From the NCBI GenBank assembly GCA_025930495.1, contig JAICOU010000001.1, positions 11,867 to 75,866 on the forward strand: a stretch of 64,000 bases of DNA, given 5' to 3'. This stretch comes from Nitrososphaeraceae archaeon. Its GTDB lineage: Archaea > Thermoproteota > Nitrososphaeria > Nitrososphaerales > Nitrosopumilaceae. The number at the start of each line of letters is the position of its first letter. Within the stretch, counting starts at the first letter, position 1. Shown piece after piece: positions 1 through 64,000 of this stretch. Under the pieces are notes generated by a model, which saw only the letters and a program-made list of their open reading frames with translations, ran no database searches and was not told the origin of the DNA. Position numbers and translations under genes: made by a program.

Positions 1-409
<409 letters not shown>

Positions 410-2527
410 CTATTTCCCGAGTACTTTGCCCCATTGAGCTAATGCAGATGCAGCTGCAACCCAAGTTCGAAGATCACTGTAAACTGGAACATTATTTGCC
501 TCAATCAATTTTGTCATTTTTTCAGTATATGGGCCACCGTTACCGCCAGCAAGAATTGGTTTTTGTTTTTTCTTTGATAATTCAGCTAGATATTCAACTA
601 TTGTTTCTTCAAGTGGATCATCTTGGAAAACAAACCAGGGCATAGCAATATCGATATTCTTTTCGTCAAGAAATTGCTGGATGACAAATCTATAATCATC
701 TGCATTTGCACCACCACCTACATCTGCGGGATTACCATTATGAATTGGAACAGTTGGTGGAAAACGTTCCTTCATTTTTTTGAGAAGTTCTGGTGACAAC
801 TTTCCAATAGTAAGACCTAATCTTTCTAATTGATCAATTCCACCAATCATTGGACCAGCGCCATTACTTGTCATAGCAACACGATTTCCCTTTGCAGGAG
901 GTTGCCATGTTAGGGCCTTTAAGACTCCAACCAGTTCTTGATAACTATCAACTGAAATAATTCCTGCTTGTTTGAATGCTCCCATGATGATTGCATTTGA
1001 ACCACCAAGAGAACCTGTATGTGATGCAGCTTGTTTTGCACCTGCTTCAGATCTTCCACTCTTCCAAATTACGATTGGTTTCTTTTGCTCTTTCATTACA
1101 CGTTGGGCAGTATTGATGAATTTTCTACCATCACCAAATCCTTCAACATATAATCCAATTACTTTAGTTTGAGGATCATTTGCAGCATACCATATCATAT
1201 CTGCTTCATCTACATCAGAACGATTACCAAAACTAATCATCTTGGATAAGCCAAACACATCGGCACTTTCTAACATACTAATTCCCATGGTTCCACTTTG
1301 TGAGAAAAATGCAACATTTCCTAATTTTGAACGGATCATTCTTTCTTGTCCTTGGAATGCACAGTCAAGACGATTTGCAGCATTAAACATTCCAATACAG
1401 TTTGGACCAATTACGCGGATTTTGTGTTTTAGAGATAATTCTTTTACTTCAGCTTCCATTGCAGCTCTGTCACCACCAAGCTCTTTTCCTCCACCTGAAA
1501 CGATTACAACATTGTGAATGCCTTTGTTTGCACAAGTCTTCATAATTGGTCCGCATTCTGCAAGATCAATACAAACAACAACCAAGTCAACCTTTTCGTT
1601 AATTGCATCTAATGATGGATAACATTGGATTCCAAGAATTGACTCTTGTTTAGGATTAATTGGGTATACTTTACCTTTGTAATCTTGTTTTCCAAGTGCA
1701 ATTAATACGGAATTACCAATCTTTCCAGGTGTTGCAGATGCACCTACTAGTGCAACAGACTCTGGAGTAAAGAAGGACTCCATTGATTCAATGTTTGGTT
1801 TAGCTTTTGAGATTGAATTCTTTTTGATTTCATTATTTAGAATAATTTTTGCATCTACTACAAAGTGTGATTTTGGATAAACAACTACCGGGTTAAAGTC
1901 AATGCTGTTGATGTAATCTGCATTTTCCACCCCTAATTTTCCAATTTGCACAAGCATCTTTGCAACCATGTTTGTATCAATGGATTCACTTCCTCTGAAT
2001 CCTTTGAGTAATTTTGAGCCTTTGAGTTCATTTAGCATTGATTTTGCATCTGAAGTTGAAATAGGTAGCATTCTAAATGCAACATCTTTCATAACTTCAG
2101 TCATAATTCCACCTAGTCCAACCATAATTACTGGACCAAACTGTGGATCGTTTTGAATACCAACAATTAGTTCAACACCTTTTGGAACCATCTTTTCAAG
2201 AAGAATTCCTTTTACTTCAACTCCTTTCTTTTTAGATAGTCTGCCATACATGTCTTTGAATGTCTTTTTGACATCATTGACATTATCTAGTCCAACTTTA
2301 ACACCGCCAACATCAGTTTTGTGTAAAATTTGGGGGGATACGACTTTCATTACGAGTGGAAATCCGATTTTTTTTGCTTGTTTGACTGCTTCTTCAGCAG
2401 AAGTGACAAGTGCAAAAGGTGGAACTTTAACACCATAAGTTTTGAGAATAGATTTTGATAATTCTTCTGTGATAACTTTGTGGTCGGTTTGAATTGTCTC
2501 CTCAAAAACTTTTTTTACAGAGATCAT
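410..2527 (-). CDS. ADP-forming acyl-CoA synthetase, ATP-grasp + CoA-binding (probable 3-hydroxypropionyl-CoA synthetase of the 3HP/4HB cycle)
   Basis: N-terminal ATP-grasp ([13 protein letters not shown]), CoA-binding domain (VALVGAS, GPNCIG), phospho-His motif AASHTGSL. Tandem with the crotonase, as in thaumarchaea. Confidence 0.85.
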
Positions 2528-2569
2528 AGTTCGATCGATGAATCAAAAACTCTGTATATTAAACTTTGG

Positions 2570-3253
2570 TCAAAGATGAAATGCTGATTTGAAATTATTG
2601 TAAAAATTATTCATATTATTTTTGACAATTGAAATATTTTCATCAATATCAGAACGAATTTTCTGAGGATCAATGTATGGTATTTGATGTAACTTTTCCT
2701 GAGTCTTATCAAGCCAAAGATTAACCATTTCCGCATTTACTTCTAGATGAAATTGTAATCCAACTGCACTATTAATTTGAAATGCTTGGTTTGGGTAATT
2801 TTCAGAATGGACCAACCTAACTGCTTTTTCAGGCAAATCAAAAGTATCACCATGCCAATGAAATACGGTAAAAGGATTTGTAAAGCCAGAAAATAATTTG
2901 GAATTATTATCAATTCTCAAATCATGGTAAAAACCAATTTCTTTTTTTGGACCACTGTACACTTTACCTCCAAAAGTTTTTGCAATCAATTGTGAGCCCA
3001 GACAAATCCCAAGTAGCGGAATATTTGCATCTACAGTTTTTTTAATCAATTTTTGTTCTGCGTGCAAATAAGGCAAATCATCATTAGCGCTTTCAGGCGC
3101 ACCTAAAATCATTACAAAAGAATAGTTTTTGTCTGGAAGTTTCTCATGTTTTGCATTAATAGAATGAATGACAAATCCATCCTCGGTTAAAAGCTCACCT
3201 AGATATCCAATCTCCTCTATTCTTGTATTTTGTATAACTAAAACTTCGGACAC
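2570..3253 (-). CDS. Class I glutamine amidotransferase-like protein
   Basis: GICLGSQL nucleophile elbow, WHGD, and QFHLE (His-x-Glu). Confidence 0.85.
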   Translation of the reverse strand: MSEVLVIQNTRIEEIGYLGELLTEDGFVIHSINAKHEKLPDKNYSFVMILGAPESANDDLPYLHAEQKLIKKTVDANIPLLGICLGSQLIAKTFGGKVYSGPKKEIGFYHDLRIDNNSKLFSGFTNPFTVFHWHGDTFDLPEKAVRLVHSENYPNQAFQINSAVGLQFHLEVNAEMVNLWLDKTQEKLHQIPYIDPQKIRSDIDENISIVKNNMNNFYNNFKSAFHL

Positions 3254-3302
3254 AGATAATTTTTAGCAAAAGTGATTAATATGTTAAAGCACTTATCATG
3301 CT

Positions 3303-3680
3303 GTGCTTGTAACAGAGCAAGAGATTCATGAGATAAGAAATTTTGTATTTCAACTAAATTTAATGAAAGATAGTGTTGTTGTAGTAGAAGGAAAAAGAGA
3401 TGCATCTGCATTAAAGAAACTAGGATTTTCAGGGCAGATAATTGAATTTCATAAGTTTGGAGGAATTGTTAATTTTGCAGATTATGTCGCAAGATATGAA
3501 AAACTGATTATCCTATTTGACAGAGATAGAAAAGGAAGATATCTTACAGGAAAAACAATTCAACTTTTACAGCGTAGAACAAAAATTGATCTTTCTTTTA
3601 AAAGAAAACTCACAGTGATAACTAAAGGAAAAATAAGGTTTGTTGAACAACTAGTTTGTTATGAATCGTATCTAGTCTAA
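3303..3680 (+). CDS. Small TOPRIM-domain protein
   Basis: VVVEGKRD and ILFDRDRKG (DxD) TOPRIM motifs. Confidence 0.75.
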   Translation: MLVTEQEIHEIRNFVFQLNLMKDSVVVVEGKRDASALKKLGFSGQIIEFHKFGGIVNFADYVARYEKLIILFDRDRKGRYLTGKTIQLLQRRTKIDLSFKRKLTVITKGKIRFVEQLVCYESYLV

Positions 3681-3683
3681 AGG

Positions 3684-4958
3684 TTATGGCCAAATACCTT
3701 TTTGGTTAAAGGCCTCTACAACTCGACCTACTGCCAAAGCCATGGTAGCTCGTCTCATGTCAATTTTGTGTTTATTGGCTAACGCATATGCATCTTTGAA
3801 ACCTTTTGTGATGTTACCTTCCATCTTTTTGGCAACTTCATCAAAAGACCAATAGTAGCCCATGTTATTTTGCACCCACTCCAAATACGAGATACAAACA
3901 CCACCAGAGTTTGCCAAGATATCTGGAATTACCAGGATTTTCTTTTGGTAAATTATAGGATCTGCTTCTGGTAATGTTGGACCGTTTGCAGCTTCAGCAA
4001 TTATTTTACATTTGAGATTCTTTGCAATCTTTGCATTAATTTGATTCTCCAGTGCACCTGGAACCAAAATATCACATTTTGTTGTTAGTAATTCCTCAGT
4101 GGAAATTTTCTTGCTTCCAGGGAATCCAACAACTGAGCCTTTCTTTGATTTAAATTCAATTAATTTGCTAACTTTGGCTCCGTTTGGAATTGATATAGAA
4201 CCTTTAGAGTCACTTACAGCAATAACTTTGGCACCCATTTTTTCTAAATATTCACCAGTAAATGTAGATGCGTTTCCAAATCCTTGCAAAACAACTTTGG
4301 CACCTTTCAAATTAAGTTTCAAAGCTTTTGCAGCTTCTCGTACACAATATGCTACACCTAATCCAGTAGCAACGTTTCTTGCCAGAGAACCGCCCATTGA
4401 AATTGGTTTTCCAGTAATCACCCCAGGTGAGTAAACATTTCCATTTAGTTTGCTATATGTATCCATGATTTGTGTCATTTCTCTACCAGTAGTGTAAACA
4501 TCTGGAGCTGGAATATCTTTACCAGGTCCAATAATTTCAAATATTTTATATGCAAATCCTCTGGTGAGTCTTTCTAATTCACCATCACTAAGTTTTTCTG
4601 TTTTTGGATTAACATAGATTCCTCCTTTGCCACCTCCCAATGGAATATCAACAATGGCACATTTCCATGTCATCCAAGAAGATAGTGCCATGACTTCACG
4701 TTCCATGTATTCAATTCCACCTTCAGGATTAAAGTATCGGATTCCACCTTTGTATGGACCTCTATCATTATTGTGTTGACTTCTAAAACCGGTGAACATT
4801 CTAATTTGTCCATTATCCATTTTCACAGGAATTTTTACTCTCAAAACTTTGTTTGGTATTGCTAGATATTCACGTAGACCTTTGTCCTTAATTCCAAGAA
4901 CATCGCATGCATCGTTGACTTGTTTTGTTGCGTTTGCAAAAGGATCCAGTTTTACCAA
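3684..4958 (-). CDS. gdhA: Glutamate dehydrogenase (Glu/Leu/Phe/Val dehydrogenase family)
   Basis: GPYKGGIRY, GGGKGG, DIPAPD, QGFGN, AEAANGP and PDILANSGGV motifs. Confidence 0.92.
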   Translation of the reverse strand: MVKLDPFANATKQVNDACDVLGIKDKGLREYLAIPNKVLRVKIPVKMDNGQIRMFTGFRSQHNNDRGPYKGGIRYFNPEGGIEYMEREVMALSSWMTWKCAIVDIPLGGGKGGIYVNPKTEKLSDGELERLTRGFAYKIFEIIGPGKDIPAPDVYTTGREMTQIMDTYSKLNGNVYSPGVITGKPISMGGSLARNVATGLGVAYCVREAAKALKLNLKGAKVVLQGFGNASTFTGEYLEKMGAKVIAVSDSKGSISIPNGAKVSKLIEFKSKKGSVVGFPGSKKISTEELLTTKCDILVPGALENQINAKIAKNLKCKIIAEAANGPTLPEADPIIYQKKILVIPDILANSGGVCISYLEWVQNNMGYYWSFDEVAKKMEGNITKGFKDAYALANKHKIDMRRATMALAVGRVVEAFNQKGIWP

Positions 4959-5037
4959 GACGATCGATTTTGGAATACCATATTATATTAAGTTTAGTTC
5001 AAAATATCAGATCGCATATTATGTATCTACAAATTGA

Positions 5038-5424
5038 TTAAAGATAGACCTTTTTTTGATTCATCTTTTGATCTAGTTTATCAATTGCCATATCAAGTGC
5101 GCCAATGTTAACTTCTAAAAATGTAGATAGATGAAATATTGCTCCATACTTTTCACCAATTTTGAGGATCATGTTGTTTTTTTCCAGTACTTTCATGTGA
5201 TGTTGAACAGCCTTGTAATCTAATTGAAGTTCCAGTGCTAACTGATGTGTGTTGTATGAGTGTTCAAGCAAGAGCATTATTATTCGCAATCTTGTAAAAC
5301 CACCTCTTGTGCTGGTAAACAAATAGAACAGTAATTTACTGGTCTGTTTGTCTGGTTTTCTTTGTTCTGATTTAGATTGAGATCGTAAAATTTCCTTGAA
5401 TTCTAGGAGTTGGGCTCGAGTCAT
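5038..5424 (-). CDS. ArsR-like winged-helix transcriptional regulator
   Basis: STRGGFTRLRII...NTHQLALELQLDYKAVQHHMKVLE helix-turn-helix pattern. Confidence 0.7.
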   Translation of the reverse strand: MTRAQLLEFKEILRSQSKSEQRKPDKQTSKLLFYLFTSTRGGFTRLRIIMLLLEHSYNTHQLALELQLDYKAVQHHMKVLEKNNMILKIGEKYGAIFHLSTFLEVNIGALDMAIDKLDQKMNQKKVYL

Positions 5425-5544
5425 TTACTTGCACATTATGAGAAAAATTTGCTTAAAACACTATTTCCAGATCTTGTCCATATCCATTACAGATCAACGA
5501 AGGACAATTACCCTTAAATTGACTGAGGAAGAACTTGTCATATT

Positions 5545-6270
5545 ATGATGGCATCACGTGGGTACGATATGACCCCTACAATGTATTCACCTGACGGTAG
5601 AATTTACCAAGTAGAATATGCTATTGAGACAGTAAAAAGAGGCACATTAGCAATAGGCATTTGCAGTAAAGAGGGAGTCATCATGGCAGTTGAGGAAAAA
5701 CCACGTGCACTACAGACTTCAAATGTAACACAAAAAATTTTTCAAGTAGATTACCATATTGGAGTAGCAGCTGCAGGATACATCCCAGATGCTCGTGTTC
5801 AAGTAGATAATGCCAGATTTTTTTCACAGGGAAGTAAAATGACATATGATGAATCAGTAGAGGTTGCAACTGTTGCCAAACACTTGGCAGATCAATCTCA
5901 CCAATTTACACAGTATTCAGGAGTACGCCCTAATGGAGTTGCGTTGATAATTGCAGGAGTTGATCAAAAGGGAGAATCAATCTATGTTACAGATCCTAGT
6001 GGGACTTATGTGCAGTATGCAGCAATTGCAATAGGTGCAGGTTCTGATGAAGTAAACATATTTTTGGAAAAACATTATAATTCTAAGATGAGTTTGAGTG
6101 ATGCAGCATCGCTTGCTATTGCAGCAATTAACCTAAAAGCAGAACAAAAAGAAGGATTGAATCACATCAAAATGGCCAAAGTCACTTCAGATAAAAAAAT
6201 ATTTGAAAAAGTGTCAGAATCAGACTTACAAAATTATTCTAAAAATGCATCTAAATTTACAACAGCTTAA
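5545..6270 (+). CDS. psmA: Proteasome alpha subunit
   Basis: YD...YSPDGRIYQVEYA alpha-subunit signature, plus GIC, RP.GVAL and DPSG motifs. Confidence 0.95.
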   Translation: MMASRGYDMTPTMYSPDGRIYQVEYAIETVKRGTLAIGICSKEGVIMAVEEKPRALQTSNVTQKIFQVDYHIGVAAAGYIPDARVQVDNARFFSQGSKMTYDESVEVATVAKHLADQSHQFTQYSGVRPNGVALIIAGVDQKGESIYVTDPSGTYVQYAAIAIGAGSDEVNIFLEKHYNSKMSLSDAASLAIAAINLKAEQKEGLNHIKMAKVTSDKKIFEKVSESDLQNYSKNASKFTTA

Positions 6271-6322
6271 GTTGAAATTTAGATTTGAAAACTATTCAAA
6301 CTAGTCCATAAAGACGATATCT

Positions 6323-7012
6323 ATGGGATTAGGAAGTTACTGGGGGGAAGTCATCGAAGTACTTCGTGAAATCATACCAGTTTATGACAAAGTAAATTCA
6401 TACATATCACTTGGCAAAGATGTAGAGCATAGAAATAGAGGAATAACAGGCAGAGTGTTTCCAGGAAATAAAATCCTGGATGCAGGATCCGGTTTTGGAA
6501 ACATGTCTAAAACTGCCTTAAAGTTATGTGATGGAAAAATTTCAATTACACTTTATGATCCTCTTGTACCAATGTTAAAAAACACAGGTACTCATTTTGA
6601 AAAAACTCCAGATTTGATAAACGGTGTTTTTGAACATATTCCATTTAAAGATGAAGAATTTGATGCTGTGTTATGCGGATATTCACTTAGAGACGCCATT
6701 AATTTGAGAATTGCAATTTCAGAGATTCACAGAGTATTAAAAAATAATGGAAGATTTGTAATTGTGGATTTAGGAAAACCAGATGAAGCAATAATCAGAT
6801 TGGGAGTATCATTTTACCTCAAGTTTATTCTTCCAGTACTTGCATTAATTGCAGGAGGAAGACTAGGTTTGAAGTTCGGTACACTTTATGGTACATACAA
6901 AAGATGGCCACAGAACAAAAAGTTGGAAAAATTATTACTGGAAAAATTTTCCAAAGTAGAGTTTGAAAAAGATCTTATGGGCGGAGCAATAATGGTTGCC
7001 GCATACAAATGA
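6323..7012 (+). CDS. Class I SAM methyltransferase, UbiE/MenG-like
   Basis: LDAGSGFG, FDAVLCGYSLRD and EIHRVLK..GRFVIVD motifs. Confidence 0.8.
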   Translation: MGLGSYWGEVIEVLREIIPVYDKVNSYISLGKDVEHRNRGITGRVFPGNKILDAGSGFGNMSKTALKLCDGKISITLYDPLVPMLKNTGTHFEKTPDLINGVFEHIPFKDEEFDAVLCGYSLRDAINLRIAISEIHRVLKNNGRFVIVDLGKPDEAIIRLGVSFYLKFILPVLALIAGGRLGLKFGTLYGTYKRWPQNKKLEKLLLEKFSKVEFEKDLMGGAIMVAAYK

Positions 7013-8157
7013 ACAAAGTACTGGTACTTGTAAACATCACCGGTTTAATCATAGGTATTTCTTATGGACTACACGGTCCAATACTACCAATATTTGCAAA
7101 AAACATAATCGGAGCATCATATTCTGAACTTGGTTTTATCGGACTGGCAAATTTTATTCCCTACATGTTTATTCCAATATTTGTAGGAATTCTTCTTGAC
7201 AAATTCAATAACGGATACCTACTAGCAATAGGCACAGCAATCAATTCAACATCAATCTATCTTCTTTCAATAGCACAGTCAGTCCCAGAGATAATGGGAT
7301 TCAGAATAATGACTGGAATAGCTCATGCATTTTTCTGGCCACCATGTCAAGCCATTATTTCCAATGAAAGCAATGAGCAAACTAGAGTCAGAAACATCTC
7401 GTGGTTTACAATGTTTTTTGTGATGGGATTTATGATTGGTCCATTATTAGGAACAGTATTTCTTGAAGGGTTAGATATTACGTATAGAATTCTATTTCAG
7501 ATAACTTCGTTTATTTTGGCTAGTACAATGATTTTTGCTCTTTTGATTTCTAGAAGAGGCATTACAAATCATCGTGAACGATTTTCACTTTCGTCAATTA
7601 AAGAGATGAAAAAATTTCCAGAGGTAATAATATTGTTAATTTTTTGCACTTCATCATTTGGGATAATTCTATCAATTTATCCTGCGTTCCTAAATGACAG
7701 TGGAATGTCAGACACAGACATTTTGTTACTGTACTTTGCATTTGGAATTTCAAGGGTAATATCACTTGCATTAATAGGTAAATTCTCAAAAAAGACCAGT
7801 CAGACTTTGATTGCAGCTACCATAGCCATTTCAATTGGACTAGCAATTTCAGCTGTTTCGGAGTCAATTATCATGTTTGCAACAGCATTGGTGTTTATGG
7901 GATTTGGGTTTAGCATATTTTTCCCCTTGACTCTAGAAATAATTTTGAGTAGAACAAATAAAGCAATATCAGGAAAAATAATAGGGGCTTATGAGACGGT
8001 TTTTGGTGTTGGCTGGGCAATAGGACCTACTATTGGAGGACCTATAGCACAATCGTTTGGTAATCAATCGCCATATCTTGTATTTTTTATCATCGGAATT
8101 GCAGTTACAGTTTTAGCAGTTAAGTGTAGAAAAAGATTAGAACCAAAAACAGCATAA
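7009..8157 (+). CDS. Major facilitator superfamily transporter
   Basis: About 12 hydrophobic segments, G..LDKF loop motif, MIGPLLG and AIGPTIGG; ATGA overlap with the upstream gene. Confidence 0.85.
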   Translation: MNKVLVLVNITGLIIGISYGLHGPILPIFAKNIIGASYSELGFIGLANFIPYMFIPIFVGILLDKFNNGYLLAIGTAINSTSIYLLSIAQSVPEIMGFRIMTGIAHAFFWPPCQAIISNESNEQTRVRNISWFTMFFVMGFMIGPLLGTVFLEGLDITYRILFQITSFILASTMIFALLISRRGITNHRERFSLSSIKEMKKFPEVIILLIFCTSSFGIILSIYPAFLNDSGMSDTDILLLYFAFGISRVISLALIGKFSKKTSQTLIAATIAISIGLAISAVSESIIMFATALVFMGFGFSIFFPLTLEIILSRTNKAISGKIIGAYETVFGVGWAIGPTIGGPIAQSFGNQSPYLVFFIIGIAVTVLAVKCRKRLEPKTA

Positions 8158-8201
8158 TCTAAAAACATTACGTTTAATTTTAAATAAAGAGATTCTATTC
8201 T

Positions 8202-8549
8202 ATGTTTGATTATTCATTGAACATATTGGGTAGTGAATGGATAATCATAGTTTTTGTTGCATTGATATTGATTTTAGGAACCAATCAGCTTCCTAATGCT
8301 GCAAAGAAACTAGGAAAAGCAGTAAATGAATTCAACAAAGCAAAAAACGAGGTTCAGAACCAGATGAAAGGCATTTCAAATACTGATCTGAATATATCAG
8401 GACCTTTAGAAACTGAGAGACAAAAACTGGAGACAATTGCAAAGTCACTTGGGGTAAATGTTGCAGAAAAATCAGATGACGAACTTCGGAAAATAATTTC
8501 TGGAAAGATGGGACAAAAAAATACAGATGAGTCAGAAAATAAAGTGTAG
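8202..8549 (+). CDS. tatA: Twin-arginine translocase TatA/TatE subunit
   Basis: EWIII-TM-G..QLP.AAKKLGKAVNEFNKA amphipathic helix pattern. Confidence 0.8.
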   Translation: MFDYSLNILGSEWIIIVFVALILILGTNQLPNAAKKLGKAVNEFNKAKNEVQNQMKGISNTDLNISGPLETERQKLETIAKSLGVNVAEKSDDELRKIISGKMGQKNTDESENKV

Positions 8550-8552
8550 AAA

Positions 8553-9341
8553 TTATTCAGATTTTTTTATTCGGTAGAGATTTTTATCTAGTCGTTTTTT
8601 GGCAAATTTGTAGTAATCAGGTACAATTTCAAATCCCAAATATTTTCTATTCATAGATTTGCTTACTACAGCTACTTGTCCAGATCCAAGAAAAGGATCT
8701 AAAACAATATCTTGTTTTTCGCTGGAGTAGTGTAGTAATTTTTCAATTAATTCAGCAGGAAGTTTGGTGGGAGTTTTTTCATCGCCAGTCCAATATTCAC
8801 GCTTAATTTCCCAGACATCCTCTTTATCTTTATAATGTAAGCTACGTCCTTCATTTGTTTTAGAATTTTTTTCAAATCTGGAAAATGGGAAAAATTTTCT
8901 TTGTTTATCATTTTTACAAACATAAAGACAGTGATAGTGGGAAGTGACAAATTTCTTTTTTGTTACAACGCCAAACTGATATTTCCATATTATGTGATTT
9001 ATGGTAGTAAATCCAACATCATCTAATGCTTTTAGAATATCTTTGAGATTATTCCAGCCTGAAAAAACATACATGCTGCCAGAGTCTTTAAGAATACGAA
9101 ATGCCTCTTTCATCCAATCAAATGTGAAATCATAGTAATCGATAGCTTTGATCTCATTGTATCCTTGCATTACCCTGGAAGAAATTCTATTATAATTTGC
9201 CTTTGTAGCCTTGAAATTAATAGCAAATGGCGGATCAGTAATAATCAAATCAATTTTATTTTTGGGAATTAATCTCATGCCCTCAATACAGTTCATATTG
9301 TAAATTTTGTTAATTTCAATTTTTTTCATTTTTAAAAACAC
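8553..9341 (-). CDS. Site-specific N4/N6 DNA methyltransferase (beta class), apparently orphan
   Basis: ITDPPF catalytic motif precedes PTKLP and the VLDPFLGSG SAM-binding motif. No restriction endonuclease is adjacent. Confidence 0.9.
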   Translation of the reverse strand: MFLKMKKIEINKIYNMNCIEGMRLIPKNKIDLIITDPPFAINFKATKANYNRISSRVMQGYNEIKAIDYYDFTFDWMKEAFRILKDSGSMYVFSGWNNLKDILKALDDVGFTTINHIIWKYQFGVVTKKKFVTSHYHCLYVCKNDKQRKFFPFSRFEKNSKTNEGRSLHYKDKEDVWEIKREYWTGDEKTPTKLPAELIEKLLHYSSEKQDIVLDPFLGSGQVAVVSKSMNRKYLGFEIVPDYYKFAKKRLDKNLYRIKKSE

Positions 9342-9380
9342 GTAGTTTGTGTAATTAATTTGTGTTAGTATTATTTTGTG

Positions 9381-9503
9381 TCACAAATAGCGTCTTTTTT
9401 CCAATTTTTCAACTCTTCTGTCATCGATATCAGCTCTTTTTTCTAACTTTGCTAACCGTCTCTCTTGTTGTTGTTCATGTTGTTTATTGGTTAGTTTTAC
9501 CAT
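9381..9503 (-). CDS. Putative 40-aa charged helical microprotein
   Basis: Manual translation MVKLTNKQHEQQQERRLAKLEKRADIDDRRVEKLEKRRYL*. It is preceded by the same junction/promoter motif as the neighbouring genes. Confidence 0.45.
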   Translation of the reverse strand: MVKLTNKQHEQQQERRLAKLEKRADIDDRRVEKLEKRRYL

Positions 9504-9551
9504 GTCTTTTCTAACTTTTGTAATAACTTAATGGTTTTGAAAGTTTAGAAG
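9504..9551 (-). promoter_or_regulatory. Shared junction/promoter motif, copy 1 (degenerate)
   Basis: Minus strand reads cttctaaactttcaaaaccaTTAAGTtatTACAAaagtTAGAAAAagac-ATG. Confidence 0.5.
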
Positions 9552-9631
9552 CTAAATCAAATCTTCTTTCATTTTATCAAATTCGTTTTTACTGATTTCA
9601 CCTTTGGCATATCTTTCTTTTAGAATATCAA
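9541..9631. repeat. 91-bp direct repeat, copy 1 (SHOCT-coding 3' end plus flank)
   Basis: Matches 9961-10051 at 86 of 91 positions by manual alignment (offset 420 bp). Confidence 0.9.
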
Positions 9632-9923
9632 AAGCAATTGAATTTGGTTTTTCATCAGTACTGACATCTGTTTTTTGATGTTTTTCACAAGTCAAGACAT
9701 GCTTTTCAAGATTCTCCGAACTTACAGTCTTAAAATCACAGTATTTACAAATCCATGATTCTTTATTTTTTGTACCCTTGTAAAATATTAGCAATCCAGA
9801 TATTATCAACAGTATTGCCAACCCGACAAAAACTTGAGGCACATATTCTACTGAGGATGCATAAAGGAAAAATACTCCAATTAATGCCAGAAAACTACCC
9901 ATTCCAAGTAAAACGAATTTCAA
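9552..9923 (-). CDS. Membrane protein with zinc-finger-like motif and C-terminal SHOCT domain
   Basis: Two N-terminal TM helices, CKYC...HVLTCEKH, and DILKERYAKGEISKNEFDKMK (SHOCT pattern). TTG start. Confidence 0.7.
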   Translation of the reverse strand: MKFVLLGMGSFLALIGVFFLYASSVEYVPQVFVGLAILLIISGLLIFYKGTKNKESWICKYCDFKTVSSENLEKHVLTCEKHQKTDVSTDEKPNSIAFDILKERYAKGEISKNEFDKMKEDLI

Positions 9924-9971
9924 TAATTTTCTAAGTCTTGTATTGACTTAAGGATTTAGGAAGTTTAGAAT
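9924..9971 (-). promoter_or_regulatory. Shared junction/promoter motif, copy 2
   Basis: Minus strand reads attctaaacttCCTAAATCCTTAAGTcaaTACAAgactTAGAAAATta-TTG. Confidence 0.6.
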
Positions 9972-10051
9972 CTAAATCAAATCTTCTTTCATTTTATCAA
10001 ATTCTTCTTTAGTAATTTCACCTTTGGCATATCTTTCTTTTAGAATATCAA
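9961..10051. repeat. 91-bp direct repeat, copy 2
   Basis: Near-identical to 9541-9631. Confidence 0.9.
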
Positions 10052-10487
10052 GTGGTGAATCTTTTTTTGGTTCTGATCTCTGCAAAGATTGGTAAGATGG
10101 CTGAGATATGCCAAAATAAGCAATAACATGTGGACGCCACATATACCACAATACAAAGACATCAAGAATTATGTTTAGGATAGAAAATGGATTTCCTACT
10201 ATTGATGCCAACCCCATTACCAAACCTATTACTGAAAGTACAATGATAGTCATCCGTCCCCAGGGCTTGCCAGAAAATAATGCACCGGCAATCACAAATT
10301 CAATTACTGCAAGGATACCAAAGATTATCAAAAATAAGCTACCAAATCCAGCAGCCATCATACCCATGTAACCCATACTTCCACTTACGCCAAGCATTGC
10401 AGCCCCCATTACGGCCATAACCAGTGATGCTACACCACCAATTAGATGTAAAATTCCAAGAACTGTAATGCCAGTAGGTCTGTCCAC
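9972..10487 (-). CDS. Four-TM membrane protein with C-terminal SHOCT domain
   Basis: RPTGITVLGIL...KPWGR membrane domain and DILKERYAKGEITKEEFDKMK. GTG start. Confidence 0.75.
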   Translation of the reverse strand: MDRPTGITVLGILHLIGGVASLVMAVMGAAMLGVSGSMGYMGMMAAGFGSLFLIIFGILAVIEFVIAGALFSGKPWGRMTIIVLSVIGLVMGLASIVGNPFSILNIILDVFVLWYMWRPHVIAYFGISQPSYQSLQRSEPKKDSPLDILKERYAKGEITKEEFDKMKEDLI

Positions 10488-10527
10488 GATTTTCTAAAAA
10501 TTGTATCCACTTAAGGATTTAGAGAGT
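10488..10527 (-). promoter_or_regulatory. Shared junction/promoter motif, copy 3
   Basis: Minus strand reads actctCTAAATCCTTAAGTggaTACAAtttTTAGAAAATc-GTG. Confidence 0.6.
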
Positions 10528-11484
10528 TTATGGACTGTTTGGATCAGTAGGATCTGTTCCATAGACACGTTCATCATAGTCACTTAATCCATCCCCATCA
10601 GTATCAATATTCAATGGGTTCGAACCAAATGTATTAACTTCAAATCCGTCACTTAGTGTATCTCCATCTGTATCAGCAATCAATGGTTCTGTTCCATGTA
10701 CGTTAACTTCGTCTCCGTCACTTAGTGTATCTCCATCTGTATCAGCAATCAATGGTTCTGTTCCATGTACGTTAACTTCGTCTCCGTCACTTAGTGTATC
10801 TCCATCTGTATCAGCAATCAATGGTTCTGTTCCATATCCTACAAGTTCGTCATAATCACTCAGCCCATCATTATCAGTATCACCACTCAATGGATTTGTT
10901 TGATGTATGGTTACTTCGTCATAATCACTTATGCCATCTCTATCAGTATCGTAAAAGAATGGATCTGTTCCATATCTAATTTCGTCTCCGTCACTTAGTC
11001 CATCATCATCAGAATCAGCATCTCTTGGATTAGTTCGGTATTGATCAATTTCGACAAAGTCATTTAATCCGTCTCCATCAGTGTCAGGATTATCTGGATC
11101 TGTTCCATATCCTATAGTTTCATCATAATCACTTAGTCCATCTCCATCAGTATCTAGCGTACAACCAGTTTCATCTACATATTGCCATGGTGGTGTATTT
11201 GGACATGCATCTATACCATCTAAAACCCCATCATTATCAGAATCAGAATTGCATGCTGCAGCGGTATTATCTGGAATACATGCATCATTTGGGGCAGAGT
11301 CATATCTGTCTAGTTTGCCGTCATTGTCTGCATCGCCACAACCTACAGCACTTTCGGCATTTGGATTTTTTGGCTTGCTGCATGCATTGTCTTTTTCACC
11401 ACTTGAAGGAATGGCCAATGCGGGAGTAACAATGCCAGATACCAGTATTAATGCAAATGTAAAAAGTACAAGGTTACTTGTCAT
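10528..11484 (-). CDS. Secreted acidic protein with thrombospondin type 3-like Ca-binding (DTDGDGLSD) repeats
   Basis: N-terminal signal peptide followed by many D-[TS]-D-x-D-G-L-S-D repeats with GT-[DEN]-P spacers. Confidence 0.8.
10646..10835. repeat. Perfect 69-bp tandem repeat (about 2.75 copies) inside the TSP3-repeat gene
   Basis: Unit starts at 10646, 10715 and 10784 and encodes [23 protein letters not shown]. Confidence 0.92.
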
Positions 11485-11699
11485 TTAAAAAATATGAAAT
11501 TACAAAATAAATAAAGATGATCTTTTGCAAGGAATCAATATTACATATTTCAAAAGGGAGTTGATAGTAGTTCAAAGATTAAAACAATAATTTTAAAATC
11601 AAGACTGTTTCCTCGTTTAATAATGTCGTGGAACAGTGTTTTTTGCTAAAATTCAGTCAACCAATAAATCCTGAATATATTCAATCAAGTCGGTCTTAA

Positions 11700-14213
11700 T
11701 TGAAATTTTCATGTCCAAAATGCAAATCCAAATTAGAGATACAAAAAACATTCAACAAAAAAATGCACATATCGTGTGACAGTTGCGGTATTGAAGATCT
11801 GCTTGAGTTTTCAAAAAATATTGACGAGGTATTCCTAGAATTTCTTTCAAGATTTGATGAGGGGCTTGTTACAAAAAAAGGAATTTCAAAAGACCTGAAA
11901 GATGAAGGGATCATCAGGGACGAAAAAGAAATCAAAGATATGATTGGAAAAAGCAATCCAGATAAAATTACGGAATCAATTCTTTTCTCAAAAAAAGACT
12001 ATATCTCACAATACAAAGTTCTAAAAAATCCTGAGCCTAAAATGGGCAATAATGTGGAAGATTTGGGATTAGACGAACCAATAAGTGATTACTTGAAAGA
12101 CATTGGAATCAAACAGTTTTACAAATTTCAGGAGGAGTCAATTGAAGAAATATCATTTGGAGAAAATGTGGTAATTGAAGCACCTACAGCGTCAGGCAAG
12201 ACAGAGGCATTTTTGATTCCAGTGATTCAAAAAATAAAAAAAGAATCAAGTGATGTCAAAGGAGTATTTGCAGTATTTGTTTATCCAACCAAAGCTCTTT
12301 CACGGGATCAACATCCAAAAATCCTAAAGTTTGCAGAAAAAATCGGAGTAGGTGCACAAGTCTTTGATGGAGATACAAACCAGATGGAACGAAAAGAAAT
12401 TTTAGAGAATCCTCCACATATACTGATTACAAATTTTGATGTTTTACATTACCATCTTTGGCACCAAACAAAATTTGCATCATTGCTTTCAACGATAAAA
12501 GTTTTGGTCGTAGATGAAGCGCATGTGTACTCAGGAATTTTTGGATCTAATGTTCATTATATTATAAAAAGATTGAAACGAATTTGTAGTAACAAAATAC
12601 AATTTGTTGCAGCATCTGCAACTCTAGAAGATGCCAAAAACTTTTGTGAGCAATTATTTGGAGTAAAGATGAAGATCATTCACGGTTCTGGCAAAAAAGG
12701 ACAAACAGATTTTGTAATGTTATTTCCGTCACTTAGAACTCAACGTGCGTTAATGGTTGATTTGACAAAGAAAATGACTGAAAAAAATCACAAAACAATG
12801 GTATTCAACAACTCACATCTTAACTCAGAGCTTTTAGCAATACAGGCAAGAAAACAAAAAGTCAACATCAAAGTTCACAGGGCAGGTCTAATGGCAAATT
12901 ATAGAAAATCAGTAGAGCAGGAATTCAAAGACGATAAACTGCAGGCTATATCATGCACTCCTACACTTGAGCTTGGGATAGATGTGGGAAATGTGGACTG
13001 TGTGATTTCATCCACCATTCCTGTGAATAGATTAATTCAAAGAATTGGCAGGGCAGCAAGAAAAGGACAGCGAGGATACGCATTTTTGGCGCTTGGAAAT
13101 GATCCTATTTCACAGTACTACAAGAACCATCCTGAAGATTATTTTGAAGATGTTGAAAAAACATACATCGATCCAAAGAATCCATTTGTAGAAGAATTTC
13201 AGGTATTGGCAATGGCTTGTGACAAACCAATTTCCAAACACGAGTTAAAAGAACATGAGAAAGTAATAGAAGATCATCTAAAGAAAGGAACCCTGCTACT
13301 TTACAATAACAGAATAATACCAAATTTTGACAAAATTACTTCTTTGCTAAATGATTACAGCATAAGAGGGATTGGAAAGTCAATAGATATTTTCTTAAAT
13401 GAAAAGAAAGTCGGAGACAGAATTCTTCCAATTGCTCTAGAAGAACTTCACAAAGATGCAATTTACTTTCTTGCAGGAACTAGATACAAGGTAAAAGAAT
13501 TTGGATATCCTCAAAGAAATTTTGCAAGACTGGAGAGAATTTCCAGAGACTATCCATATTACACTAAAGCATTAACAGAAGAATGGCCAACAATTGAAAC
13601 TGTTTTTGAGAAGAGAAAAGCATACGGAGTAGAAATTGCATTTTGCAAACTACACATACAAAAGAAAGTCTATGGTTATGTCAACATTGAACTAGGACAA
13701 GAAATTACACAGGGGCAAAAAGTTTTACTTGACACCCCGTTAGAGTATGACTTTATCACAAAAGGAATTGTATTTCATGCACCAAGACCAATCAAAGAAA
13801 TCAAAAAAGCAGAAGATGAAGACTACACAGAGGCAAGTGGATATCATGCCACAGAACATGTTGTAATTGAAGGTAGCAACATGATAACAGGAGGCGTATC
13901 TCAAGATTTAGGTGGAATATCTCTGGGAACTTCGGGCTTAATTTTCATCTATGATGGGGCAATTGGAGGAAATGGTGCAAGTAAGGCACTATTTGATAGA
14001 TTTGAGAGGGCACTTGAGCGAAGCATGTTCATAGTAAAAGAATGCCCATGTCAAAATGAAGCAGGATGCCCACGTTGTACATTTTCATATAGATGTGGAA
14101 ACAACAACGAGTTCTTACACAAATATTCTGCATTAGAAATTCTTCAAAGGATTAATGACGGTGAAGAGACCAAACTAGTAGAACCTACTGAAGACGACAG
14201 ACCACTAGTGTAA
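11700..14213 (+). CDS. SF2 DEAD/DEAH helicase of the Hrq1/MrfA family with DUF1998 C-terminus and N-terminal Zn ribbon
   Basis: APTASGKT, DEAH, SAT, TLELGIDVG and QRIGRAAR motifs. C-terminal CPCQNEAGCPRC and N-terminal CPKC...CDSC. Confidence 0.88.
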   Translation: MKFSCPKCKSKLEIQKTFNKKMHISCDSCGIEDLLEFSKNIDEVFLEFLSRFDEGLVTKKGISKDLKDEGIIRDEKEIKDMIGKSNPDKITESILFSKKDYISQYKVLKNPEPKMGNNVEDLGLDEPISDYLKDIGIKQFYKFQEESIEEISFGENVVIEAPTASGKTEAFLIPVIQKIKKESSDVKGVFAVFVYPTKALSRDQHPKILKFAEKIGVGAQVFDGDTNQMERKEILENPPHILITNFDVLHYHLWHQTKFASLLSTIKVLVVDEAHVYSGIFGSNVHYIIKRLKRICSNKIQFVAASATLEDAKNFCEQLFGVKMKIIHGSGKKGQTDFVMLFPSLRTQRALMVDLTKKMTEKNHKTMVFNNSHLNSELLAIQARKQKVNIKVHRAGLMANYRKSVEQEFKDDKLQAISCTPTLELGIDVGNVDCVISSTIPVNRLIQRIGRAARKGQRGYAFLALGNDPISQYYKNHPEDYFEDVEKTYIDPKNPFVEEFQVLAMACDKPISKHELKEHEKVIEDHLKKGTLLLYNNRIIPNFDKITSLLNDYSIRGIGKSIDIFLNEKKVGDRILPIALEELHKDAIYFLAGTRYKVKEFGYPQRNFARLERISRDYPYYTKALTEEWPTIETVFEKRKAYGVEIAFCKLHIQKKVYGYVNIELGQEITQGQKVLLDTPLEYDFITKGIVFHAPRPIKEIKKAEDEDYTEASGYHATEHVVIEGSNMITGGVSQDLGGISLGTSGLIFIYDGAIGGNGASKALFDRFERALERSMFIVKECPCQNEAGCPRCTFSYRCGNNNEFLHKYSALEILQRINDGEETKLVEPTEDDRPLV

Positions 14214-14253
14214 AATCAAAATGGGATAAATATAACAAATCTCCATCAATCAT

Positions 14254-15084
14254 ATGGAAAAAGTTGCCATTGTAACAGGAAGTTCATCGGGAATAGGTTA
14301 TGAAACTTCGCTGGCACTTGCAAGAGAGGGATTTTACACATTTGCCACAGTTAGAAATTCCAAAAAAGCAGAGAAAATACTACAAATTGCAAAAAAAGAA
14401 AATTTGAATATAGAAATTATTGAGTTGGATGTAGATGATGAAAAATCCATCAGCGTAGCTATTGAAAAAATTATTTCAAAAAAACAACGCATTGATGTTT
14501 TAGTAAATAATGCAGGTTGGGGGTTGTTTGGCAGTGTTGAAGATGTATCAATGAAAGATTTCAGAGCACAGTTTGAAACTAACTTTTTTGGAATAATTAG
14601 TATCATTCAAAAAGTTGCACCAGTTATGAGAAAACAAGGTTCCGGTGTAATTGTAAATGTCAGCTCAGTTGCTGGAAGAATCGGTTTTCCAGGATCACCG
14701 GCATATATTAGCTCAAAATTTGCATTAGAGGGGTTATCTGAATCATTAAGATATGAATTAGGACAGTTTGGAGTAAAAACCATCATTATAGAGCCAGGAG
14801 TTATCAAGACAAACTTTTTCTCATCTATGAAGATTGCAGAGCCAAAACCAGATTCACCATACAAAGAAATTACTGAAAAGGTAATCATGGGGATAAAGAT
14901 GATGGCAGAGTTGGGAACTCATCCATCAGAAGTAGCCACGACAATTTTAAATGCAATCAAAGAAGAAAACCCAAGACCAAGATACATTGTAGGAAATGAT
15001 GCACAGATGTTTTTAGAAGCAAAAAAGACAAAAACAGATGCCGAATTTGAGAACTATCTCAAAAAAGAACTATTTTCAAGTTAA
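14254..15084 (+). CDS. Short-chain dehydrogenase/reductase
   Basis: TGSSSGIG, NNAG and YISSK (YxxxK) motifs. Confidence 0.9.
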   Translation: MEKVAIVTGSSSGIGYETSLALAREGFYTFATVRNSKKAEKILQIAKKENLNIEIIELDVDDEKSISVAIEKIISKKQRIDVLVNNAGWGLFGSVEDVSMKDFRAQFETNFFGIISIIQKVAPVMRKQGSGVIVNVSSVAGRIGFPGSPAYISSKFALEGLSESLRYELGQFGVKTIIIEPGVIKTNFFSSMKIAEPKPDSPYKEITEKVIMGIKMMAELGTHPSEVATTILNAIKEENPRPRYIVGNDAQMFLEAKKTKTDAEFENYLKKELFSS

Positions 15085-15160
15085 AAACAATGACTACGTT
15101 AAATTGATATACACAGAAAATAGAGTTTTTGTCAAAGTCCGCAATTTTAGATGATGAAAA

Positions 15161-16828
15161 ATGAAATGGAAAACACTACAACATAATGGAATCTTGTTTC
15201 CACCTGCTTACGAAGCACATGGAATTAAGATAAAGATCAAAGGAGAGAGTGTAGATCTTAATCTGAATCAGGAGGAGATGATATACCAATGGGCAAAAAA
15301 GAAAGACACCCCGTATTCCCAAGACAAAGTTTTTCAGAAAAATTTTACAGAAGATTTTGCCAAAACACTACCATCAAAATTTAAGAATATGTCATATCAA
15401 GATATTGATTTTTCACACGCTTACAAAATAGTCGACAAAGAAAAAGATCTCAGAGAGATGATGACAAAAGAGGAGAAAAAAGCATTAGCTGTTAAACGAA
15501 AAGAATTACGAGAAAAACTTGTACAAAAATACGGCAAAGCCATCATGGATGGAAAAGAAGTGGATGTCGCAAATTACATGGCAGAACCACCAGGAATTTT
15601 TATTGGAAGAGGAGATCATCCGCTTAGAGGAAGATGGAAGCCTCGTGTAACGGTAAAAGATGTTACACTAAATCTAGGAGAAGAGGCCAAAATCCCAGAA
15701 GGAAACTGGGGCAAAATTGTTCATGAGCATGATTCAATGTGGCTAGCTGGTTGGACAGATTACCTTACTGAAAAAAGAAAGTATGTGTGGCTTGCAGACA
15801 CTGCAGGACTAAAACAAGATAGAGACAAAGCAAAATACGAAAAAGCAGTCAATCTATCAAAAGAGATTGATAAAATAAAAGACAGAATAGTAAAAGATAT
15901 GAAAAATAAAGATCCGAAAATCAGCAGAATCGCAACTGTATGTTATTTGATTTATAGAACTGCAATGAGGGTTGGAGATGAAAAAGATCCTGATGAGGCA
16001 GATACAGTTGGTGCAACTACATTAAGAAAAGAACACATCAACATTACAGACAATACTATAGAATTTGATTTCTTGGGAAAAGACAGTGTAAGATGGCAAG
16101 AAACAGTCAAGGCAGAAGGCAATGACAAGCAATTCCAAGAGAACCTCAAGAGACTAATCCAAAATAAAAAACCAAAAGACGAGATTTTTGAAGATATCAC
16201 ATCAAGGCATGTAAATGCATATTATTCTAGTATAGTAAATGGATTAACTGCCAAAGTTTTCAGAACTTATCTTGCAACTACAGTGGTGAAAAATTATCTC
16301 AAAGAACACGACAATATGAAAGGAAAAACACCTAATGAAAAAATATATCATGCAAAATTGGCAAATTTGGAAGCAGCAATAAGGTGCAATCATAAAAGAA
16401 CCATACCAAAAACATTTGAGGAATCACTTGAAAATAAAAGGGAGACACTAAAAAACATCAACAAAGAGCAACCTTGGAAAAAAACTCTAGAGGTATTAAA
16501 AAAAGCAGAGTCATTAGAAGATAAAACAGATGTGCAAAAAAAGAATAAGATAAAAAAAATTAAAGCCCTGAATGAGCAAATCAAAAAACAAAAAGAAAAA
16601 CATAAAGAAAGAACCGAAAAATTACAGCTACAAATTGACTTGTCTGAGAAAACCAAAGATTACAACCTTGGAACATCATTGCGAAATTACATAGATCCGC
16701 GTATCTTCAAAGCATGGACTAGTGAAGTAGGTGCAGAGTGGGAGAAACTATACACTGCTGCACTACAGAAAAAATTCCTTTGGGTGCAAAACGAAAAAGT
16801 GAGCTGGTCAGAGTTGACCAAAGATTAA
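15161..16828 (+). CDS. top1B: DNA topoisomerase IB (eukaryote-like)
   Basis: WKTLQHNG, EPPGIFIGRGDHP.RG, RVGDEKD, DTVG..TLR, FDFLGKDS, TAKVFRTY, CNH and SLRNYIDPR (catalytic Tyr). Confidence 0.95.
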   Translation: MKWKTLQHNGILFPPAYEAHGIKIKIKGESVDLNLNQEEMIYQWAKKKDTPYSQDKVFQKNFTEDFAKTLPSKFKNMSYQDIDFSHAYKIVDKEKDLREMMTKEEKKALAVKRKELREKLVQKYGKAIMDGKEVDVANYMAEPPGIFIGRGDHPLRGRWKPRVTVKDVTLNLGEEAKIPEGNWGKIVHEHDSMWLAGWTDYLTEKRKYVWLADTAGLKQDRDKAKYEKAVNLSKEIDKIKDRIVKDMKNKDPKISRIATVCYLIYRTAMRVGDEKDPDEADTVGATTLRKEHINITDNTIEFDFLGKDSVRWQETVKAEGNDKQFQENLKRLIQNKKPKDEIFEDITSRHVNAYYSSIVNGLTAKVFRTYLATTVVKNYLKEHDNMKGKTPNEKIYHAKLANLEAAIRCNHKRTIPKTFEESLENKRETLKNINKEQPWKKTLEVLKKAESLEDKTDVQKKNKIKKIKALNEQIKKQKEKHKERTEKLQLQIDLSEKTKDYNLGTSLRNYIDPRIFKAWTSEVGAEWEKLYTAALQKKFLWVQNEKVSWSELTKD

Positions 16829-16908
16829 AAATTCATGTAAAAATGATCAGAATCATTCAAATCTACATACGTAGCATTTAATTTCTCAAATTATCTGAAA
16901 TACATTAT

Positions 16909-17023
16909 GCCGGGGTAGCTCAGCCTGGTTAGAGTGCCAGTTAATTGGTAAACTCTACCGGTTCTTCCAAAAAAGGCAATACTCATAATCTGGAGGTCGT
17001 GGGTTCGAAACCCATCCCCGGCA
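16909..17023 (+). tRNA. tRNA-Met(CAT), elongator-type, with a 40-nt intron (16941-16980) at position 30/31
   Basis: The exons join to GCCGGGGTAGCTCAGCCTGGTTAGAGTGCCAG/ACTCATAATCTGGAGGTCGTGGGTTCGAAACCCATCCCCGGCA, a full cloverleaf with anticodon stem CCAGA/TCTGG. BHB central helix is TGCC/GGCA. Confidence 0.92.
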
Positions 17024-17071
17024 TACATAAAATACACATTACCTTATTTTTCAAAAATCTAATGCAACAAA

Positions 17072-17248
17072 CTAATTTCCAATACACCACATACACGAAG
17101 AAAAATTCATAGATTTTGCATTTTCCAAAGTATCTGGAGTAAAGTATTGTCTGTCTTGTAATTTCATTTCTACAATCTTGCATTCTTTTTTCATGTTGGC
17201 TAAATGATGCACAAGGGTGGTTTGTTTGTCACCTAAAAAACCAGCCAT
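17072..17248 (-). CDS. Small metal-binding protein resembling the Ada-type Zn module
   Basis: MAGFLGDKQTTLVHHL....ECKI...QYF..DTLENAKSMNFSSCMWC. The likely start is ATG at 17248; the track extends it to 17257. Confidence 0.55.
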   Translation of the reverse strand: MAGFLGDKQTTLVHHLANMKKECKIVEMKLQDRQYFTPDTLENAKSMNFSSCMWCIGN

Positions 17249-17249
17249 A

Positions 17250-17357
17250 CTAATCAATTATCTTTTTCAAATGTGTCTTTTCATGAACAAGCACATTCTC
17301 AAAGGTATCCATCCATCCTTCCCAATGAAAAGTACAGTCCTTGCAATTATACTTCAT
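17250..17357 (-). CDS. 35-aa C2H2 zinc-finger microprotein
   Basis: Manual translation MKYNCKDCTFHWEGWMDTFENVLVHEKTHLKKIID* (CxxC...HxxxH). It is tightly packed between two other small ORFs. Confidence 0.6.
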   Translation of the reverse strand: MKYNCKDCTFHWEGWMDTFENVLVHEKTHLKKIID

Positions 17358-17358
17358 T

Positions 17359-17469
17359 TTATTTTTTTTCCTGCTCAAGTTTCTTTTTTTCAGATTCTTT
17401 GAATGCGTTTACATCATCAGATGTCTTTTTTTGATTTCGTTGCAATTTTGCAAATAGTTTTTTTAACAT
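17359..17469 (-). CDS. Putative 36-aa Lys-rich microprotein
   Basis: Manual translation MLKKLFAKLQRNQKKTSDDVNAFKESEKKKLEQEKK*. A TATA-like TTATAT lies about 25 nt upstream, and the stop is 1 nt before the next ATG. Confidence 0.45.
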   Translation of the reverse strand: MLKKLFAKLQRNQKKTSDDVNAFKESEKKKLEQEKK

Positions 17470-17651
17470 ACTTAATTAAGTCGTAACTAGGATATAAGGC
17501 AAGAATTTTCATGATCCGAGTTTTCAAACGTAGCTGAGTAGTTAATTCAGTCCTTCCTAACAGATATGCAAACTCACACCACTACGTTACTTGTATTACC
17601 GCTACACTGCTTATAGAGATTACACATTTTACCTAACAATACTGGCCATAA

Positions 17652-18521
17652 TCACTTTTTTGCAATTATCAAATCCACTTTATAGTTTAAAGTTGTACGT
17701 GGATTTAGTTTTAGATTCCAGGTCAGATAAGAAGGCTTTTTTGTCTTTACAGCAATAGCAAACCCCAACTCTTCTAGACTTGCTCTTAATGCTAATTCAT
17801 CAAGGGGGGTTTTGACGGAATTTTTGCCTCTATCAAAATCATAAGGGTCAGATATTACAAAGTTACCTTGAAGTTGTTTGGAAATATGTTGCAGTAAATC
17901 TTTGGGTTCTACTAATTCTAAAATATTTAATGCTAAAATCAAATCAAATTTGGTTTTACCAAAAACATCAGACATCAAATCAGCAACAAAATAATCTAAA
18001 TTGTCTTTTTGTGTTTTTTTTGCAATACTAATTGCACTAAAAGATCTATCAATCCCAAATACATTTTGATTGGAATCTGCAAGAAAACTACCCAAAATTC
18101 CAATAGAACAACCACATTCTAAAACAAGTTTTGATTTTGGTATAGCACCTAATTTATTTTTAATTATAGAATAAAATTTAGATTTTTGACTATTCTGATA
18201 AATTTTACTCCATCTTTCTTCAAGTGTTGTTCTATCATCAGTATTTCGTTTAGAATTAGACAGTAAATGTTTAAGAAATTTCTTCATTTTGTCATGAGAT
18301 ACAGAATTGTATAATTTTCCTCCCAACATTATACGTTCAGAAATATATTTTGAGAAATCATCCCAAATGATCGGAATTTTTTGAATTATTGGAAAATACA
18401 GTGCACATTTTTTGCATTCTAAAATTCCTTCTTCAATCTCTGTTTCTTTTTTAAATACATCAAGTTCTAATTTAGAACCACATCTAACACATCTTAGAAA
18501 ATTTAGACTGAATTCATGCAT
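17652..18521 (-). CDS. SAM methyltransferase with N-terminal Trm112-like Zn ribbon
   Basis: FLRCVRC...ILECKKC..YFPI..KIP (Trm112-like), then VLECGCSIG and DLILALNILE. Confidence 0.72.
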   Translation of the reverse strand: MHEFSLNFLRCVRCGSKLELDVFKKETEIEEGILECKKCALYFPIIQKIPIIWDDFSKYISERIMLGGKLYNSVSHDKMKKFLKHLLSNSKRNTDDRTTLEERWSKIYQNSQKSKFYSIIKNKLGAIPKSKLVLECGCSIGILGSFLADSNQNVFGIDRSFSAISIAKKTQKDNLDYFVADLMSDVFGKTKFDLILALNILELVEPKDLLQHISKQLQGNFVISDPYDFDRGKNSVKTPLDELALRASLEELGFAIAVKTKKPSYLTWNLKLNPRTTLNYKVDLIIAKK

Positions 18522-18596
18522 TTTTGTATATCAGACTAATCAATTTGGAACTAATAATTTTAGATCTTAAAGAAGAATAATGTTAAATGTAGTATT

Positions 18597-19811
18597 TTGA
18601 CGATTTTATGCGAATTGGGAGAATTTGAAGAATTTGCAGAGGCGTTATTTGGGCAATTGGCTGTAGAAATCAATGAAGAAAAAGAGATTGCCAAGCTGGC
18701 AGACAGAGCAAAAGATGATCTTTCATTTAAAGTGAAATTTGAGGTATTGGAAAAAATAGCTCAAGAGGTTTTCCCAATATTAAAGAAAAAAGTTGAGGAA
18801 TTTTTAGGAGTTAAAATCTCAGATGACTTGAAGATAGAGTTTCCAGATCTTATAGAATTAAAAAAATTAAAAGGTGAAAAAGTATTTTCAGATGAGAAAT
18901 CAAAAGAATACGTAAGAGAGTTATTTGATGCAGTTGCAAATGAAGATCAAAAGAAAATAGCAGAACTAATGAAAAGAAACACTGCAAAATATCTTGTATA
19001 TTCAACATATGCCATTCAGTACATCTCAAAGATTTCAACTACTTATGGAGATTATTTGGATTCTGTAATTTATCTAAACAAGTTTGTGCTTTCCAGATAT
19101 CCCCAAATCATTTTGCACAAACAAGGAGAACCATATGAATCGAGATTTGCAAATGTCAATTCAGGTTATCTAGGAGCAGTAAAGATGACTATTTTAGAAG
19201 AACAGATCCATTCGACACAAGAAAAATTACAGCAATTAAACAAAAATGCAGCGACACAAGTCAACTTGATTAACGAAGAACTGGCAGGAATAATTCTAGA
19301 ATTAGACAATCAAACAGTGAATAACCTTTCAGAATATCTACAGCTTCAAGCTGTTCCAGATGACTTTCCATTTGCAAAAAAAGCAAATCTGTTTTTCTTC
19401 TTAAATCCAGATCATTTCTTAATTGAGCAAATCGGTCCAGATGTAATGACTTTCACACATGTGGAAATAGATCCTAAAATTTTAGCTGCAATTCCACAGT
19501 TATTAGATATTTACAAAAAATGGCTAATTCCAATTCAACAGCATCATGCAGCTTTTACAATAATGGAGGGAATGGCAGGATTTACCATAGAAAACATACT
19601 AAAAGACGATAAAGATTTTCAAAATTACCTAGCCACCTTTATGGGCACGGATTTCTCATCATATCAGGTTAGAAAAAACATGGGAAGAGACTTTACAAAA
19701 AACATCTATGAGAAATTAGGGAAAAATGCATTCAGAAAATTAATGGAAATTCCACCTAATACAAGAGAAATAAAAGAGCCACAATTATACCTGAATAGGA
19801 TAAAACAATAA
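18597..19811 (+). CDS. Conserved hypothetical protein, zincin/DUF2342-like
   Basis: EEQIHSTQ (HExxH-like), IMEGMAGF, and C-terminal G..F...IYEKLG..AF..L...PP..REI..P..YL.RI. Confidence 0.5.
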   Translation: MTILCELGEFEEFAEALFGQLAVEINEEKEIAKLADRAKDDLSFKVKFEVLEKIAQEVFPILKKKVEEFLGVKISDDLKIEFPDLIELKKLKGEKVFSDEKSKEYVRELFDAVANEDQKKIAELMKRNTAKYLVYSTYAIQYISKISTTYGDYLDSVIYLNKFVLSRYPQIILHKQGEPYESRFANVNSGYLGAVKMTILEEQIHSTQEKLQQLNKNAATQVNLINEELAGIILELDNQTVNNLSEYLQLQAVPDDFPFAKKANLFFFLNPDHFLIEQIGPDVMTFTHVEIDPKILAAIPQLLDIYKKWLIPIQQHHAAFTIMEGMAGFTIENILKDDKDFQNYLATFMGTDFSSYQVRKNMGRDFTKNIYEKLGKNAFRKLMEIPPNTREIKEPQLYLNRIKQ

Positions 19812-19814
19812 CAA

Positions 19815-20633
19815 TTGCAAGAAAAGTTTGACCCCCTAGTTGCAGAGTGGCTTTCATTTGTGAAAAATCCAAACTTCAATCTAGTTGAGAAATGTCTCAA
19901 ATTTGCTCAGATCCTAGAATATCCTGATCTAGATGTTGAAGAATATATTCAGAAAATTGCCGTTATCGGAAAATCATTAAAAGAGTCAATCAGTAATGTA
20001 AAAAATCCCACATATCTGATTTCAATTTTAAATGAGCATCTTTTTCAGAATTTAGGTTTTAGTGGAGATACTGATGATTATTACAATCCAAAAAACAATT
20101 TTTTAAATGAAGTAATTGATAAAAAATCAGGACTACCAATAACAATTTCCATACTATATGTTGAAATTGCAAAATTTGTAGGATTGGATCTTAAGATAAT
20201 CGGATTTCCAAGTCACATATTGGTAAAATATAATGAAGAAATGATTTTAGACCCATTCAATGACGGGATATTGTTAGATGTAGACGATCTGCAAGAAATT
20301 TTAGATGAGAATTTTGGAGGAGAATTAGAGTTTAAACCAGAGTTTCTTGATGATATAGGACATGAGCAAATTCTTGTTAGATTAGCTAGAAATTTAAAAA
20401 ATTCCTATGTGCAGTCTTTTGTTTACGATAAAGCATTGAGATGCACAAATATGGTTTTATCCATAGAACCTAATTCGCCAGATGACATAAGAGATAAAGG
20501 AATACTAGAAGAGAGAATATTAAATTCGGATGTCGCATTGGAGTATTTGAATAAATATTTAGAGATCAACCCAAATGCAGAAGATGTAGATTTTATTTTA
20601 GAACTAATAAGAAGTATAAAGACAAAAAATTAA
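19815..20633 (+). CDS. SirB1-like transglutaminase-core plus TPR protein
   Basis: GDTDDYYNPKNNFLNEVIDKKSGLPITISILY, FPSHILV and DPFNDG, with a C-terminal TPR-like region. Confidence 0.8.
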   Translation: MQEKFDPLVAEWLSFVKNPNFNLVEKCLKFAQILEYPDLDVEEYIQKIAVIGKSLKESISNVKNPTYLISILNEHLFQNLGFSGDTDDYYNPKNNFLNEVIDKKSGLPITISILYVEIAKFVGLDLKIIGFPSHILVKYNEEMILDPFNDGILLDVDDLQEILDENFGGELEFKPEFLDDIGHEQILVRLARNLKNSYVQSFVYDKALRCTNMVLSIEPNSPDDIRDKGILEERILNSDVALEYLNKYLEINPNAEDVDFILELIRSIKTKN

Positions 20634-20800
20634 TCAATAATAGAACTGATATCTTGTCCTTTTTTGATCATTGATATCTCGTGTCGGGCAATCTTGTTTC
20701 GCAGTGCTCTTTTAAGAATATCAACTTCGCTTCTAAGTAATGCAATCTCATCTTCGAGTTTTGCTACTCTTTCATAGATTGTTTCAGCTTCTGAACTCAT
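20630..20800 (-). CDS. 56-aa coiled-coil small protein
   Basis: Manual translation MSSEAETIYERVAKLEDEIALLRSEVDILKRALRNKIARHEISMIKKGQDISSIID*. Heptad pattern; fills an otherwise empty gap. Confidence 0.6.
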   Translation of the reverse strand: MSSEAETIYERVAKLEDEIALLRSEVDILKRALRNKIARHEISMIKKGQDISSIID

Positions 20801-20873
20801 AATTATTTATCATAAAAAATTTGTCTTAAAAAGTTATGGGTAATTATTTTGATGAGCTAGTTAGTTTTTTGAA

Positions 20874-21035
20874 CTATAATTCAAATTCCTGACGACATTT
20901 CTCACATTTTCCTCTCTCTTGACCAGGTGGACCAAGAAGGAAAACCTTACCTATTGTCTTACATAATGGACACATTCCAGTGGTTGCGTTTTTTGGACCA
21001 GAACGTATAATTTTTTGAGTTTTTCTACGTCCCAT
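20874..21035 (-). CDS. 53-aa zinc-ribbon microprotein (Elf1-like architecture)
   Basis: Manual translation MGRRKTQKIIRSGPKNATTGMCPLCKTIGKVFLLGPPGQERGKCEKCRQEFEL*: basic N-terminus plus two CxxC. Confidence 0.65.
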   Translation of the reverse strand: MGRRKTQKIIRSGPKNATTGMCPLCKTIGKVFLLGPPGQERGKCEKCRQEFEL

Positions 21036-21078
21036 TATACTTACAACTAAAACCGGTCTATTAAATTTAATTTTTCAA

Positions 21079-21165
21079 TGGCGCGGGGAGAGGGATTTGA
21101 ACCCACGAGTCATTGCTGACATGGGATTAGCAATCCCACGCCCTACCAAGCTAGGCGATCCCCGC
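21079..21165 (-). tRNA. tRNA-Ser(GCT) with encoded CCA
   Basis: GCGGGGA...TGGGA-TT-GCT-AA-TCCCA, long variable arm GTCAGCAATGAC, GGTTCAAATCC, ...TCCCCGC-G-CCA. One T:T mismatch in the T-stem. Confidence 0.93.
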
Positions 21166-21330
21166 ACAGATTGCCTTAAATTAATCTGTAAATAAGTCAA
21201 ACTTTTTATGATATTATTTGTCATTTTACCAGCATACGAGGTCCATTCATAGTAAATTACGAATAACCCGGTCTTTGATCTAGCCAAAAGACAGTACAAC
21301 TCCTAAAGCCACAATTACAGCAATAAGAAA

Positions 21331-21888
21331 TTAAAGTTCTATTGGATATTTTGAAAAATCTATTTCAAAACTTTTTCCCCATAGAAATTGAGGAGTTTCA
21401 TATGTGAATCCTAATGTCACCGATTGAATCAACAATAAAGAAAATGACACTTTAAGTTTTCCATAAGATATGAATTTCTTTTCGGATGTGGTTTGTACTT
21501 CGAAACCTATAGGGGTAACTTCGGTATTTACCATGAACTTCATCTTTCCAGTAAATGTTTGAGCTTCATTAACTAAAATTTTAAATTCTATGTGCGGTTT
21601 TATCGGTGGCAACGAGAATGGCATACTAAATTTAGTACCCTGAAAATCAATTTGGGTTTTGATCCCATCAATTAACGTCATGGAGAATGGTTGCGGCAGA
21701 TATTTCATCAATTCGGCAACAACAATATTTGTCACATTTCCTAAGAAATCAGCTTTTCCCTTTTTTGTAGGAATCATTTTGGTTATAAACGAAATCTCTT
21801 TTTGTATTTCTGGATTATTTGGGATATTTTGACCTAAGACATCAGCAATGAATGGTTTTACAATATCAACAAATTGATTCACAGACAT
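21331..21888 (-). CDS. Hypothetical protein (185 aa)
   Basis: Open ORF, coupled to the upstream cupredoxin gene by a TAATG overlap. No motif recognised. Confidence 0.55.
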   Translation of the reverse strand: MSVNQFVDIVKPFIADVLGQNIPNNPEIQKEISFITKMIPTKKGKADFLGNVTNIVVAELMKYLPQPFSMTLIDGIKTQIDFQGTKFSMPFSLPPIKPHIEFKILVNEAQTFTGKMKFMVNTEVTPIGFEVQTTSEKKFISYGKLKVSFSLLLIQSVTLGFTYETPQFLWGKSFEIDFSKYPIEL

Positions 21889-23069
21889 TATTCTTCAATA
21901 CCTCCTGTGATTCTAACTTCGACATGAGATGAGGTGTCTTGATTGTCATCATGCTTATCTGATTCAACTTTCTTTGCATCTTTTCCTCCTGAGCCTTTAC
22001 CGTGCAATTTTATGCCGATTGCAGTTCCTGCTCCAACAACACCAATCCCTATTGCAGCATATATCAAAATAGGTTCATCCTTGTCACTATCTACCTCATC
22101 AGGACATCCGTCAGAATCTAGATAATTATTTACGGTCTCAGATTGGATTGGACATTTGTCATAATCATCTGAAATTCCATCATTATCTGAATCTGTTATA
22201 GGCAAAGTATCTGGACACCCATCAGAATCTTGAAATCCGTTAACTGTTTCAGCTTGTGTTGGGCAAGAATCAAGGGTGTCGATTATCAAATCTCCATCAA
22301 AGTCAGTTACAGGGGGATTATCTGGGCAACCATCTTCATCTTCATATCCATTAAATGTTTCAGGAGAATGTGGGCAAGTATCAGCAGAATTTACAATTCC
22401 ATCCTTATCTGAATCTTGAAGAGGAATAACATCTGGACATCCGTCAGAATCTAGATAGTCATTGTATGTTTCAGGTACTGTGGGACATTGATCTGAATTA
22501 TCAAAAATCCCATCCTTGTCATTATCTACTTCATCAGGACAACCATCGGAGTCTTGAAATCCATTAACTGTCTCAGCTTGTGTTGGACATTGATCAACCG
22601 AATCAAAAATATCGTCACTATCTGCGTCAGTTGGTGGAATGTACTTTCCTTCTCCAACAAATATGGTTCCTGCCATCCAAGGATGTACCATACAATAGTA
22701 TGAGAATTCACCTGTAGTTGTTGGTGTCCATTCATATGAACTTCCAGCAATTACTAACCCAGAATCAAATTCTTCAGATGGGCCTAATGCTACATTACCT
22801 GCGGTGAATGTATGATCTACCGTATCTGTGTTAGAAAATATAACTTTACCACCTATAGCAACTGTTGCTTCTTTTGGAATGAAACATCCTTCTACAGTAT
22901 TTTCACATCCTGGTTTTCCAGAACCTTGTACTGAAACTATGATTACTTCTAATGAGTATTGTCCAGTCTCTACTTTGGAACCAACGCTGCCCATAGATTG
23001 TGCAAATGTATCATTAATGGAAATTACACTGACTACAACTAGTGCAAATAAAAATAAAATTTTCTTCAA
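21888..23069 (-). CDS. Membrane-anchored blue-copper (plastocyanin-like) protein fused to TSP3-like Ca-binding repeats
   Basis: Signal peptide; HTFT...FDSG...YYCMVHPWMAG type-1 Cu ligands (His, Cys, His, Met); several D.D.DGI.D..D.CP...ET.NG..D.DGCPD repeats; C-terminal TM helix. Confidence 0.85.
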   Translation of the reverse strand: MKKILFLFALVVVSVISINDTFAQSMGSVGSKVETGQYSLEVIIVSVQGSGKPGCENTVEGCFIPKEATVAIGGKVIFSNTDTVDHTFTAGNVALGPSEEFDSGLVIAGSSYEWTPTTTGEFSYYCMVHPWMAGTIFVGEGKYIPPTDADSDDIFDSVDQCPTQAETVNGFQDSDGCPDEVDNDKDGIFDNSDQCPTVPETYNDYLDSDGCPDVIPLQDSDKDGIVNSADTCPHSPETFNGYEDEDGCPDNPPVTDFDGDLIIDTLDSCPTQAETVNGFQDSDGCPDTLPITDSDNDGISDDYDKCPIQSETVNNYLDSDGCPDEVDSDKDEPILIYAAIGIGVVGAGTAIGIKLHGKGSGGKDAKKVESDKHDDNQDTSSHVEVRITGGIEE

Positions 23070-23110
23070 TAATTTTCTAAATTTTCTATAAACTTAAGGA
23101 TTTAGGAAAA
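23070..23110 (-). promoter_or_regulatory. Shared junction/promoter motif, copy 4
   Basis: Minus strand reads ttCCTAAATCCTTAAGTttatagaaaattTAGAAAATta-TTG, matching copies 2 and 3 located about 13 kb away. Confidence 0.6.
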
Positions 23111-23330
23111 AGAATAGAAGTGGGACTTATCTCTTCACTATCAATTCTTTTTCTAAGAAATATACAGTAATCTTGAAGTAAATCTTCTATCTCTTTTAAT
23201 GAAACTAAGAAACATTCATAATTTTTATGACACCAACCAGAAATTTATCTAAAAGAAATTTGTAAGTTTTGAAAGTATTTTTACCGCAAGAATTTTCAAA
23301 CAGAATTAAACATTGGGAGGTTTTATCCAT
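23111..23330 (-). pseudogene. Frameshifted, truncated remnant resembling the N-terminal core-binding region of a tyrosine integrase
   Basis: MDKTSQCLILFENSCGKNTFKTYKFLLDKFL, then a frameshift near 23237, then WCHKNYECFLVSLKEIEDLLQDYCIFLRKRIDSEEISPTSI. No catalytic domain. Resemblance judged by eye. Confidence 0.5.
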
Positions 23331-23464
23331 AGCAATCATCATTTAGACAAAAACCGAAAACCAGTATTAGAAAAACTATAGAGTAAACTAGGTTTATCCA
23401 CGTAATTCTAGGTATAATTCAGGTAATAATATCACGAAAATCAGATATTTTTCTGTAAATAAAT

Positions 23465-24211
23465 TCATTCGTCGCCAAACTGGTGATAATTAGTCACAAT
23501 ATCGTCAAGGACCATTCTTTTTCCACCTACAATTTTTAGATCTACACTAATAGATTTGTTGGAAATAGTAATGATGTTGTATGTATTTTCAAACAATCCC
23601 CTGACTCTTTCCGATGTTGCAGTTCCGGCATTTACTACCATGAGTTTTCCAAAATTCCATTCCCATGGTCGATGTTTATGACCACATAAAACTAGATCAA
23701 CCCCGGTATCTAATATGGTTCTTAGAACATCTCCTGCATCAACGACAGTTAATTGATCAGAGCCAGTATCTGGAATTGCGATAAGGTGATGATGCATTGC
23801 CAATATCTTTACTTTGTCTTTGTATTTTTTCATAGTTCTCTCTAACCACAAGTTTTGACGATATCCTACCTCACCTTCATTTCTATCAGGACGTGCTGTT
23901 CCAAGTGTCACTAAAACTATATCGTCATTTAATTCATTTATTGCCTCAAATGGAAAAAATTTTTTAAATAATAAATAACCAGTGTTTCTATAATCATGGT
24001 TCCCACTAATGGCGATAATTTTTTTTGTATTAAATTTTTTCAGTAACGTTGTACATTTTTCATATTCTTGCATTAGCCCCTCATTTGTCAAGTCACCAGT
24101 GACAACTATCACATCAGGATGAAGTTGATTCACCTCGTCTACAAGTTGATCAAATTTATCTTGAAGAAATTGAGAACCAATATGAAGATCAGATATTTGT
24201 ACGATTAACAT
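23465..24211 (-). CDS. Calcineurin-like metallophosphoesterase
   Basis: SDLH, TGDLT, GNHD, HH and GHKH motifs. Confidence 0.9.
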   Translation of the reverse strand: MLIVQISDLHIGSQFLQDKFDQLVDEVNQLHPDVIVVTGDLTNEGLMQEYEKCTTLLKKFNTKKIIAISGNHDYRNTGYLLFKKFFPFEAINELNDDIVLVTLGTARPDRNEGEVGYRQNLWLERTMKKYKDKVKILAMHHHLIAIPDTGSDQLTVVDAGDVLRTILDTGVDLVLCGHKHRPWEWNFGKLMVVNAGTATSERVRGLFENTYNIITISNKSISVDLKIVGGKRMVLDDIVTNYHQFGDE

Positions 24212-24337
24212 ATTCTATCAAAACAAAATCAAATTATGTTAATAAATTACCCCTATACGAAATATAGTCATTTATAAAAAAATTAGTTTAATTGGCAAGC
24301 GTAGAATTAAATACGCTCAATTAATAGTCTCGCTGAA

Positions 24338-25366
24338 ATGGGTAAAAAAGCAGCCGTGATTAATGGTGATGGAACTGGTCCTGAATTAGTAGATGCCATG
24401 ATTCATGTCTTAAAAGCTTGCAATAGCCAAATAGAGCTTATTCGCTGTGAAGCAGGCTCAGAGCAATGGGAGAAAAATGGTGGAGCCACATACATTCCTG
24501 AATCTACATCAAAAATCATGGATGAGAGTAATGCTTGCTACAAAGGTCCCACTACAACTATACCATCACCTAATGCTCCAAGAAGTGTAGCTGTTTCTAC
24601 ACGACAAAAATATCAGCTATATGCAAATGTTAGACCCATTAAGACATATGATAGACTTTCACCGAATAAAAAACTTGATTTTGTATGTTTTAGGGAAGCA
24701 ACTGAAGGATTGTATGCAGGAATTGAGTTTGATACATCTGAAGATTCTGCCATAGCAATTAGAAAAACAACAAGAAAGGGGTGTAAAAGAATAGCAGATT
24801 CTTCATTTGAATGGGCAAAAAAATATGGATTAAAAAAAGTAATAGCAATTACAAAAAGAAATATTCTAAAAAGAACTGATGGAATTTTTTGGACTGAAAT
24901 AGAAAGAGCTGCACAAAGTTATCCAGGAATTGAGATTGAAGAGTACTATATTGATAATATGACACAACAGTTAGTAAAAAATCCCGAGAGATTCAACAAT
25001 TCTGTTTTAGTAAGCACAAATCTGTTTATGGATATCATATCAGAATGTGCCTCTGGTAATATCGGTTCAATTGGAAATGTTTATTCTGCAAATCTTGGAG
25101 AAAATTATGCAATGTTTGAACCAGCACATGGAAGTGCTCCAAAATACAAAGGAATGGGCAAAGTAAATCCTACCGCCGCAATTTTGTCTGGAGCGTGGAT
25201 GGTAGAATATCTTGGTGAGCCTGAAATTAAAGATGCAATTTTCAAAGCCACCGAGAAAATAATTAATGAGGGGAAATTTGTAACGTACGATATTGGCGGT
25301 AATGCTAAAACAAGTGAAATGTCTGATGCAATTGCAAAACGTGCTGCTGAACTGTTAAAAAAATAA
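24338..25366 (+). CDS. Isocitrate/isopropylmalate dehydrogenase family protein (isocitrate dehydrogenase is the likelier activity)
   Basis: GDGTGPE, LYANVRP, REATEG, NLFMDIISE and FEPAHGSAP motifs. Confidence 0.8.
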   Translation: MGKKAAVINGDGTGPELVDAMIHVLKACNSQIELIRCEAGSEQWEKNGGATYIPESTSKIMDESNACYKGPTTTIPSPNAPRSVAVSTRQKYQLYANVRPIKTYDRLSPNKKLDFVCFREATEGLYAGIEFDTSEDSAIAIRKTTRKGCKRIADSSFEWAKKYGLKKVIAITKRNILKRTDGIFWTEIERAAQSYPGIEIEEYYIDNMTQQLVKNPERFNNSVLVSTNLFMDIISECASGNIGSIGNVYSANLGENYAMFEPAHGSAPKYKGMGKVNPTAAILSGAWMVEYLGEPEIKDAIFKATEKIINEGKFVTYDIGGNAKTSEMSDAIAKRAAELLKK

Positions 25367-25906
25367 TCACTTTTTAGCTTCAATAATTATTAATTCCTCA
25401 AAAAACATCTTCTTTTTTGCAAGAATTCGAGGGCTAAGACCTAATTTTTGTGCGTAATCCATTAGTTTTTGATAGTCAGAAAGAGACGAAGTCACAAAGA
25501 GGAATTTGCCTCCTATTTTGATATTTTTATGAATTGAATCAAATATCTTTTTAGGAACTTCAAATCCATCTTTTCCCCCGTCAGTGGCAGCATCCAAAAT
25601 TTCATCGGTTGCAAGATATGGAAGATTGCACACTATTAGATCAAATTCTAATTTTAGTGCATCAGAGCCATTGCAGCAGACCAAATTTTTTGTGCTATAT
25701 GTTTGATTTTTTAATACAACAAAATTAATGTCGGTTCCAACAACAAACGTAAAATTTTCAGACAATAATTTTGTCAGATATCCAGAGCCGCTTCCAACAT
25801 CTAGCGCAGAAAGTCCTTTCTCCTTTTCAATATAATCAGCAATGAAGAAGGTATCTTCAGCTGGAGAATATTCCTCATCTCTTAAGAATTTCTTTTGCAA
25901 GATCAA
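25367..25906 (-). CDS. HemK/PrmC-related protein methyltransferase
   Basis: YSPAEDT, LDVGSGSG, NLPY and DGGKDG motifs. Confidence 0.8.
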   Translation of the reverse strand: MILQKKFLRDEEYSPAEDTFFIADYIEKEKGLSALDVGSGSGYLTKLLSENFTFVVGTDINFVVLKNQTYSTKNLVCCNGSDALKLEFDLIVCNLPYLATDEILDAATDGGKDGFEVPKKIFDSIHKNIKIGGKFLFVTSSLSDYQKLMDYAQKLGLSPRILAKKKMFFEELIIIEAKK

Positions 25907-26582
25907 TTATTTCATCACCTGAAAGGTCATCTAGTCGTTTCTCTATTATGGTTTCTTTTCCAAACTGCTTAAAGATATTTTGTATTGTTTTTCGTCGATA
26001 TGAGAACATTTTGTTTATTACATTAATGAGATCTTTTTCAATTGATTTTTTTTTAATAATTTTAAGAACCACTGAATCAACATTTGGAGGTGGAGAAAAA
26101 TTATTCTTTCCCACATCTAAAAATTTTTCAATCTCAAAAGCATAATTTGCAATGATACTAACAGATCTTCTACTTTTTGCAGATTTTGTGAGTAGTTTTT
26201 CTGCAAATTCTTTTTGTACCATAATTACACCATGAGAAAAAGGAATGGTTGCTAACCACTCTATTGCGTCTTTGCTTTTTGAGTAAGGAAGATTAGATAC
26301 AAAAATTGAAAAAATATCTTGTTTTTTGAATCCATCACCATACTCTATTGATAGATTACCAATGCTAGAAAAACGAGATTTTGCTTTTTCGTACAATTCC
26401 CTGTCTGTATCTATAGAAATCACTTTTTTTGCATTTTCACATAATAATGGAATCAAAATGCCCAATCCCGTACCTAATTCAAACACTACATCATTTTTAC
26501 CAATTTTAGCCTCAGAAACGATGGATTTTGCTATTGCATTTGAGGTTAGAAAGTGTTGTCCTAATCTTTTTCGTTTAATCAT
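25875..26582 (-). CDS. rsmA: 16S rRNA adenine dimethyltransferase KsgA/Dim1
   Basis: LGQHFL, ELGTGLG, SNLPY, MVQKEFA and FSPPPNVDS motifs. Confidence 0.92.
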   Translation of the reverse strand: MIKRKRLGQHFLTSNAIAKSIVSEAKIGKNDVVFELGTGLGILIPLLCENAKKVISIDTDRELYEKAKSRFSSIGNLSIEYGDGFKKQDIFSIFVSNLPYSKSKDAIEWLATIPFSHGVIMVQKEFAEKLLTKSAKSRRSVSIIANYAFEIEKFLDVGKNNFSPPPNVDSVVLKIIKKKSIEKDLINVINKMFSYRRKTIQNIFKQFGKETIIEKRLDDLSGDEIIDLAKEILKR

Positions 26583-27145
26583 TTTTTGACAAAGAGATTC
26601 ATCCTACTTTCACCAGTAATCTCATCCATGATTCTCTCTGAAATATGCTTGACTGGTTCTTTGAAGCCTACTCTTTCCTGCAAATCTGCATAGCTTTGAA
26701 ATTTTTTCTTTTCTCTTTCTTCTAACATTATTTTCATGTATGTTTTTCCAATTCCTGGAATCAATTCTAGTGCATGAATTCTTGGTGTTAATGGCCTTGC
26801 ATTATTAAGATAATCTACAAATCTTGTCTCATTGTGAGTCACAATGTTGTCAACAACTCCACGTAATTCGCTTTGAGCAGACGATGAGATTTGCTCATAT
26901 TCTAGCTTTCCTAAAACAGAAAGAACTTTGGTTCTTCCTTCTTTTCCAATGTAGATTCTTTCTCCAACATCAAATGCAGAATTTGGAACTCCAAGAACTT
27001 CTAAGAGTGTAAGTCTATCTTCGCCAATTGCAGTAATAATAATTCCCTCACGTCCACGTACAGTAGAAGATTTTCCACGAGGATTGAAATCTAAAACATA
27101 TGCATATTCCTCATACTTTCTAGGTGGGGATTGAGCCCTGTACAA
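26579..27145 (-). CDS. DUF655 RNA-binding protein
   Basis: YEEYAYVLDF and HALELIPGIGK (HhH), in the conserved rpl21e-rpo4-DUF655-ksgA order. Confidence 0.88.
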   Translation of the reverse strand: MYRAQSPPRKYEEYAYVLDFNPRGKSSTVRGREGIIITAIGEDRLTLLEVLGVPNSAFDVGERIYIGKEGRTKVLSVLGKLEYEQISSSAQSELRGVVDNIVTHNETRFVDYLNNARPLTPRIHALELIPGIGKTYMKIMLEEREKKKFQSYADLQERVGFKEPVKHISERIMDEITGESRMNLFVKK

Positions 27146-27165
27146 AATAAATTTCTCCTTGAAAC

Positions 27166-27492
27166 TTAAGAATGCCCCTTGATAATTTTTAGCATTTTTT
27201 CTAAAGTTTCAGCAAGAATAAGTTTTTTCCAACCAAATGTAAATGAACGTAGTTCGGCCAAGCTGGTAGGTCTGATATTTACAATTTCAACAGCTTCTTC
27301 CTCTGTTAATTCACAATCTTTCATTAGTTGTTTTTTCATTTCTTTAGCATCTTTAGGATCAATTTTTGTAAATTTTGAAACATAATCATATGTCCAACGC
27401 TGAATTTGATCCATTTCTTCAACATCAACTTTACCTAAAATCTCTTTAACTTCTGAAAGAGAGATGCTTTGTTTCTTTTTTATCTCTTCCAT
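27166..27492 (-). CDS. rpo4: RNA polymerase subunit Rpo4 (RpoF)
   Basis: Q..TYDYVSKF and EEAVEIVNIRP.S..ELR; operon position. Confidence 0.88.
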   Translation of the reverse strand: MEEIKKKQSISLSEVKEILGKVDVEEMDQIQRWTYDYVSKFTKIDPKDAKEMKKQLMKDCELTEEEAVEIVNIRPTSLAELRSFTFGWKKLILAETLEKMLKIIKGHS

Positions 27493-27494
27493 GA

Positions 27495-27794
27495 TTATAC
27501 ACCGAATGGTTTGATATGATCTAATCTAGTGATTAAGGTTTTTGTTTTATTGCCTAGTTTTACATCAAGAGTAATAGCACGTCTGCCAACATTTGTTATT
27601 CTACCTACTTTTCCGTGATAACGCCTATGTGGTAATCCTTTGTGCTGTCTAGGATCAATAATGACAAGGGCTTGTTCACCTTCATGATATTCTCGTAGCA
27701 GGAAAGATACGCCTCTAGGAGCAGTTTTAGTCATTACAGCTCTTGCTTTGTGCTTAAATCCATGTGAACGACCATGAGATTTCTTAGTTGCCAT
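27495..27794 (-). CDS. rpl21e: 50S ribosomal protein L21e
   Basis: SHG...HKG.PHRRYHGKVG...HIKP motifs. Confidence 0.95.
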   Translation of the reverse strand: MATKKSHGRSHGFKHKARAVMTKTAPRGVSFLLREYHEGEQALVIIDPRQHKGLPHRRYHGKVGRITNVGRRAITLDVKLGNKTKTLITRLDHIKPFGV

Positions 27795-27850
27795 ATCTGA
27801 GTAGATTTCCCAATGACCCTATTTTAACACTTACGACTGGAGATGTATAA

Positions 27851-28906
27851 TTAACCAACAATATCGGTTCTGAGTTGGCCACATGCAGCTGATATTTCAG
27901 ATCCTTTTTCCACACGTACTGTGCAGTTTACACCTGCATTGTACAATATTCTTTCAAATTCAAGAACATTTCGTCGAGATGGACGTTGAAAGTTACCTGC
28001 TGTCGGATTTATTGGAATTAGATTAACATGAGAACCATTGCCATCTAAGAGCAAAGCTAGCTCTTTTGCAATCTCTGCAGAGTCATTAACGCCTTCAATG
28101 AGAGCATATTCAAATGTAACACGTCGTCCAGTTCTCTTGAAATAACGTTTTCCAGCTGCAATCAAATCCTCTACTGAGTGAGGCCCTGCAGTCGGAACCA
28201 ATCTTTTGCGCAACATATCATTTGGTGCATGCAACGATATTGCCAATCCAATTTGAAGATCTTCTTCTGCTAATCTGTCAATGCCAGAGATTATTCCAAT
28301 TGTAGAGATTGTGATGTTTCTCTGTCCAATTCCAAAACCTCTTGGATGTGTTAGTAATCTAACTGCACGTATTGTCTCATCATAGTTTGCAAGCGGTTCA
28401 CCCATTCCCATAAAAACCAAGTTTGTTACATGTTGGCCTCTTTGCATAAGTAGATTGGCAAAGTGAATTACCTGTGCAACAATCTCTTCTGCCTTCAAGT
28501 TTCGCTCAAAGCCCATCTGTCCAGTGGCACAAAAGATGCATCCCATTGCACAACCAACCTGAGTTGAAACGCAGATAGTAGATCTAGGATGACCTCCAAT
28601 TTTTGATGACGGATATTGTATCAAAACTGTTTCAACAGGAGTTCCATCAGCAAGATTAAGAAGCAACTTTGTTGTGTCTCCGTCCTCACTTACAACACGA
28701 TGAACTTCAACTGCAGAACCAATCGTGTATCCATCTGCAATTAGTTGGTCTCTCATTGCAATTGGTAGTTGTTTTAGATCAGAGATATTTTTTGGAAATT
28801 TGTAATACAGTGGATACAATATTTGATCTGCTCTATACCTTGGATGATTCATGTCAGTTACCATCTTTTCCATCTCTTCAGGTAACAAACGATAAAGATC
28901 AGTCAT
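27851..28906 (-). CDS. rlmN: RlmN-family radical SAM RNA methyltransferase
   Basis: ETVLI, CVSTQVGCAMGCIFC, MGMGEP, ISLHAP, VNLIPIN and AACGQL motifs. Confidence 0.9.
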   Translation of the reverse strand: MTDLYRLLPEEMEKMVTDMNHPRYRADQILYPLYYKFPKNISDLKQLPIAMRDQLIADGYTIGSAVEVHRVVSEDGDTTKLLLNLADGTPVETVLIQYPSSKIGGHPRSTICVSTQVGCAMGCIFCATGQMGFERNLKAEEIVAQVIHFANLLMQRGQHVTNLVFMGMGEPLANYDETIRAVRLLTHPRGFGIGQRNITISTIGIISGIDRLAEEDLQIGLAISLHAPNDMLRKRLVPTAGPHSVEDLIAAGKRYFKRTGRRVTFEYALIEGVNDSAEIAKELALLLDGNGSHVNLIPINPTAGNFQRPSRRNVLEFERILYNAGVNCTVRVEKGSEISAACGQLRTDIVG

Positions 28907-29051
28907 TGTATTTTCACGATATCTCTCATATTCAATAATTATTGTACTGTTATAATATTATAATTTAACCAGTTCTCAAATTGTAATAATTTTGAATCTA
29001 AAATAAAATAACAAAATGTAGATAATAAAAATATAAAAAAAGAAAGAAGAG

Positions 29052-30167
29052 TTACTCTTCTAGCGATTCCAAATCATTAGAATCAGTATCTTCTGTGGCT
29101 TGAACCGTTTCTAGTTCAGCAGATTCAACTACAGTTTCTGGCTCAGATTCCTTTTCTTTTTTAGTCACTTTTTTTGTTGTTTTTTTAGTAGTCTTTTTTT
29201 CTGCATCTTCTAGGTCCATCACTCCTGCTTCACCTAGAGCAAAGATTACCTCTTCTTCTGGATGATGAGGACTGTCTACCATTCGTGCGATTCGTTTCTT
29301 ACCTGATTTCTTAAAGTAGATTCTATACGTAGAAGTATGTGCAACTACGTTTCCACCTATTGGACGAGTTGGATCACCAAAGAAAACATCAGGAGATGCC
29401 ATGACTTGATTTGTTGCAATTGCAGCACAGTTGTAAGTCTCTGCAATTCTAGACAACATGTGAACAAAGTGATTTAGTTTTTGTTGTCTGTTTGATAATG
29501 TTCCCCGACCTAGATACTCTGCACGGAACAATCCGACTGCAGAATCTACAACAATTAGTTTGATGTTGTTTTCTTCAATCACAGGACCTGCTTCCTCAAG
29601 AATTAATGTTTGATGCGCACTGTTGTATGCACGTGCTACAATTATTCTATCAAGGACTTTTTCAGGATCCATTTCGTGTGCTTGTGCAATAGACACAATT
29701 CTTTCTGGTCTGAAAGTGTTTTCTGTGTCAATATACAAAACACCTCCATCTAACCCACCTTCTGTTTTTGGTTTTTGAACCATTACAGAGAGTGTATGTG
29801 CAAATTGAGTTTTACCTGAACCAAATTCGCCATAAACTTCAGTGAGAGCTTGTGTTTCAACACCACCATCAAATAACGTGTCAAGGCAATTAGTACCAGT
29901 TGTAATTTTACCAATATCTTGTCTGCGCTTGTAGACTTCGGTTGCAGTAACAAAATCTCTGGAAATTAATCCAGTTTCAACTAGATGTTGTCTTGCTTTG
30001 TTGACAATTTTTTCTGCAGTGTCTTTTTCCATTCCAGTTATTTCTGCAATTTCCACAGGACCTCTTACGATAAGATCCATAACATTGTGTACTCCTGCAT
30101 CGGATAATTTTCTAGTAGTTACAGGACCTACGCCCTCCAAACTATCTAATCTTAAATCTTCTACCAT
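29052..30167 (-). CDS. radA: DNA repair and recombination protein RadA
   Basis: N-terminal HhH, GEFGSGKTQ, YIDTENTFRPER and GGNVVAHTST motifs. Confidence 0.97.
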   Translation of the reverse strand: MVEDLRLDSLEGVGPVTTRKLSDAGVHNVMDLIVRGPVEIAEITGMEKDTAEKIVNKARQHLVETGLISRDFVTATEVYKRRQDIGKITTGTNCLDTLFDGGVETQALTEVYGEFGSGKTQFAHTLSVMVQKPKTEGGLDGGVLYIDTENTFRPERIVSIAQAHEMDPEKVLDRIIVARAYNSAHQTLILEEAGPVIEENNIKLIVVDSAVGLFRAEYLGRGTLSNRQQKLNHFVHMLSRIAETYNCAAIATNQVMASPDVFFGDPTRPIGGNVVAHTSTYRIYFKKSGKKRIARMVDSPHHPEEEVIFALGEAGVMDLEDAEKKTTKKTTKKVTKKEKESEPETVVESAELETVQATEDTDSNDLESLEE

Positions 30168-30175
30168 ACTGTATG

Positions 30176-30197
30176 GTACGGTACTAGTACTTTATAA
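30176..30197 (-). promoter_or_regulatory. radA promoter: TATA (TTATAAA) followed immediately by the palindrome GTACTAGTAC
   Basis: TATA at 30191-30197, 24-30 nt upstream of the ATG. Perfect 10-bp palindrome at 30181-30190. Confidence 0.55.
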
Positions 30198-30211
30198 CGT
30201 TATTGTTTTAG

Positions 30212-30237
30212 GGTTCTGTCAAGTCTTCGTCGGATAA
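30212..30237 (+). repeat. IS6-like terminal repeat, copy A
   Basis: GGTTCTGTCAAGTCTTCGTCGGATAA, 24/26 identical to 31277-31302. It begins GGTTCTGT like IS257/IS431 ends. Confidence 0.65.
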
Positions 30238-30316
30238 TATAGATGTCAAAAGTCGTCGGGTGGGAAATTTGGTAGTACCGTACTCATTTTTTAAACTAGT
30301 ATAAAATTATTATTTC

Positions 30317-30541
30317 ATGTTGAAAACTAAATCACAAAGACGGGCAATCATCTTGACTCTTATCGGTGTTGTTCTCTTTATTGGTGGAATTTTGTTGTTA
30401 TTGAATGTCATTAGAGATGGAATGGATGAAGATATATTACGACCGTTACTTTTTGTCATTTTTTCATTATTTCTAATCTTTGCAGGAATAATAAGATGGA
30501 TTTTTGTATGCAAATTTGAAAAAACATCTGATAAAAAATAG
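30317..30541 (+). CDS. Small two-TM membrane protein (cargo)
   Basis: Two hydrophobic helices. The stop codon abuts a third GGTTCTGT motif. Confidence 0.6.
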   Translation: MLKTKSQRRAIILTLIGVVLFIGGILLLLNVIRDGMDEDILRPLLFVIFSLFLIFAGIIRWIFVCKFEKTSDKK

Positions 30542-30560
30542 GGTTCTGTTACCTTGTCGG
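30542..30560 (+). repeat. Degenerate IS6-like terminal repeat, copy B
   Basis: GGTTCTGTTACCTTGTCGG. A further GGTACTGTTGC (resembling the IS26 end GGCACTGTTGC) is at 30598-30608. Confidence 0.45.
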
Positions 30561-30653
30561 CATTTCTTTGAGGTGTTACTTTTAGGTTGCTGATTTAGGT
30601 ACTGTTGCGTTGACGGTTGAAAATTATACCTGTTGCCTTTCGGTTGATAGGAT

Positions 30654-31040
30654 TCAATTTGGAATACAAATGCTAGAAGACTTTGATATGTTAGATATTT
30701 TTGGGTTTTTTTCTAGTGCTTCTTTAATTAAACTAACTTCTTCAGAATTATCTGAATATTCTCCGGGAATATGCAATATTGCTTTGGGAATTATTGACAA
30801 ATCTATTCTATTTTCGTCATATCCTGTATACACCGAGTCAACCAAATCATGATCAGCGATATGTTTTCTTAACTCTTCTCTAATTGTTCTGTCTACATTC
30901 TCATAATCTTCTTTATCATATAGAAATTGTATCGTTGTTACACATCCAAAATTGGGGGAAGAATTGAAATATCCTATTGTCAAGATTATTAGAAATGCAA
31001 AGCCTATGCCAGAACCAATAATCAATTTGTTACTCATCAA
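30654..31040 (-). CDS. Hypothetical membrane-anchored protein (cargo)
   Basis: N-terminal TM helix and a small soluble domain with two Cys. Confidence 0.6.
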   Translation of the reverse strand: MMSNKLIIGSGIGFAFLIILTIGYFNSSPNFGCVTTIQFLYDKEDYENVDRTIREELRKHIADHDLVDSVYTGYDENRIDLSIIPKAILHIPGEYSDNSEEVSLIKEALEKNPKISNISKSSSICIPN

Positions 31041-31133
31041 TTATTACTTTCATATACTTGTATAAATAATCAAATTAAACAAGATAATCAATAACCATCA
31101 GAGTTATCTTGAAACCCAATCTAGTGAGTCTCT

Positions 31134-31277
31134 TTACTTTCTGCTTGCGTTCTGAATCAGGGTTTTCCATTTGTCCTCACCTTGAATAGTAATTCCACAT
31201 GCTTCGGCAGGCGTCTTTCCGTCTAATCCCATGTGACCTCGAATGTAATTATGGTATAGTTGGTAACCGTCAATAAG
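31134..31277 (-). mobile_element. C-terminal remnant of a DDE (IS6-like/integrase-core) transposase
   Basis: Manual translation LIDGYQLYHNYIRGHMGLDGKTPAEACGITIQGEDKWKTLIQNASRK*, matching the YN..R.H..L...TPAE C-terminal motif. No start codon; cut at repeat C. Confidence 0.7.
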
Positions 31278-31302
31278 GTTCTGTCAAATCTCCGTCGGAT
31301 AA
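31277..31302 (+). repeat. IS6-like terminal repeat, copy C
   Basis: GGTTCTGTCAAATCTCCGTCGGATAA, in the same orientation as copy A. Confidence 0.65.
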
Positions 31303-31329
31303 AATGAGTGTAAAAACAACTTGTAATAG

Positions 31330-31512
31330 CTAACGTCTCTTTCTTCTTTGTCCAGGTTTGTTTTGTCCTGGAAATCTTCCCAAGGCAAATCGTTTTTTGA
31401 AGTTACTCTTATTTCTAAGACTAGAATTTGTACCAACTATTTTTCTTCCTTCAACTTTTGGAGTCTGTCCTCTTACTTTACCTGCTTTGGTAAGCGAACC
31501 GTGAGTTGCCAT
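31330..31512 (-). CDS. rps30e: 30S ribosomal protein S30e
   Basis: HGSLTKAGKVRGQTPKV signature. Confidence 0.95.
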   Translation of the reverse strand: MATHGSLTKAGKVRGQTPKVEGRKIVGTNSSLRNKSNFKKRFALGRFPGQNKPGQRRKRR

Positions 31513-31553
31513 AATTTAGAAAGACAAAATAGTAAATTTATGTATTTGTATAA

Positions 31554-33287
31554 TTACCAGTATTTTATCTTTATAGTTTCAATAACTTTTTCGTGCTCTT
31601 TACTCTTGTGACGTGCATATCTCTCCATTGCACCTAAAGGAATACCGCCCAAAGATCTTGCAATTGCGTTAAAGAAATATCTCTGTGGTCCTTTTGCACC
31701 TGTTCTGGTCATGAATTTCTGAATTCCATACTTGAAGTTATGTTGCCAAGTTTTATAGAGTACACCTAGTTGTGCAGGAGTCATTTCATTTCCAATGTTA
31801 AAGAAATCAGATTTTTCCAATAATCCAATTGGGACAAAGGTAAGTGCTGTAGCAGTAAACATTGAATCGGGTTGCTCATGTTCTAATTCAGTAATTAGAC
31901 GAATTGTATCCCAAGAATCTTCGGGTTGCTCGTCATTATCAAGACCCATAATCAAAGTAAATGCAGGAATCCAATAATCCTCATTCAAAGTTTTGACACC
32001 CTCTTTCACTACCCAATGCCATTCACTTGGAGAGTACGGAGCAAGTTTTCTATCGGCATACTTTCCAATCAATCTCAAACTTCCAGTTTCAAAACCAGCT
32101 TGAATTCCAATCATATTATCAGGACTGGATTTTATAATTTTTGAAAGGTTTGGAATGAGTTTTTCATCAGCTATTGCACCTGCCAGAGTACCATGAGTTG
32201 GGTTTGTGTGTCCTACACCAGTAGACATGATAGCAGTAAAGAGTTCTTCAAGAGCTTCTCGGTTTGGTTCCATTCCTTTAGCAGTTCTAGGATCCATGCC
32301 ATAGACAAAAATATCATCACTGTGTATCCAAGCAGATTTTGCTCCTCCTTTTTTGATGTTAACTTCAATTTCACGTTTGACTTTTTCTGGAGAATAGTAT
32401 CTTAATGATCTTAATGTAACGTCACAGAATTTACAACCTCTTCCACAACCACGCATCACTTCAACCATTCCATGCATACTTGGTTCTACAATTTCTGGAA
32501 TCTCATCTAGATCTGGTCTATCCCAGAAATTTACAAATCTTCCATGGATTTTTTTTCCGTTTCTTTCAAATTCTTTTATGTTTACTTTAAAGTCACTACG
32601 TTTTCTGAATGGATCCATGTTATCAAAATCGCCGTTAATTAAATAATTGAAAAATCTACCAGCATGCCCATCAATTTCAGGTGCAATGCCTCCAAGCTCT
32701 CCTTCCAATATAGCATAGATTCCAAATTCTTCAATTTTTTCTGGATCATAATTGTATTGCCAAGTTCCAGAAGCGCCAGAAATGACTTTGGCCTTACTAC
32801 CTGTTTTTTGTTTTGCAGCCTTTATTCTGTAGTGTAGTTCTGTGTTGTAAAATTCATCATATGAGGTTTGTTTTCTACCATAAGTGAAAGTCATTGTAAC
32901 AGGTCCCATTCCCAATGGGTCCATTTCATATGTGCCAATAACTTGGGTATCAGGACCAATAAATTGTTCAATATGATCTGGATGTGCAACAACTACATCT
33001 TCGCGTTTAAAGCCATCTCGTAGTAAGCCTGCTTCTACTTTTCGTAGTCCATATGGAGCATAGTTTGCCACACCATTAGTATGAGGAATGTAATTGCAAA
33101 TAAAATCAAATAGAATCTTTGGAGTTACTTGGTTTCCTAGAATTTTATACAAAAAGCTGTTTTTATCACGATTAGGATCAACTGCAGGTGCACATCCAAA
33201 AAATGTAGCCAATGACAAACCACGATACGGAGACATCAAAGTACGATCGGCAGTTAAAACAATTTTCGGATTACCCATACTCTTCAA
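31554..33287 (-). CDS. Radical SAM protein (B12-binding-like N-terminus), function unknown
   Basis: VEVMRGCGRGCKFC (CxxxCxxC) and GFETGS motifs. Confidence 0.8.
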   Translation of the reverse strand: MKSMGNPKIVLTADRTLMSPYRGLSLATFFGCAPAVDPNRDKNSFLYKILGNQVTPKILFDFICNYIPHTNGVANYAPYGLRKVEAGLLRDGFKREDVVVAHPDHIEQFIGPDTQVIGTYEMDPLGMGPVTMTFTYGRKQTSYDEFYNTELHYRIKAAKQKTGSKAKVISGASGTWQYNYDPEKIEEFGIYAILEGELGGIAPEIDGHAGRFFNYLINGDFDNMDPFRKRSDFKVNIKEFERNGKKIHGRFVNFWDRPDLDEIPEIVEPSMHGMVEVMRGCGRGCKFCDVTLRSLRYYSPEKVKREIEVNIKKGGAKSAWIHSDDIFVYGMDPRTAKGMEPNREALEELFTAIMSTGVGHTNPTHGTLAGAIADEKLIPNLSKIIKSSPDNMIGIQAGFETGSLRLIGKYADRKLAPYSPSEWHWVVKEGVKTLNEDYWIPAFTLIMGLDNDEQPEDSWDTIRLITELEHEQPDSMFTATALTFVPIGLLEKSDFFNIGNEMTPAQLGVLYKTWQHNFKYGIQKFMTRTGAKGPQRYFFNAIARSLGGIPLGAMERYARHKSKEHEKVIETIKIKYW

Positions 33288-33329
33288 CGCAATAATTTCA
33301 TGATTTATTTTAAACCTTGCTGGTCAAAC

Positions 33330-34142
33330 CTAATAATTTTCTAAAATTCCAGCCTTATTTCTATGAAAATGACCAAATTCCTTGTTTGACAGTAAATGAT
33401 CACCATCAAATACAGTGCCGTCTTTGCAAACCAAGTCTTCACCTACACAACAGCTTCCACATATTCCAACACCGCACTTCATCATGCGTTCAAGACTGGC
33501 TTGAACAAACAATCCTTTAGAATGTGCTAGTTGTACAGTTTTGTACATCATTATTTCAGGACCACATGTATACACTCCATCAAAGTGATTTTCATTAACT
33601 AGTTTTTCAACCATACTTGTAACAAATCCTTTTTCACCATAAGTTCCATCATCAGTGGTAACAATTACACGATGTGGATTATTTTTCAATAGGGCGTTTG
33701 CCAAATCCTCAAAGAAAACTTCATTTTTTGATTTTGCACCGATTAAAACTGTAACATTGTCACCAGGTTTAACAAAAGTCAACAATCTCATCATGGGTAC
33801 AAGACCAGTTCCGCCACCTACAAGCAAGAGTTTTCCTTGTTTTAAATCAAAAGAGTTTCCATATGGACCTCTAACACCAATCTGTTGACCTACTTGAATA
33901 TTGAATAATCCAGTTGATGCAGAACCGTGTCTTCGTACGGTAAAAGCAGCTTTTCCGGATTCTTGAGAGATCATCACACTCATTGGTAATTCATTAATTC
34001 CAGGAATCCAAACCATTGCAAACTGACCTGGGAGAACAGCAGACATGACATCATCAGAGAAAATCAAAGTTCTAACAGTAGGAGTTTCATCAATTACTTT
34101 TTCGATTATACAAATTTTTGTATGATTATGATTTCTTTGCAA
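33330..34142 (-). CDS. pyrK: Dihydroorotate dehydrogenase electron-transfer subunit
   Basis: PGQFAM, RGPYGN, GGGTG and TCGPEIMM; ERMMKCGVGICGSC...C 2Fe-2S motif. Confidence 0.92.
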   Translation of the reverse strand: MQRNHNHTKICIIEKVIDETPTVRTLIFSDDVMSAVLPGQFAMVWIPGINELPMSVMISQESGKAAFTVRRHGSASTGLFNIQVGQQIGVRGPYGNSFDLKQGKLLLVGGGTGLVPMMRLLTFVKPGDNVTVLIGAKSKNEVFFEDLANALLKNNPHRVIVTTDDGTYGEKGFVTSMVEKLVNENHFDGVYTCGPEIMMYKTVQLAHSKGLFVQASLERMMKCGVGICGSCCVGEDLVCKDGTVFDGDHLLSNKEFGHFHRNKAGILENY

Positions 34143-35037
34143 GACCTATCATCTCATCTATTTTTGAATAACCTTTTCTTTTCATGTATTGAAGAATTCC
34201 TTGATTAATATCATTAAAAACATGTATCCAATTATCACCAATTGCACTTCCTAATTGAATTGCAGAAGAACCTGCCAAAATAAATTCGACAGCATCTTCC
34301 CATGTAGATATTCCACCACATCCAATTATAGGAATGTTGTATTTAGAAGAAATTTCATAAACACATCGTAATGCAATAGGTTTGATTGGAGTACCGGACA
34401 ATCCACCGAACTTATTACTCAAGATAGGCCTTTGAGTTTCAACATCAATTGCCATTGCTCTGATTGTATTGATTGCAGTAATTGCATCGATTCCAGAATC
34501 AATTGCAGCATTTACAGTGTTAAGATAATGAGTTGTTCCCAATCCTACTTTAGCTATAACTGGTACGTTGGTAGAATTTTTCATGGTACTAACAATTTTC
34601 TTGACTAGTTCAGGATCATCTCCTACTTCTAATCCTACTTTAGCAACATGGGGGCATGATAAATTCAACTCGTATGCAGTAACTTTACAATTTTTAAATT
34701 GCTTCACCATCATTTCAAAGTCTTCAGGAATAGAGCCTACCAAACTAACAATTATCGGAACATCTTTGTTAGATTCTATTATTTTTGCAAAATTTGGAGC
34801 ACCTGGATTTGATAATCCAACTGCATTAATCCATCCACCGCCATTTACACTAAAAATAGTAGGGTTTGGATATCCATCCCACGGTTCCGTGCTGAGAGAT
34901 TTACTGACAACAGCGCCTGCACCTGAACGATAAAGTCGATTAAATACATCTAATGAAATGCCCAATATGCCAGAGGCTAGCATGACAGGTCTTTCTAGTT
35001 GAATTTTTCCTATAGAAGTAACCAGGCTGGGCTCCAC
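34126..35037 (-). CDS. pyrD: Dihydroorotate dehydrogenase 1B catalytic subunit
   Basis: NAVGLSNPG, ELNLSCPH, INT and GGLSG..IKPIA motifs. Confidence 0.93.
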   Translation of the reverse strand: MEPSLVTSIGKIQLERPVMLASGILGISLDVFNRLYRSGAGAVVSKSLSTEPWDGYPNPTIFSVNGGGWINAVGLSNPGAPNFAKIIESNKDVPIIVSLVGSIPEDFEMMVKQFKNCKVTAYELNLSCPHVAKVGLEVGDDPELVKKIVSTMKNSTNVPVIAKVGLGTTHYLNTVNAAIDSGIDAITAINTIRAMAIDVETQRPILSNKFGGLSGTPIKPIALRCVYEISSKYNIPIIGCGGISTWEDAVEFILAGSSAIQLGSAIGDNWIHVFNDINQGILQYMKRKGYSKIDEMIGLAKKS

Positions 35038-35125
35038 TTTGAATGATATACGTAGTTTCGAATATAACAGTTGACTCGTAAGGTTTCTAGTACCTTTTTA
35101 AAAGGAGACTTAGAATTAGCTAGTC

Positions 35126-36469
35126 ATGTATTCTGTAATCTTAACAGAATTGGGAATCATAGTTTTCAAAGACGAAAAGATTGAAAAGGCATTTCCTTTC
35201 AAAGATTCAGTTAGAGATTATCTTTCCGTGAAAAAAAAGGAATCAAGATTAAATGAACTTGTAGATTATCTGAGTCCACTTCAAAGAGGAGTCACAGTTA
35301 GTGATGAATCATTGATGACATTATTGAAAAAAAGTTCCATAGATGCACAAATGATGGAAGAAGCAGAATTAGAAAAGATCCAAGCAACAAAACCCCAGAT
35401 AATTGTTGATGCCAGATTTGCAGAAAGTATACCTGGCGTATTATCTAAATTAAGAGAATTTGCAATGGGATTATCATCATCAAAAGTAACAGAAGTTTCA
35501 GAGAGTCCAGATCTTCATATTATTCAGGCAATAAATTCATTGGATGAGATTGACAAAATTGCCAATGGACTTAGCTCAAGATTGCGAGAATGGTACGGAT
35601 TGCATTTCCCAGAATTAGACAACATAATAGACAGCATTAATGGTTATGCACAAATTGTTTTGGCTGGAAAAAGAGAATCATTAACAAAAAAAGTGTATGA
35701 AGAAGCAGGATTTCCAGATTCAAAAGCAGAAATGATTTCTTTGCTTGCATCAAAAAGTAGAGGTGGAGATATTTCAGATGTTAATTTATCAATTGTACAA
35801 TCCATTGCAAAACAAATTCTAGATTTTCATGATTTACGAAAAAAATTAGAAGATCATGTTGAATCAGAAATGCAAATTGTTGCACCAAATCTTGCAGCTA
35901 TTCTTGGAGCTGCAGTAGGTGCAAGAATACTAGGAAGAGCTGGAAGTCTAAAAAAACTAGCGTCAATGCCTGCAAGTACTATTCAGGTAATAGGTGCAGA
36001 AAAAGCACTCTTTAGATCATTGAAGACAGGCGCTCAACCACCAAAACACGGATTATTGTTCCAGCATGCAATGGTTCATGCTGCACCTAGATGGCAGAGA
36101 GGAAAAATTGCAAGAGCAATTGCTGCAAAGGCAGTCATAGCTGCAAGAGTCGATGTGTATGGAGAAGGTATCAACAAAACTTTACTAGAAAAACTTAACG
36201 TTAGGGTAAACGAAATTAGTAAAAAATACGAAAACCCTACTGAAAGAGAAACTAGAAAACCTGAATTATTCAGACGTGAGGGCGGAGAATCTAGAAGAAG
36301 AGAAGGTGGAGATTTCAGAAGAAGAGAGGGTAGTGATTCTAGAAGAGAAGGTGGAGGACCCAAAAGGAGAGAAAGCAGAGAGCCTAAAAGAGAGAATAAA
36401 AACTACAGAGAAAGAACAGATTCTAAAGTAAATAAAAACAAAAAGAGAACAAAGTTTGAAAGAAGATAA
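35126..36469 (+). CDS. nop5: C/D box sRNP protein Nop5 (Nop56/58)
   Basis: REWYGLHFPEL, APNL, GAEKALFR and PPKHG motifs; adjacent to fibrillarin. Confidence 0.95.
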   Translation: MYSVILTELGIIVFKDEKIEKAFPFKDSVRDYLSVKKKESRLNELVDYLSPLQRGVTVSDESLMTLLKKSSIDAQMMEEAELEKIQATKPQIIVDARFAESIPGVLSKLREFAMGLSSSKVTEVSESPDLHIIQAINSLDEIDKIANGLSSRLREWYGLHFPELDNIIDSINGYAQIVLAGKRESLTKKVYEEAGFPDSKAEMISLLASKSRGGDISDVNLSIVQSIAKQILDFHDLRKKLEDHVESEMQIVAPNLAAILGAAVGARILGRAGSLKKLASMPASTIQVIGAEKALFRSLKTGAQPPKHGLLFQHAMVHAAPRWQRGKIARAIAAKAVIAARVDVYGEGINKTLLEKLNVRVNEISKKYENPTERETRKPELFRREGGESRRREGGDFRRREGSDSRREGGGPKRRESREPKRENKNYRERTDSKVNKNKKRTKFERR

Positions 36470-37130
36470 TCATGAATTTTTTTGGATAAATTCAGATGGT
36501 GAAAAAAAACTTGCCACTGAAAATTTAGTTATAGGAAATCAAGTATACAAAGAAAAATTAATTACAAAAAAAGGTGTAGAATACAGATTATGGGATCCAT
36601 TTAGGAGTAAATTAGCTGCAGCAATAATGAATGGATTAGAAATATTTCCATTTAAAAACAAATCAACTGTATTGTATCTAGGCGTATCAACTGGTACAAC
36701 TGTTAGCCATATTTCAGATATTGTTGGACCAACAGGAGTAATTTTTGGAGTGGAGCATGCAAGTAGAGTAGCCAGAGATTTTTTGGACAGAGTTGCATCA
36801 CATAGATCAAACATAATGCCGATTTTACAAGATGCAAGAAAACCAAAAGAGTATTTTTCAGTATTTGGCAAAGTGGATGTAGTGTATGTAGACATAGCAC
36901 AACCTGATCAAACAAATATTGCGATAGAAAACTGTAAGATGTACCTCAAAAAAGATGGTTATTTCTTTTTAGTAATAAAAACAAGAAGTATTGATGTTAC
37001 AAAATCACCAAAAAGAATCATAGAAGAAGAAATAGAAAAAATGAAGATACATTTTGAAATTCTGCAAGTAATAGATCTTCATCCATATGATAAAGATCAT
37101 GCAATGGTAATTGCAAAGTTCCTAAATTGA
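36456..37130 (+). CDS. flpA: Fibrillarin-like rRNA/tRNA 2'-O-methyltransferase
   Basis: YRLWDPFRSKLAA, LYLGVSTGTTVSH and DIAQPDQ motifs. Confidence 0.95.
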   Translation: MKEDNHEFFWINSDGEKKLATENLVIGNQVYKEKLITKKGVEYRLWDPFRSKLAAAIMNGLEIFPFKNKSTVLYLGVSTGTTVSHISDIVGPTGVIFGVEHASRVARDFLDRVASHRSNIMPILQDARKPKEYFSVFGKVDVVYVDIAQPDQTNIAIENCKMYLKKDGYFFLVIKTRSIDVTKSPKRIIEEEIEKMKIHFEILQVIDLHPYDKDHAMVIAKFLN

Positions 37131-37769
37131 TTTTTTGTTCAATATTTTTTGGGTGGGTTTCCAACTTTTACGCACGAAAATGGGAAGGATATGGTGGGCG
37201 TCATAATAGGATTTAACAAAATTAATGGTTTTAGAATCAGATGGATATCCACTTCCTAAATCGTGGTTTTTTCTAAGTTTGTCTATTGCTCTATCTCTAG
37301 TAACTTTGGCAATTATTGATGCAGCTGAAACTACAACAAATCTACTGTCGGCATGATGATATGATCGTATGTTTTTGTTATTTGACAATTTTGCAATTTC
37401 TTTTCCAAATCTCTGCGGATTAACATCACATGAATCTACATATGATGTATCAGGATTTAATTTTACGATAACTTTTGCCATATATTTAGCCTCTAGGTGA
37501 TTAAGACCATGCTTCTTAACACTGACATCAATGGATTTTGGAGAAATTTTTGCAACATAGTAATCATCCACTAGTGTGATTATTTTTTTATAAAGTTCCT
37601 CTCGTGACTTTGGAGTTAATTGCTTTGAATCTTTTACACCCATCAATGACAGTTTACGAATATTAGTTTTGTTCAAAGATATTCCAGCGATTACAAGGGG
37701 CCCCAACATGGAACCACGTCCAGCATCATCCACTCCACAAATTTGCACGGATTCTATCTTAGAACACAT
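37122..37769 (-). CDS. rnhB: Ribonuclease HII
   Basis: GVDDAGRG, VKDSK and VSAASIIAKV.RD motifs. Confidence 0.93.
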   Translation of the reverse strand: MCSKIESVQICGVDDAGRGSMLGPLVIAGISLNKTNIRKLSLMGVKDSKQLTPKSREELYKKIITLVDDYYVAKISPKSIDVSVKKHGLNHLEAKYMAKVIVKLNPDTSYVDSCDVNPQRFGKEIAKLSNNKNIRSYHHADSRFVVVSAASIIAKVTRDRAIDKLRKNHDLGSGYPSDSKTINFVKSYYDAHHILPIFVRKSWKPTQKILNKKSI

Positions 37770-37809
37770 GTATTAAACCATTATAGGTTAAGCAAATACA
37801 GAATAACAA

Positions 37810-38952
37810 TTGCAAATTCCAGATGAAACATTTGAGGAAATTACAGAAGGACAGACAAAAGTATTAGTTCCAAAAAAATCAATTACAGATAAAGTTCCAC
37901 CAAAAGAACCAGCATTTTTTAATCCAAAAGCAAGATTGAATAGAGATTACTCAATAATTGCATACGGAGCTTTTCTGAAAAATTTTGCAGGACCAAAAAT
38001 ATTTTTGGAGGGATTGTCAGGTGTGGGCATAAGAGGATTACGAGTTGCAAATGAATTGCAAGTAGACAAGGTAGTAATTAATGATCTAAATCCAACAGCA
38101 TTAAGATTAGCAGAATATTCAGCACAACTAAACAATTTAAAAAATATAGAATATTCTGAAATGGAAGTATGTAGATTTCTTAGTAAATATTCTACAAAAG
38201 GAGAAAGAGGCTCAATTATAGATATAGACCCGTTTGGCTCATCATCGCAATTTTTTGATTGTGGAATAAGGGCTACTATGCATGGTGGAATGCTTTCTAC
38301 AACAGCTACTGATCTTCAAGTGTTAAATGGGCTTTATCAAAATGCATGCAAGAGAAAGTACGGTGGAATTCCAATAAGAGTTGAATACGGTAATGAGATG
38401 GCAATTCGATTAATTTTAGGATGTCTCAGAATGGTTGCAGGGAGAATGGGTGTGGAGATTATTCCACTATTTGCAGAAAGTAATATGCACTATTACAGAA
38501 CATATGTACGAGTTCTTATTCGACAGGATCAAAAAGAAAACATAGGATACATCTTACATTGTAAAAACTGTGGTCATAGAAAAATAGTACTTGAACAAAA
38601 TAATCAATGTGAACTGTGTAAATCAAAAATAAGCGTTGGGGGGCCATTATGGATTGATAAAATTTTTGATAAAGAATTTGTAGAAAGTATGATTTTAAAA
38701 ATACCAGAGTTATCAGTAGACAAAGTTTGTGAAAAAACATTACAAAAATGTCTTGCAGAATCTGAGATGCCTGGAATTTACTTTACACTAGATGAAATTG
38801 CATCAAAAATGAAATCATCCCCACCAAAATTAGAAGATGCAATAAAAAATTTACAAAAAAACGGTTATTTGGCTAGCCCTACATCATTTTGCCCCACTGG
38901 TTTTAGGACAAATGCCAACATAAATGAAATAATCAAAATCTTCTCAGATTAA
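37810..38952 (+). CDS. trm1: tRNA (guanine-26-N2)-dimethyltransferase
   Basis: FFNP...LNRD, IDIDPFGS, TATD and GPLW motifs. Confidence 0.92.
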   Translation: MQIPDETFEEITEGQTKVLVPKKSITDKVPPKEPAFFNPKARLNRDYSIIAYGAFLKNFAGPKIFLEGLSGVGIRGLRVANELQVDKVVINDLNPTALRLAEYSAQLNNLKNIEYSEMEVCRFLSKYSTKGERGSIIDIDPFGSSSQFFDCGIRATMHGGMLSTTATDLQVLNGLYQNACKRKYGGIPIRVEYGNEMAIRLILGCLRMVAGRMGVEIIPLFAESNMHYYRTYVRVLIRQDQKENIGYILHCKNCGHRKIVLEQNNQCELCKSKISVGGPLWIDKIFDKEFVESMILKIPELSVDKVCEKTLQKCLAESEMPGIYFTLDEIASKMKSSPPKLEDAIKNLQKNGYLASPTSFCPTGFRTNANINEIIKIFSD

Positions 38953-39542
38953 CCAGTAAATCCCAAACAGACATAGTATAATTCACTACTTTGTTTTCTA
39001 CTTGCTTCAGGTTTTGTGAGATTTATTCTTGAGAATTTCTTTTTAATATAGTCTTTAAACTCCATAGAGTACTCCCCATCAAAAACTTTGAAAATTGCAT
39101 TTCCTTTATGCATTAAAACTTTGTCCATTATTTTTGCACATTCATAATTCAATGAGACTTGTATTGCATGATCAACAGACCAGTTTCCAGTAACTTGTGG
39201 TGAAAGATCACATATTACAGCATTAACCTTTCTTTCAAAATAAGATAAAATTTCATCAACTACAAATTCATTTTCAATATTTTCTCTAATAATATGAGCA
39301 CCAGGAATTTCCTCCACATATGATGTGTCAATACCCATAACCTTACCTTTGTTACCTACCAATTTGACTGCCATTTGAGTCCAACCTCCAGGCGCACATC
39401 CTAAATCAAGAACATAAAATCCAGGTCCAATAATACGATAAGATTGATTTAGTTGTTTGAGTTTGTATGCAGCCCTACTTCGAAATCCTTGTTCATGAGC
39501 TAATTTTCGATATTGATCTCGTCGCGCATCTATGAGCTTCAT
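38949..39542 (-). CDS. rlmE: 23S rRNA 2'-O-methyltransferase RlmE/FtsJ
   Basis: FRSRAAYKL, LDLGCAPGGW and KPEASR..SSE.Y motifs. Confidence 0.93.
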   Translation of the reverse strand: MKLIDARRDQYRKLAHEQGFRSRAAYKLKQLNQSYRIIGPGFYVLDLGCAPGGWTQMAVKLVGNKGKVMGIDTSYVEEIPGAHIIRENIENEFVVDEILSYFERKVNAVICDLSPQVTGNWSVDHAIQVSLNYECAKIMDKVLMHKGNAIFKVFDGEYSMEFKDYIKKKFSRINLTKPEASRKQSSELYYVCLGFTG

Positions 39543-40285
39543 TTGACTTTCGCAGGTTTTTTCATGTCAGCAAGTACCCAGTCTTCAATAAATTGACAAT
39601 TACGAGGACTGATTTCTCCTTCTAGCGAACATTTTTGTTCCACGGGACAAACAAGGCAAGGAGCATTCTCAATTGATAGAGTGCTAATGGGGGTTTTCTT
39701 TAGAATTAATTTATACGTCCAACGACCTTTATCTAGAATTTTTTCTCTGTAAATAGTTCCCATTCTTTCTAATTTTAATGCAAGTCTAGAACCATCTCTA
39801 CTTGTAAGTTTAAGTTTTTTCCATAATTCACTTTGAAACATTCCGTCAGATTCACGTTCAGCTAAAACATCACAGATTTTATTTGTGAGTCTTTCCATGT
39901 CAACTTTTTCAATTTGAAAATTTTCAATCTCTTCATCTGTTAATTGTTCTTCTAACTCTTCTTCTAATGTTTTTTCAGCTTCTTTTTTGATTTCTTCTAG
40001 TTCTTTCTTAGTTAGTTTCTTTTCTTTAGGTAATACTTTTTTTGTTAATTTCTTTTCTTTAGAAGGTACTTCTTTTTTTGCTAATTTCTTTTCTTTAGGT
40101 ACTTCTTTTTTTGCTAATTTCTTTTCTTTAGGTACTTCTTTTTTTGCTAATTTCTTTTCTTTAGGTACTTCTTTTTTTACTAATTTCTTTTCTTTAGGTA
40201 CTTCTTTTTTTACTAATTTCTTTTCTTTAGGTACTTCTTTTTTTACTGTATCTATAGATAGTTTATCTTTTTTCTTTGTCATCAA
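39539..40285 (-). CDS. Rpc34/Rpc6-like (TFE-beta-type) winged-helix + Fe-S protein with a Lys-rich repetitive N-terminus
   Basis: wHTH (QSELWKKLKLTSRDGSRLALKLE) and C-terminal PCLVCPVEQKC....ISPRNC...DW, matching the Rpc6/TFE-beta Fe-S motif. Confidence 0.75.
   Translation of the reverse strand: MMTKKKDKLSIDTVKKEVPKEKKLVKKEVPKEKKLVKKEVPKEKKLAKKEVPKEKKLAKKEVPKEKKLAKKEVPSKEKKLTKKVLPKEKKLTKKELEEIKKEAEKTLEEELEEQLTDEEIENFQIEKVDMERLTNKICDVLAERESDGMFQSELWKKLKLTSRDGSRLALKLERMGTIYREKILDKGRWTYKLILKKTPISTLSIENAPCLVCPVEQKCSLEGEISPRNCQFIEDWVLADMKKPAKVK
40008..40246. repeat. 33-bp tandem repeat (about 5.5 near-perfect plus about 2 degenerate copies) encoding KEVPKEKKL[VA]K
   Basis: Unit ggtacttctttttttgctaatttcttttcttta starts at 40065, 40098, 40131, 40164, 40197 and 40230. 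Confidence 0.92.
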
Positions 40286-40332
40286 ATCACCTTAATTTTT
40301 AATATAACTCCTAACCATACATAATTTCATTC

Positions 40333-40791
40333 CTATTTAATAGTAAATTGTCCACTTGCAGTTATACTACTCTTTTGATTCTGATCGTTCATTTTCACGA
40401 CTAACTCATATTGACCAGGAGTATCTATTATTTCAGAAAACTCATCACCTATAGGCAAAAGAACATTATTTTCATTAAAACATTGTTTAAAAAATCCACT
40501 TTGTGTGATTACAGTGTTTTTTCCAGAGTAAATTGTGACATAAAGATCGCCACAATCAAAAAAAGGATCATCAACATTTACTTGTATTTCAATTGGAGTA
40601 GAAGCAAGATATTGTTTTTCCAATCCAATTATCTGAATAGATTTATCATTAATCAGGGTTGTTGGGCCAACACGCCACATGTTCAGCTCTCGGTCAGATG
40701 ATTGAAGAACATCTGCCATAACTACAGAACCAAAGGCAATTGAAAGTACAATAGGCAAAATAAATACAACATATGCTAATCTAGTTGCCAT
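40333..40791 (-). CDS. Membrane-anchored hypothetical protein with Ig-like beta domain
   Basis: N-terminal TM helix; beta-rich region ending PGQYELVVKM. Confidence 0.6.
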   Translation of the reverse strand: MATRLAYVVFILPIVLSIAFGSVVMADVLQSSDRELNMWRVGPTTLINDKSIQIIGLEKQYLASTPIEIQVNVDDPFFDCGDLYVTIYSGKNTVITQSGFFKQCFNENNVLLPIGDEFSEIIDTPGQYELVVKMNDQNQKSSITASGQFTIK

Positions 40792-40895
40792 TTCGTTTTT
40801 TCATCTGCAATTCCCTTATATCTATTTAGCAAAATTTCAATACTTATGATGAATTTGACGAATGAGTTAAATCGGAGCCGACTAAATATTGCTAG

Positions 40896-42989
40896 ATGCG
40901 ACTTAGAAAATTTAGAGTTAGAGCATATCGTTGCATTCATGATTCCGGTGAAATTACAGTAGGGGATTTAGCAGCTTTTGTTGGAAGAAATGAAAGTGGA
41001 AAAACAACAATTCTACAAGCACTAACTTTATTGAACAGAGATGAAAAAGTTTCAGAATTAGATCTTTGTGATGAATTATCAGAAGAACTCAAAGGAGAAA
41101 TCAAACTAGCTGAGGGAGAATTTGAATTAAATCCAGATGAAATCAGATTACTCAAACAATCATTTCCAGGCTTACCTGAAATGAGGAAAATAAAATTATT
41201 TAGAACGAATAAAAAATTAAAAGTGCAATATGAATTTGAAGATATTCAGATTAGCGAGGAGAAAAATAGGGAATTAAACTCTTGGGAGAATTTTTCAAAT
41301 CAAATATTGAGTTTTTTAGACACCATACCAAATCATCTTAGAATTCAAATAGATACAAAATTGTTTGAAGGTCCTGCGCCAAAAAATCAGGAAGTATTCG
41401 ATAGTGGAATGGCGGAATTTAGTAATCAATTTCACGTAATAGCCGTACAAGAACCGAAAGTTATTGAAGAGTGGGAAAAAATCTATGAAAGTCCTGAAAA
41501 TCAGTTCTCTAAACTTCTTAGTGGAGAGAGTGAAAAATCAGCTTTAGAGAATTTTATTGCAGCGGAATTACATCCTCGTTTTGTATATTTTTCAGACTAC
41601 AAAAAAATCTACGGCAACATCAATCTAAATGAATATCTTCGAGAGGAAAAAGGAGAGCAAATGAGCTCGATAGAATTTGTTGAGGAATTCGACAAGGCTG
41701 AAACGGTAAGAAATCTTTTCTATTTAGCAGAATTAGACATTAAAGCGTTAGATGAGGTTAAAGGAACTCCATCAAAATGCATTAAACTACTCAATACTGC
41801 AAGCAACAGACTAACTAAGAAACTAAATCCTGCATGGAAAGGAGATCCAATCCATGTTGATTTGAGATATAATCCAGGAAACATCATGAGTGTTGTAATT
41901 TCTGATGTACATCGTGATGGAACAGTAACCAATACAGGCTTGCTAAATAGAAGAGCTGAGGGTTTCAAATGGACATTTTCTTTTATTGTAAACTTTGCAG
42001 CAGAAACACAAAGAGCTGAATTAAAAGAAGCGATATTACTTCTAGATGAACCTGCAAGAAATCTTCACCCAACACAACAAAGAGGAATTTCAGATTTATT
42101 GAAGAGCTTAGCAGGTTCAAATCAGGTTTTGTATGCTACTCATTCACCATTCATGATTTTTGATTATACACCTGGAAACCTACTAGTAGTAGAATTAGAT
42201 AAAAGAAAACATCTCAGTAAAATTTTTTATGATTACTGGAATGCAGATGATAAAACATTAACACCGATACTATACGGTTTATCAAGAGGATTAGTTGAGT
42301 CGATTGTGGATAGAGAAATTGGAACTAATTCTAGACCAGTGATTATTGTAGAAACAATGTCAGATGCAATGTATCTAAATGCTTTTGATAAATTTTTACA
42401 GGATCCAAATATTTCAATGAATCCACTAAATGTTGTAGCTGCATACAACAAAAATTCCGTATTACCTCTAGCAATTTTTTACAGAAATCATGGATATAAG
42501 ACATTTATTTTATTAGACAATTCAGATGAATCTAAACAGATTTCAGCTCAGTTAGTATCAAATGAATTCTCACCAATTCAGACAATATTTTTTGAGAGAG
42601 ATGGGAAGAATTTAGAGTCAATTGAGGACTATATTGTCCTAGAAGATTACCTTCATGCAGTTAATCAAACATATGAGATCAGATTAAGAAAAGAAGGTTA
42701 TTCAAATCTCACATCTAGAGAGGTCACTTTAAAGGAAAAGAAAGGAGTTTTAGATAATTTGAGAAAAATTTGGGAAGAGCATAGAGATTACGATTGGGGT
42801 CAATTCGATAATGAAGAAATTACTAGGTATATTTGTGAAAAAATTACCTTAGAAGAGACGGATTTCTTATCAGATAAAACTAAAGACCAATTTAGATCAT
42901 TATACAGATTAATTGCTGAAAGAATACGACAATATCAAAATGTAATGACAAAGTCAGATTTGGCTAAATTTCAAAGGGCCAAAGTGTAA
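40896..42989 (+). CDS. OLD-family ABC ATPase + TOPRIM nuclease
   Basis: FVGRNESGKTT, LLLDEPARNLHP, YATHSPFMI and a TOPRIM-like VIIVETMSD...LLDNSD region. Confidence 0.8.
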   Translation: MRLRKFRVRAYRCIHDSGEITVGDLAAFVGRNESGKTTILQALTLLNRDEKVSELDLCDELSEELKGEIKLAEGEFELNPDEIRLLKQSFPGLPEMRKIKLFRTNKKLKVQYEFEDIQISEEKNRELNSWENFSNQILSFLDTIPNHLRIQIDTKLFEGPAPKNQEVFDSGMAEFSNQFHVIAVQEPKVIEEWEKIYESPENQFSKLLSGESEKSALENFIAAELHPRFVYFSDYKKIYGNINLNEYLREEKGEQMSSIEFVEEFDKAETVRNLFYLAELDIKALDEVKGTPSKCIKLLNTASNRLTKKLNPAWKGDPIHVDLRYNPGNIMSVVISDVHRDGTVTNTGLLNRRAEGFKWTFSFIVNFAAETQRAELKEAILLLDEPARNLHPTQQRGISDLLKSLAGSNQVLYATHSPFMIFDYTPGNLLVVELDKRKHLSKIFYDYWNADDKTLTPILYGLSRGLVESIVDREIGTNSRPVIIVETMSDAMYLNAFDKFLQDPNISMNPLNVVAAYNKNSVLPLAIFYRNHGYKTFILLDNSDESKQISAQLVSNEFSPIQTIFFERDGKNLESIEDYIVLEDYLHAVNQTYEIRLRKEGYSNLTSREVTLKEKKGVLDNLRKIWEEHRDYDWGQFDNEEITRYICEKITLEETDFLSDKTKDQFRSLYRLIAERIRQYQNVMTKSDLAKFQRAKV

Positions 42990-43070
42990 GATTAAAGAAG
43001 TTTGCTAATGAAACATACCCTAATAACAAATACAAAAGCAGTAAAATAGCCTTTAAGGTTTAATTTAGAG

Positions 43071-45248
43071 ATGAAGCAACTTGAACACATGAACAAGTCC
43101 TCTACTAGAGGAGTTTTCCTGTCCTTAGTCTTGTTATGTTTAACAGTAGCAATAATTATTCCAATCAATGCATATGCAGCAGAAACAATTGAGGCAAAAA
43201 GTTTCTCATTTGAAGAAACTACCATTATTGAATTTACAAACAGTGGAAATGAAGATGTAAATTCATTTAGAATTTGGTTAGGTAACAATATTAATTTTAA
43301 ATCATTTAAAACAGAAAGTGGTTGGACTGGTGAGAAAACACCTCAAGGGGTAATAGTATTCACATCTTCAGAATCTGTCAAACCAGGTGAGTCTATAAAA
43401 ATTGGAATCAAGACAGATAAAACAAATCCAGGAATAAATTGGAAAGCACTTGATAAAAATGAAAAACAAATAGAAATTGGAACAACTAGTCCAAAAGAAT
43501 TACCAAAACCAATAGCTAATGAAAAACTAACAGACAAAAATTCAGGTGATGGAATTTTATCTGATTCAGTATTTAGAATAATTCCAGACAAACCCAGTGC
43601 AGGATCAACAATTAGAATTACAGGAGATAATTTTGGAGTGTTACAACAGTTTGATTTTTATATAAACACAGATAAAATTGGAACTTTTAACACAGATGAA
43701 AGTGGTAGGTTTGTCAGTACTGTAACAATTCCAAAAGATCAAAGTGCTGAAAGAGCAGATTTGTCTGTTAGAGACAAAGCAGGAAATGAAAAGAAAATAA
43801 GTCTAAGAATAGGAGAAGCAGAAACAAGAATACCGGCTACTGAAAATATAAAACTTACAATCAAAGGAGTTCCAGATATAATGCATAGGGGAGACTTTTT
43901 AGAAGTTTCAGGTACAGCTCAACCTAACAGTGGCATTACAGCATCAATCAAAGATGCAGATGGGAAAATCATCAGCACAAGAACTGCAAAAGTAGATTCT
44001 AAAGGAGATTGGAAAATAGAAGAGCCAATCATAGTACCTGTGGATGCACTATTTGGAAGATATAATGCGGTGATTTCCGACGGTAAAGATGAAATTTCAG
44101 CGTCTTGGATTTTAGAATCATCCAAAGTCATTATCTTAACACCAACTGCTTTGAAATTTAATCCAGGGGAGACAATAAAATTTAATGGTACTGCATTACC
44201 AAACAAATCATTAGAGATAATTCTAGAAGATCCACTAGGAGCTGAAAAATTTTCAGACATAATTCAAGTTGATGAATCAGGAATTGTTGAATTTGAATAT
44301 CCAACAACAGCAAATGTAGACAAAGAGGGTACGTGGACATTGATAGCTGTACAGGAAGGGAAGAAAGAATTTATTTTTGCGGGATTAGGAGAAATTCCTT
44401 CAATACCAATAAACATGGAATTTGATAAATTAAATTATAGACCTACAGAAACTGTAGTCATATCATTAACGGGAAAGCCTTCAGATAAACTAAGCATGTT
44501 AATTGTAGATCCATCAGGTAAAGCAAAAATATTTTCAGATGGTAGCAGTGTAATTCCAATCACACTGCAACCAGATGGAAGAAAAACATACAGTTTAGAT
44601 TTAAATGGATATTCATCTGGAGTATACACTGCTGTTGTCAATAAAGGAGCTTCCAAAAGTTCTGAAATATTCACAGTTGGATTACAAGTAGGTTCTGGTG
44701 AAATTAAAATCAGCAGTACAAAATTAGAATATAGACCAGGAGACGCAATTTTAGTCTTAGGAAAAACAAATTCAAATGTACTTTTAACATTGGAATTAAT
44801 CGACCCTGAAGGATATGTATGGAAAACAAAAGAAATATTTTCAGATAAAGAGGGAAATATCAAAGGCGGAGAGTTGAGAATGCCTTCTAAAGCAAAGCCA
44901 GGCATTTGGACAATTAAAGCACAAAGTGGCTCAAATTTTGATGAAAGTAAGATCGAAGTAATAACGTCTCTAGAGGAAGGACTTGCGGTTACTGTGAGTC
45001 AAGGTATGGAAATTCCAGGATTTGGAAAAAGTATCGACATTAAAGTGGTAAATGCGATTCAATCGGTACAAATTGAAATCATAGCATCAGATGGCAATGT
45101 ATTAGTGACATTACCATCATTTCCTGCTTCGAATAATGGAGAAGTCAAACAACCATGGTTTATTCCAAAAGGTACAGAACCAGGAACATATACTATCAAA
45201 GTAAAAGATGCACAAAATACTGCTGAAACAACTTTTGATATAAAATAA
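43071..45248 (+). CDS. Large secreted/surface protein with repeated Ig-like domains
   Basis: Signal peptide and multiple beta-sandwich repeats ending G.Y/W. Confidence 0.7.
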   Translation: MKQLEHMNKSSTRGVFLSLVLLCLTVAIIIPINAYAAETIEAKSFSFEETTIIEFTNSGNEDVNSFRIWLGNNINFKSFKTESGWTGEKTPQGVIVFTSSESVKPGESIKIGIKTDKTNPGINWKALDKNEKQIEIGTTSPKELPKPIANEKLTDKNSGDGILSDSVFRIIPDKPSAGSTIRITGDNFGVLQQFDFYINTDKIGTFNTDESGRFVSTVTIPKDQSAERADLSVRDKAGNEKKISLRIGEAETRIPATENIKLTIKGVPDIMHRGDFLEVSGTAQPNSGITASIKDADGKIISTRTAKVDSKGDWKIEEPIIVPVDALFGRYNAVISDGKDEISASWILESSKVIILTPTALKFNPGETIKFNGTALPNKSLEIILEDPLGAEKFSDIIQVDESGIVEFEYPTTANVDKEGTWTLIAVQEGKKEFIFAGLGEIPSIPINMEFDKLNYRPTETVVISLTGKPSDKLSMLIVDPSGKAKIFSDGSSVIPITLQPDGRKTYSLDLNGYSSGVYTAVVNKGASKSSEIFTVGLQVGSGEIKISSTKLEYRPGDAILVLGKTNSNVLLTLELIDPEGYVWKTKEIFSDKEGNIKGGELRMPSKAKPGIWTIKAQSGSNFDESKIEVITSLEEGLAVTVSQGMEIPGFGKSIDIKVVNAIQSVQIEIIASDGNVLVTLPSFPASNNGEVKQPWFIPKGTEPGTYTIKVKDAQNTAETTFDIK

Positions 45249-45287
45249 TTTCAAACAATTTTATTCCACCTATTTTAAATTCAAAAT

Positions 45288-45800
45288 ATGAATCTTAAAG
45301 AAAAAATATTAGAATTTCCAAATTTCCCTAAAAAAGGAATATTATTTCGAGATTTCAGCCCCATATTGAAAGATCCATCAGCATTATCATTTATTGCAGA
45401 TGAATTTACAAAATACTTTCATCCAAAAGATGTGGATTTATTTGCAGGCATAGAATCTAGAGGATTCTTACTGGCTTGCATACTAGCTACTAGATACAAT
45501 AAAGGAATGATCATGATTAGAAAATCAGGAAAACTACCAGGTAAGACTACTAAACTATCATATAAAATTGAATATGGTCAAGATACAATTGAAATTCAAA
45601 AAGACATAATCAGCAAAGGACAGAAAATTCTAATTTGTGATGATTTACTTGCAACTGGAGGAACAGCAAAAGCATCTGCAAAATTAATAGAAAAAGCGGG
45701 TGGAAAAATCACAGGATTTGCATTCATAATAGAATTAACTGAACTAAATGGAATGAAAGGAATCAGTCAATACAACTGTAAATCATTGGTCAAATACTAA
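45288..45800 (+). CDS. apt: Adenine phosphoribosyltransferase
   Basis: [24 protein letters not shown] and DDLLATGGT motifs. Confidence 0.95.
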
Positions 45801-46591
45801 TGGAAAAAGACGTAGAAATTGGAATTTTTGGTGGAACTGGTATTTATGATTCAGGAATACTTGAAAATGCCAAAGAAATTGCAATAGACACACCGTTTGG
45901 AAAACCATCAGATTCAATCACTGTTGGAATTTTCAAAGGAAGAAAAATTGCATTTTTACCAAGACACGGTAAAAAACATACAATTCCACCACACTTGATA
46001 AATTACAAGGCCAATATTTGGGCATTCAAAGAATTAGGCATCACAAGAATAATTGCACCGTCTGCGGTTGGAAGTTTGAAAGAGGAGATAGAGCCTGGAC
46101 ATTTTGCATTACCAACACAGTTTTTAGATTTCACCAAATCGAGAAAGGGCTCATTTTCAGATAATGGCAGAGTCATCCATATTTCTGTAGCAGACCCATT
46201 TTGTCCTGAACTGCAATCATCAATTCTAAAAGTTGCAAAGGAACAAAATATCCACATTCATAAAGATTGCACATATGTTTGCATTGAAGGTCCAAGGTTT
46301 TCTACCAAAGCAGAATCAAAATTTTACAGAACTACTGGAGCAAGCATTATTGGAATGACACTGGTTCCAGAATGTCAACTTGCAAGAGAAGCTCAAATGT
46401 GTTATGCATCAATTTCAACAGTAACAGACTATGATGTATGGGCAGAAAAACCAGTTACTGCCAAAGAAGTTTTGGAGACATTATCAAAAAATGTAGAAAG
46501 AACTAAGAAAATTCTTACAGATTTAATTAATCAAATTCCAAAAACAAGAAGTTGCTCGTGTGCAAAGGCTTTAGAAGAAGCAGAATTCTAA
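45800..46591 (+). CDS. mtnP: S-methyl-5'-thioadenosine phosphorylase
   Basis: [25 protein letters not shown] and TDYD motifs. Confidence 0.93.
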
Positions 46592-46872
46592 TCATCAACA
46601 AAAGATTCTCTTTTGAGTCCTTCAGGCAAAGTAAGATCACCTTGAAGAAGACTAGATTGTAATGAAGTTATCACTTCATCAATATTATAGCCGAGTTTTT
46701 CTAGTTCTTTTTCTGTGATTTTGGAAATTTTTGCACCTATATTTTGACCACCTATTCGTCCAAATGCAATTGCATTAAACCGAAAAGAGTGCTCATCAAT
46801 GGTAAAAGTACCAGTAATTTTTGCAGCCATCTGGCTCCCATGAACATTATTAATGTGAACTTTAAGATTCAT
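46588..46872 (-). CDS. Conserved hypothetical protein
   Basis: Open ORF with typical codon usage, tightly packed. No motif recognised. Confidence 0.6.
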
Positions 46873-46877
46873 TTAAG

Positions 46878-47276
46878 TTAAATTTCTACAGCCTTGTTAA
46901 CATTATCATCTATCAAAAAGCTCCAGTGTTGATCATCTTCAACTTTGAAATTTTTTACTTTAAGAGAAATAATTTGTTCATCTAAACACTCATGTTTAAT
47001 TTCAGAATTTTCTTTCAGTCTAACTAATTTCCATCTGTATTTTCCTTGTTGTAATTTACACACAGTGACGCCCCATTTTGCATCTGGATCAATTTTCGGC
47101 ATTCCTACCAAATCTGCCAACTCTTCTATTCCTAATTGTTTTTCCTCACAAAATCGTTTTTTACATGCACCACATCGCCAGACATCAACTGAACCTATAG
47201 TTCTCTCACCTATGTTGATGTTAACTACTCCAAAATACACAGGTTGATGTTTGCATGATTCGGTATCAGTATTCAA
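46878..47276 (-). CDS. Hypothetical protein with Cys motif (CGAC...FC)
   Basis: Open ORF within a minus-strand run of genes. Confidence 0.6.
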   Translation of the reverse strand: MNTDTESCKHQPVYFGVVNINIGERTIGSVDVWRCGACKKRFCEEKQLGIEELADLVGMPKIDPDAKWGVTVCKLQQGKYRWKLVRLKENSEIKHECLDEQIISLKVKNFKVEDDQHWSFLIDDNVNKAVEI

Positions 47277-47298
47277 TGTTGTTCACCAAACATTAGGA

Positions 47299-47652
47299 TT
47301 ATTTAGTTCTTGCATCATCATAGGATTTTTCTAGAATTACTCCTATATTATCGACAATTTTATTTCGTTTAAATTCAATATTTTCTCGCTCACATAATTT
47401 TCTATACATGTTTACAGCAGTAAATCGAGGATGCATGGCCTCAAACTCAGTTGCAGAAATATCTATGAAAGCACCCAATGTCATAAGTGCCTTGGCAGTA
47501 TTCAAAGCATCATCAATTGAAATTTTTAGTTTTTCTGCAATTGTAAGAGGAGACATTTTCCCATGACATGTGATTAAAAGAAATACTTTTGCTTGTAGTG
47601 GTTCTAATTTTATTTCTGAAATTAGATCCTTTTCAACTCTTGAAATATCCAT
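47299..47652 (-). CDS. TrmB-like winged-helix protein
   Basis: LEPLQAKVFLLI...GKMSPLTIAEKLKIS...L..LGA helix-turn-helix pattern. Confidence 0.6.
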   Translation of the reverse strand: MDISRVEKDLISEIKLEPLQAKVFLLITCHGKMSPLTIAEKLKISIDDALNTAKALMTLGAFIDISATEFEAMHPRFTAVNMYRKLCERENIEFKRNKIVDNIGVILEKSYDDARTK

Positions 47653-47685
47653 TATTTTTAAAATAAAATCTAGTCAAATAAAGGA

Positions 47686-47913
47686 TTATGAATCTCTTTT
47701 CACCAAGAATTTCTTTGATATTTTCAGTGAAAACCCCATTGCAATAAAATGAACCACAGCGCCTATGATTGCAGCCTGTATCAAATCATCAAGAATCATC
47801 CAAATGACCATAAAAGATACAATAGATGGAATAGTTACAATTACTGCAATAATTGAGCCTTTCAAAATAATATCTTTCATAGTCAATTTACCAGTTTTAT
47901 TATCACTAGGCAT
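47686..47913 (-). CDS. Small two-TM membrane protein
   Basis: Two hydrophobic helices. Confidence 0.6.
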   Translation of the reverse strand: MPSDNKTGKLTMKDIILKGSIIAVIVTIPSIVSFMVIWMILDDLIQAAIIGAVVHFIAMGFSLKISKKFLVKRDS

Positions 47914-47917
47914 TTAG

Positions 47918-48442
47918 ATGAATTTCAAAAAAATGGTAATAAAAACCAAAGATACTTTATATTTGGTCAAAGTCAAATTGAACTACTTGGCAAGTTACAA
48001 GGGAACATATTCAAATGAACAGTCATTAAACTTTGTAATTCCAATTATGGTAATTTTATTTCTGGGAATTATTTACATAATGACTCAAAGATCAGGATCA
48101 GGATTTGTCAGCTTTATTCTAATTGGAGCTGCTGCAATTACAATGTTTTATTGGGTTCATGTTCTCAAGAAAATGACTAAAGAACAAAAACCGGTATACA
48201 ATGCAAGAGAGCAAGAGACAAAAAATTGGGTTTATGATCTTATCAAAGGAGAAGGCGATTTTGTCTTTGTAGCTGAAGTTCCAGGACCAGAAGACAAGAT
48301 AGCAGTCAGATTAATTGACGGTATTTTGTATATTCGTGGTTCTATGGGTTTTTCAAAAGAAGTTCCAATAGAGGGTTCAAATGAAATGAAAATTGTCGAT
48401 TTTAAATATAGAAACGGTGTACTTACACTAAGAATAAAATAA
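47918..48442 (+). CDS. Membrane-anchored Hsp20/alpha-crystallin domain protein (start uncertain)
   Basis: Two TM helices, then WVYDL...VAEVPGP...YRNGVLTL. Confidence 0.75.
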   Translation: MNFKKMVIKTKDTLYLVKVKLNYLASYKGTYSNEQSLNFVIPIMVILFLGIIYIMTQRSGSGFVSFILIGAAAITMFYWVHVLKKMTKEQKPVYNAREQETKNWVYDLIKGEGDFVFVAEVPGPEDKIAVRLIDGILYIRGSMGFSKEVPIEGSNEMKIVDFKYRNGVLTLRIK

Positions 48443-49549
48443 TTATAGACTTTTTGCAAGTTCTAATTTTTGTGGAAGATATTTATCAGTAATATTTGTC
48501 AGTCCATATTTTGAAAATGCTTCTAACTCAGCTTTTCTTTTAATTTTAAGAAATACATCTAATTCTTTTTTCCATATACCTTCTTGATATCTAGGATCAC
48601 TTTGTAGATCGTAACATCGTTTAATGTCAGATTCAGTCATAGGAATTGTTGGCAGCTTAAATTTTTCAATGTCAGTAGCCCATACACCTACCCATTTTGC
48701 ATCAGGAACTGTAAGTTCTCTTAGATGTGCAGCATTTGCAGATCCAGATTTTATTACCATTGCAATATGTTCTCCATACACATCACCATCTGTGAGAACA
48801 ATTACAGGTAAACCCATTTCATCATGTAATCTTTTTAAAAGAGTTCTAGTAGAACGAGGAGCTTGTCCTCCAGTATTAATTATAATAGATTTGAACTTTT
48901 TATCAACTTGTTCTTCTACAAATCTTGTGAATAGACCACCTTTCTCAATAGCAATTACAATTTCAGCACTTGTGTCTACTAATTCTGCAGTAGTCAAGCT
49001 AGGACCTATTGCATATCCATCAGGATGATTAGAAAGATTCATCCTTTTACCTTCATAGCCAGGAATGGTATACTCTATGTTCAAATCTCCAAAAATTGAA
49101 CTTCTCTCTTCTGGAAATATATGAAAATCTTCACGTGGTTTTGATAATACAGCTTCCAAATCAACAATGATATTATCAGACTCAGATTGGTCTTCAAATT
49201 CAATTGCGAATGCTTGGGATGAATAATAGACGTCTCTTAATGTAGATGATTTTTTTTCTTGGGTTAGTCTATTGGCAAAAAATGCTAACCACATTAATTG
49301 AGTAAATGATCTTAATTGAGAAGAATTTCTTGAACTTCTAAGTGCAGCAGAGTTTCCTAAAATATATTGTCGTAGTTTTTTGTCATAGACTATATTACTG
49401 ACAGATCTGCTAGGAATTGAAAATTTTGGAAATTGTCCATTATCTAAATCACCGTAAACTTTAGCACCGTGATCTTTTAGTGCATCTATTATATTCTGCT
49501 GTTTTTCAATTGCTTTTTGCTTACGATCTTTAGATTTGTTTGTCGTCAA
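48443..49549 (-). CDS. top6A: DNA topoisomerase VI subunit A
   Basis: TLRDVYY, IEKGG, TGGQ, TDGDVYG and KAELEA motifs. Confidence 0.95.
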   Translation of the reverse strand: MTTNKSKDRKQKAIEKQQNIIDALKDHGAKVYGDLDNGQFPKFSIPSRSVSNIVYDKKLRQYILGNSAALRSSRNSSQLRSFTQLMWLAFFANRLTQEKKSSTLRDVYYSSQAFAIEFEDQSESDNIIVDLEAVLSKPREDFHIFPEERSSIFGDLNIEYTIPGYEGKRMNLSNHPDGYAIGPSLTTAELVDTSAEIVIAIEKGGLFTRFVEEQVDKKFKSIIINTGGQAPRSTRTLLKRLHDEMGLPVIVLTDGDVYGEHIAMVIKSGSANAAHLRELTVPDAKWVGVWATDIEKFKLPTIPMTESDIKRCYDLQSDPRYQEGIWKKELDVFLKIKRKAELEAFSKYGLTNITDKYLPQKLELAKSL

Positions 49550-51374
49550 CTATTATCTCCTCTTCTAACAATTTCTTATAATTTGGTTCTTTAGTCTTTC
49601 CAGCAAGTTCTGTACAGAACTGTGCAATTAATGGAAGATATTTTGCATATAGATTTGCTCTCTTTTTTGCCATCTCAGCTTGACCACGCTTAGACATGTA
49701 CGCTGCAAGTTTTCTAGACAGAAACTGGAGTCCTAATCTTAATTCACGTTCTATTTCTTGTCTATCTGCCACATTTTCTTTTCCAACTGTCTTGTAAGGT
49801 ATTCTAGTAGAACAGATATGAGTGACTATAACAAATGGTGGATCACCTTTGACTTTATACCTACTCCAATCAGTATCATTTACCACTTTTAGAACGACAT
49901 CACTTCCCTCATCATAAAGTAATGGAATTCTATTGGCATATCGATAAACATGCGGACCGCCTGGACGTATTTCGCCACCATATGCAATACCCATCTCTAC
50001 AATAAATGGAAACCCAGAATAGGCAGAAGCTGGGCGTTGAATCACTGCACAGAAATCAGGTTTAAAGAATTTTTTTATTCCTTTTTCAAGTGGTTCTTCC
50101 CCTAGTGGTGCCAGACAACTTGGGTCTGGTGAAAGAAAATCTTCAAATTTTTGTAGCGAATCACTTAGTTTTACTAATTCTTCATTAGTCATAGATCCCA
50201 TTCGTTTTTCTGGTTTGAAACCTGCAAATTCTGCAAATTTAACAGCGGTTGACGGTCCTATTCTTTGGAATCTTTTTGTCAAAAATGTAGTTAGTGTTTC
50301 TCCTTGTACAGTGCCAGTTAATTGTTTATAGTATTGACTTTCAGGATCCATATCTACAGATTTAGATTGAGAGTCACCAAAATCCCAATAATACAATTTT
50401 TTATTTGGTACATCAATATCTTCAATTCGTATTTTATTTAGTTTGTCAAAATCCATTTTAAGAAAAGACATCAAAGCAATTACAACTCTTACAGGTTTAG
50501 AAAGAGTCTTCCAGCGTTTTTTTGCTTTATCCATTATTCCAGTGAATGCAAGATTGTTTTTTGCCAATCCTAAATCTTTTCTAACTTTTTCAACCATAGC
50601 ATCATCAATGTTTGGAATTTCAAATTGAGATTCGACCATCATACGTCTAATTGTTTCAACATCAATACCATGTGCATGAGGTCTAATTATTGTGGGTGCA
50701 GGTGGCATATCATTTACAATTTTGGAATAATGGAATTTTTCTCCTTTAGGATCATCAAAAGTTATTGTTGCGTATGGGGTAATCAAGGATGTTTCATAAA
50801 CATAATCTTTAATTTTTGAACCTGCTTTTGCATAATCACCCTCCAGACAAATACTAACAGAAAGACCTCTTTTTGTTACTTCTTTAGTATTGTGTTTTAA
50901 AATCACAGGCTTATTTTTTTGAATATCTAATAACAATTCAAATTCGTCTTGAATTTTTCCATCAGTTGAACTTTTAACATAAACGGGTTTGTTTGTAGTG
51001 ATCTGACCATACAGAATGGCCATGGTAGCTCCCAGACCAAACATTCCTCGTGCCTGTTTTAATCCAAATTTAGAACCATAAAGTACAGTTCCAAATGCTA
51101 ATGGAACGTGTTTTGACTCTATTCCAGGACCATTGTCCTTGACAGTTAAAATGTAAGGTTTAGGATCTGGGGCATCTGGATCAACTGCCTTGATTGAAAG
51201 ATGAACATCGGGAAAAATTCCTTTTTGATCACATGCATCTAAAGAATTCTCTACAAACTCCCTTACCGCAGTATACAGTGATCTAGTAGGATTACTAAAT
51301 CCAGCTAAATCCCTATTTCTATAAAAAAACTCACTTGGGGAGATTTGATTAAATTTTTCTTTAATAGAAGACAT
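49530..51374 (-). CDS. top6B: DNA topoisomerase VI subunit B
   Basis: EFFYRN...GF, EFVENSLDA, DNGPGI, GSKF...RG.FGLG and RYANRIPLLY motifs. Confidence 0.95.
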   Translation of the reverse strand: MSSIKEKFNQISPSEFFYRNRDLAGFSNPTRSLYTAVREFVENSLDACDQKGIFPDVHLSIKAVDPDAPDPKPYILTVKDNGPGIESKHVPLAFGTVLYGSKFGLKQARGMFGLGATMAILYGQITTNKPVYVKSSTDGKIQDEFELLLDIQKNKPVILKHNTKEVTKRGLSVSICLEGDYAKAGSKIKDYVYETSLITPYATITFDDPKGEKFHYSKIVNDMPPAPTIIRPHAHGIDVETIRRMMVESQFEIPNIDDAMVEKVRKDLGLAKNNLAFTGIMDKAKKRWKTLSKPVRVVIALMSFLKMDFDKLNKIRIEDIDVPNKKLYYWDFGDSQSKSVDMDPESQYYKQLTGTVQGETLTTFLTKRFQRIGPSTAVKFAEFAGFKPEKRMGSMTNEELVKLSDSLQKFEDFLSPDPSCLAPLGEEPLEKGIKKFFKPDFCAVIQRPASAYSGFPFIVEMGIAYGGEIRPGGPHVYRYANRIPLLYDEGSDVVLKVVNDTDWSRYKVKGDPPFVIVTHICSTRIPYKTVGKENVADRQEIERELRLGLQFLSRKLAAYMSKRGQAEMAKKRANLYAKYLPLIAQFCTELAGKTKEPNYKKLLEEEIIVDDKQI

Positions 51375-51933
51375 CTTGGTTTTCCCATAATTGCATTTTT
51401 TCTTGTTTATTTTTTCTGTTTGCTGCTTCTAATTTGTTGTAAACTGCACCATGGATGCTACCATTTGATATTGATGATATTGCATCAACAACCAATCTTA
51501 GTTTACTAGTATCACCGATTATTGAAACAGTCTTCCCATAAACAGAGATGTGTGTTCCAGTTAGATTTTCCATATTTTTTCTTGCCTTACCACCTTCTCC
51601 TATAATTCTCCCTTTTATCCTTTCAATATTTGTATTTGATTTTCCTGCAAACTCTCTCAAATCTATCACATGTAATGCATTTTCACCCTTTAGTAAACTC
51701 ATTGCATTTTCAGGAGAAAATCCTCTACCTATTGCGGTAACAATCTCCATAGCTTTGAAAGGTTGAATGTTTTCAACATTACCATTAGATTTAATAAAAA
51801 CTTCACCAGTTTCACCATCGATATCTAAAGTAACATAGCAAAGTTGTTCAATCTTTGATTTTACATTTCCAGACTTGCCAATCAGTACAGCTATTCGTTC
51901 ATTTGGAATTCGAAGTATTTTTTCAAAGCTCAT
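51361..51933 (-). CDS. KH-domain RNA-processing protein (Dim2/Pno1)
   Basis: LIGKSG, AIGRGF and GRIIGEGG motifs. Confidence 0.9.
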   Translation of the reverse strand: MSFEKILRIPNERIAVLIGKSGNVKSKIEQLCYVTLDIDGETGEVFIKSNGNVENIQPFKAMEIVTAIGRGFSPENAMSLLKGENALHVIDLREFAGKSNTNIERIKGRIIGEGGKARKNMENLTGTHISVYGKTVSIIGDTSKLRLVVDAISSISNGSIHGAVYNKLEAANRKNKQEKMQLWENQDVFY

Positions 51934-52739
51934 CTTGTAATATCCTCAAATAATTTAGTTGGATCTTCAACAGAAATTCCCCTTTTAGAAAAGAATTTAG
52001 TTATATTATTAATGTCTCTTTTAAGAAATTCATGAGCATTAGGGTGTCTCAGATCAACTGCAGAGCCAAGATCAAAAAGAACCAATCCTTTAGGAGTTTT
52101 AAAAATATTATATTCAGAATAGTCCCCATGAACTAGTTTGGCTTTTTGATAGAGCCGTGTAATTATTGAGATTGCTTGAACATAATCATTTTCATCAACT
52201 TCAGATTCAAGCAAAATCTTTGCTGGTGAGCCATTTTCACCAATAAAGTCTAAGGCAAGCACATTATTTGTTAGATAAAGAGGTCTTGGGACAGGAATTC
52301 CACACTTATAGCACTGCGATAAATTTCTATACTCTTTTTTTGCCCATAGATAAATAAGATTTTTTGTACCTCTTTTCAATTTTGAAAATCGTGGATCTCC
52401 TGTTATGTATTGTTCTCGTTTTTTAAAATTTGAAGTGCTTATCAAGTAAATTTTTAATGCGACATCAATATTTTTTTCATCAACAGCCCAGAAAAGAACA
52501 GATTCTTTTCCTGCACTTACAGGACCATTAACATATGCAATTATATGATCTGTGATCATCTTGTAAAGTGTCATTACAGTAGGCTTATCTAGAACTTCAT
52601 TAATCACCTTGCCTTTTTTGAATCCATCTTCCAGACCTCCTCTTTTAGATTTAAAAATTAATTTATTATCAACTTTTGATTCTAATTTTCTACTTAAATC
52701 ATCATACAACAAATCATCGGACATTATATCATCGGACAA
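51930..52739 (-). CDS. rio1: RIO1 serine/threonine kinase
   Basis: SAGKES, ALKIY, WAKKEYRNL, VHGDYSEYNI and DLGSA motifs. Confidence 0.92.
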   Translation of the reverse strand: MSDDIMSDDLLYDDLSRKLESKVDNKLIFKSKRGGLEDGFKKGKVINEVLDKPTVMTLYKMITDHIIAYVNGPVSAGKESVLFWAVDEKNIDVALKIYLISTSNFKKREQYITGDPRFSKLKRGTKNLIYLWAKKEYRNLSQCYKCGIPVPRPLYLTNNVLALDFIGENGSPAKILLESEVDENDYVQAISIITRLYQKAKLVHGDYSEYNIFKTPKGLVLFDLGSAVDLRHPNAHEFLKRDINNITKFFSKRGISVEDPTKLFEDITR

Positions 52740-52849
52740 TGAATGTTATTGTAGATACTAGATAAAAGAGATTTCCTTTATTGTGTTGTTAGAAAGTGAT
52801 ATTTTTATGTAATCAATATAATTATTTCTTTATTTGTAATTTAAATGCA

Positions 52850-53146
52850 TTACATTTTAAAAACAATCAAAAAAGGCACTCCAGAAATTTTTTTTACTCC
52901 ATTTTCAGAACCGATTCCAAGTTCTAATGAAAGAGATATTGTATTTTTTCCAACCATATTAATTATCGATGAATTTTCAAGTAGTTTTTTAGCTTCATCT
53001 TTTTCAATTATGTGATCACCGTAATAGCTCTTACTTATTGTCACAGTTAATTCATTTTGAGTTATATTTTTTCCAAGAAGATCTGCATCACAAATATTAA
53101 GCATTAAATTTTTTTGATATTCAGTAGTTTTAACTGAGAATTGCAT
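52850..53146 (-). CDS. DUF424 family protein
   Basis: ICDADLLGK, SYYG and IINMVG..TI..G motifs. Confidence 0.8.
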   Translation of the reverse strand: MQFSVKTTEYQKNLMLNICDADLLGKNITQNELTVTISKSYYGDHIIEKDEAKKLLENSSIINMVGKNTISLSLELGIGSENGVKKISGVPFLIVFKM

Positions 53147-53568
53147 TATGCATATTTACCTTTTAGAGTAGATTTAGCACCGCATGCTTCACAAATCAAA
53201 AAAGAGATTCGGTTTTCTTTTAAAATCTTTGTATCAGGACTTTTACAAGTATGACATTCCACATAGTCTTTAACATAAATTTGAAAAAGACGAGTAAAGT
53301 CATCAGGTGCTCTTCTTCCAACAAACATTGCCTTATCACCTAAGCGCTCAGCTGGAACTGCAAATTCTTTAGAGAGATATTGGAGAACTTTATCAGGATC
53401 TCGACGAAGAACTTTTGGAAATTCTGAGAAATTACGCAGAAAAGTTTTTTGGCCTTCCCACATCACATCGACTACTGGAAGTTCAAATCTAGCAGTAGAC
53501 GCTTTTTTAGTATCGCCTAATTTATCCTGAATTCTCTTAAGGAGATGTTCATAATCGGATTTGGTCAC
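53146..53568 (-). CDS. eif2b: Translation initiation factor aIF-2 beta
   Basis: RFELP, T.LRNF, L.KE and YVECHTCKSPDT...CEACGA motifs. Confidence 0.93.
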   Translation of the reverse strand: MTKSDYEHLLKRIQDKLGDTKKASTARFELPVVDVMWEGQKTFLRNFSEFPKVLRRDPDKVLQYLSKEFAVPAERLGDKAMFVGRRAPDDFTRLFQIYVKDYVECHTCKSPDTKILKENRISFLICEACGAKSTLKGKYA

Positions 53569-53635
53569 TGAAAAATTGTGTATACTGTACCCTATATTGG
53601 TTTTTGAAAAAGAGAAATCGTGTGGATTTGTTGAC

Positions 53636-53779
53636 CTACATCTTTCCTATTCGGAAGACATTAGTTCCACATTTAGGACATGTGCCTTTTACAGCAGGAC
53701 GTCCATTCTTTAGTTTAGTTTCTTTGGGATCTTTGACTTCCCTTTTAGCTCTGCATTTTACGCAATATGCTTCTACCAT
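53636..53779 (-). CDS. 47-aa basic zinc-ribbon protein (DUF5679-like)
   Basis: Manual translation MVEAYCVKCRAKREVKDPKETKLKNGRPAVKGTCPKCGTNVFRIGKM*. Missed by the ORF track. Confidence 0.8.
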   Translation of the reverse strand: MVEAYCVKCRAKREVKDPKETKLKNGRPAVKGTCPKCGTNVFRIGKM

Positions 53780-54030
53780 TCTAGAAAATGTCGTACTTGG
53801 TGGTATTTAGGAAGAGCCTGTGAAAATTATTTAACTATAGACTAGATGTGTGTAAATTTTTTGATGTATCAAAAAGGAAGTATTATAAAAAATTTCAATG
53901 AATATTGTGATTTTTTTAATATTTCTAATAAGAATTGTGTTTGTATTGATTTTTTTTAACATTTATTCAATAAGAGACTATATTTTGAAAGGTTTACCAG
54001 TTATAAACACCCTAATTCTAAGCTAACAAA

Positions 54031-54519
54031 ATGGCATCTAAAAAGGGGATTGCAGTTACAGTGATTATTTTAGTAGCAATTACAGCTGCCAGTTTTCTCT
54101 TCTGGATTATACCTCAAGAAAATCCATCTGCTTTGGTTGTATCAGATTATGAGAATTATCTTGACGGAGTAAAGAAAATTCATGAGGTTTTACAAGAATC
54201 TATCGAAACAGAATTTCAGAATCTTTTAGATAAAAAAACATCTCCCGATGACTATATTGCAATAACAGAAGTAACATCAACACAAGTTACTGCTCAAATT
54301 AGTGAATTCATAACATCTAAACCGCCAGAAGAGTGGCAAGATAGTTACATTAGTTACATGGAGGCTCTAAAAAAATTTAATGCATATATCGTAGAAACCA
54401 AAGTTGCAGCAAATATGTTAAAAGAAGGTCAGATAGATACTGAAATTATGCAAAAAATAGAATCATTAAGATCAGAATCACAAGAATTAATCAATAAATC
54501 AAATGAGTTAAGACCTTAG
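54031..54519 (+). CDS. Membrane-anchored helical hypothetical protein
   Basis: N-terminal TM helix followed by a helical bundle. Confidence 0.65.
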   Translation: MASKKGIAVTVIILVAITAASFLFWIIPQENPSALVVSDYENYLDGVKKIHEVLQESIETEFQNLLDKKTSPDDYIAITEVTSTQVTAQISEFITSKPPEEWQDSYISYMEALKKFNAYIVETKVAANMLKEGQIDTEIMQKIESLRSESQELINKSNELRP

Positions 54520-54595
54520 TTAGGCTCAAAACCTAATTATAATATTTTTAAAAGTTGGAAATCGTTAAAAAGCAATTCAACAGTTAGAAAAAAGA

Positions 54596-55744
54596 ATGTC
54601 TCAGAGATCTGACAAGGTAGAAAAAGATGTTAATGCATCCACAGCTAACAAATTACTAGTGATTTGTGTTGATAGAGATAATGATATAGGTGAAAAAGCA
54701 GGCATCATTACACCAGTTATTGGAAGAGATGCATGTATTAATGCAGCACAGAGATTAGCATTAGAAGATCCAGAAGATGCGGATTCTAATTCAATGTTTT
54801 CTGCAATTAAAACATATGAAGATCTGATAAGTAAGGGCTACCAAGTTGAAGTAGTAATTGTATCTGGCATTAAAGAAAGGGGAGTACAAGCAGATGAAAA
54901 AATTCTAATAGAAATAAAAAAAATTTTAGAAGTATTTTCTGCAAATGGGGCAGTGATTGTATCGGACGGAGAAGACGATGAAAGTGTAATTCCAGTTATT
55001 CAAAATGTATTACCAGTTGTTTCTGTGCAAAGAGTTGTAATGAAAGTAAGTAGAAGCGTCGAATACTCTTACGCAGTTTTTGGAAAATATCTAAAAATGT
55101 TAGCATATGATTCAAAATATTCTAAATTTTTCTTGGGAGTTCCAGGGATACTTTTGTTGATTGGTGGAATTGCAACAATTTTTGGATACACTGCAGAAAT
55201 ATTTGCAGTGTTAGTAAGTATTTTAGGTGCAGCGTTTTTAATTAGAGCTTTTGATATAGATAGAGCATGGGCTAATTTGACAAAACCTACACCGATGGGA
55301 TTTATCAGAATATTTACAATGGTTGCAGGTATTTTGTTGATTTTATCATCAGTTCCAGCTGGAATTAACTCAGTTGATCAGAAATTGGTAGAAAAAGATT
55401 CAGATCTATTTACAATATTTACAGATAAAATAATAATTGGCCAATTTGTTACAGGAGCATTACCAATTTTATGGATGGGTTTGGGTGCAATTTTTGCAGG
55501 AATACTGCTTAGCAACTGGATAGGAGGAATCCCAAGACAAATTAGTGATGTGTTAAGAATCGTAGTTCTTGGTGCACTATATCCTATAACATCTCAGTTT
55601 ACTATTATTATGATGAATGATAATGTTGATTCAACTACGTTAGTGCCACCTTTGTTAGCAGGTCTTGCGGCTACCTTAATTTCGGCCACTATCCTCTTTA
55701 AAAAATATAGAAAACATAAACATCAAGAGATGGTTTCGGACTAA
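54596..55744 (+). CDS. DUF373 family membrane protein
   Basis: LVICVDRDNDIG, DPEDADSN, VSDGEDDE, RVVMK.S and GVPG motifs. Confidence 0.85.
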   Translation: MSQRSDKVEKDVNASTANKLLVICVDRDNDIGEKAGIITPVIGRDACINAAQRLALEDPEDADSNSMFSAIKTYEDLISKGYQVEVVIVSGIKERGVQADEKILIEIKKILEVFSANGAVIVSDGEDDESVIPVIQNVLPVVSVQRVVMKVSRSVEYSYAVFGKYLKMLAYDSKYSKFFLGVPGILLLIGGIATIFGYTAEIFAVLVSILGAAFLIRAFDIDRAWANLTKPTPMGFIRIFTMVAGILLILSSVPAGINSVDQKLVEKDSDLFTIFTDKIIIGQFVTGALPILWMGLGAIFAGILLSNWIGGIPRQISDVLRIVVLGALYPITSQFTIIMMNDNVDSTTLVPPLLAGLAATLISATILFKKYRKHKHQEMVSD

Positions 55745-55828
55745 AATAAGCAAAAATTCCTTTGCAATAACTTTATTCCTGAAAAACACTGATATCATCT
55801 AACATGGATCAATTAATGGTGATTAGAT

Positions 55829-56620
55829 ATTAACAAAATAAAAGATACCGTATTTCAATTATCTGGATTATATAGAATTTATTCAAAAAGACTTGAAAGT
55901 GAAATACGTGGTGGGGATATTCCAAATCATCTTGCCTTGATTTTAGATGGAAACAGAAGATGGGCAAAAAGACACCTCACCATTCCAAAAACAGGTCATT
56001 GGAAGGGTGCAGATGCAGTAGAAAATCTTCTTGATTGGTGTGAAGAATTTGATATTAAAATAATTACATTATATGCACTTTCAGCAGAGAATCTAGATAG
56101 AGATGATGAGGAATTAGGACATCTTTATGAACTGATTCGTATTAGATTAGAAAAACTGTACAATGATCCCAGAATTCATAAAAATAAAATGAGAGTTAAA
56201 GGAATTGGCAGAATAGAACTACTGCCTGATTCAATTAAAGAAATTCTAAAACGATTAGATGATGCAACAAAAAATTATGATAACCATTTTCTCAATATTG
56301 CATTAGCGTATGGAGGACAAAATGAATTAGTAGATGCTGTGAAAAAAATAGCTGAAAAGATCAAAGAGGGATCTCTTAATGTTAATGACATAAGTAAAAA
56401 AGAAATTGAATCTAATTTATACACGTCACATTTACCACAGTCATCGCCAGATATGATTTTAAGAACATCTGGTGAAAAAAGATTAAGTGGATTTCTCATG
56501 TGGCAAAGTGCATATAGTGAATTGATCTTTATGGACATATTTTGGCCAGAATTCAGAAAAATTGATTTGATGAGAGCTATCAGAACATTCCAAGAAAGAA
56601 AAAGAAGATTAGGGAAATAA
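55829..56620 (+). CDS. uppS: cis-prenyltransferase (polyprenyl diphosphate synthase); probable non-canonical start upstream of the track start at 55937
   Basis: IPNHLALILDGNRRWA, YALSAEN.DR, AYGGQ.E and DMILRTSGEKRLSGF. The frame stays open back to 55823, and a GGTGA SD-like site precedes ATT at 55829. Confidence 0.88.
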   Translation: MNKIKDTVFQLSGLYRIYSKRLESEIRGGDIPNHLALILDGNRRWAKRHLTIPKTGHWKGADAVENLLDWCEEFDIKIITLYALSAENLDRDDEELGHLYELIRIRLEKLYNDPRIHKNKMRVKGIGRIELLPDSIKEILKRLDDATKNYDNHFLNIALAYGGQNELVDAVKKIAEKIKEGSLNVNDISKKEIESNLYTSHLPQSSPDMILRTSGEKRLSGFLMWQSAYSELIFMDIFWPEFRKIDLMRAIRTFQERKRRLGK

Positions 56621-56637
56621 TTAGGACAGATATAGAA

Positions 56638-57063
56638 ATGATAGAAGAAACATCTGCAGGTATAGTGTTGTTTAGAAAAGAGAATTCAAAAATTTTATTT
56701 TTGTTATTACATTATCCATCTGGACATTGGGATTTTGTTAAAGGTAAAATGGAAAAAGGTGAAACAACGCATCAAACAGCAATAAGAGAAACACTAGAAG
56801 AAACAGGAATCACAGACATTGTGTTTGTAAATGATTTTGAGGAATGGATAGAATACAATTTTCAATTTCAGGGAGAACTAGTTCATAAGAGAGTTGTCTT
56901 TTTCTTAGCAGAGACAAAAACTAAAGAAATTTCAATTTCACATGAACATCTAGATTATACTTGGATTGATTATCAAACAGCAATGGAGAAAACAACATTT
57001 GACAATGCAAAATTGATTTTATCTAAATCAAAATCATTACTTACCAAAACTTTGCAGTTGTAA
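56638..57063 (+). CDS. Nudix hydrolase (Ap4A hydrolase-like)
   Basis: HWDFVKGKMEKGE...TAIRETLEETG Nudix box and SHEH. Confidence 0.88.
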   Translation: MIEETSAGIVLFRKENSKILFLLLHYPSGHWDFVKGKMEKGETTHQTAIRETLEETGITDIVFVNDFEEWIEYNFQFQGELVHKRVVFFLAETKTKEISISHEHLDYTWIDYQTAMEKTTFDNAKLILSKSKSLLTKTLQL

Positions 57064-57783
57064 TTCTTTTAAAACAGCCACAGGATTTTTAGCATTAAGT
57101 ATTGTTCTACCTACAATTAGATAATCAGTACCAACAGAGAGAACCTCTTTAGCACTTCCGCCTTGTGTACCAATGCCGGGTGAAAATATATCTAATTTTG
57201 TACCTGCTTTTTTATTACAATATCGAATAATTTCTGGAAATGTTGCACCAACTACAATTCCATCAACTTTAGAGGCAATAGCCCAATCCAAAAACAATTG
57301 GTAAAGTTGCTGTTTTTTACCCATCTTAATTTCCATATCATATGATAATTTGGCTTCAGGGGCACTCATATGACACAATGTGATAACACCTTTGTTTTTC
57401 TTGTGAGAAGATTTCACTAATTGTTTTAGGCTATCTAATCCCATAATTGGATTAACAATTACTGCATCAAAACCTGAATTCCAAAGATGCTCCGTAGTAA
57501 CTTTGTTTGTATTTCCAATATCATTTAATTTAATGTCAGCAATGGTTTGTAATCCATAATTATGAGCAGTTTTATTGATTTTAGAAATTTCTTTAAAACT
57601 CAGAGGTAATAATAAATGAAAATTTAGTTTAATTCCACAGAGATATGGATATAATTTTTTGATGTTCTGTATAGTTTTTGTTTCTAAATTATTCACAGAT
57701 GAATCATAATCATTAGCAAGAATAATTTTGCCATTCTTTTTTGAGATCTGAGAAATTCTAGTTTTGAAGGTGGCCATAATCAA
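57037..57783 (-). CDS. pyrF: Orotidine 5'-phosphate decarboxylase
   Basis: DIKLNDIGNT, MSAP, VGAT, SPGIGTQGG and IVGR motifs. Confidence 0.9.
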   Translation of the reverse strand: MIMATFKTRISQISKKNGKIILANDYDSSVNNLETKTIQNIKKLYPYLCGIKLNFHLLLPLSFKEISKINKTAHNYGLQTIADIKLNDIGNTNKVTTEHLWNSGFDAVIVNPIMGLDSLKQLVKSSHKKNKGVITLCHMSAPEAKLSYDMEIKMGKKQQLYQLFLDWAIASKVDGIVVGATFPEIIRYCNKKAGTKLDIFSPGIGTQGGSAKEVLSVGTDYLIVGRTILNAKNPVAVLKELQLQSFGK

Positions 57784-58420
57784 CTAAGGGATGTGTTTCT
57801 TTTAGTTTTATAATTTTTATATATGAATAACCATGTTCTGATGGATTTTCTACAAACGAAGGTTCAGCATCATTGTTTGTTGTAAATTTTAAGAATGGTT
57901 TTTCAGGGTCAGAATCAAGGACCACATGACAGAAATAAGATGCGCCTTCTTCATTAAAATTCATAAAAACGCCAACAAGCCATTTATCAATACGCGGAAA
58001 TAAAAATAACGGAAACGGTGCTTCTTCAAAACCCCAAGTAAGTTTTGCAAGACTAGATAGATCTTCAAGCTCGATAGGCAGATATCTATCAGCAGTACCA
58101 TTTCCAGGTTTCAATGCATCTGGTAGAGACTTTATTCTTACAATAGGTGAGTATAGTTTACTTGCATCAGAGGTAGAATTTACAATATCAGATTCTTCTT
58201 TTCCACCTTTTAATCCATAACAAATGTAATGGCCATTGTGCTCAAATGGTGTATAATACACAATTGGTTTTTCTTTCAATACATCCATTTGAACTGATAA
58301 AACTTTCTGACCATTATGTTCATGAAGAAATGATACGCGTGGTGCACGTTCAAGAGCACATACTAATCTAGAAAATTCCAGCGTGGAAGAGACTTGAATG
58401 TAACGAGGTAATTTATCCAC
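57758..58420 (-). CDS. Conserved hypothetical protein
   Basis: Long ORF with typical codon usage between purA and pyrF. Confidence 0.65.
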   Translation of the reverse strand: MDKLPRYIQVSSTLEFSRLVCALERAPRVSFLHEHNGQKVLSVQMDVLKEKPIVYYTPFEHNGHYICYGLKGGKEESDIVNSTSDASKLYSPIVRIKSLPDALKPGNGTADRYLPIELEDLSSLAKLTWGFEEAPFPLFLFPRIDKWLVGVFMNFNEEGASYFCHVVLDSDPEKPFLKFTTNNDAEPSFVENPSEHGYSYIKIIKLKETHPLVDYGHLQN

Positions 58421-58469
58421 GGTTATTTTTTGTACAATACTAAATTAAACTTACCCAAAATTTTTCAGG

Positions 58470-59471
58470 CTATTTTCTTCTGTCAATGATTTCATTTATG
58501 GCAGGTCCTGTTCCAATTATTGTTACAGGCGTGTTCAATTTATCTTCAATATTATTTATGAATGATTGTGCATCTTTAGAAAGTTCTTCAAACGATGTTT
58601 TACCTACACAGTCTGGAAATATCACATCTAATTTTGTTATAGAAATTTGAGTTGCGCTATTAAGCATGATTGCACGCCTAGCTAAATCAAAATCGAAATC
58701 AGCTGCACGTCTCTGTCTACCAGTTACTGTTCCAAATTCAGACCAACCTTTACTTTCAGCTTCTGCAAGCGTAAGTTCTTTTGCTAATGGCCCAGTACCA
58801 ACACGTGTGACGTATGATTTGAAGACAACAATTACTTCATCAACTTTTTTGGGTCCGAGCCCAACATCAGCACAAATTCCAGAAGCAGTAACATCTTTTG
58901 AAGTTACAAAAGGATACGTCCCATGCCATAAAGATAAAAACGTACCCTGAGTTCCTTCAACTAATACATTTTGATTTAGAGAAAGTGCAGAGTTTATTTC
59001 AGCAGGAACATCTACAATCAATGAAGATAAAGAATCAATATCTTTTGCCAATTTTAAAACTCTCATTGCTCTATCTGCATTAGCAGGACCAGTACCAGAA
59101 CCAGTACTGCCAATCTTTTCTTTTAATTCACCCTTAGAATCGCGAATGAGATGACTTTCTTCAATAATTCCACAGTGCTTGTCAATAAATGAACGTCCAG
59201 ACGCATCAAAATCTTGTATTTCTTTTAATAAAACAGCAGGGTTAATGACAACGCCAGGACCAATCATCACTTTTGCATTTTTATTCAAAAATCCGCTTGG
59301 TAGCATTCTGACTTTGTATGTTTTATCACCATCTCTAATGGTATGACCTGCGTTTGGACCTGCGCCACCACGAACAATAATTTTTGGGTTGTCTTTCATT
59401 GCTAAATATGAGATTATCTTTCCTTTGCCTTCATCTCCAAAAAATCCACCAACAACAACAGTAGAAGTCAT
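58470..59471 (-). CDS. purA: Adenylosuccinate synthetase (short archaeal form)
   Basis: GDEGKGK, NAGHT, EGTQG, YPFVTS and TVTGRQRR motifs. Confidence 0.95.
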   Translation of the reverse strand: MTSTVVVGGFFGDEGKGKIISYLAMKDNPKIIVRGGAGPNAGHTIRDGDKTYKVRMLPSGFLNKNAKVMIGPGVVINPAVLLKEIQDFDASGRSFIDKHCGIIEESHLIRDSKGELKEKIGSTGSGTGPANADRAMRVLKLAKDIDSLSSLIVDVPAEINSALSLNQNVLVEGTQGTFLSLWHGTYPFVTSKDVTASGICADVGLGPKKVDEVIVVFKSYVTRVGTGPLAKELTLAEAESKGWSEFGTVTGRQRRAADFDFDLARRAIMLNSATQISITKLDVIFPDCVGKTSFEELSKDAQSFINNIEDKLNTPVTIIGTGPAINEIIDRRK

Positions 59472-59551
59472 ATCTTCAAATTTGAATTCCGTTTATTTAA
59501 GCTGAAGTGTTGTCAGAGGATTTAATATTCAATTAGAAATAGAAATGATCG

Positions 59552-60013
59552 TTGACAGAACCAAATTATGCAGGAAATATTATAGTAATCTTGGCAAATC
59601 TTCCAGATTTTCTTAGAATACCTGTTTTAAAAAAAAGAATGATGGAATTTTTCTCAATGACAGAGATAGAGCAAAGAGAAATCATCAATAATGCGCTAGA
59701 AGCTGGACCTGCAATTCCCTTTCCAAATTTTGCAAAACTTTTCAAAACATGGTTAGAGATCTTAACTACACTATCAGAAGAACAGCGAAATGGTCTGTTT
59801 TCTGGCTACATCAATGAGATTTCTAAATCTCCCCAAAAATTAATTGTGTTTAATTTAGATGGGATATTAGAGATTTTCTTAACATTAGATGAAGGAAAAA
59901 AAAACATTATTTCACACACAATCAAGAAAATAATTAATGAACTTGACGTAGAGCGAAAAAGAAAATTAATGATAGTTATACCAGATAATGCAAAGAAATA
60001 CTTGAAGTTCTAG
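59552..60013 (+). CDS. Conserved hypothetical helical protein
   Basis: Open ORF with a TTG start. Confidence 0.6.
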   Translation: MTEPNYAGNIIVILANLPDFLRIPVLKKRMMEFFSMTEIEQREIINNALEAGPAIPFPNFAKLFKTWLEILTTLSEEQRNGLFSGYINEISKSPQKLIVFNLDGILEIFLTLDEGKKNIISHTIKKIINELDVERKRKLMIVIPDNAKKYLKF

Positions 60014-60291
60014 GCGTCTGGAAGTTTATCTGGTTTTCTATTATCTTCATTAGTATAATCCACTATTTCTCCTTCAGGAGAAAGTACGCCTGCAAAGATT
60101 TTTTCATGTTTTTTTAATAATTTTCTATGATCTGCCATAGACATATCAAGTCTCATTTCATTCATAACCATTACACGATATTCTTTCCATTCAGCCCAAC
60201 ATTTGTTACAAACCGGATATTTCTCAGCAACCATGTCAAGTTCCTCATTATCAAGAATAGAATTTTTACATTTTGTACAAGTTCGACTCAT
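60010..60291 (-). CDS. Fe(II)-trafficking/oxidative-damage protection protein, YggX-like
   Basis: MSRT...W.EW...MVMNE.RLDM....RK.L pattern of YggX, plus two CxxC motifs. Confidence 0.6.
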   Translation of the reverse strand: MSRTCTKCKNSILDNEELDMVAEKYPVCNKCWAEWKEYRVMVMNEMRLDMSMADHRKLLKKHEKIFAGVLSPEGEIVDYTNEDNRKPDKLPDA

Positions 60292-60367
60292 AAGGGTAGC
60301 AAGAAAGAACTCCTTTTATCTTTTATTGAATGTAAAGTAATAATAGATAACAAATGCAAAATCAATT

Positions 60368-60577
60368 GTGAAGATAAAATGTCCAAAATGTAAGAAAACA
60401 GCAGAATTATCAATGGACTTTTCTTTTGTAAAATGTGAAAACTGTGATTTAGATATGAGTTATGGAGAATATGTTAAATTTGTTGCACATAATGAATCAA
60501 CATACTCAGATATTCTTGGAGATTATACTGGTAGTACTGAAGGGCAATCTGCAGGGTCATTAGATGAATGGGATTAA
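60368..60577 (+). CDS. Small zinc-ribbon protein
   Basis: CPKC...CENC with an acidic tail. Confidence 0.6.
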   Translation: MKIKCPKCKKTAELSMDFSFVKCENCDLDMSYGEYVKFVAHNESTYSDILGDYTGSTEGQSAGSLDEWD

Positions 60578-60637
60578 CAACATTGTAAAATCATTCAGCA
60601 GATTAAAATAATTAGATTGGAGGATTGTTAAACATCA

Positions 60638-61276
60638 TTGGAATTTCTATTAGAAAATATACTAAATTTGGTTGGGTTTTTGGTAGGACTTGCAATAGGA
60701 ATAATGTCAATAAGGGGATTTAGAAATACAGGCAGCCCCACATTATTTAGATTAACAGTTGCATTTTTTTCAATCAGTATTGGGTTTTTTGTAATATGGG
60801 CAGGATATATGATAGAAGATTTTGTAATAAAATCAGGCAACATAGAAAGATGGATTCAAACATTAGGAATTGTCATTCAAACAATAGGATATTTCTTCAT
60901 AGCATTTTCACATAGCATTAAATCATTTTTTCCAAGATCAAGATATTTCAGAACAATTGGAATTTTTCCATTATTTTTAGTGTCTTCTGTACAAATAGAA
61001 CACATCTTTAGATCTGTTTCATTTATTTTATTGGCTTATGGAGCAATTGAAACAATATTATCGTATTTTGAAAACAAAAACAAAGGAGCTATATCTGTAG
61101 CAGTAGGATTGGCATTATTAGCACTAGGAGAATTTTTAGGATGGTATTCATTTGTATTTCCAGAATCTATATTATATTCAGTTTCTATGTCTATCAAAAT
61201 TGGAGGTTTGATTGCATTGTTTATTCCAGTAAGCAAAATTCCTTTAACTAAGATAAAATTTGATGATGATTTATAA
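60638..61276 (+). CDS. Polytopic (about 7 TM) membrane protein
   Basis: Seven hydrophobic segments and no soluble domain. Confidence 0.7.
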   Translation: MEFLLENILNLVGFLVGLAIGIMSIRGFRNTGSPTLFRLTVAFFSISIGFFVIWAGYMIEDFVIKSGNIERWIQTLGIVIQTIGYFFIAFSHSIKSFFPRSRYFRTIGIFPLFLVSSVQIEHIFRSVSFILLAYGAIETILSYFENKNKGAISVAVGLALLALGEFLGWYSFVFPESILYSVSMSIKIGGLIALFIPVSKIPLTKIKFDDDL

Positions 61277-61406
61277 TAATTTAGTTGCTAGGCTCAAATT
61301 AATTACAAAATCAAAATTTGTCAAATTCTTTTATCTTTTTAGTATATTGCAAAATATCAACTCACTCTCATAGAAATTGCGAAATTAACGTATACAGGGA
61401 ATAGAC

Positions 61407-61694
61407 ATGGTTGAATATAGAACACATATGAAAATTATTGGAGACATATTGTCTACTACGCGTGATGACCTCCAAGATGAAGAAGGTGCCACAGTAACTT
61501 ATCTGATTAGAAAAGCTAACATTTCACATTCTAGAATTTCTAGAATTTTAAAGACGCTAGTATCTCAAGGATTATTAGAACAAGTAGATGCACAAGGTTC
61601 AAACAAATACAGAATTAGTCAATCAGGACGAGAATTTCTTCAAGCATACTATACATTCACAACCTTTGCAGATAATTTTGGCCTAACAATCTAG
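61407..61694 (+). CDS. Winged-helix DNA-binding protein (archaeal HTH_45-like)
   Basis: YRTHMKIIGDIL...TYLIRKANIS...L..LVSQGLL...Y.I...GREFL. Confidence 0.8.
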   Translation: MVEYRTHMKIIGDILSTTRDDLQDEEGATVTYLIRKANISHSRISRILKTLVSQGLLEQVDAQGSNKYRISQSGREFLQAYYTFTTFADNFGLTI

Positions 61695-61780
61695 TCTTCT
61701 GTTTCTTCAAATTCATCTAAATCATCATCAAAATCATCTTGAAAATCTGTATCTTCATACTCAGATGACGGTGTAGACAT
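61691..61780 (-). CDS. Putative 29-aa hyper-acidic micropeptide
   Basis: Manual translation MSTPSSEYEDTDFQDDFDDDLDEFEETED* (15 of 29 residues D/E). Its stop overlaps the stop of the convergent wHTH gene. Confidence 0.45.
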   Translation of the reverse strand: MSTPSSEYEDTDFQDDFDDDLDEFEETED

Positions 61781-61849
61781 GTTCTATGATTGGAAATTTT
61801 TATTCGTTAAAAAACTTATTCAAATGTAAATGAATAATTAAAGAAAAGA

Positions 61850-62464
61850 ATGCAAATAAGGCAATTGAAATCAAAGTGTAATAAAGAAAATATTGCAAAA
61901 GCGAGTAAAATAATCAAAAATGGAGGTATTGTTGTTTTTCCAACAGACACAGTATATGGAATTGGTTGTGATCCATACAATAAAGAAGCAATTAAAAGAA
62001 TTTACAAAATCAAATCAAGGGAAATTTCAAAATCGCTTCCAATTTTGGCTTTTTCAAAAGAGATTGCAGAAAAAATTGTAGAATTTGACAAAGATTCAGA
62101 AAAGATTGCACAAAAAAATTGGCCAGGGCCTCTAACTTTAATTTTAAAATTAACAGATAAAAAACTTAAAGCGTCGCTAAATGGTGTTGACAAAATTGCA
62201 ATTAGAGTTCCAAAACATCAATGTACATTAGAATTTTTAAAAAAATGTGATTTTATTATTGGAACAAGCGCAAATATTTCTGGAGATGGCCCATTTAGAA
62301 ACCCACAAGAGTGTTATCAAAACATACACGATTTTGATCTTTTTTTGGATGGGGGGACAATAACAAGTGAAGGAGAATCAACAATAATTGAATTTGAAGA
62401 AGGAAAATTAAAAATTCACAGAGAAGGAGTTTTAACACGAAATGAGATCTTGAAAATACTTTGA
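61850..62464 (+). CDS. sua5: L-threonylcarbamoyladenylate synthase Sua5/TsaC (YrdC domain only)
   Basis: FPTDTVYGIG, IYKIK.R, WPGPLT, TSANISG and STI motifs. Confidence 0.9.
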   Translation: MQIRQLKSKCNKENIAKASKIIKNGGIVVFPTDTVYGIGCDPYNKEAIKRIYKIKSREISKSLPILAFSKEIAEKIVEFDKDSEKIAQKNWPGPLTLILKLTDKKLKASLNGVDKIAIRVPKHQCTLEFLKKCDFIIGTSANISGDGPFRNPQECYQNIHDFDLFLDGGTITSEGESTIIEFEEGKLKIHREGVLTRNEILKIL

Positions 62465-62982
62465 ATCTAATAATTACATGTGCCAGACATTTGGAATTAG
62501 AAACGAGACAAGAATTATTAGATATTTTAGAAAAACTAGGAGACTCGGAACCTAAAATAACTATCACAAATATGTCGGGAATTTTGACTGCTGAAACAAA
62601 ATTGGAACCAATAGTGATGGTAAAAAAAATCAAAGAAATGTTACTAGATGAGCCATGGTGTATTAGATATTGTCTTAGAATAATCCCTATTCAAAAAATT
62701 ACAGAAACTAAGATTGAGAGCATCGAAGATGGAATTTCAGATTTAATTAAATTGATTTCTGATGGAGAGTCATATAGGATATCAATTGAGAAAAGAAATT
62801 CTAACATTTCAAGTCAAGAATTAATTTCTAGAATAGCAAAAAAAATTAAAAACAAAGTATCATTAGAATTTCCTGATAAAATTATATTAATTGAAGTATT
62901 GGGAAATCAAACTGGAATTGCAATTGTCAAAAAAGAAGATGTTTTGAGTGTAGGAAAAACTAAAAGAAGCATATCAGAGTAA
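62461..62982 (+). CDS. THUMP-domain RNA-binding protein
   Basis: SYRISIEKR...V.L..PD..I.IEV THUMP pattern. Confidence 0.8.
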   Translation: MNLIITCARHLELETRQELLDILEKLGDSEPKITITNMSGILTAETKLEPIVMVKKIKEMLLDEPWCIRYCLRIIPIQKITETKIESIEDGISDLIKLISDGESYRISIEKRNSNISSQELISRIAKKIKNKVSLEFPDKIILIEVLGNQTGIAIVKKEDVLSVGKTKRSISE

Positions 62983-63747
62983 AATAACAGCTTTTTCTAT
63001 TAGTATATCTTCAAGAGGATTTTTTGACAAAACTACATCAAGTTGTTTATCTGTTATTTGAAAATATTTTTTTATAAATGAAGTATTATCTTTTGAGAAT
63101 ATTTTAACAGACATAAAACTTAATTCTTTATAAAGTGCATCTAAGATTTTTTTATTGCCAAGTGCAATCAGTACAAAATTTTGTTGTGATTTGATTCCAG
63201 CAGAATTAATTGCAGAAGAAATTTGTGACGAAATAGCAAAGCGCATTAAAATATCCATTTCAAATTTGTTTGAAAGTAAAATATTGTTTTTATTAGAAGA
63301 GATAGATAAGGAAATAATTTTTTTTAGATGATAATTATTTAGAATAAAATTACTAGATATGGCCTGAAGTTTAATTCCAGGAAATTGTTTTCGGAGCGTA
63401 TCAATATACGTAATGTCAATTTGTTTTTGACCTTGAATTTCAATTACCTGAACTAATTTATTTGAAACATTAAAAATCAGTCTTTTAGATGAACCTCCGT
63501 GAATAACAGGAATTATACTTACTACATCATCATTTTTTATTTTAGTCATTTTTCCTTCCATTGCAGAAGAATCGACACCATTAATCGCTATCAATATATT
63601 TTCAACATCCAAGCTAGGAGTGCTAGCCGGTTTTAGTTCTAATAGTAAAACAAGGAGTTCTTGAATGGTAATATCAGATTTATCAATTTTTAATGTATCA
63701 GTAAAAAAGGACTTTTTTGCCCCTCCTACGAGTTTAATCATTATCAT
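62974..63747 (-). CDS. cgi121: Fusion of a ubiquitin-like MoaD/ThiS/SAMP domain to KEOPS subunit Cgi121
   Basis: N-terminal beta-grasp ends INGVDS...DDVVSIIPVIHGG. The C-terminal half has E.DILMR...SSQIS.AI...G...LEDILIEKA (Cgi121). Confidence 0.8.
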   Translation of the reverse strand: MIMIKLVGGAKKSFFTDTLKIDKSDITIQELLVLLLELKPASTPSLDVENILIAINGVDSSAMEGKMTKIKNDDVVSIIPVIHGGSSKRLIFNVSNKLVQVIEIQGQKQIDITYIDTLRKQFPGIKLQAISSNFILNNYHLKKIISLSISSNKNNILLSNKFEMDILMRFAISSQISSAINSAGIKSQQNFVLIALGNKKILDALYKELSFMSVKIFSKDNTSFIKKYFQITDKQLDVVLSKNPLEDILIEKAVILL

Positions 63748-63798
63748 ATAGTGATCATCTGAAATGCTAAAAATTAATTTTTTGTTTTGTTATACAGT

Positions 63799-64000
63799 TT
63801 ATTCTTCTATGACTTTACTTGTTTCTGAGTCAGATGTTATTGCAATGATTTCCTCTTCAATGGTATCATCTTCAGAAATTTTCTCTTCCAGAGTATAATT
63901 TTCAATTCTAGAAGATTCTATTTGAGATTGTTTTGCTTTTTCCTCACGGTTTTCTTTTTTAATAAATTTAGTAATGTAACCTGCAATTTCATTTTTTAGT
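63799..64000 (-). CDS. rps17e: 30S ribosomal protein S17e, 5' end outside the window, with acidic C-terminal tail
   Basis: Manual translation LKNEIAGYITKFIKK...EEEIIAITSDSETSKVIEE*, resembling the S17e RN.IAGYIT motif. Confidence 0.8.
   Translation of the reverse strand, partial: LKNEIAGYITKFIKKENREEKAKQSQIESSRIENYTLEEKISEDDTIEEEIIAITSDSETSKVIEE

Follow-up and report, generated by a model that had tools for sequence, protein, structure and literature searches.

Promoter-like motif and 3' box as putative bounds of portable leaderless gene cassettes in Nitrosarchaeum and a few other Nitrosopumilaceae

Integrons have the integrase IntI beside an array of promoterless cassettes that are read from Pc, with an attC hairpin built of R''/L''-L'/R' cores (RYYYAAC ... 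GTTRRRY), and have reportedly been found in Archaea. Putative mobile promoters are near-identical copies of 100-400 nt, found chiefly in bacteria and in many cases associated with IS, REP or Correia elements (Nijveen, Matus-Garcia, van Passel 2012, PMC3575422). In Sulfolobus, TFB2 and aCcr1 exemplify regulons of transcription-factor paralogues and repressor boxes that overlap promoters (bioRxiv 10.64898/2026.09.06.749720), and in AOA the genes amoA, amoC and nirK have a TATA/BRE 23-25 nt ahead of the ATG, the start codon being the proposed TSS (PMC3379541, PMC4010524). AOA are abundant and ecologically important, and how their flexible genome is organised, expressed and exchanged is little understood. 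Here we analyse a motif that is probably the core promoter of self-contained leaderless cassettes, each with a portable promoter, in Nitrosarchaeum and a few other members of the Nitrosopumilaceae. We found the motif nowhere described in the literature searched, and our data suggest a previously undescribed mode of packaging flexible genes.

The window (the whole stretch of DNA analysed, 64 kb) holds the promoter-like motif of ~45 bases on the minus strand at three junctions of a tandem array (9504-9551, 9924-9971 and 10488-10527) and at a distant site (23070-23110), just as an earlier note made from the sequence alone had described. The array comprises:

9330-11590, no strand: whole array, a 2261-nt presence/absence segment between a methylase gene and a helicase gene
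9381-9503, minus: 40-aa coiled-coil ORF led by motif copy 1, kept with its motif in L097 (80% identity, homology confined to the unit)
9500-9543, minus: motif copy 1, left half decayed (TCAAAACCATTAAGT), directly followed by ATG at 9503
9507-9631, no strand: direct repeat copy A (SHOCT-coding end, 3' box and motif), 125 nt, 90% identical to 9927-10051 (repeat search)
9540-9554, minus: 3' box TAGCTTCTAAACTTT, holding the stop codon of the 123-aa gene
9552-9923, minus: 123-aa membrane protein with a C2H2-like zinc finger and a C-terminal SHOCT (Pfam SHOCT, 3.2e-08), led by motif copy 2
9920-9963, minus: motif copy 2 (TTCCTAAATCCTTAAGTcaaTACAAgacTTAGAAAATta), directly followed by TTG at 9923
9927-10051, no strand: direct repeat copy B, 125 nt, 90% identical to 9507-9631
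9960-9974, minus: 3' box TAGATTCTAAACTTC, holding the stop codon of the 171-aa gene
9972-10487, minus: 171-aa multi-pass membrane protein with a C-terminal SHOCT (Pfam SHOCT, 2.4e-11), led by motif copy 3
10483-10526, minus: motif copy 3, directly followed by GTG at 10487
10528-11484, minus: 318-aa secreted protein with bacterial TSP3 (calcium-binding) repeats (Pfam TSP3_bac, 9.8e-45), array head

At the distant site are:

21331-21888, minus: 185-aa ORF, its ATG overlapping the stop of the 393-aa gene
21888-23069, minus: 393-aa secreted protein with a cupredoxin-like domain and TSP3 repeats (Pfam TSP_3, 3.6e-11; Copper-bind, 1.5e-3), led by motif copy 4
23066-23109, minus: motif copy 4, directly followed by TTG at 23069 and abutting the integrase remnant
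23089-23330, minus: frameshifted N-terminal tyrosine integrase remnant that stops at the 5' edge of motif copy 4 (homologues P0001-P0004)

The window has exactly three occurrences of the 14-mer CTAAATCCTTAAGT, all of them on its minus strand, and the degenerate 34-nt pattern CTAAATCCTTAAGTNNNTASAANNNTTAGAAAAT is matched with 0 mismatches at 9926-9959 (copy 2), 10489-10522 (copy 3) and 23072-23105 (copy 4), compared with no match in 100 shuffles and 0 expected by chance. With an nhmmer profile trained on 25 instances from other genomes, the four copies scored 45.7 (copy 4, 23109-23066), 42.0 (copy 2, 9963-9920), 39.5 (copy 3, 10526-10483) and 21.6 bits (copy 1, 9543-9500, E=3.7e-5), the fifth-ranked score being 5 bits. 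The profile hence matches 4 of the ~70 gene starts in the window with a bimodal distribution of scores, which meets the objection foreseen in the earlier note that the motif could be common before ordinary housekeeping genes. Copy 1 is the weaker match noticed earlier; the orthologous unit in L097 keeps an intact left half. Since copy 1 lies inside a 125-nt direct repeat, its likeness to copy 2 is partly due to local duplication. Copy 4, whose sequence is identical in the relative L003, does lack TACAA, and the TAGAA in its place is a normal variant given the family consensus TA[C/G]AA. The start codons after copies 1 to 4 are ATG, TTG, GTG and TTG, in line with the three GTG or TTG starts first counted.

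Beyond the window, the motif occurs across the genus. The pattern has 26 exact matches in GTDB genomes, 24 of them in Nitrosopumilaceae and mostly in Nitrosarchaeum, and a metagenome scan yielded at least 120 loci. Genomes of Nitrosarchaeum/Nitrosopumilaceae and metagenomes together gave 103 unique instances scoring 20 bits or more. Tandem co-oriented arrays are frequent (seven copies in L149, four each in L005 and L002), and a co-oriented ORF ends no more than 120 nt, mostly no more than 30 nt, upstream of 64 of 92 motifs. No family is common to the downstream proteins (39 + 35), whose domains include SHOCT, SNase, TSP3, zinc ribbons, matrixin, pentapeptide, Mrr, ParE and RusA, besides NUMOD3, nucleases, proteases and a toxin-antitoxin pair (ParDE, in an array). 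The cargo is diverse and mostly small, and secreted or membrane proteins are enriched: an N-terminal hydrophobic segment is present in 31 of 64 motif-led proteins but only in 28 of 136 neighbours (p=1e-4).

The register between motif and gene is fixed. An ORF start lies no more than 3 nt to either side of a single position, 22-24 nt past TTAAGT, in 80% of instances; an ORF of at least 20 aa begins at model offset 40-45 in 82 of the 103, and at 41-43 in 75 of these 82. No ORF is present at that position in the other 21, and some L149 cassettes start 100 nt downstream of the motif. The 82 start codons are ATG (36), TTG (35), GTG (10) and CTG (1), with YA before 30 of the 35 TTG and a pyrimidine before 32 of the 36 ATG starts. 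In the systems studied to date, leaderless mRNAs do not usually start at TTG. Measured from the start codon, CCTTAAGT lies at -29..-22 of the inferred TSS with CTAAAT directly upstream, and three TTCTAAA-like boxes, two direct and one inverted, are present. Judged by sequence, the motif has what an archaeal core promoter should have, a TATA-like box centred about 26-27 nt upstream and an adjacent BRE, and, as would befit a leaderless promoter, a pyrimidine-purine initiator with the start codon at or next to the inferred 5' end. CTAAAT would then be the TFB-recognition element, CCTTAAGTT the TATA box (centre about 26 nt before the start) and TAsAAAATTTAGAAAA the promoter-proximal region, and a pyrimidine-A initiator 0-1 nt ahead of the start codon would produce an mRNA with essentially no leader. 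For copy 2 the predicted TSS is the A at 9924. The BRE/TATA of leaderless transcripts proposed in the earlier note gains support from the fixed start spacing, the Y-A initiator statistics and published AOA promoters, and both promoter activity and TSS are predictions of this kind. The 'RNA-Seq' runs X6 and X12 that hold the window gave contigs of up to 107 kb with intergenic DNA evenly covered, a DNA-like coverage that makes them uninformative on transcripts; in the true metatranscriptomes found with the Nitrosarchaeum BD3 locus, coverage was on the neighbouring conserved gene only.

A second conserved box, TAGATTCTAAACTCT, closes many of the motif-led ORFs and contributes their stop codon. 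This 3' box has the form TA(G/A)ATTCTAAACTCT, often followed by a T run, and is found within 25 nt after the stop in 29 of 73 motif-led ORFs but in only 39 of 432 controls (p=5e-10); in 32 of 42 cases the ORF stops at one of the two stop codons internal to the box. It is present in just about 30-40% of units. On its own it is not significant in the window (17 found with two mismatches, 16 expected), its significance coming from its position relative to stops across loci. Besides giving the stop codon, the 3' box may also terminate transcription, a putative activity suggested by its sequence. In arrays, the 3' box of one cassette adjoins the promoter motif of the next, so that the entire intergenic spacer is 40-60 nt of conserved signal; at the end of an array, the 3' box often has behind it a degenerate motif that leads no gene.

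The two sites in the window are separate islets rather than the single 13-kb island also considered, since housekeeping genes lie between them (a helicase, SDR, topoisomerase IB, methyltransferase and transglutaminase-like gene at 11.7-21 kb). The 318-aa gene at the head of the array has its own separate upstream region, where the nhmmer profile finds no match, and its stop overlaps TAAACTCT. In the distant islet, the signal peptide of the 393-aa protein starts right at the TTG, and the overlap of its stop with the ATG of the 185-aa ORF makes it probable that the two are co-transcribed. PADLOC and NCBIfam gave no hits for the SHOCT, 40-aa and 185-aa proteins, and a defence role for the array genes was therefore set aside. 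Gene order at these junctions is not fixed when compared between relatives, contrary to the second objection foreseen in the earlier note. A ~92%-identical relative (run X15) is without the entire 9330-11590 array, a 33.9-kb contig joining 9329 to 11591 with an 8-nt AT-rich microhomology at the joint; the boundaries of this 2261-nt indel are not at motif edges. The 171-aa gene has an 81% orthologue in L025 with homology from the motif edge to the stop only and different neighbours, and the islet beside the integrase remnant has other genes in L169, among them a type IIG restriction-modification enzyme.

Homology between genomes is often confined to motif, ORF and 3' box, with flanks that are unrelated: 32 pairwise comparisons from about seven gene families show this. 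What L077, L102 and L158 have in common is the motif, a 51-aa ORF and the 3' box only (85-92% identity), and a 22-aa unit is the sole part of L062 common to other loci, unlike housekeeping DNA at 84% identity, which is collinear over 5.9 kb. Orthologous units have gene-specific motif variants in common, and homology breaks just upstream of the motif. Of the two explanations first offered for the motif, a dedicated regulon or genes shuffled with a portable promoter, the latter is the better supported, as each gene takes its own variant of the motif along and homology ends there. The promoter motif, ORF and 3' box are gained, lost and inherited together, which makes the arrays vary between strains; with its own promoter and 3' box each gene would be expressed independently of location. 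Copies are as alike within an array (identity 0.72) as between genomes (0.71), and concerted evolution or recent local copying was rejected on this ground; the equality fits selection for a consensus as well as it fits mobility.

Selection alone might suffice if the motif were a composite promoter and operator kept at each gene and gene turnover were ordinary island flux that does not involve the motif. Its reader might be a thaumarchaeal TFB/TBP paralogue, or a repressor acting on the TTCTAAA / TTTAGAA boxes. Such a pure regulon, to which we give a minor but real chance, would explain the equal identities as independent convergence on a consensus and accords with the three TTCTAAA-like boxes, with the enrichment in secreted and membrane proteins, and with the TFB-paralogue regulons and TATA-to-TSS repressor boxes of Sulfolobus (bioRxiv 10.64898/2026.09.06.749720). 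It accounts poorly for cargo as heterogeneous as a toxin-antitoxin pair, RusA, Mrr, NUMOD3, nucleases and proteases, for units of homology whose ends, across several unrelated families, coincide precisely with the motif on one side and the 3' box on the other, for about 45 bits of information, far more than a usual operator has, and for orthologues that differ widely in motif strength (39.5 vs 23.2 bits, 39.4 vs 16.8 bits). A dedicated TFB/TBP paralogue or regulator may nevertheless lie behind the unusually high information content also if the motif is the portable promoter of cassettes. Among 136 neighbouring ORFs, TFIIB was found in two and HTH_24 in three, neither convincing.

Less likely still, the junction (3' box plus motif) is itself a recombination site, the cassettes circularising and inserting into existing junctions through a putative site-specific recombinase or by Campbell-type homologous recombination, with the promoter as a second function. 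The arrangement stop-ATTCTAAACTCT-spacer-TTCCTAAATCCTTAAGTT...start would then serve both as expression module and as the site of cassette insertion, excision and shuffling, in an archaeal analogue of integron arrays that is either integrase-independent or served by such a recombinase and in which each cassette would come with a leaderless promoter and a stop/terminator of its own. Co-oriented arrays of up to seven units, including the ParDE pair, are as in chromosomal integrons; imperfect direct repeats flank the units (T(T/C)CTAAAT 5', TTCTAAAC 3'), and a 3' box with a geneless degenerate motif is common at array ends. Divergence points of metagenome contigs cluster at motif edges, as at copy 4, where many contigs diverge at both edges and k-mer depth rises about 2- to 3-fold (runs X5, X15), and in one strain variant the start of a 123-aa-type gene is placed after junction 1, which fits unequal crossing-over in a repeated junction. 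Against this, no recombinase family recurs in the 136 neighbouring ORFs, where no integrase or regulator stands out beside arrays and the 25 most frequent families each account for no more than three; a junction has two core copies rather than one; and the attC core consensus was unmatched on inspection. The folds of the four junctions are inconsistent and no better than shuffles (three of four z-scores between -0.4 and +0.75) except for an idiosyncratic fold of copy 3, so a structured RNA or attC-like hairpin was rejected, and Rfam has no family match in the region. A MITE/REP-like repeat was likewise rejected, as there is no consistent fold and the motif always points to an ORF start, 80% in register. 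Moreover, the sole robust indel in the window is bounded by microhomology, not motifs, and the X9 joint 9959->11594, of which one boundary is a motif edge, was discounted as a 3x contig with 30 nt on one side. Transcription accounts for the fixed start-codon register, whereas recombination does not.

The integrase remnant, which ends at the edge of copy 4, also speaks for a recombination site. The earlier observation that the motif sits where the remnant breaks off was borne out by four homologues (P0001-P0004), one of which, P0003, extends into the start of the tyrosine-recombinase catalytic domain: homology stops at ISP(T/N)SI, within about 5 nt of the motif 5' edge. The remnant is co-oriented, decayed and of a family different from IntI. 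In SSV-type integration, Int(N) ends at an att identical to a tRNA gene segment, at a fixed position in the gene. An att of this type was rejected here because the break differs between relatives, falling near residue 75 in the window, near residue 50 in L169 and near residue 108 in P0001, and the motif is not tRNA-like.

It is improbable that viruses or plasmids of one Nitrosarchaeum family have the motif as their common promoter and left the arrays as decayed integrated remnants. The integrase remnant and a tRNA-Ser adjoin the 23.1-kb islet, RusA, NUMOD3, Mrr and toxin-antitoxin genes occur in the cargo and the L169 islet has its restriction-modification enzyme, as such an origin would have it. 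Yet 2.9 million viral contigs hold no exact match to the full pattern, and the 21 viral matches to an 18-mer score just 14-20 bits, so they match the 18-mer alone and not the full motif; a viral origin was rejected accordingly. Most arrays, besides, stand between housekeeping genes without hallmark genes of mobile elements, and some motif-led genes, such as that for a 22-aa basic peptide, are conserved and syntenic in many genomes. Finally, although CTTAA and TAAAT rank with the most frequent words in the stretch 18-38 nt before window genes and copies 1 and 2 lie inside the 125-nt duplication, a generic strong promoter of the organism or a by-product of local SHOCT duplication is hardly credible, as none of the other gene starts in the window, about 66 in number, exceeds 5 bits and copies 3, 4 and more than 100 elsewhere precede unrelated genes.

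If the portable-promoter reading is right, the motif is a sequence tag for the flexible, surface-related gene pool of Nitrosarchaeum in metagenomes and a strong candidate promoter, possibly also terminator, for a group without genetic tools. It would point to a dedicated transcription factor or TFB/TBP paralogue, comparable to bacterial alternative sigma factors, and offer a tractable case of how horizontally moving archaeal genes secure their expression. The use of TTG about as often as ATG at apparently leaderless 5' ends bears on start-codon choice by thaumarchaeal ribosomes.

Altogether, the arrays resemble those of integrons in their co-oriented tandem small unrelated accessory genes, toxin-antitoxin pairs and conserved element per junction, and in being gained and lost cassette by cassette. 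They differ in having no IntI (no recombinase is among the 25 most frequent families of the 136 neighbouring ORFs) and no attC hairpin or R''/R' cores in the four window junctions folded and inspected, in that each cassette has its own promoter-like motif in register with the start rather than a shared Pc, and in being short and scattered among housekeeping genes. As with mobile promoters (PMC3575422), genes that are not homologous have highly similar sequences upstream, both in one genome and in different genomes, but the Nitrosarchaeum motif is short, ~72% identical and apparently leaderless, and moves with its gene instead of separately. With the Sulfolobus TFB2 and aCcr1 regulons it shares a promoter subset distinct by architecture and repeated boxes between TATA and TSS, although the Nitrosarchaeum cargo is not one functional programme and sequence conservation is much higher. 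Also similar in design are the BRE/TATA promoters of AOA (PMC3379541, PMC4010524), in which an AT-rich box precedes the start by 22-25 nt, an A-rich element comes immediately before that box and, in leaderless ones, the start codon is at the inferred TSS. Unlike ordinary archaeal promoters, in which the common stretch is about 10-14 nt, here ~45 nt including the TATA-to-TSS region are near-identical before unrelated genes, and the motif, limited to a small gene class, comes with a conserved 3' box.

One motif of roughly 45 nt, lying directly before start codons, had been described by an earlier note at the junctions of a tandem gene array and at a site ~13 kb away (copies 1 to 4: 9500-9543, 9920-9963, 10483-10526 and 23066-23109, minus strand), and this was borne out by exact matches, shuffles and an independent profile. 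CTAAATCCTTAAGT occurs exactly three times in the window, on the minus strand every time, and the extended pattern CTAAATCCTTAAGTNNNTASAANNNTTAGAAAAT gives three zero-mismatch matches there and none in 100 shuffles. With a profile trained solely on motif instances from other genomes, the window copies being left out, the four copies score 45.7, 42.0, 39.5 and 21.6 bits (next best in the 64 kb, 5 bits), the lowest score being that of copy 1, already noted as the weaker match. As the same note had it, three of the four motif-led genes use GTG or TTG starts. The genes and associated 3' boxes (a second conserved element, treated below) are:

8553-9329, minus strand: DNA methylase gene, flanking the array on one side
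9381-9503, minus strand: array member, coiled-coil ORF, 40 aa, ATG start
9540-9554: 3' box after the 123-aa SHOCT gene
9552-9923, minus strand: array member, membrane, zinc-finger and SHOCT protein, 123 aa, TTG start
9960-9974: 3' box after the 171-aa SHOCT gene
9972-10487, minus strand: array member, SHOCT-tailed membrane protein, 171 aa, GTG start
10528-11484, minus strand: array member, TSP3-repeat secreted protein, 318 aa
11700-14213, plus strand: DEAD/DEAH helicase gene, other flank of the array
21888-23069, minus strand: secreted protein with cupredoxin-like domain and TSP3 repeats, 393 aa, TTG start, preceded by the distant motif

The window has a GC content of 30-37% and encodes a eukaryote-type topoisomerase IB, a thaumarchaeal hallmark; its closest public relatives are Nitrosarchaeum/Nitrosopumilaceae MAGs (locus L003 at 96% identity). 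The methylase is an N6/N4 DNA methyltransferase, type II-like, for which no endonuclease partner is obvious; it probably starts at ATG 9329 rather than GTG 9341. The helicase gene adjoins it, and the two are directly adjacent in an array-less relative; the helicase has an MrfA-type zinc-binding (MZB) domain, and its best PADLOC matches are BrxHI/II and DruE-like. A tRNA at 16909-17023 (plus strand; Rfam match 47.9 bits, missed by ARAGORN) is 115 nt long and so presumably intron-bearing, a common situation in archaea. In-frame tandem repeats occur within the TSP3_bac gene (69 nt, 10566-11154) and the 393-aa gene (~102-111 nt, 22076-22632); joints going back 111/222 in the latter, in contigs of metagenome runs X7 and X9, indicate that repeat copy number differs between strains. 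At tRNA-Ser(GCU) (21079-21165, minus strand), the point of divergence between contigs in runs X5, X7 and X9 is exactly the 5' end (21165), and depth rises there, which could reflect alternative islets or mere cross-mapping of tRNA paralogues.

Copy 1 lies inside a 125-nt direct repeat (90% identical) that takes in the part of the upstream gene encoding its SHOCT end, so its likeness to copy 2 is partly local duplication; its orthologue in another genome (L097) keeps a perfect left half. A strain variant in run X9 passes from junction 1 (9507) to the start of a 123-aa-type gene (TTATTGAAATTCGTTTTACTTG), not the 40-aa ORF, as expected of unequal crossing-over between the 125-nt SHOCT/junction repeats. 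That the motif is simply the generic promoter of the window was ruled out, TTAAGT being found at -36..-17 in 5 of 70 window gene starts, four of them motif copies. Since the window's generic promoters commonly carry the words CTTAA and TAAAT, the left half looks like a consensus-grade BRE/TATA; beyond it, the motif is specific to this gene class.

Outside the window, an exact CCTTAAGTNNNTANAANNNTTAGAAAA scan of GTDB (one genome per species) gave 26 loci, 24 in Nitrosopumilaceae (chiefly Nitrosarchaeum) and never more than three in one genome; a Bacteroidaceae-labelled locus, at just 19.9 bits, looks like a chance match. The remaining locus (L012), labelled Nanoarchaeota, carries two strong copies; its contig may have been mis-binned. 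Metagenomes scanned with the 18-mer TTYCTAAATCCTTAAGTT yielded at least 120 loci. Among 2.9 million viral contigs scanned, a full motif match was absent, and 18-mer matches scored no differently from the bare 18-mer. All scans combined contain at least 103 unique instances at a cut-off of at least 20 bits.

The consensus is ttcCTAAATCCTTAAGTTnaTAsAAaATTTAGAAAAtta, then the start codon; in weaker copies the right half drifts and the left half is best kept. Among the matches listed, an ORF of at least 20 aa begins at model offset 40-45 in 82 of 103 instances, 75 of them at offset 41-43, with start codons ATG (36), TTG (35), GTG (10) and CTG (1). A pyrimidine-A precedes TTG in 30/35 and a pyrimidine precedes ATG in 32/36 of these listed matches, and hence a Y-A initiator occupies one fixed position; the start codon is thus predicted to begin at +1 (ATG) or +2 (TTG), with CCTTAAGT at about -29..-22 relative to the inferred TSS. 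Textbook signal peptides open many TTG-initiated products, so these starts are real. In AOA, the TATA/BRE of amoA, amoC and nirK lies 23-25 nt before ATG, and transcription and translation have been proposed to share one start site (PMC3379541, PMC4010524); the suggested BRE/TATA for leaderless transcripts fits this spacing and the fixed register. Orthologous signal-peptide ORFs in two loci (L079:6310-6360, L018:6148-6170) have CTG in one and GTG in the other at the fixed position, a hint that position at the 5' end sets initiation and any NTG is tolerated. Three copies (L148:5135-5172; L014:1-32; L022:~2140-2180, right half only) have no ORF there, and may be orphan promoters or drive a non-coding/antisense transcript.

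An 'upstream box' (GATTCTAAACT), at first thought optional, turned out to belong to the gene unit before it, as that unit's 3' end. This 3' box lies at most 35 nt upstream of 26/92 motifs among the matches listed, vs 27/736 control windows, and at most 25 nt past the stop of 29/73 listed motif-led ORFs, vs 39/432 others (p=5e-10). The ORF stop is either of two stops within TAGATTCTAAACT in 32/42 cases among the matches listed, and the TSP3 gene terminates in TAAACTCT. A T run often follows, as would suit an archaeal oligo-T terminator. On the favoured reading, each unit is an autonomous expression cassette comprising a predicted BRE/TATA promoter, a leaderless ORF and a stop/putative terminator box.

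Tandem co-oriented arrays are common, the motif being practically the entire spacer: a co-oriented ORF ends at most 120 nt, mostly at most 30 nt, upstream of 64/92 motifs among the matches listed. Seven copies fall within 5 kb at one locus (L149), whose cargo includes TPR and pentapeptide proteins, secreted proteins, and the gene of a ParE toxin together with the partner lying upstream of it; L005 and L002 have four apiece, and several further loci two or three. Cargo families include SHOCT, staphylococcal-nuclease-like, TSP3, zinc ribbons, matrixin, CAP, LEA_2, pentapeptide, Mrr, RusA, NUMOD3, DoxX and bPH, with many more lacking annotation. The downstream genes are unrelated, as claimed, and enriched in secreted or membrane proteins: by a crude hydropathy test, 31/64 motif-led proteins among the matches listed have an N-terminal hydrophobic segment, vs 28/136 neighbour proteins (odds ratio 3.6, p=1e-4). 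Array neighbours are for the most part housekeeping genes. A 22-aa, highly lysine-rich peptide (MSKTSNKAKKRTKARDNAKSKK) is a conserved motif-led gene in many Nitrosarchaeum genomes (L001, L053, L062, L076, L100, L106, L125, L161), and a second motif copy usually comes after it.

Gene order at the junctions varies between strains. A ~92% identical relative in soil metagenome run X15, collinear with the window at 21-24 kb, has none of the four array genes: its 33.9-kb contig joins 9329 directly to 11591, with an 8-nt AT-rich microhomology at the joint; another locus (L169) has the metallophosphoesterase and integrase remnant of the window followed by a different islet, whose first gene is a motif-led pentapeptide gene. 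Around copy 4, k-mer depth rises ~2- to 3-fold (23079-23219; X5, X15) and many metagenome contigs diverge at 23059-23081 and 23105-23113, indicating a repeat ~45 nt long with unrelated flanks. Three loci (L077, L102, L158) have in common only the motif, a 51-aa acidic ORF and TAGATTCTAAACTCTTTT, at 85-92% identity; L062 shares the 22-aa basic-peptide unit alone with seven other loci, and homology of the window 171-aa and 40-aa units to L025, L110 and L097 is likewise of the unit alone. Homology of this unit-only kind is seen in at least 32 pairwise comparisons, drawn from some seven gene families. Pairs above ~90% identity are syntenic, and housekeeping DNA at 84% identity is collinear over 5.9 kb. 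Orthologous units share gene-specific variants within the motif, and the spacer that separates the motif from the preceding 3' box is where homology breaks; promoter and gene thus travel together, in agreement with the proposal of genes acquired and shuffled with a portable promoter. Core identity of copies is 0.72 inside one array vs 0.71 between genomes and motif scores may differ widely between orthologous units, which favours selection over copying: neither recent bursts nor gene conversion is in evidence, and the family looks like an old one kept near a consensus.

That the junction doubles as a recombination site is unlikely. Arrays are co-oriented, unit ends carry imperfect direct repeats, array ends have orphan junctions and contig breakpoints fall at motif edges, but no recurring recombinase was found among the array-neighbour genes (136 ORFs), the four window junctions gave no shared hairpin on folding, each junction has two cores, and the robust indel (9329/11591) has its ends away from motifs. 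The integrase-like remnant does break off at the 23.1-kb motif, as first noticed: for the frameshifted fragments (23089-23330) there are homologues 52-135 aa long, one running on into a tyrosine-recombinase catalytic domain (Pfam by itself, E=0.1, not significant), and their alignments stop no more than about 5 nt from the motif. In relatives, the breakpoints of the remnants fall at different residues, which indicates decay beside an islet and rules out an att site within the integrase gene.

The very high information content of the motif suggests an extra specific reader, perhaps a paralogue of TFB/TBP, perhaps a regulator acting on the TTCTAAA/TTTAGAA boxes. A motif-led ribbon-helix-helix-like protein of 48 aa (L010:6647-6793; MAKRVTIMIDDDLDKKIREIQ...) represents one family only; such small DNA-binding proteins are candidates for binding the repeated boxes. 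Full-text searches on Nitrosopumilus, Nitrosarchaeum and AOA turned up no promoter or leaderless descriptions beyond amo/nirK TATA notes, and a survey of thaumarchaeal integrated elements leaves promoters unmentioned. Sulfolobus TFB2 and aCcr1 (bioRxiv 10.64898/2026.09.06.749720) would be analogues of the proposed reader. Among known concepts, promoter reuse (PMC3575422) and integron cassettes (PMC9668308) come closest; defining features set the motif-led cassettes apart from each of them.

What the first reader, a model, noticed from the sequence alone, without database searches (positions are those of the whole stretch)
61850..63747. tRNA-modification cluster with a ubiquitin-like domain fused to Cgi121
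Seen in sequence: sua5 and a stand-alone THUMP gene overlap and converge on a gene whose beta-grasp domain ends in an internal IHGG, followed by Cgi121. Established knowledge: Sua5 and KEOPS make t6A, and SAMP/Urm1-type proteins need a free C-terminal GG for sulfur transfer or conjugation; Ubl-Cgi121 fusions are, to my recollection, already noted in thaumarchaea. Inference: cleavage after GG (by a JAMM-type protease) would release an active Ubl plus Cgi121, like eukaryotic ubiquitin-fusion precursors, linking t6A to thiolation or protein tagging.
Basis: partly seen in the sequence, partly recalled or inferred. Interest (0 to 1): 0.55.

Follow-up and report, generated by a model that had tools for sequence, protein, structure and literature searches.

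The report
Ubiquitin-like domain fused to KEOPS Cgi121
An ammonia-oxidising archaeon (Nitrosarchaeum-like) makes its only copy of the tRNA-modification subunit Cgi121 joined to a small ubiquitin-like protein; the fusion was published in 2010, and comparison with relatives suggests, without proving, that it is cut at an invariant Gly-Gly into two working proteins.

Summary
Window 62974-63747 (-) encodes a 257-aa protein. Residues 1-85 form a Urm1/SAMP-type beta-grasp that ends in H83-G84-G85. Residues 89-257 are Cgi121, the only Cgi121 found in a 99%-complete genome. A short TsaC/YrdC-type "sua5" and a THUMP-only (Tan1-like) gene overlap each other and converge on it. rpS17e and tatD lie upstream.

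The fusion is already published (Makarova & Koonin 2010, PMC2948915).

- HGG is present in 168/168 fused homologs, while the linker after it varies in length and sequence.
- The residue after GG is small and never Pro.
- The AF2 model is confident everywhere except residues 83-86.
- Aigarchaeota, Nitrosocaldus, Nitrosocosmicus and other lineages carry the same two modules as adjacent, often in-frame genes. There the Ubl ends at GG-stop or at GG plus 1-7 residues.
- The fused/split state changed at least 2-3 times on the tree.
- The genome's only other Ubl is also fused, to the sole E1, and also keeps an internal GG.
- Two intact JAMM proteases are core genes of the family.

Best reading (about 0.55): a precursor cut after G85 by a JAMM protease, as shown for SAMP1-MoaE and MoaD-MoaE. 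Cleavage itself is untested. The kind is known, so interest is moderate.

The parts
61850..62464 (+).
   Evidence: PF01300 E 1e-51 and TIGR00057 at 167 bits against a cut-off of 123. No Sua5_C domain in the genome.
62461..62982 (+). Stand-alone THUMP-domain protein (Tan1-like), 173 aa. Its TTG start overlaps the tsaC stop by 4 nt.
   Evidence: PF02926 E 9e-8. Cluster members are named 'tRNA acetyltransferase TAN1' or 'THUMP domain-containing protein'. Synteny with tsaC holds in 31 of 34 family loci.
62974..63747 (-). Ubl-Cgi121 fusion gene, 257 aa plus stop. It is the only Cgi121 found in the genome.
63493..63747 (-). Urm1/SAMP-type beta-grasp domain, residues 1-85
   Evidence: ThiS PF02597 at 29.3 bits. 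Foldseek matches 2g1e, SAMP1 2l52, Urm1 2k9x and S. solfataricus Urm1 4wwm. The model is a beta-grasp with pLDDT above 85.
63493..63501 (-). Invariant H83-G84-G85; proposed cleavage after G85
   Evidence: Translation. Invariant in 41 and in 50 diverged fusions, and GG is present in 168/168 fused homologs. Residues 83-86 are the only segment of the model with pLDDT below 50.
62977..63483 (-). Cgi121 domain, residues 89-257
   Evidence: NF011465 at 167 bits. Foldseek matches 4ww7_B at E 2e-8, plus 8up5_C, 7kjt_H and 8k20_C, with TM-scores on the target of 0.6-0.76.
63799..64000 (-). 3' part of ribosomal protein S17e, 51 nt upstream of the fusion gene. The gene runs off the window end; the whole gene is L013:2323-2643 (-), with tatD upstream of it.
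   Evidence: PF00833 E 6e-17 and TatD PF01026 E 5e-45.

Best explanation
The gene encodes a two-module precursor. An N-terminal Urm1/SAMP-type ubiquitin-like protein is joined end to end, by about three residues, to the cell's only Cgi121.

**Origin.** The fusion probably arose from an older gene pair, rpS17e - Ubl (ending GG-stop) - cgi121, through loss of the stop codon between two in-frame, abutting genes.

**Proposed mechanism.** After translation, one of the two JAMM/MPN+ metalloproteases cuts after G85. The best candidate is JAB1-type (G000 C110:64763-65062), because it is the one retained in streamlined relatives. Cleavage would give two products:
- a free Ubl ending in HGG, which the genome's single E1 can adenylate, for protein conjugation as in Sulfolobales Urm1, or for sulfur transfer to the NcsA-like tRNA thiolase, or both;
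- a Cgi121 of normal length that joins Bud32, Kae1 and Pcc1 in KEOPS for t6A synthesis.

**Shown here:** domain identities, GG invariance, the split orthologs, and the presence of the partner enzymes.

**Inferred:** the cleavage itself, which protease does it, and what the freed Ubl does.
For: 1. **Conservation at the junction.** H83, G84 and G85 are three of only ten invariant columns in 50 fusions that are 24-86% identical to the query. The linker after them varies in length and sequence. GG is present in 168/168 fused homologs. The residue after GG is S, A, Q, T or G and never P, although P is common one position later.
2. **Model.** AF2 gives a mean pLDDT of 92.8, and residues 83-86 are the only segment below 50. 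The first strand of Cgi121 starts at residue 89.
3. **Split orthologs**.
   - Five Aigarchaeota genomes have S17e - Ubl ending exactly in HGG-stop. In four of them Cgi121 starts 3 nt later in the same frame; the fifth contig (L050) ends just after the Ubl.
   - Ca. Nitrosocosmicus has a Ubl ending HGG-stop.
   - G369, Nitrosocaldus and G332 have tails GGS, GGCL and GGAS, each followed by Cgi121.
   - Free metagenomic homologs end in GG or in GG plus 2-7 residues.
4. **Tree.** The fused/split state needs at least 3 changes, of which 2 are forced by well-supported branches. The breaks fall right after GG.
5. **Inventory of the 99%-complete genome.**
   - Only two ThiS-type Ubl domains were found. 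Both are fused and both keep an internal GG: Ubl-Cgi121, and Ubl-E1 with ...AVAGG|SEE.
   - One E1 and no MoaE.
   - An NcsA-like PP-loop enzyme.
   - Two Prok-JAB genes with an intact E...HxHx7SxxD motif.
6. **JAMM distribution.** Prok-JAB was found in 61/61 genomes of the family, or 60/60 without the unpublished G429. The 0.8-Mb genomes keep both fusions but only the JAB1 type.
7. **Precedent.** HvJAMM1 cuts a SAMP1-MoaE linear fusion exactly after GG in vivo and in vitro (PMC4443979). DR0402 cuts the natural MoaD-MoaE fusion of Deinococcus (PMC8832034).
Against: - There is no direct evidence of cleavage: no proteomic termini and no size data.
- The fusion has been kept in every sampled genome of the family (61/61). 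That would also fit a permanent two-domain protein.
- Neither JAMM gene lies next to the fusion, to the E1 or to any Ubl gene, so no protease is tied to the site.
- Cgi121, unlike MoaE, has no known need for a Ubl C-terminus, so cleavage is not mechanistically required on the Cgi121 side.
- GG could be kept as a hinge.
- The homologs are related, so counts such as 168/168 overstate independence.
Confidence: 0.55

Rival explanations
1. Permanent two-domain subunit. The protein is not cut. The beta-grasp stays on Cgi121 as an extra KEOPS domain, for example as a docking surface for the E1, for NcsA, or for proteasome or chaperone partners. HGG is kept as a flexible hinge or as a non-covalent binding element.
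For: - The fusion is stable across the whole family (61/61). It also arose or persisted in other lineages, including Nitrososphaera-type MAGs and G221.
- The Ubl and cgi121 genes are tightly coupled even when split, with gaps of 0-3 nt. That would fit two proteins that act together physically.
- No JAMM gene is linked to the locus.
Against: - An internal GG cannot be adenylated by an E1, which is established Ubl chemistry, yet HGG is more conserved than almost all of the protein while the linker next to it is free to vary.
- Sister lineages work with separate proteins whose Ubl ends at GG.
- The junction is the only poorly modelled segment, and pTM is only 0.68 against a pLDDT of 92.8, so the model offers no confident fixed arrangement of the two domains; inter-domain contacts were not inspected.
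- With both Ubls uncleaved, the genome's E1 would have no substrate at all.
Confidence: 0.27
2. Cleaved, but with no functional link to KEOPS. The fusion is a neutral read-through of two translationally coupled genes of the rpS17e operon. The freed Ubl is a general Urm1-like modifier, and Cgi121 is only a co-expressed passenger.
For: - Sulfolobales keep the S17e-Urm1 pair although they lack Cgi121 (PMC2948915).
- Ca. Nitrosocosmicus has S17e-Ubl followed by a KH-domain-like gene (my reading of the sequence; not scanned), not by cgi121.
- In Thermoprotei MAGs the same Ubl is fused to a phosphoribosyltransferase instead.
- The state flips easily on the tree.
- Sulfolobales Urm1 modifies hundreds of proteins (PMC12625751).
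Against: Ubl-cgi121 adjacency recurs in Aigarchaeota, Nitrosocaldus, Nitrososphaeraceae, f30, f28 and f35. That is wider than expected for a chance neighbour.
Confidence: 0.15
3. Artefact. The 'fusion' is a sequencing or assembly error, or a mis-called ORF, joining two separate genes.
For: Separate in-frame genes exist in related lineages. One family genome, G107, shows an in-frame TGA.
Against: There are uninterrupted full-length matches in 60 other genomes of the family, many of them closed single-contig assemblies, and hundreds of metagenomic copies of 255-261 aa.
Confidence: 0.01

Closest known systems
Ubl-Cgi121 fusion of Thaumarchaea, described by Makarova & Koonin 2010 (Archaea 2010:710303, PMC2948915)
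   Same: This is the same protein family and the same architecture. It has the same upstream rpS17e gene, and the accompanying Ubl-E1 fusion is also present here.
   Different: Nothing differs in kind. That paper proposed regulation of KEOPS by SAMPylation or coordinated function; in the passages I searched it does not discuss processing at GG. It had only Nitrosopumilus and Cenarchaeum type genomes. Here the fusion is not universal in the group: Nitrosocaldus, Nitrosocosmicus and G369 are split.
JAMM-processed linear Ubl fusions: natural MoaD-MoaE (DR2607) cut by DR0402 in Deinococcus, and SAMP1-MoaE cut by HvJAMM1 in Haloferax (PMC8832034, PMC4443979)
   Same: An N-terminal ThiS/MoaD-type beta-grasp has GG at the junction, a second protein follows directly, and small stand-alone JAMM/MPN+ proteases with an intact motif are encoded in the genome.
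   Different: The partner is Cgi121, not MoaE, and it has no known use for a thiocarboxylate. Cleavage is not shown here, and the JAMM genes are unlinked to the locus.
Sulfolobales Urm1 (Saci_0669, SiRe_1713; structure 4wwm)
   Same: It ends in H-G-G (H81-G82-G83, PMC12625751). It is encoded next to rpS17e (PMC2948915). It shares the beta-grasp fold (Foldseek hit) and gives a weak sequence match (E 0.2). It is a proven E1-dependent protein modifier (PMC4569737, PMC12645042).
   Different: It is free-standing with a free GG, and Sulfolobales lack Cgi121. Sequence similarity to the domain here is weak, so orthology rests mainly on synteny and the motif.
Eukaryotic ubiquitin-ribosomal protein fusion precursors (Ub-L40, Ub-S27a, Fubi-S30); from general knowledge, not tested here
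   Same: A Ubl is made as a head-to-tail precursor with a protein of the translation apparatus, and GG sits at the junction.
   Different: The Ubl family, the partner and the protease class all differ. This is an analogy only.

Membership tests
Cgi121 (KEOPS subunit) | Sequence match to curated Cgi121 models | tested here: met
   NCBIfam NF011465 scores 167 bits against a cut-off of 40. Pfam PF08617 scores only 23.6 bits against a cut-off of 25.
Cgi121 (KEOPS subunit) | Cgi121 fold | tested here: met
   The AF2 model matches yeast, human, plant and archaeal Cgi121/TPRKB: 4ww7_B at E 2e-8, plus 8up5_C, 7kjt_H and 8k20_C, with TM-scores on the target of 0.6-0.76.
Cgi121 (KEOPS subunit) | KEOPS partners present in the same genome | tested here: met
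   Kae1 is at C65:10660-11439 (242 bits) and Bud32 at C65:7513-8103 (216 bits against a cut-off of 125). Pcc1 was not searched.
Cgi121 (KEOPS subunit) | Binds Bud32 and the tRNA 3' CCA end | not testable with these tools
   Needs biochemistry or a complex model.
Urm1/SAMP/ThiS-MoaD ubiquitin-like proteins | Beta-grasp fold and family profile match | tested here: met
   PF02597 scores 29.3 bits against a cut-off of 22.5. Foldseek hits SAMP1, Urm1, MoaD and CysO.
Urm1/SAMP/ThiS-MoaD ubiquitin-like proteins | Free C-terminal Gly-Gly | tested here: not met
   In the gene product as encoded, GG is internal (residues 84-85 of 257). The feature would be met only after cleavage. Free orthologs in sister lineages do end at GG.
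Urm1/SAMP/ThiS-MoaD ubiquitin-like proteins | Cognate E1-like adenylating enzyme in the genome | tested here: met
   There is one ThiF/UbaA-type E1 (249 bits; UbaA model 222 bits). It is itself fused to a Ubl.
Urm1/SAMP/ThiS-MoaD ubiquitin-like proteins | Thiocarboxylation or conjugation to targets | not testable with these tools
   Needs experiment.
JAMM-processed linear Ubl fusion precursors | N-terminal Ubl with GG exactly at the junction to the next protein | tested here: met
JAMM-processed linear Ubl fusion precursors | JAMM/MPN+ protease with an intact metal-binding motif in the genome | tested here: met
   There are two Prok-JAB genes (73 and 48 bits). E...HSHPx7SxxD can be read in both.
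JAMM-processed linear Ubl fusion precursors | Observed cleavage after GG | not testable with these tools
   No proteomic or biochemical data are at hand.

The most novel reading that the evidence does not exclude
The fusion is an obligate JAMM-processed precursor, and cutting it gates KEOPS. Cgi121 could enter the complex only after the Ubl is released, and the released Urm1-like Ubl would feed NcsA-type s2U34 thiolation or urmylation. Two anticodon-loop modifications of the same tRNAs, t6A37 and s2U34 (for example on tRNA-Lys-UUU), would then be produced in fixed proportion. It would be an archaeal counterpart of the eukaryotic ubiquitin-ribosomal protein precursors.
Probability: 0.15. Interest if true: 0.65.

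Novelty: already known. Interest (0 to 1): 0.38.

Why it matters
In these archaea both ubiquitin-like proteins are made with their reactive Gly-Gly buried inside a longer protein. If the E1 has any substrate at all, proteolytic maturation must be an obligatory first step of the whole Ubl system. The Ubl-Cgi121 pair is a simple place to test that.

It would also test a proposal from 2010 that, in the literature I could search, has no experimental follow-up for this fusion: that archaeal Ubl systems are tied to tRNA modification. It bears on how ubiquitin came to be encoded as fusions with translation proteins.

The practical gain is small. The fusion and the protease mechanism are both known.

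Tried and rejected
The genomic context of the metagenomic free Ubls (P0244, P0245, P0267) and of the short Cgi121s (P0158) could not be read. I used the genome search and the fetch from genomes instead.
- **Plain sequence search of the Cgi121 part against PDB** gave only noise-level hits (E 0.4-0.6, with Rab GTPases ranked above them). The fold search settled the identity.
- **The THUMP protein** had no meaningful PDB sequence match and no NCBIfam hit.
- **Pairing each JAMM with one fusion.** I looked at streamlined genomes that have a single JAMM. They keep both fusions, so no one-to-one pairing follows; the result only shows that the JAB1 type is the one retained.
- **A MoaD role** is rejected because there is no MoaE.
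- **An internal translation start for Cgi121** is rejected. No conserved Met follows GG in the alignment.
- **A second, free Cgi121 or a free Ubl in the genome:** none was found with PF08617, PF02597 or PF09138. Very divergent small Ubls could still be missed.
- **Literature** searches for the fusion combined with JAMM, Urm1 or KEOPS found no experimental work on it after 2010.
Full report
**1. What is there**

- **61850-62464 (+).** This is a 204-aa threonylcarbamoyl-AMP synthase (PF01300 E 1e-51; TIGR00057 at 167 bits). It is the short TsaC/YrdC form. No Sua5_C domain exists anywhere in the genome.
- **62461-62982 (+).** This is a 173-aa protein with only a THUMP domain (PF02926 E 9e-8). Its TTG start overlaps the tsaC stop by 4 nt. 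IMG names members of its 90% cluster 'tRNA acetyltransferase TAN1'.
- **62974-63747 (-).** This 257-aa ORF converges on the THUMP gene with a 9-nt overlap.
  - ThiS PF02597 covers residues 17-85 at 29.3 bits.
  - CGI-121 PF08617 covers residues 117-251 at 23.6 bits, just under the cut-off.
  - NCBIfam Cgi121 scores 167 bits.
  - The junction reads PVIHGG|SSK at 63484-63510.

Upstream on the minus strand, and partly beyond the window, lie ribosomal protein S17e (51 nt away) and a TatD-type hydrolase. The closest homologs carry Nitrosarchaeum names.

**2. Structure**

I ran AlphaFold2 on a 50-sequence alignment.

- Mean pLDDT is 92.8.
- Residues 1-82 form a beta-grasp.
- The Cgi121 domain has its first strand at residues 89-94.
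- Exactly one segment falls below pLDDT 50: residues 83-86 (HGGS).
- pTM is only 0.68, which fits two domains with no fixed mutual orientation.

Foldseek confirms both folds.

- The large domain matches Cgi121/TPRKB from yeast, human, Arabidopsis and Methanocaldococcus (E down to 2e-8; TM-score on the target 0.6-0.76).
- The small domain matches Ta0895, SAMP1, Urm1, MoaD, CysO and the Sulfolobus solfataricus Urm1 (4wwm).

**3. Already published**

Makarova & Koonin 2010 (PMC2948915) describe several of these features:

- apparent co-transcription of the fusion gene with rpS17e in Nitrosopumilus maritimus;
- an S17e-Urm1-like gene pair in Sulfolobales;
- a Ubl-E1 fusion in Thaumarchaeota.

They proposed SAMPylation of KEOPS or coordinated function. 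I found no later paper that tests the fusion.

**4. Is the GG conserved?**

Yes.

- An exhaustive search of 50%-identity cluster representatives gave 265 hits.
- In 41 full-length fusions from that set (59% down to 28% identical to the query), H83, G84 and G85 are 100% invariant. In the 50-sequence alignment (24-86% identical) they are three of only ten invariant columns.
- The stretch right after GG varies in both sequence and length, by up to about 30 alignment columns.
- Over all fused homologs fetched, 167 have GG at the expected place. The one apparent exception (P0154) is an N-terminally shortened sequence with HGG at residues 65-67.
- The residue after GG is S (133), A (20), Q, T, G, I, M, D or K, and never P. 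Yet P is the second most common residue one position further on (40 cases). That is what a protease site after GG would look like.
- These sequences are related, so the counts are not independent.

**5. Split relatives**

I searched 401 genomes of the phylum and read the regions.

- **Same family (Nitrosopumilaceae):** 61/61 genomes have an uninterrupted full-length match. One, G107, shows an in-frame TGA that I did not follow up.
- **Aigarchaeota/Caldarchaeales type (G264, G081, G246, G322, G377):** the order is S17e, then a Ubl ending exactly ...HGG-stop. In four of the five, Cgi121 starts 3 nt later in the same frame; the G322 contig (L050) ends just after the Ubl. Changing one stop codon would give a fusion with a two- or three-residue linker, which is what the window shows.
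- **Ca. Nitrosocaldus cavascurensis (G339):** S17e, Ubl (...HGGCL), then an overlapping Cgi121.
- **G369 (Nitrososphaeraceae):** tatD, S17e, Ubl (...HGGS-stop), Cgi121.
- **Ca. Nitrosocosmicus franklandus (G359):** tatD, S17e, Ubl (...HGG-stop), with no adjacent Cgi121.
- **G332:** Ubl (...HGGAS) abutting Cgi121.
- **G320:** Ubl ending ...HGG-stop.
- **Some 'Nitrososphaera sp.' MAG proteins** are fused (P0183 cluster, P0186).
- **G221,** in a different family, has a fused form with a linker of about 45 residues.
- **Two Thermoprotei-type MAGs (G239, G245):** the Ubl (HGGS) is fused to a phosphoribosyltransferase domain (PF00156 E 4e-25), and Cgi121 is the next gene.
- **Free metagenomic homologs** end in HGG (P0244, P0245, P0267) or in HGG plus 2-7 residues.

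I built a quick maximum-likelihood tree of 41 Ubl+Cgi121 sequences rooted on the Aigarchaeota. It needs at least three changes of the fused/split state, two of them forced by well-supported branches. The split G369 sits inside the clade that contains the Nitrososphaera-named fused forms.

The two states therefore interconvert, and the break always falls just after GG. Free Ubls with short tails after GG imply that trimming to GG is already needed in these lineages.

**6. The rest of the system in this genome** (1.40 Mb, 99% complete)

| Component | Result |
|---|---|
| ThiS-type Ubl domains | Two found, both fused with an internal GG: Ubl-Cgi121, and a 446-aa Ubl-E1 (C34:129-1469, ...LPAVAGG\|SEELS...) |
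| E1 | That Ubl-E1 is the only E1 |
| MoaE | None, so a molybdopterin role is out |
| tRNA thiolase | A 304-aa PP-loop enzyme whose best models are NcsA/TtuA (193 bits, below the equivalog cut-off) |
| Kae1 and Bud32 | Both present |
| Second Cgi121 | None found |
| JAMM/MPN+ proteases | Two small Prok-JAB proteins with a readable E...HSHPx7SxxD motif. Their best NCBIfam model is the Haloferax desampylase, below its cut-off. Neither is next to a Ubl gene. |

Prok-JAB is present in 61/61 genomes of the family, usually in two copies. That tally includes the unpublished genome G429; without it the count is 60/60.

Three 0.8-0.9-Mb genomes of one genus have only the JAB1 type, yet they keep both fusions with GG intact. 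If a JAMM does the cutting, the JAB1 type is the better candidate.

**7. Mechanism**

Established chemistry says an E1 adenylates the free carboxylate of the terminal Gly. An internal GG is therefore inert.

Precise JAMM cleavage of linear Ubl fusions after GG has been shown twice:

- SAMP1-MoaE is cut by HvJAMM1 in vivo and in vitro, and deleting GG abolished detectable cleavage in vivo (PMC4443979).
- The natural MoaD-MoaE of Deinococcus is cut by DR0402 (PMC8832034).

The Sulfolobales Urm1 has the same HGG end and the same S17e neighbour. It is a proven E1-dependent protein modifier (PMC12625751, PMC12645042).

Putting this together, the best reading is a precursor cut after G85 into a free Urm1-like Ubl and a Cgi121 of normal length. 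I put this at about 0.55.

- **Shown:** the anatomy, the conservation, the split orthologs and the enzyme inventory.
- **Inferred:** the cut, the protease, and the use of the Ubl. Conjugation is the better-supported use. Sulfur transfer to the NcsA-like enzyme is possible.

Rivals:

- **A permanent two-domain KEOPS subunit (about 0.27).** This fits the long-term stability of the fusion. It leaves the invariant GG and an E1 without substrate unexplained.
- **Cleavage with no real link to KEOPS (about 0.15).** The operon partners vary: Sulfolobales lack Cgi121, Nitrosocosmicus has no adjacent Cgi121, and Thermoprotei MAGs carry a PRTase fusion.
- **An assembly artefact.** This is excluded.

**8. 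The 'cluster'**

The order tsaC > THUMP > < Ubl-Cgi121 < S17e < tatD is kept in 31 of 34 family loci. Three same-genus genomes lack tsaC at that place. The cluster is two converging transcription units, so the grouping of tRNA-modification genes is conserved synteny and not one operon.

**9. Verdict**

It passes its own refutation test and gains comparative support, but cleavage is untested.
- The fusion itself and the protease mechanism are both in the literature, so the class is 'already known'.
- The modest additions here are:
  - the fusion is not universal in the group;
  - it toggles with in-frame split genes whose Ubl ends at GG;
  - HGG is invariant, with a small, non-proline residue after it;
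  - both Ubls of these genomes are made as internal-GG precursors.

**Limits**

Noticed in passing
L005:129-1469 (G000 C34, outside the window): The genome's only E1 (ThiF/UbaA type) is made as a Ubl-E1 fusion with an internal ...AVAGG|SEE. GG is also kept in three streamlined relatives (L058-L060). This fusion type is mentioned in PMC2948915. Both Ubl domains detected in the genome therefore have a buried GG.
   Followed up: partly
L052:2125-3015 and L053:2095-3009: In two Thermoprotei-type MAGs the Urm1-like Ubl (HGGS) is fused to a phosphoribosyltransferase domain (PF00156 E 4e-25), and the next gene is Cgi121. The word 'phosphoribosyltransferase' does not occur in the 2010 survey.
   Followed up: partly
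L061:1240-2175 (G221): A 311-aa Ubl-Cgi121 fusion occurs in a different family of the phylum. It has a linker of about 45 residues after HGG and is probably an independent fusion.
   Followed up: no
L062:13-1856 and L066:10-1772: A cysteine synthase-like gene, a JAMM gene and a Ubl gene lie in a row (in L066 the first two read as one ORF across a run of X). The Ubl has an internal ...IAGG followed by an extra domain of about 85 residues. This looks like a CysO/Mec+-type cluster with a fused Ubl (my reading of the sequences; not scanned against family libraries).
   Followed up: no
window 62461-62982: The THUMP-only gene overlapping tsaC is called Tan1 (the tRNA ac4C helper) by IMG. I did not search for a Nat10/TmcA-type acetyltransferase partner. 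It gave no NCBIfam hit and no PDB sequence hit.
   Followed up: partly
L003:374-1866 (G000 C110): The JAB1-type JAMM gene starts 3 nt after a 362-aa predicted membrane protein whose two C-terminal repeats look like cupredoxin domains (my reading; not scanned). The pairing is unexplained.
   Followed up: no
window 63799-64000 / L013:2323-2643: Ribosomal protein S17e here carries a long acidic, Ser/Glu-rich C-terminal tail (106 aa in total). The Aigarchaeota versions are 73-76 aa (105 aa as called from an upstream start in L051).
   Followed up: no
L017, L018, L019 (three genomes of the same genus): tsaC is missing from its usual place upstream of the THUMP gene, although the rest of the synteny is kept.
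   Followed up: no
G107:C9:234427-235188: One family genome shows an in-frame TGA inside the otherwise full-length fusion gene. This could be a sequencing error, a pseudogene or a fresh split. I did not locate its position relative to GG.
   Followed up: no
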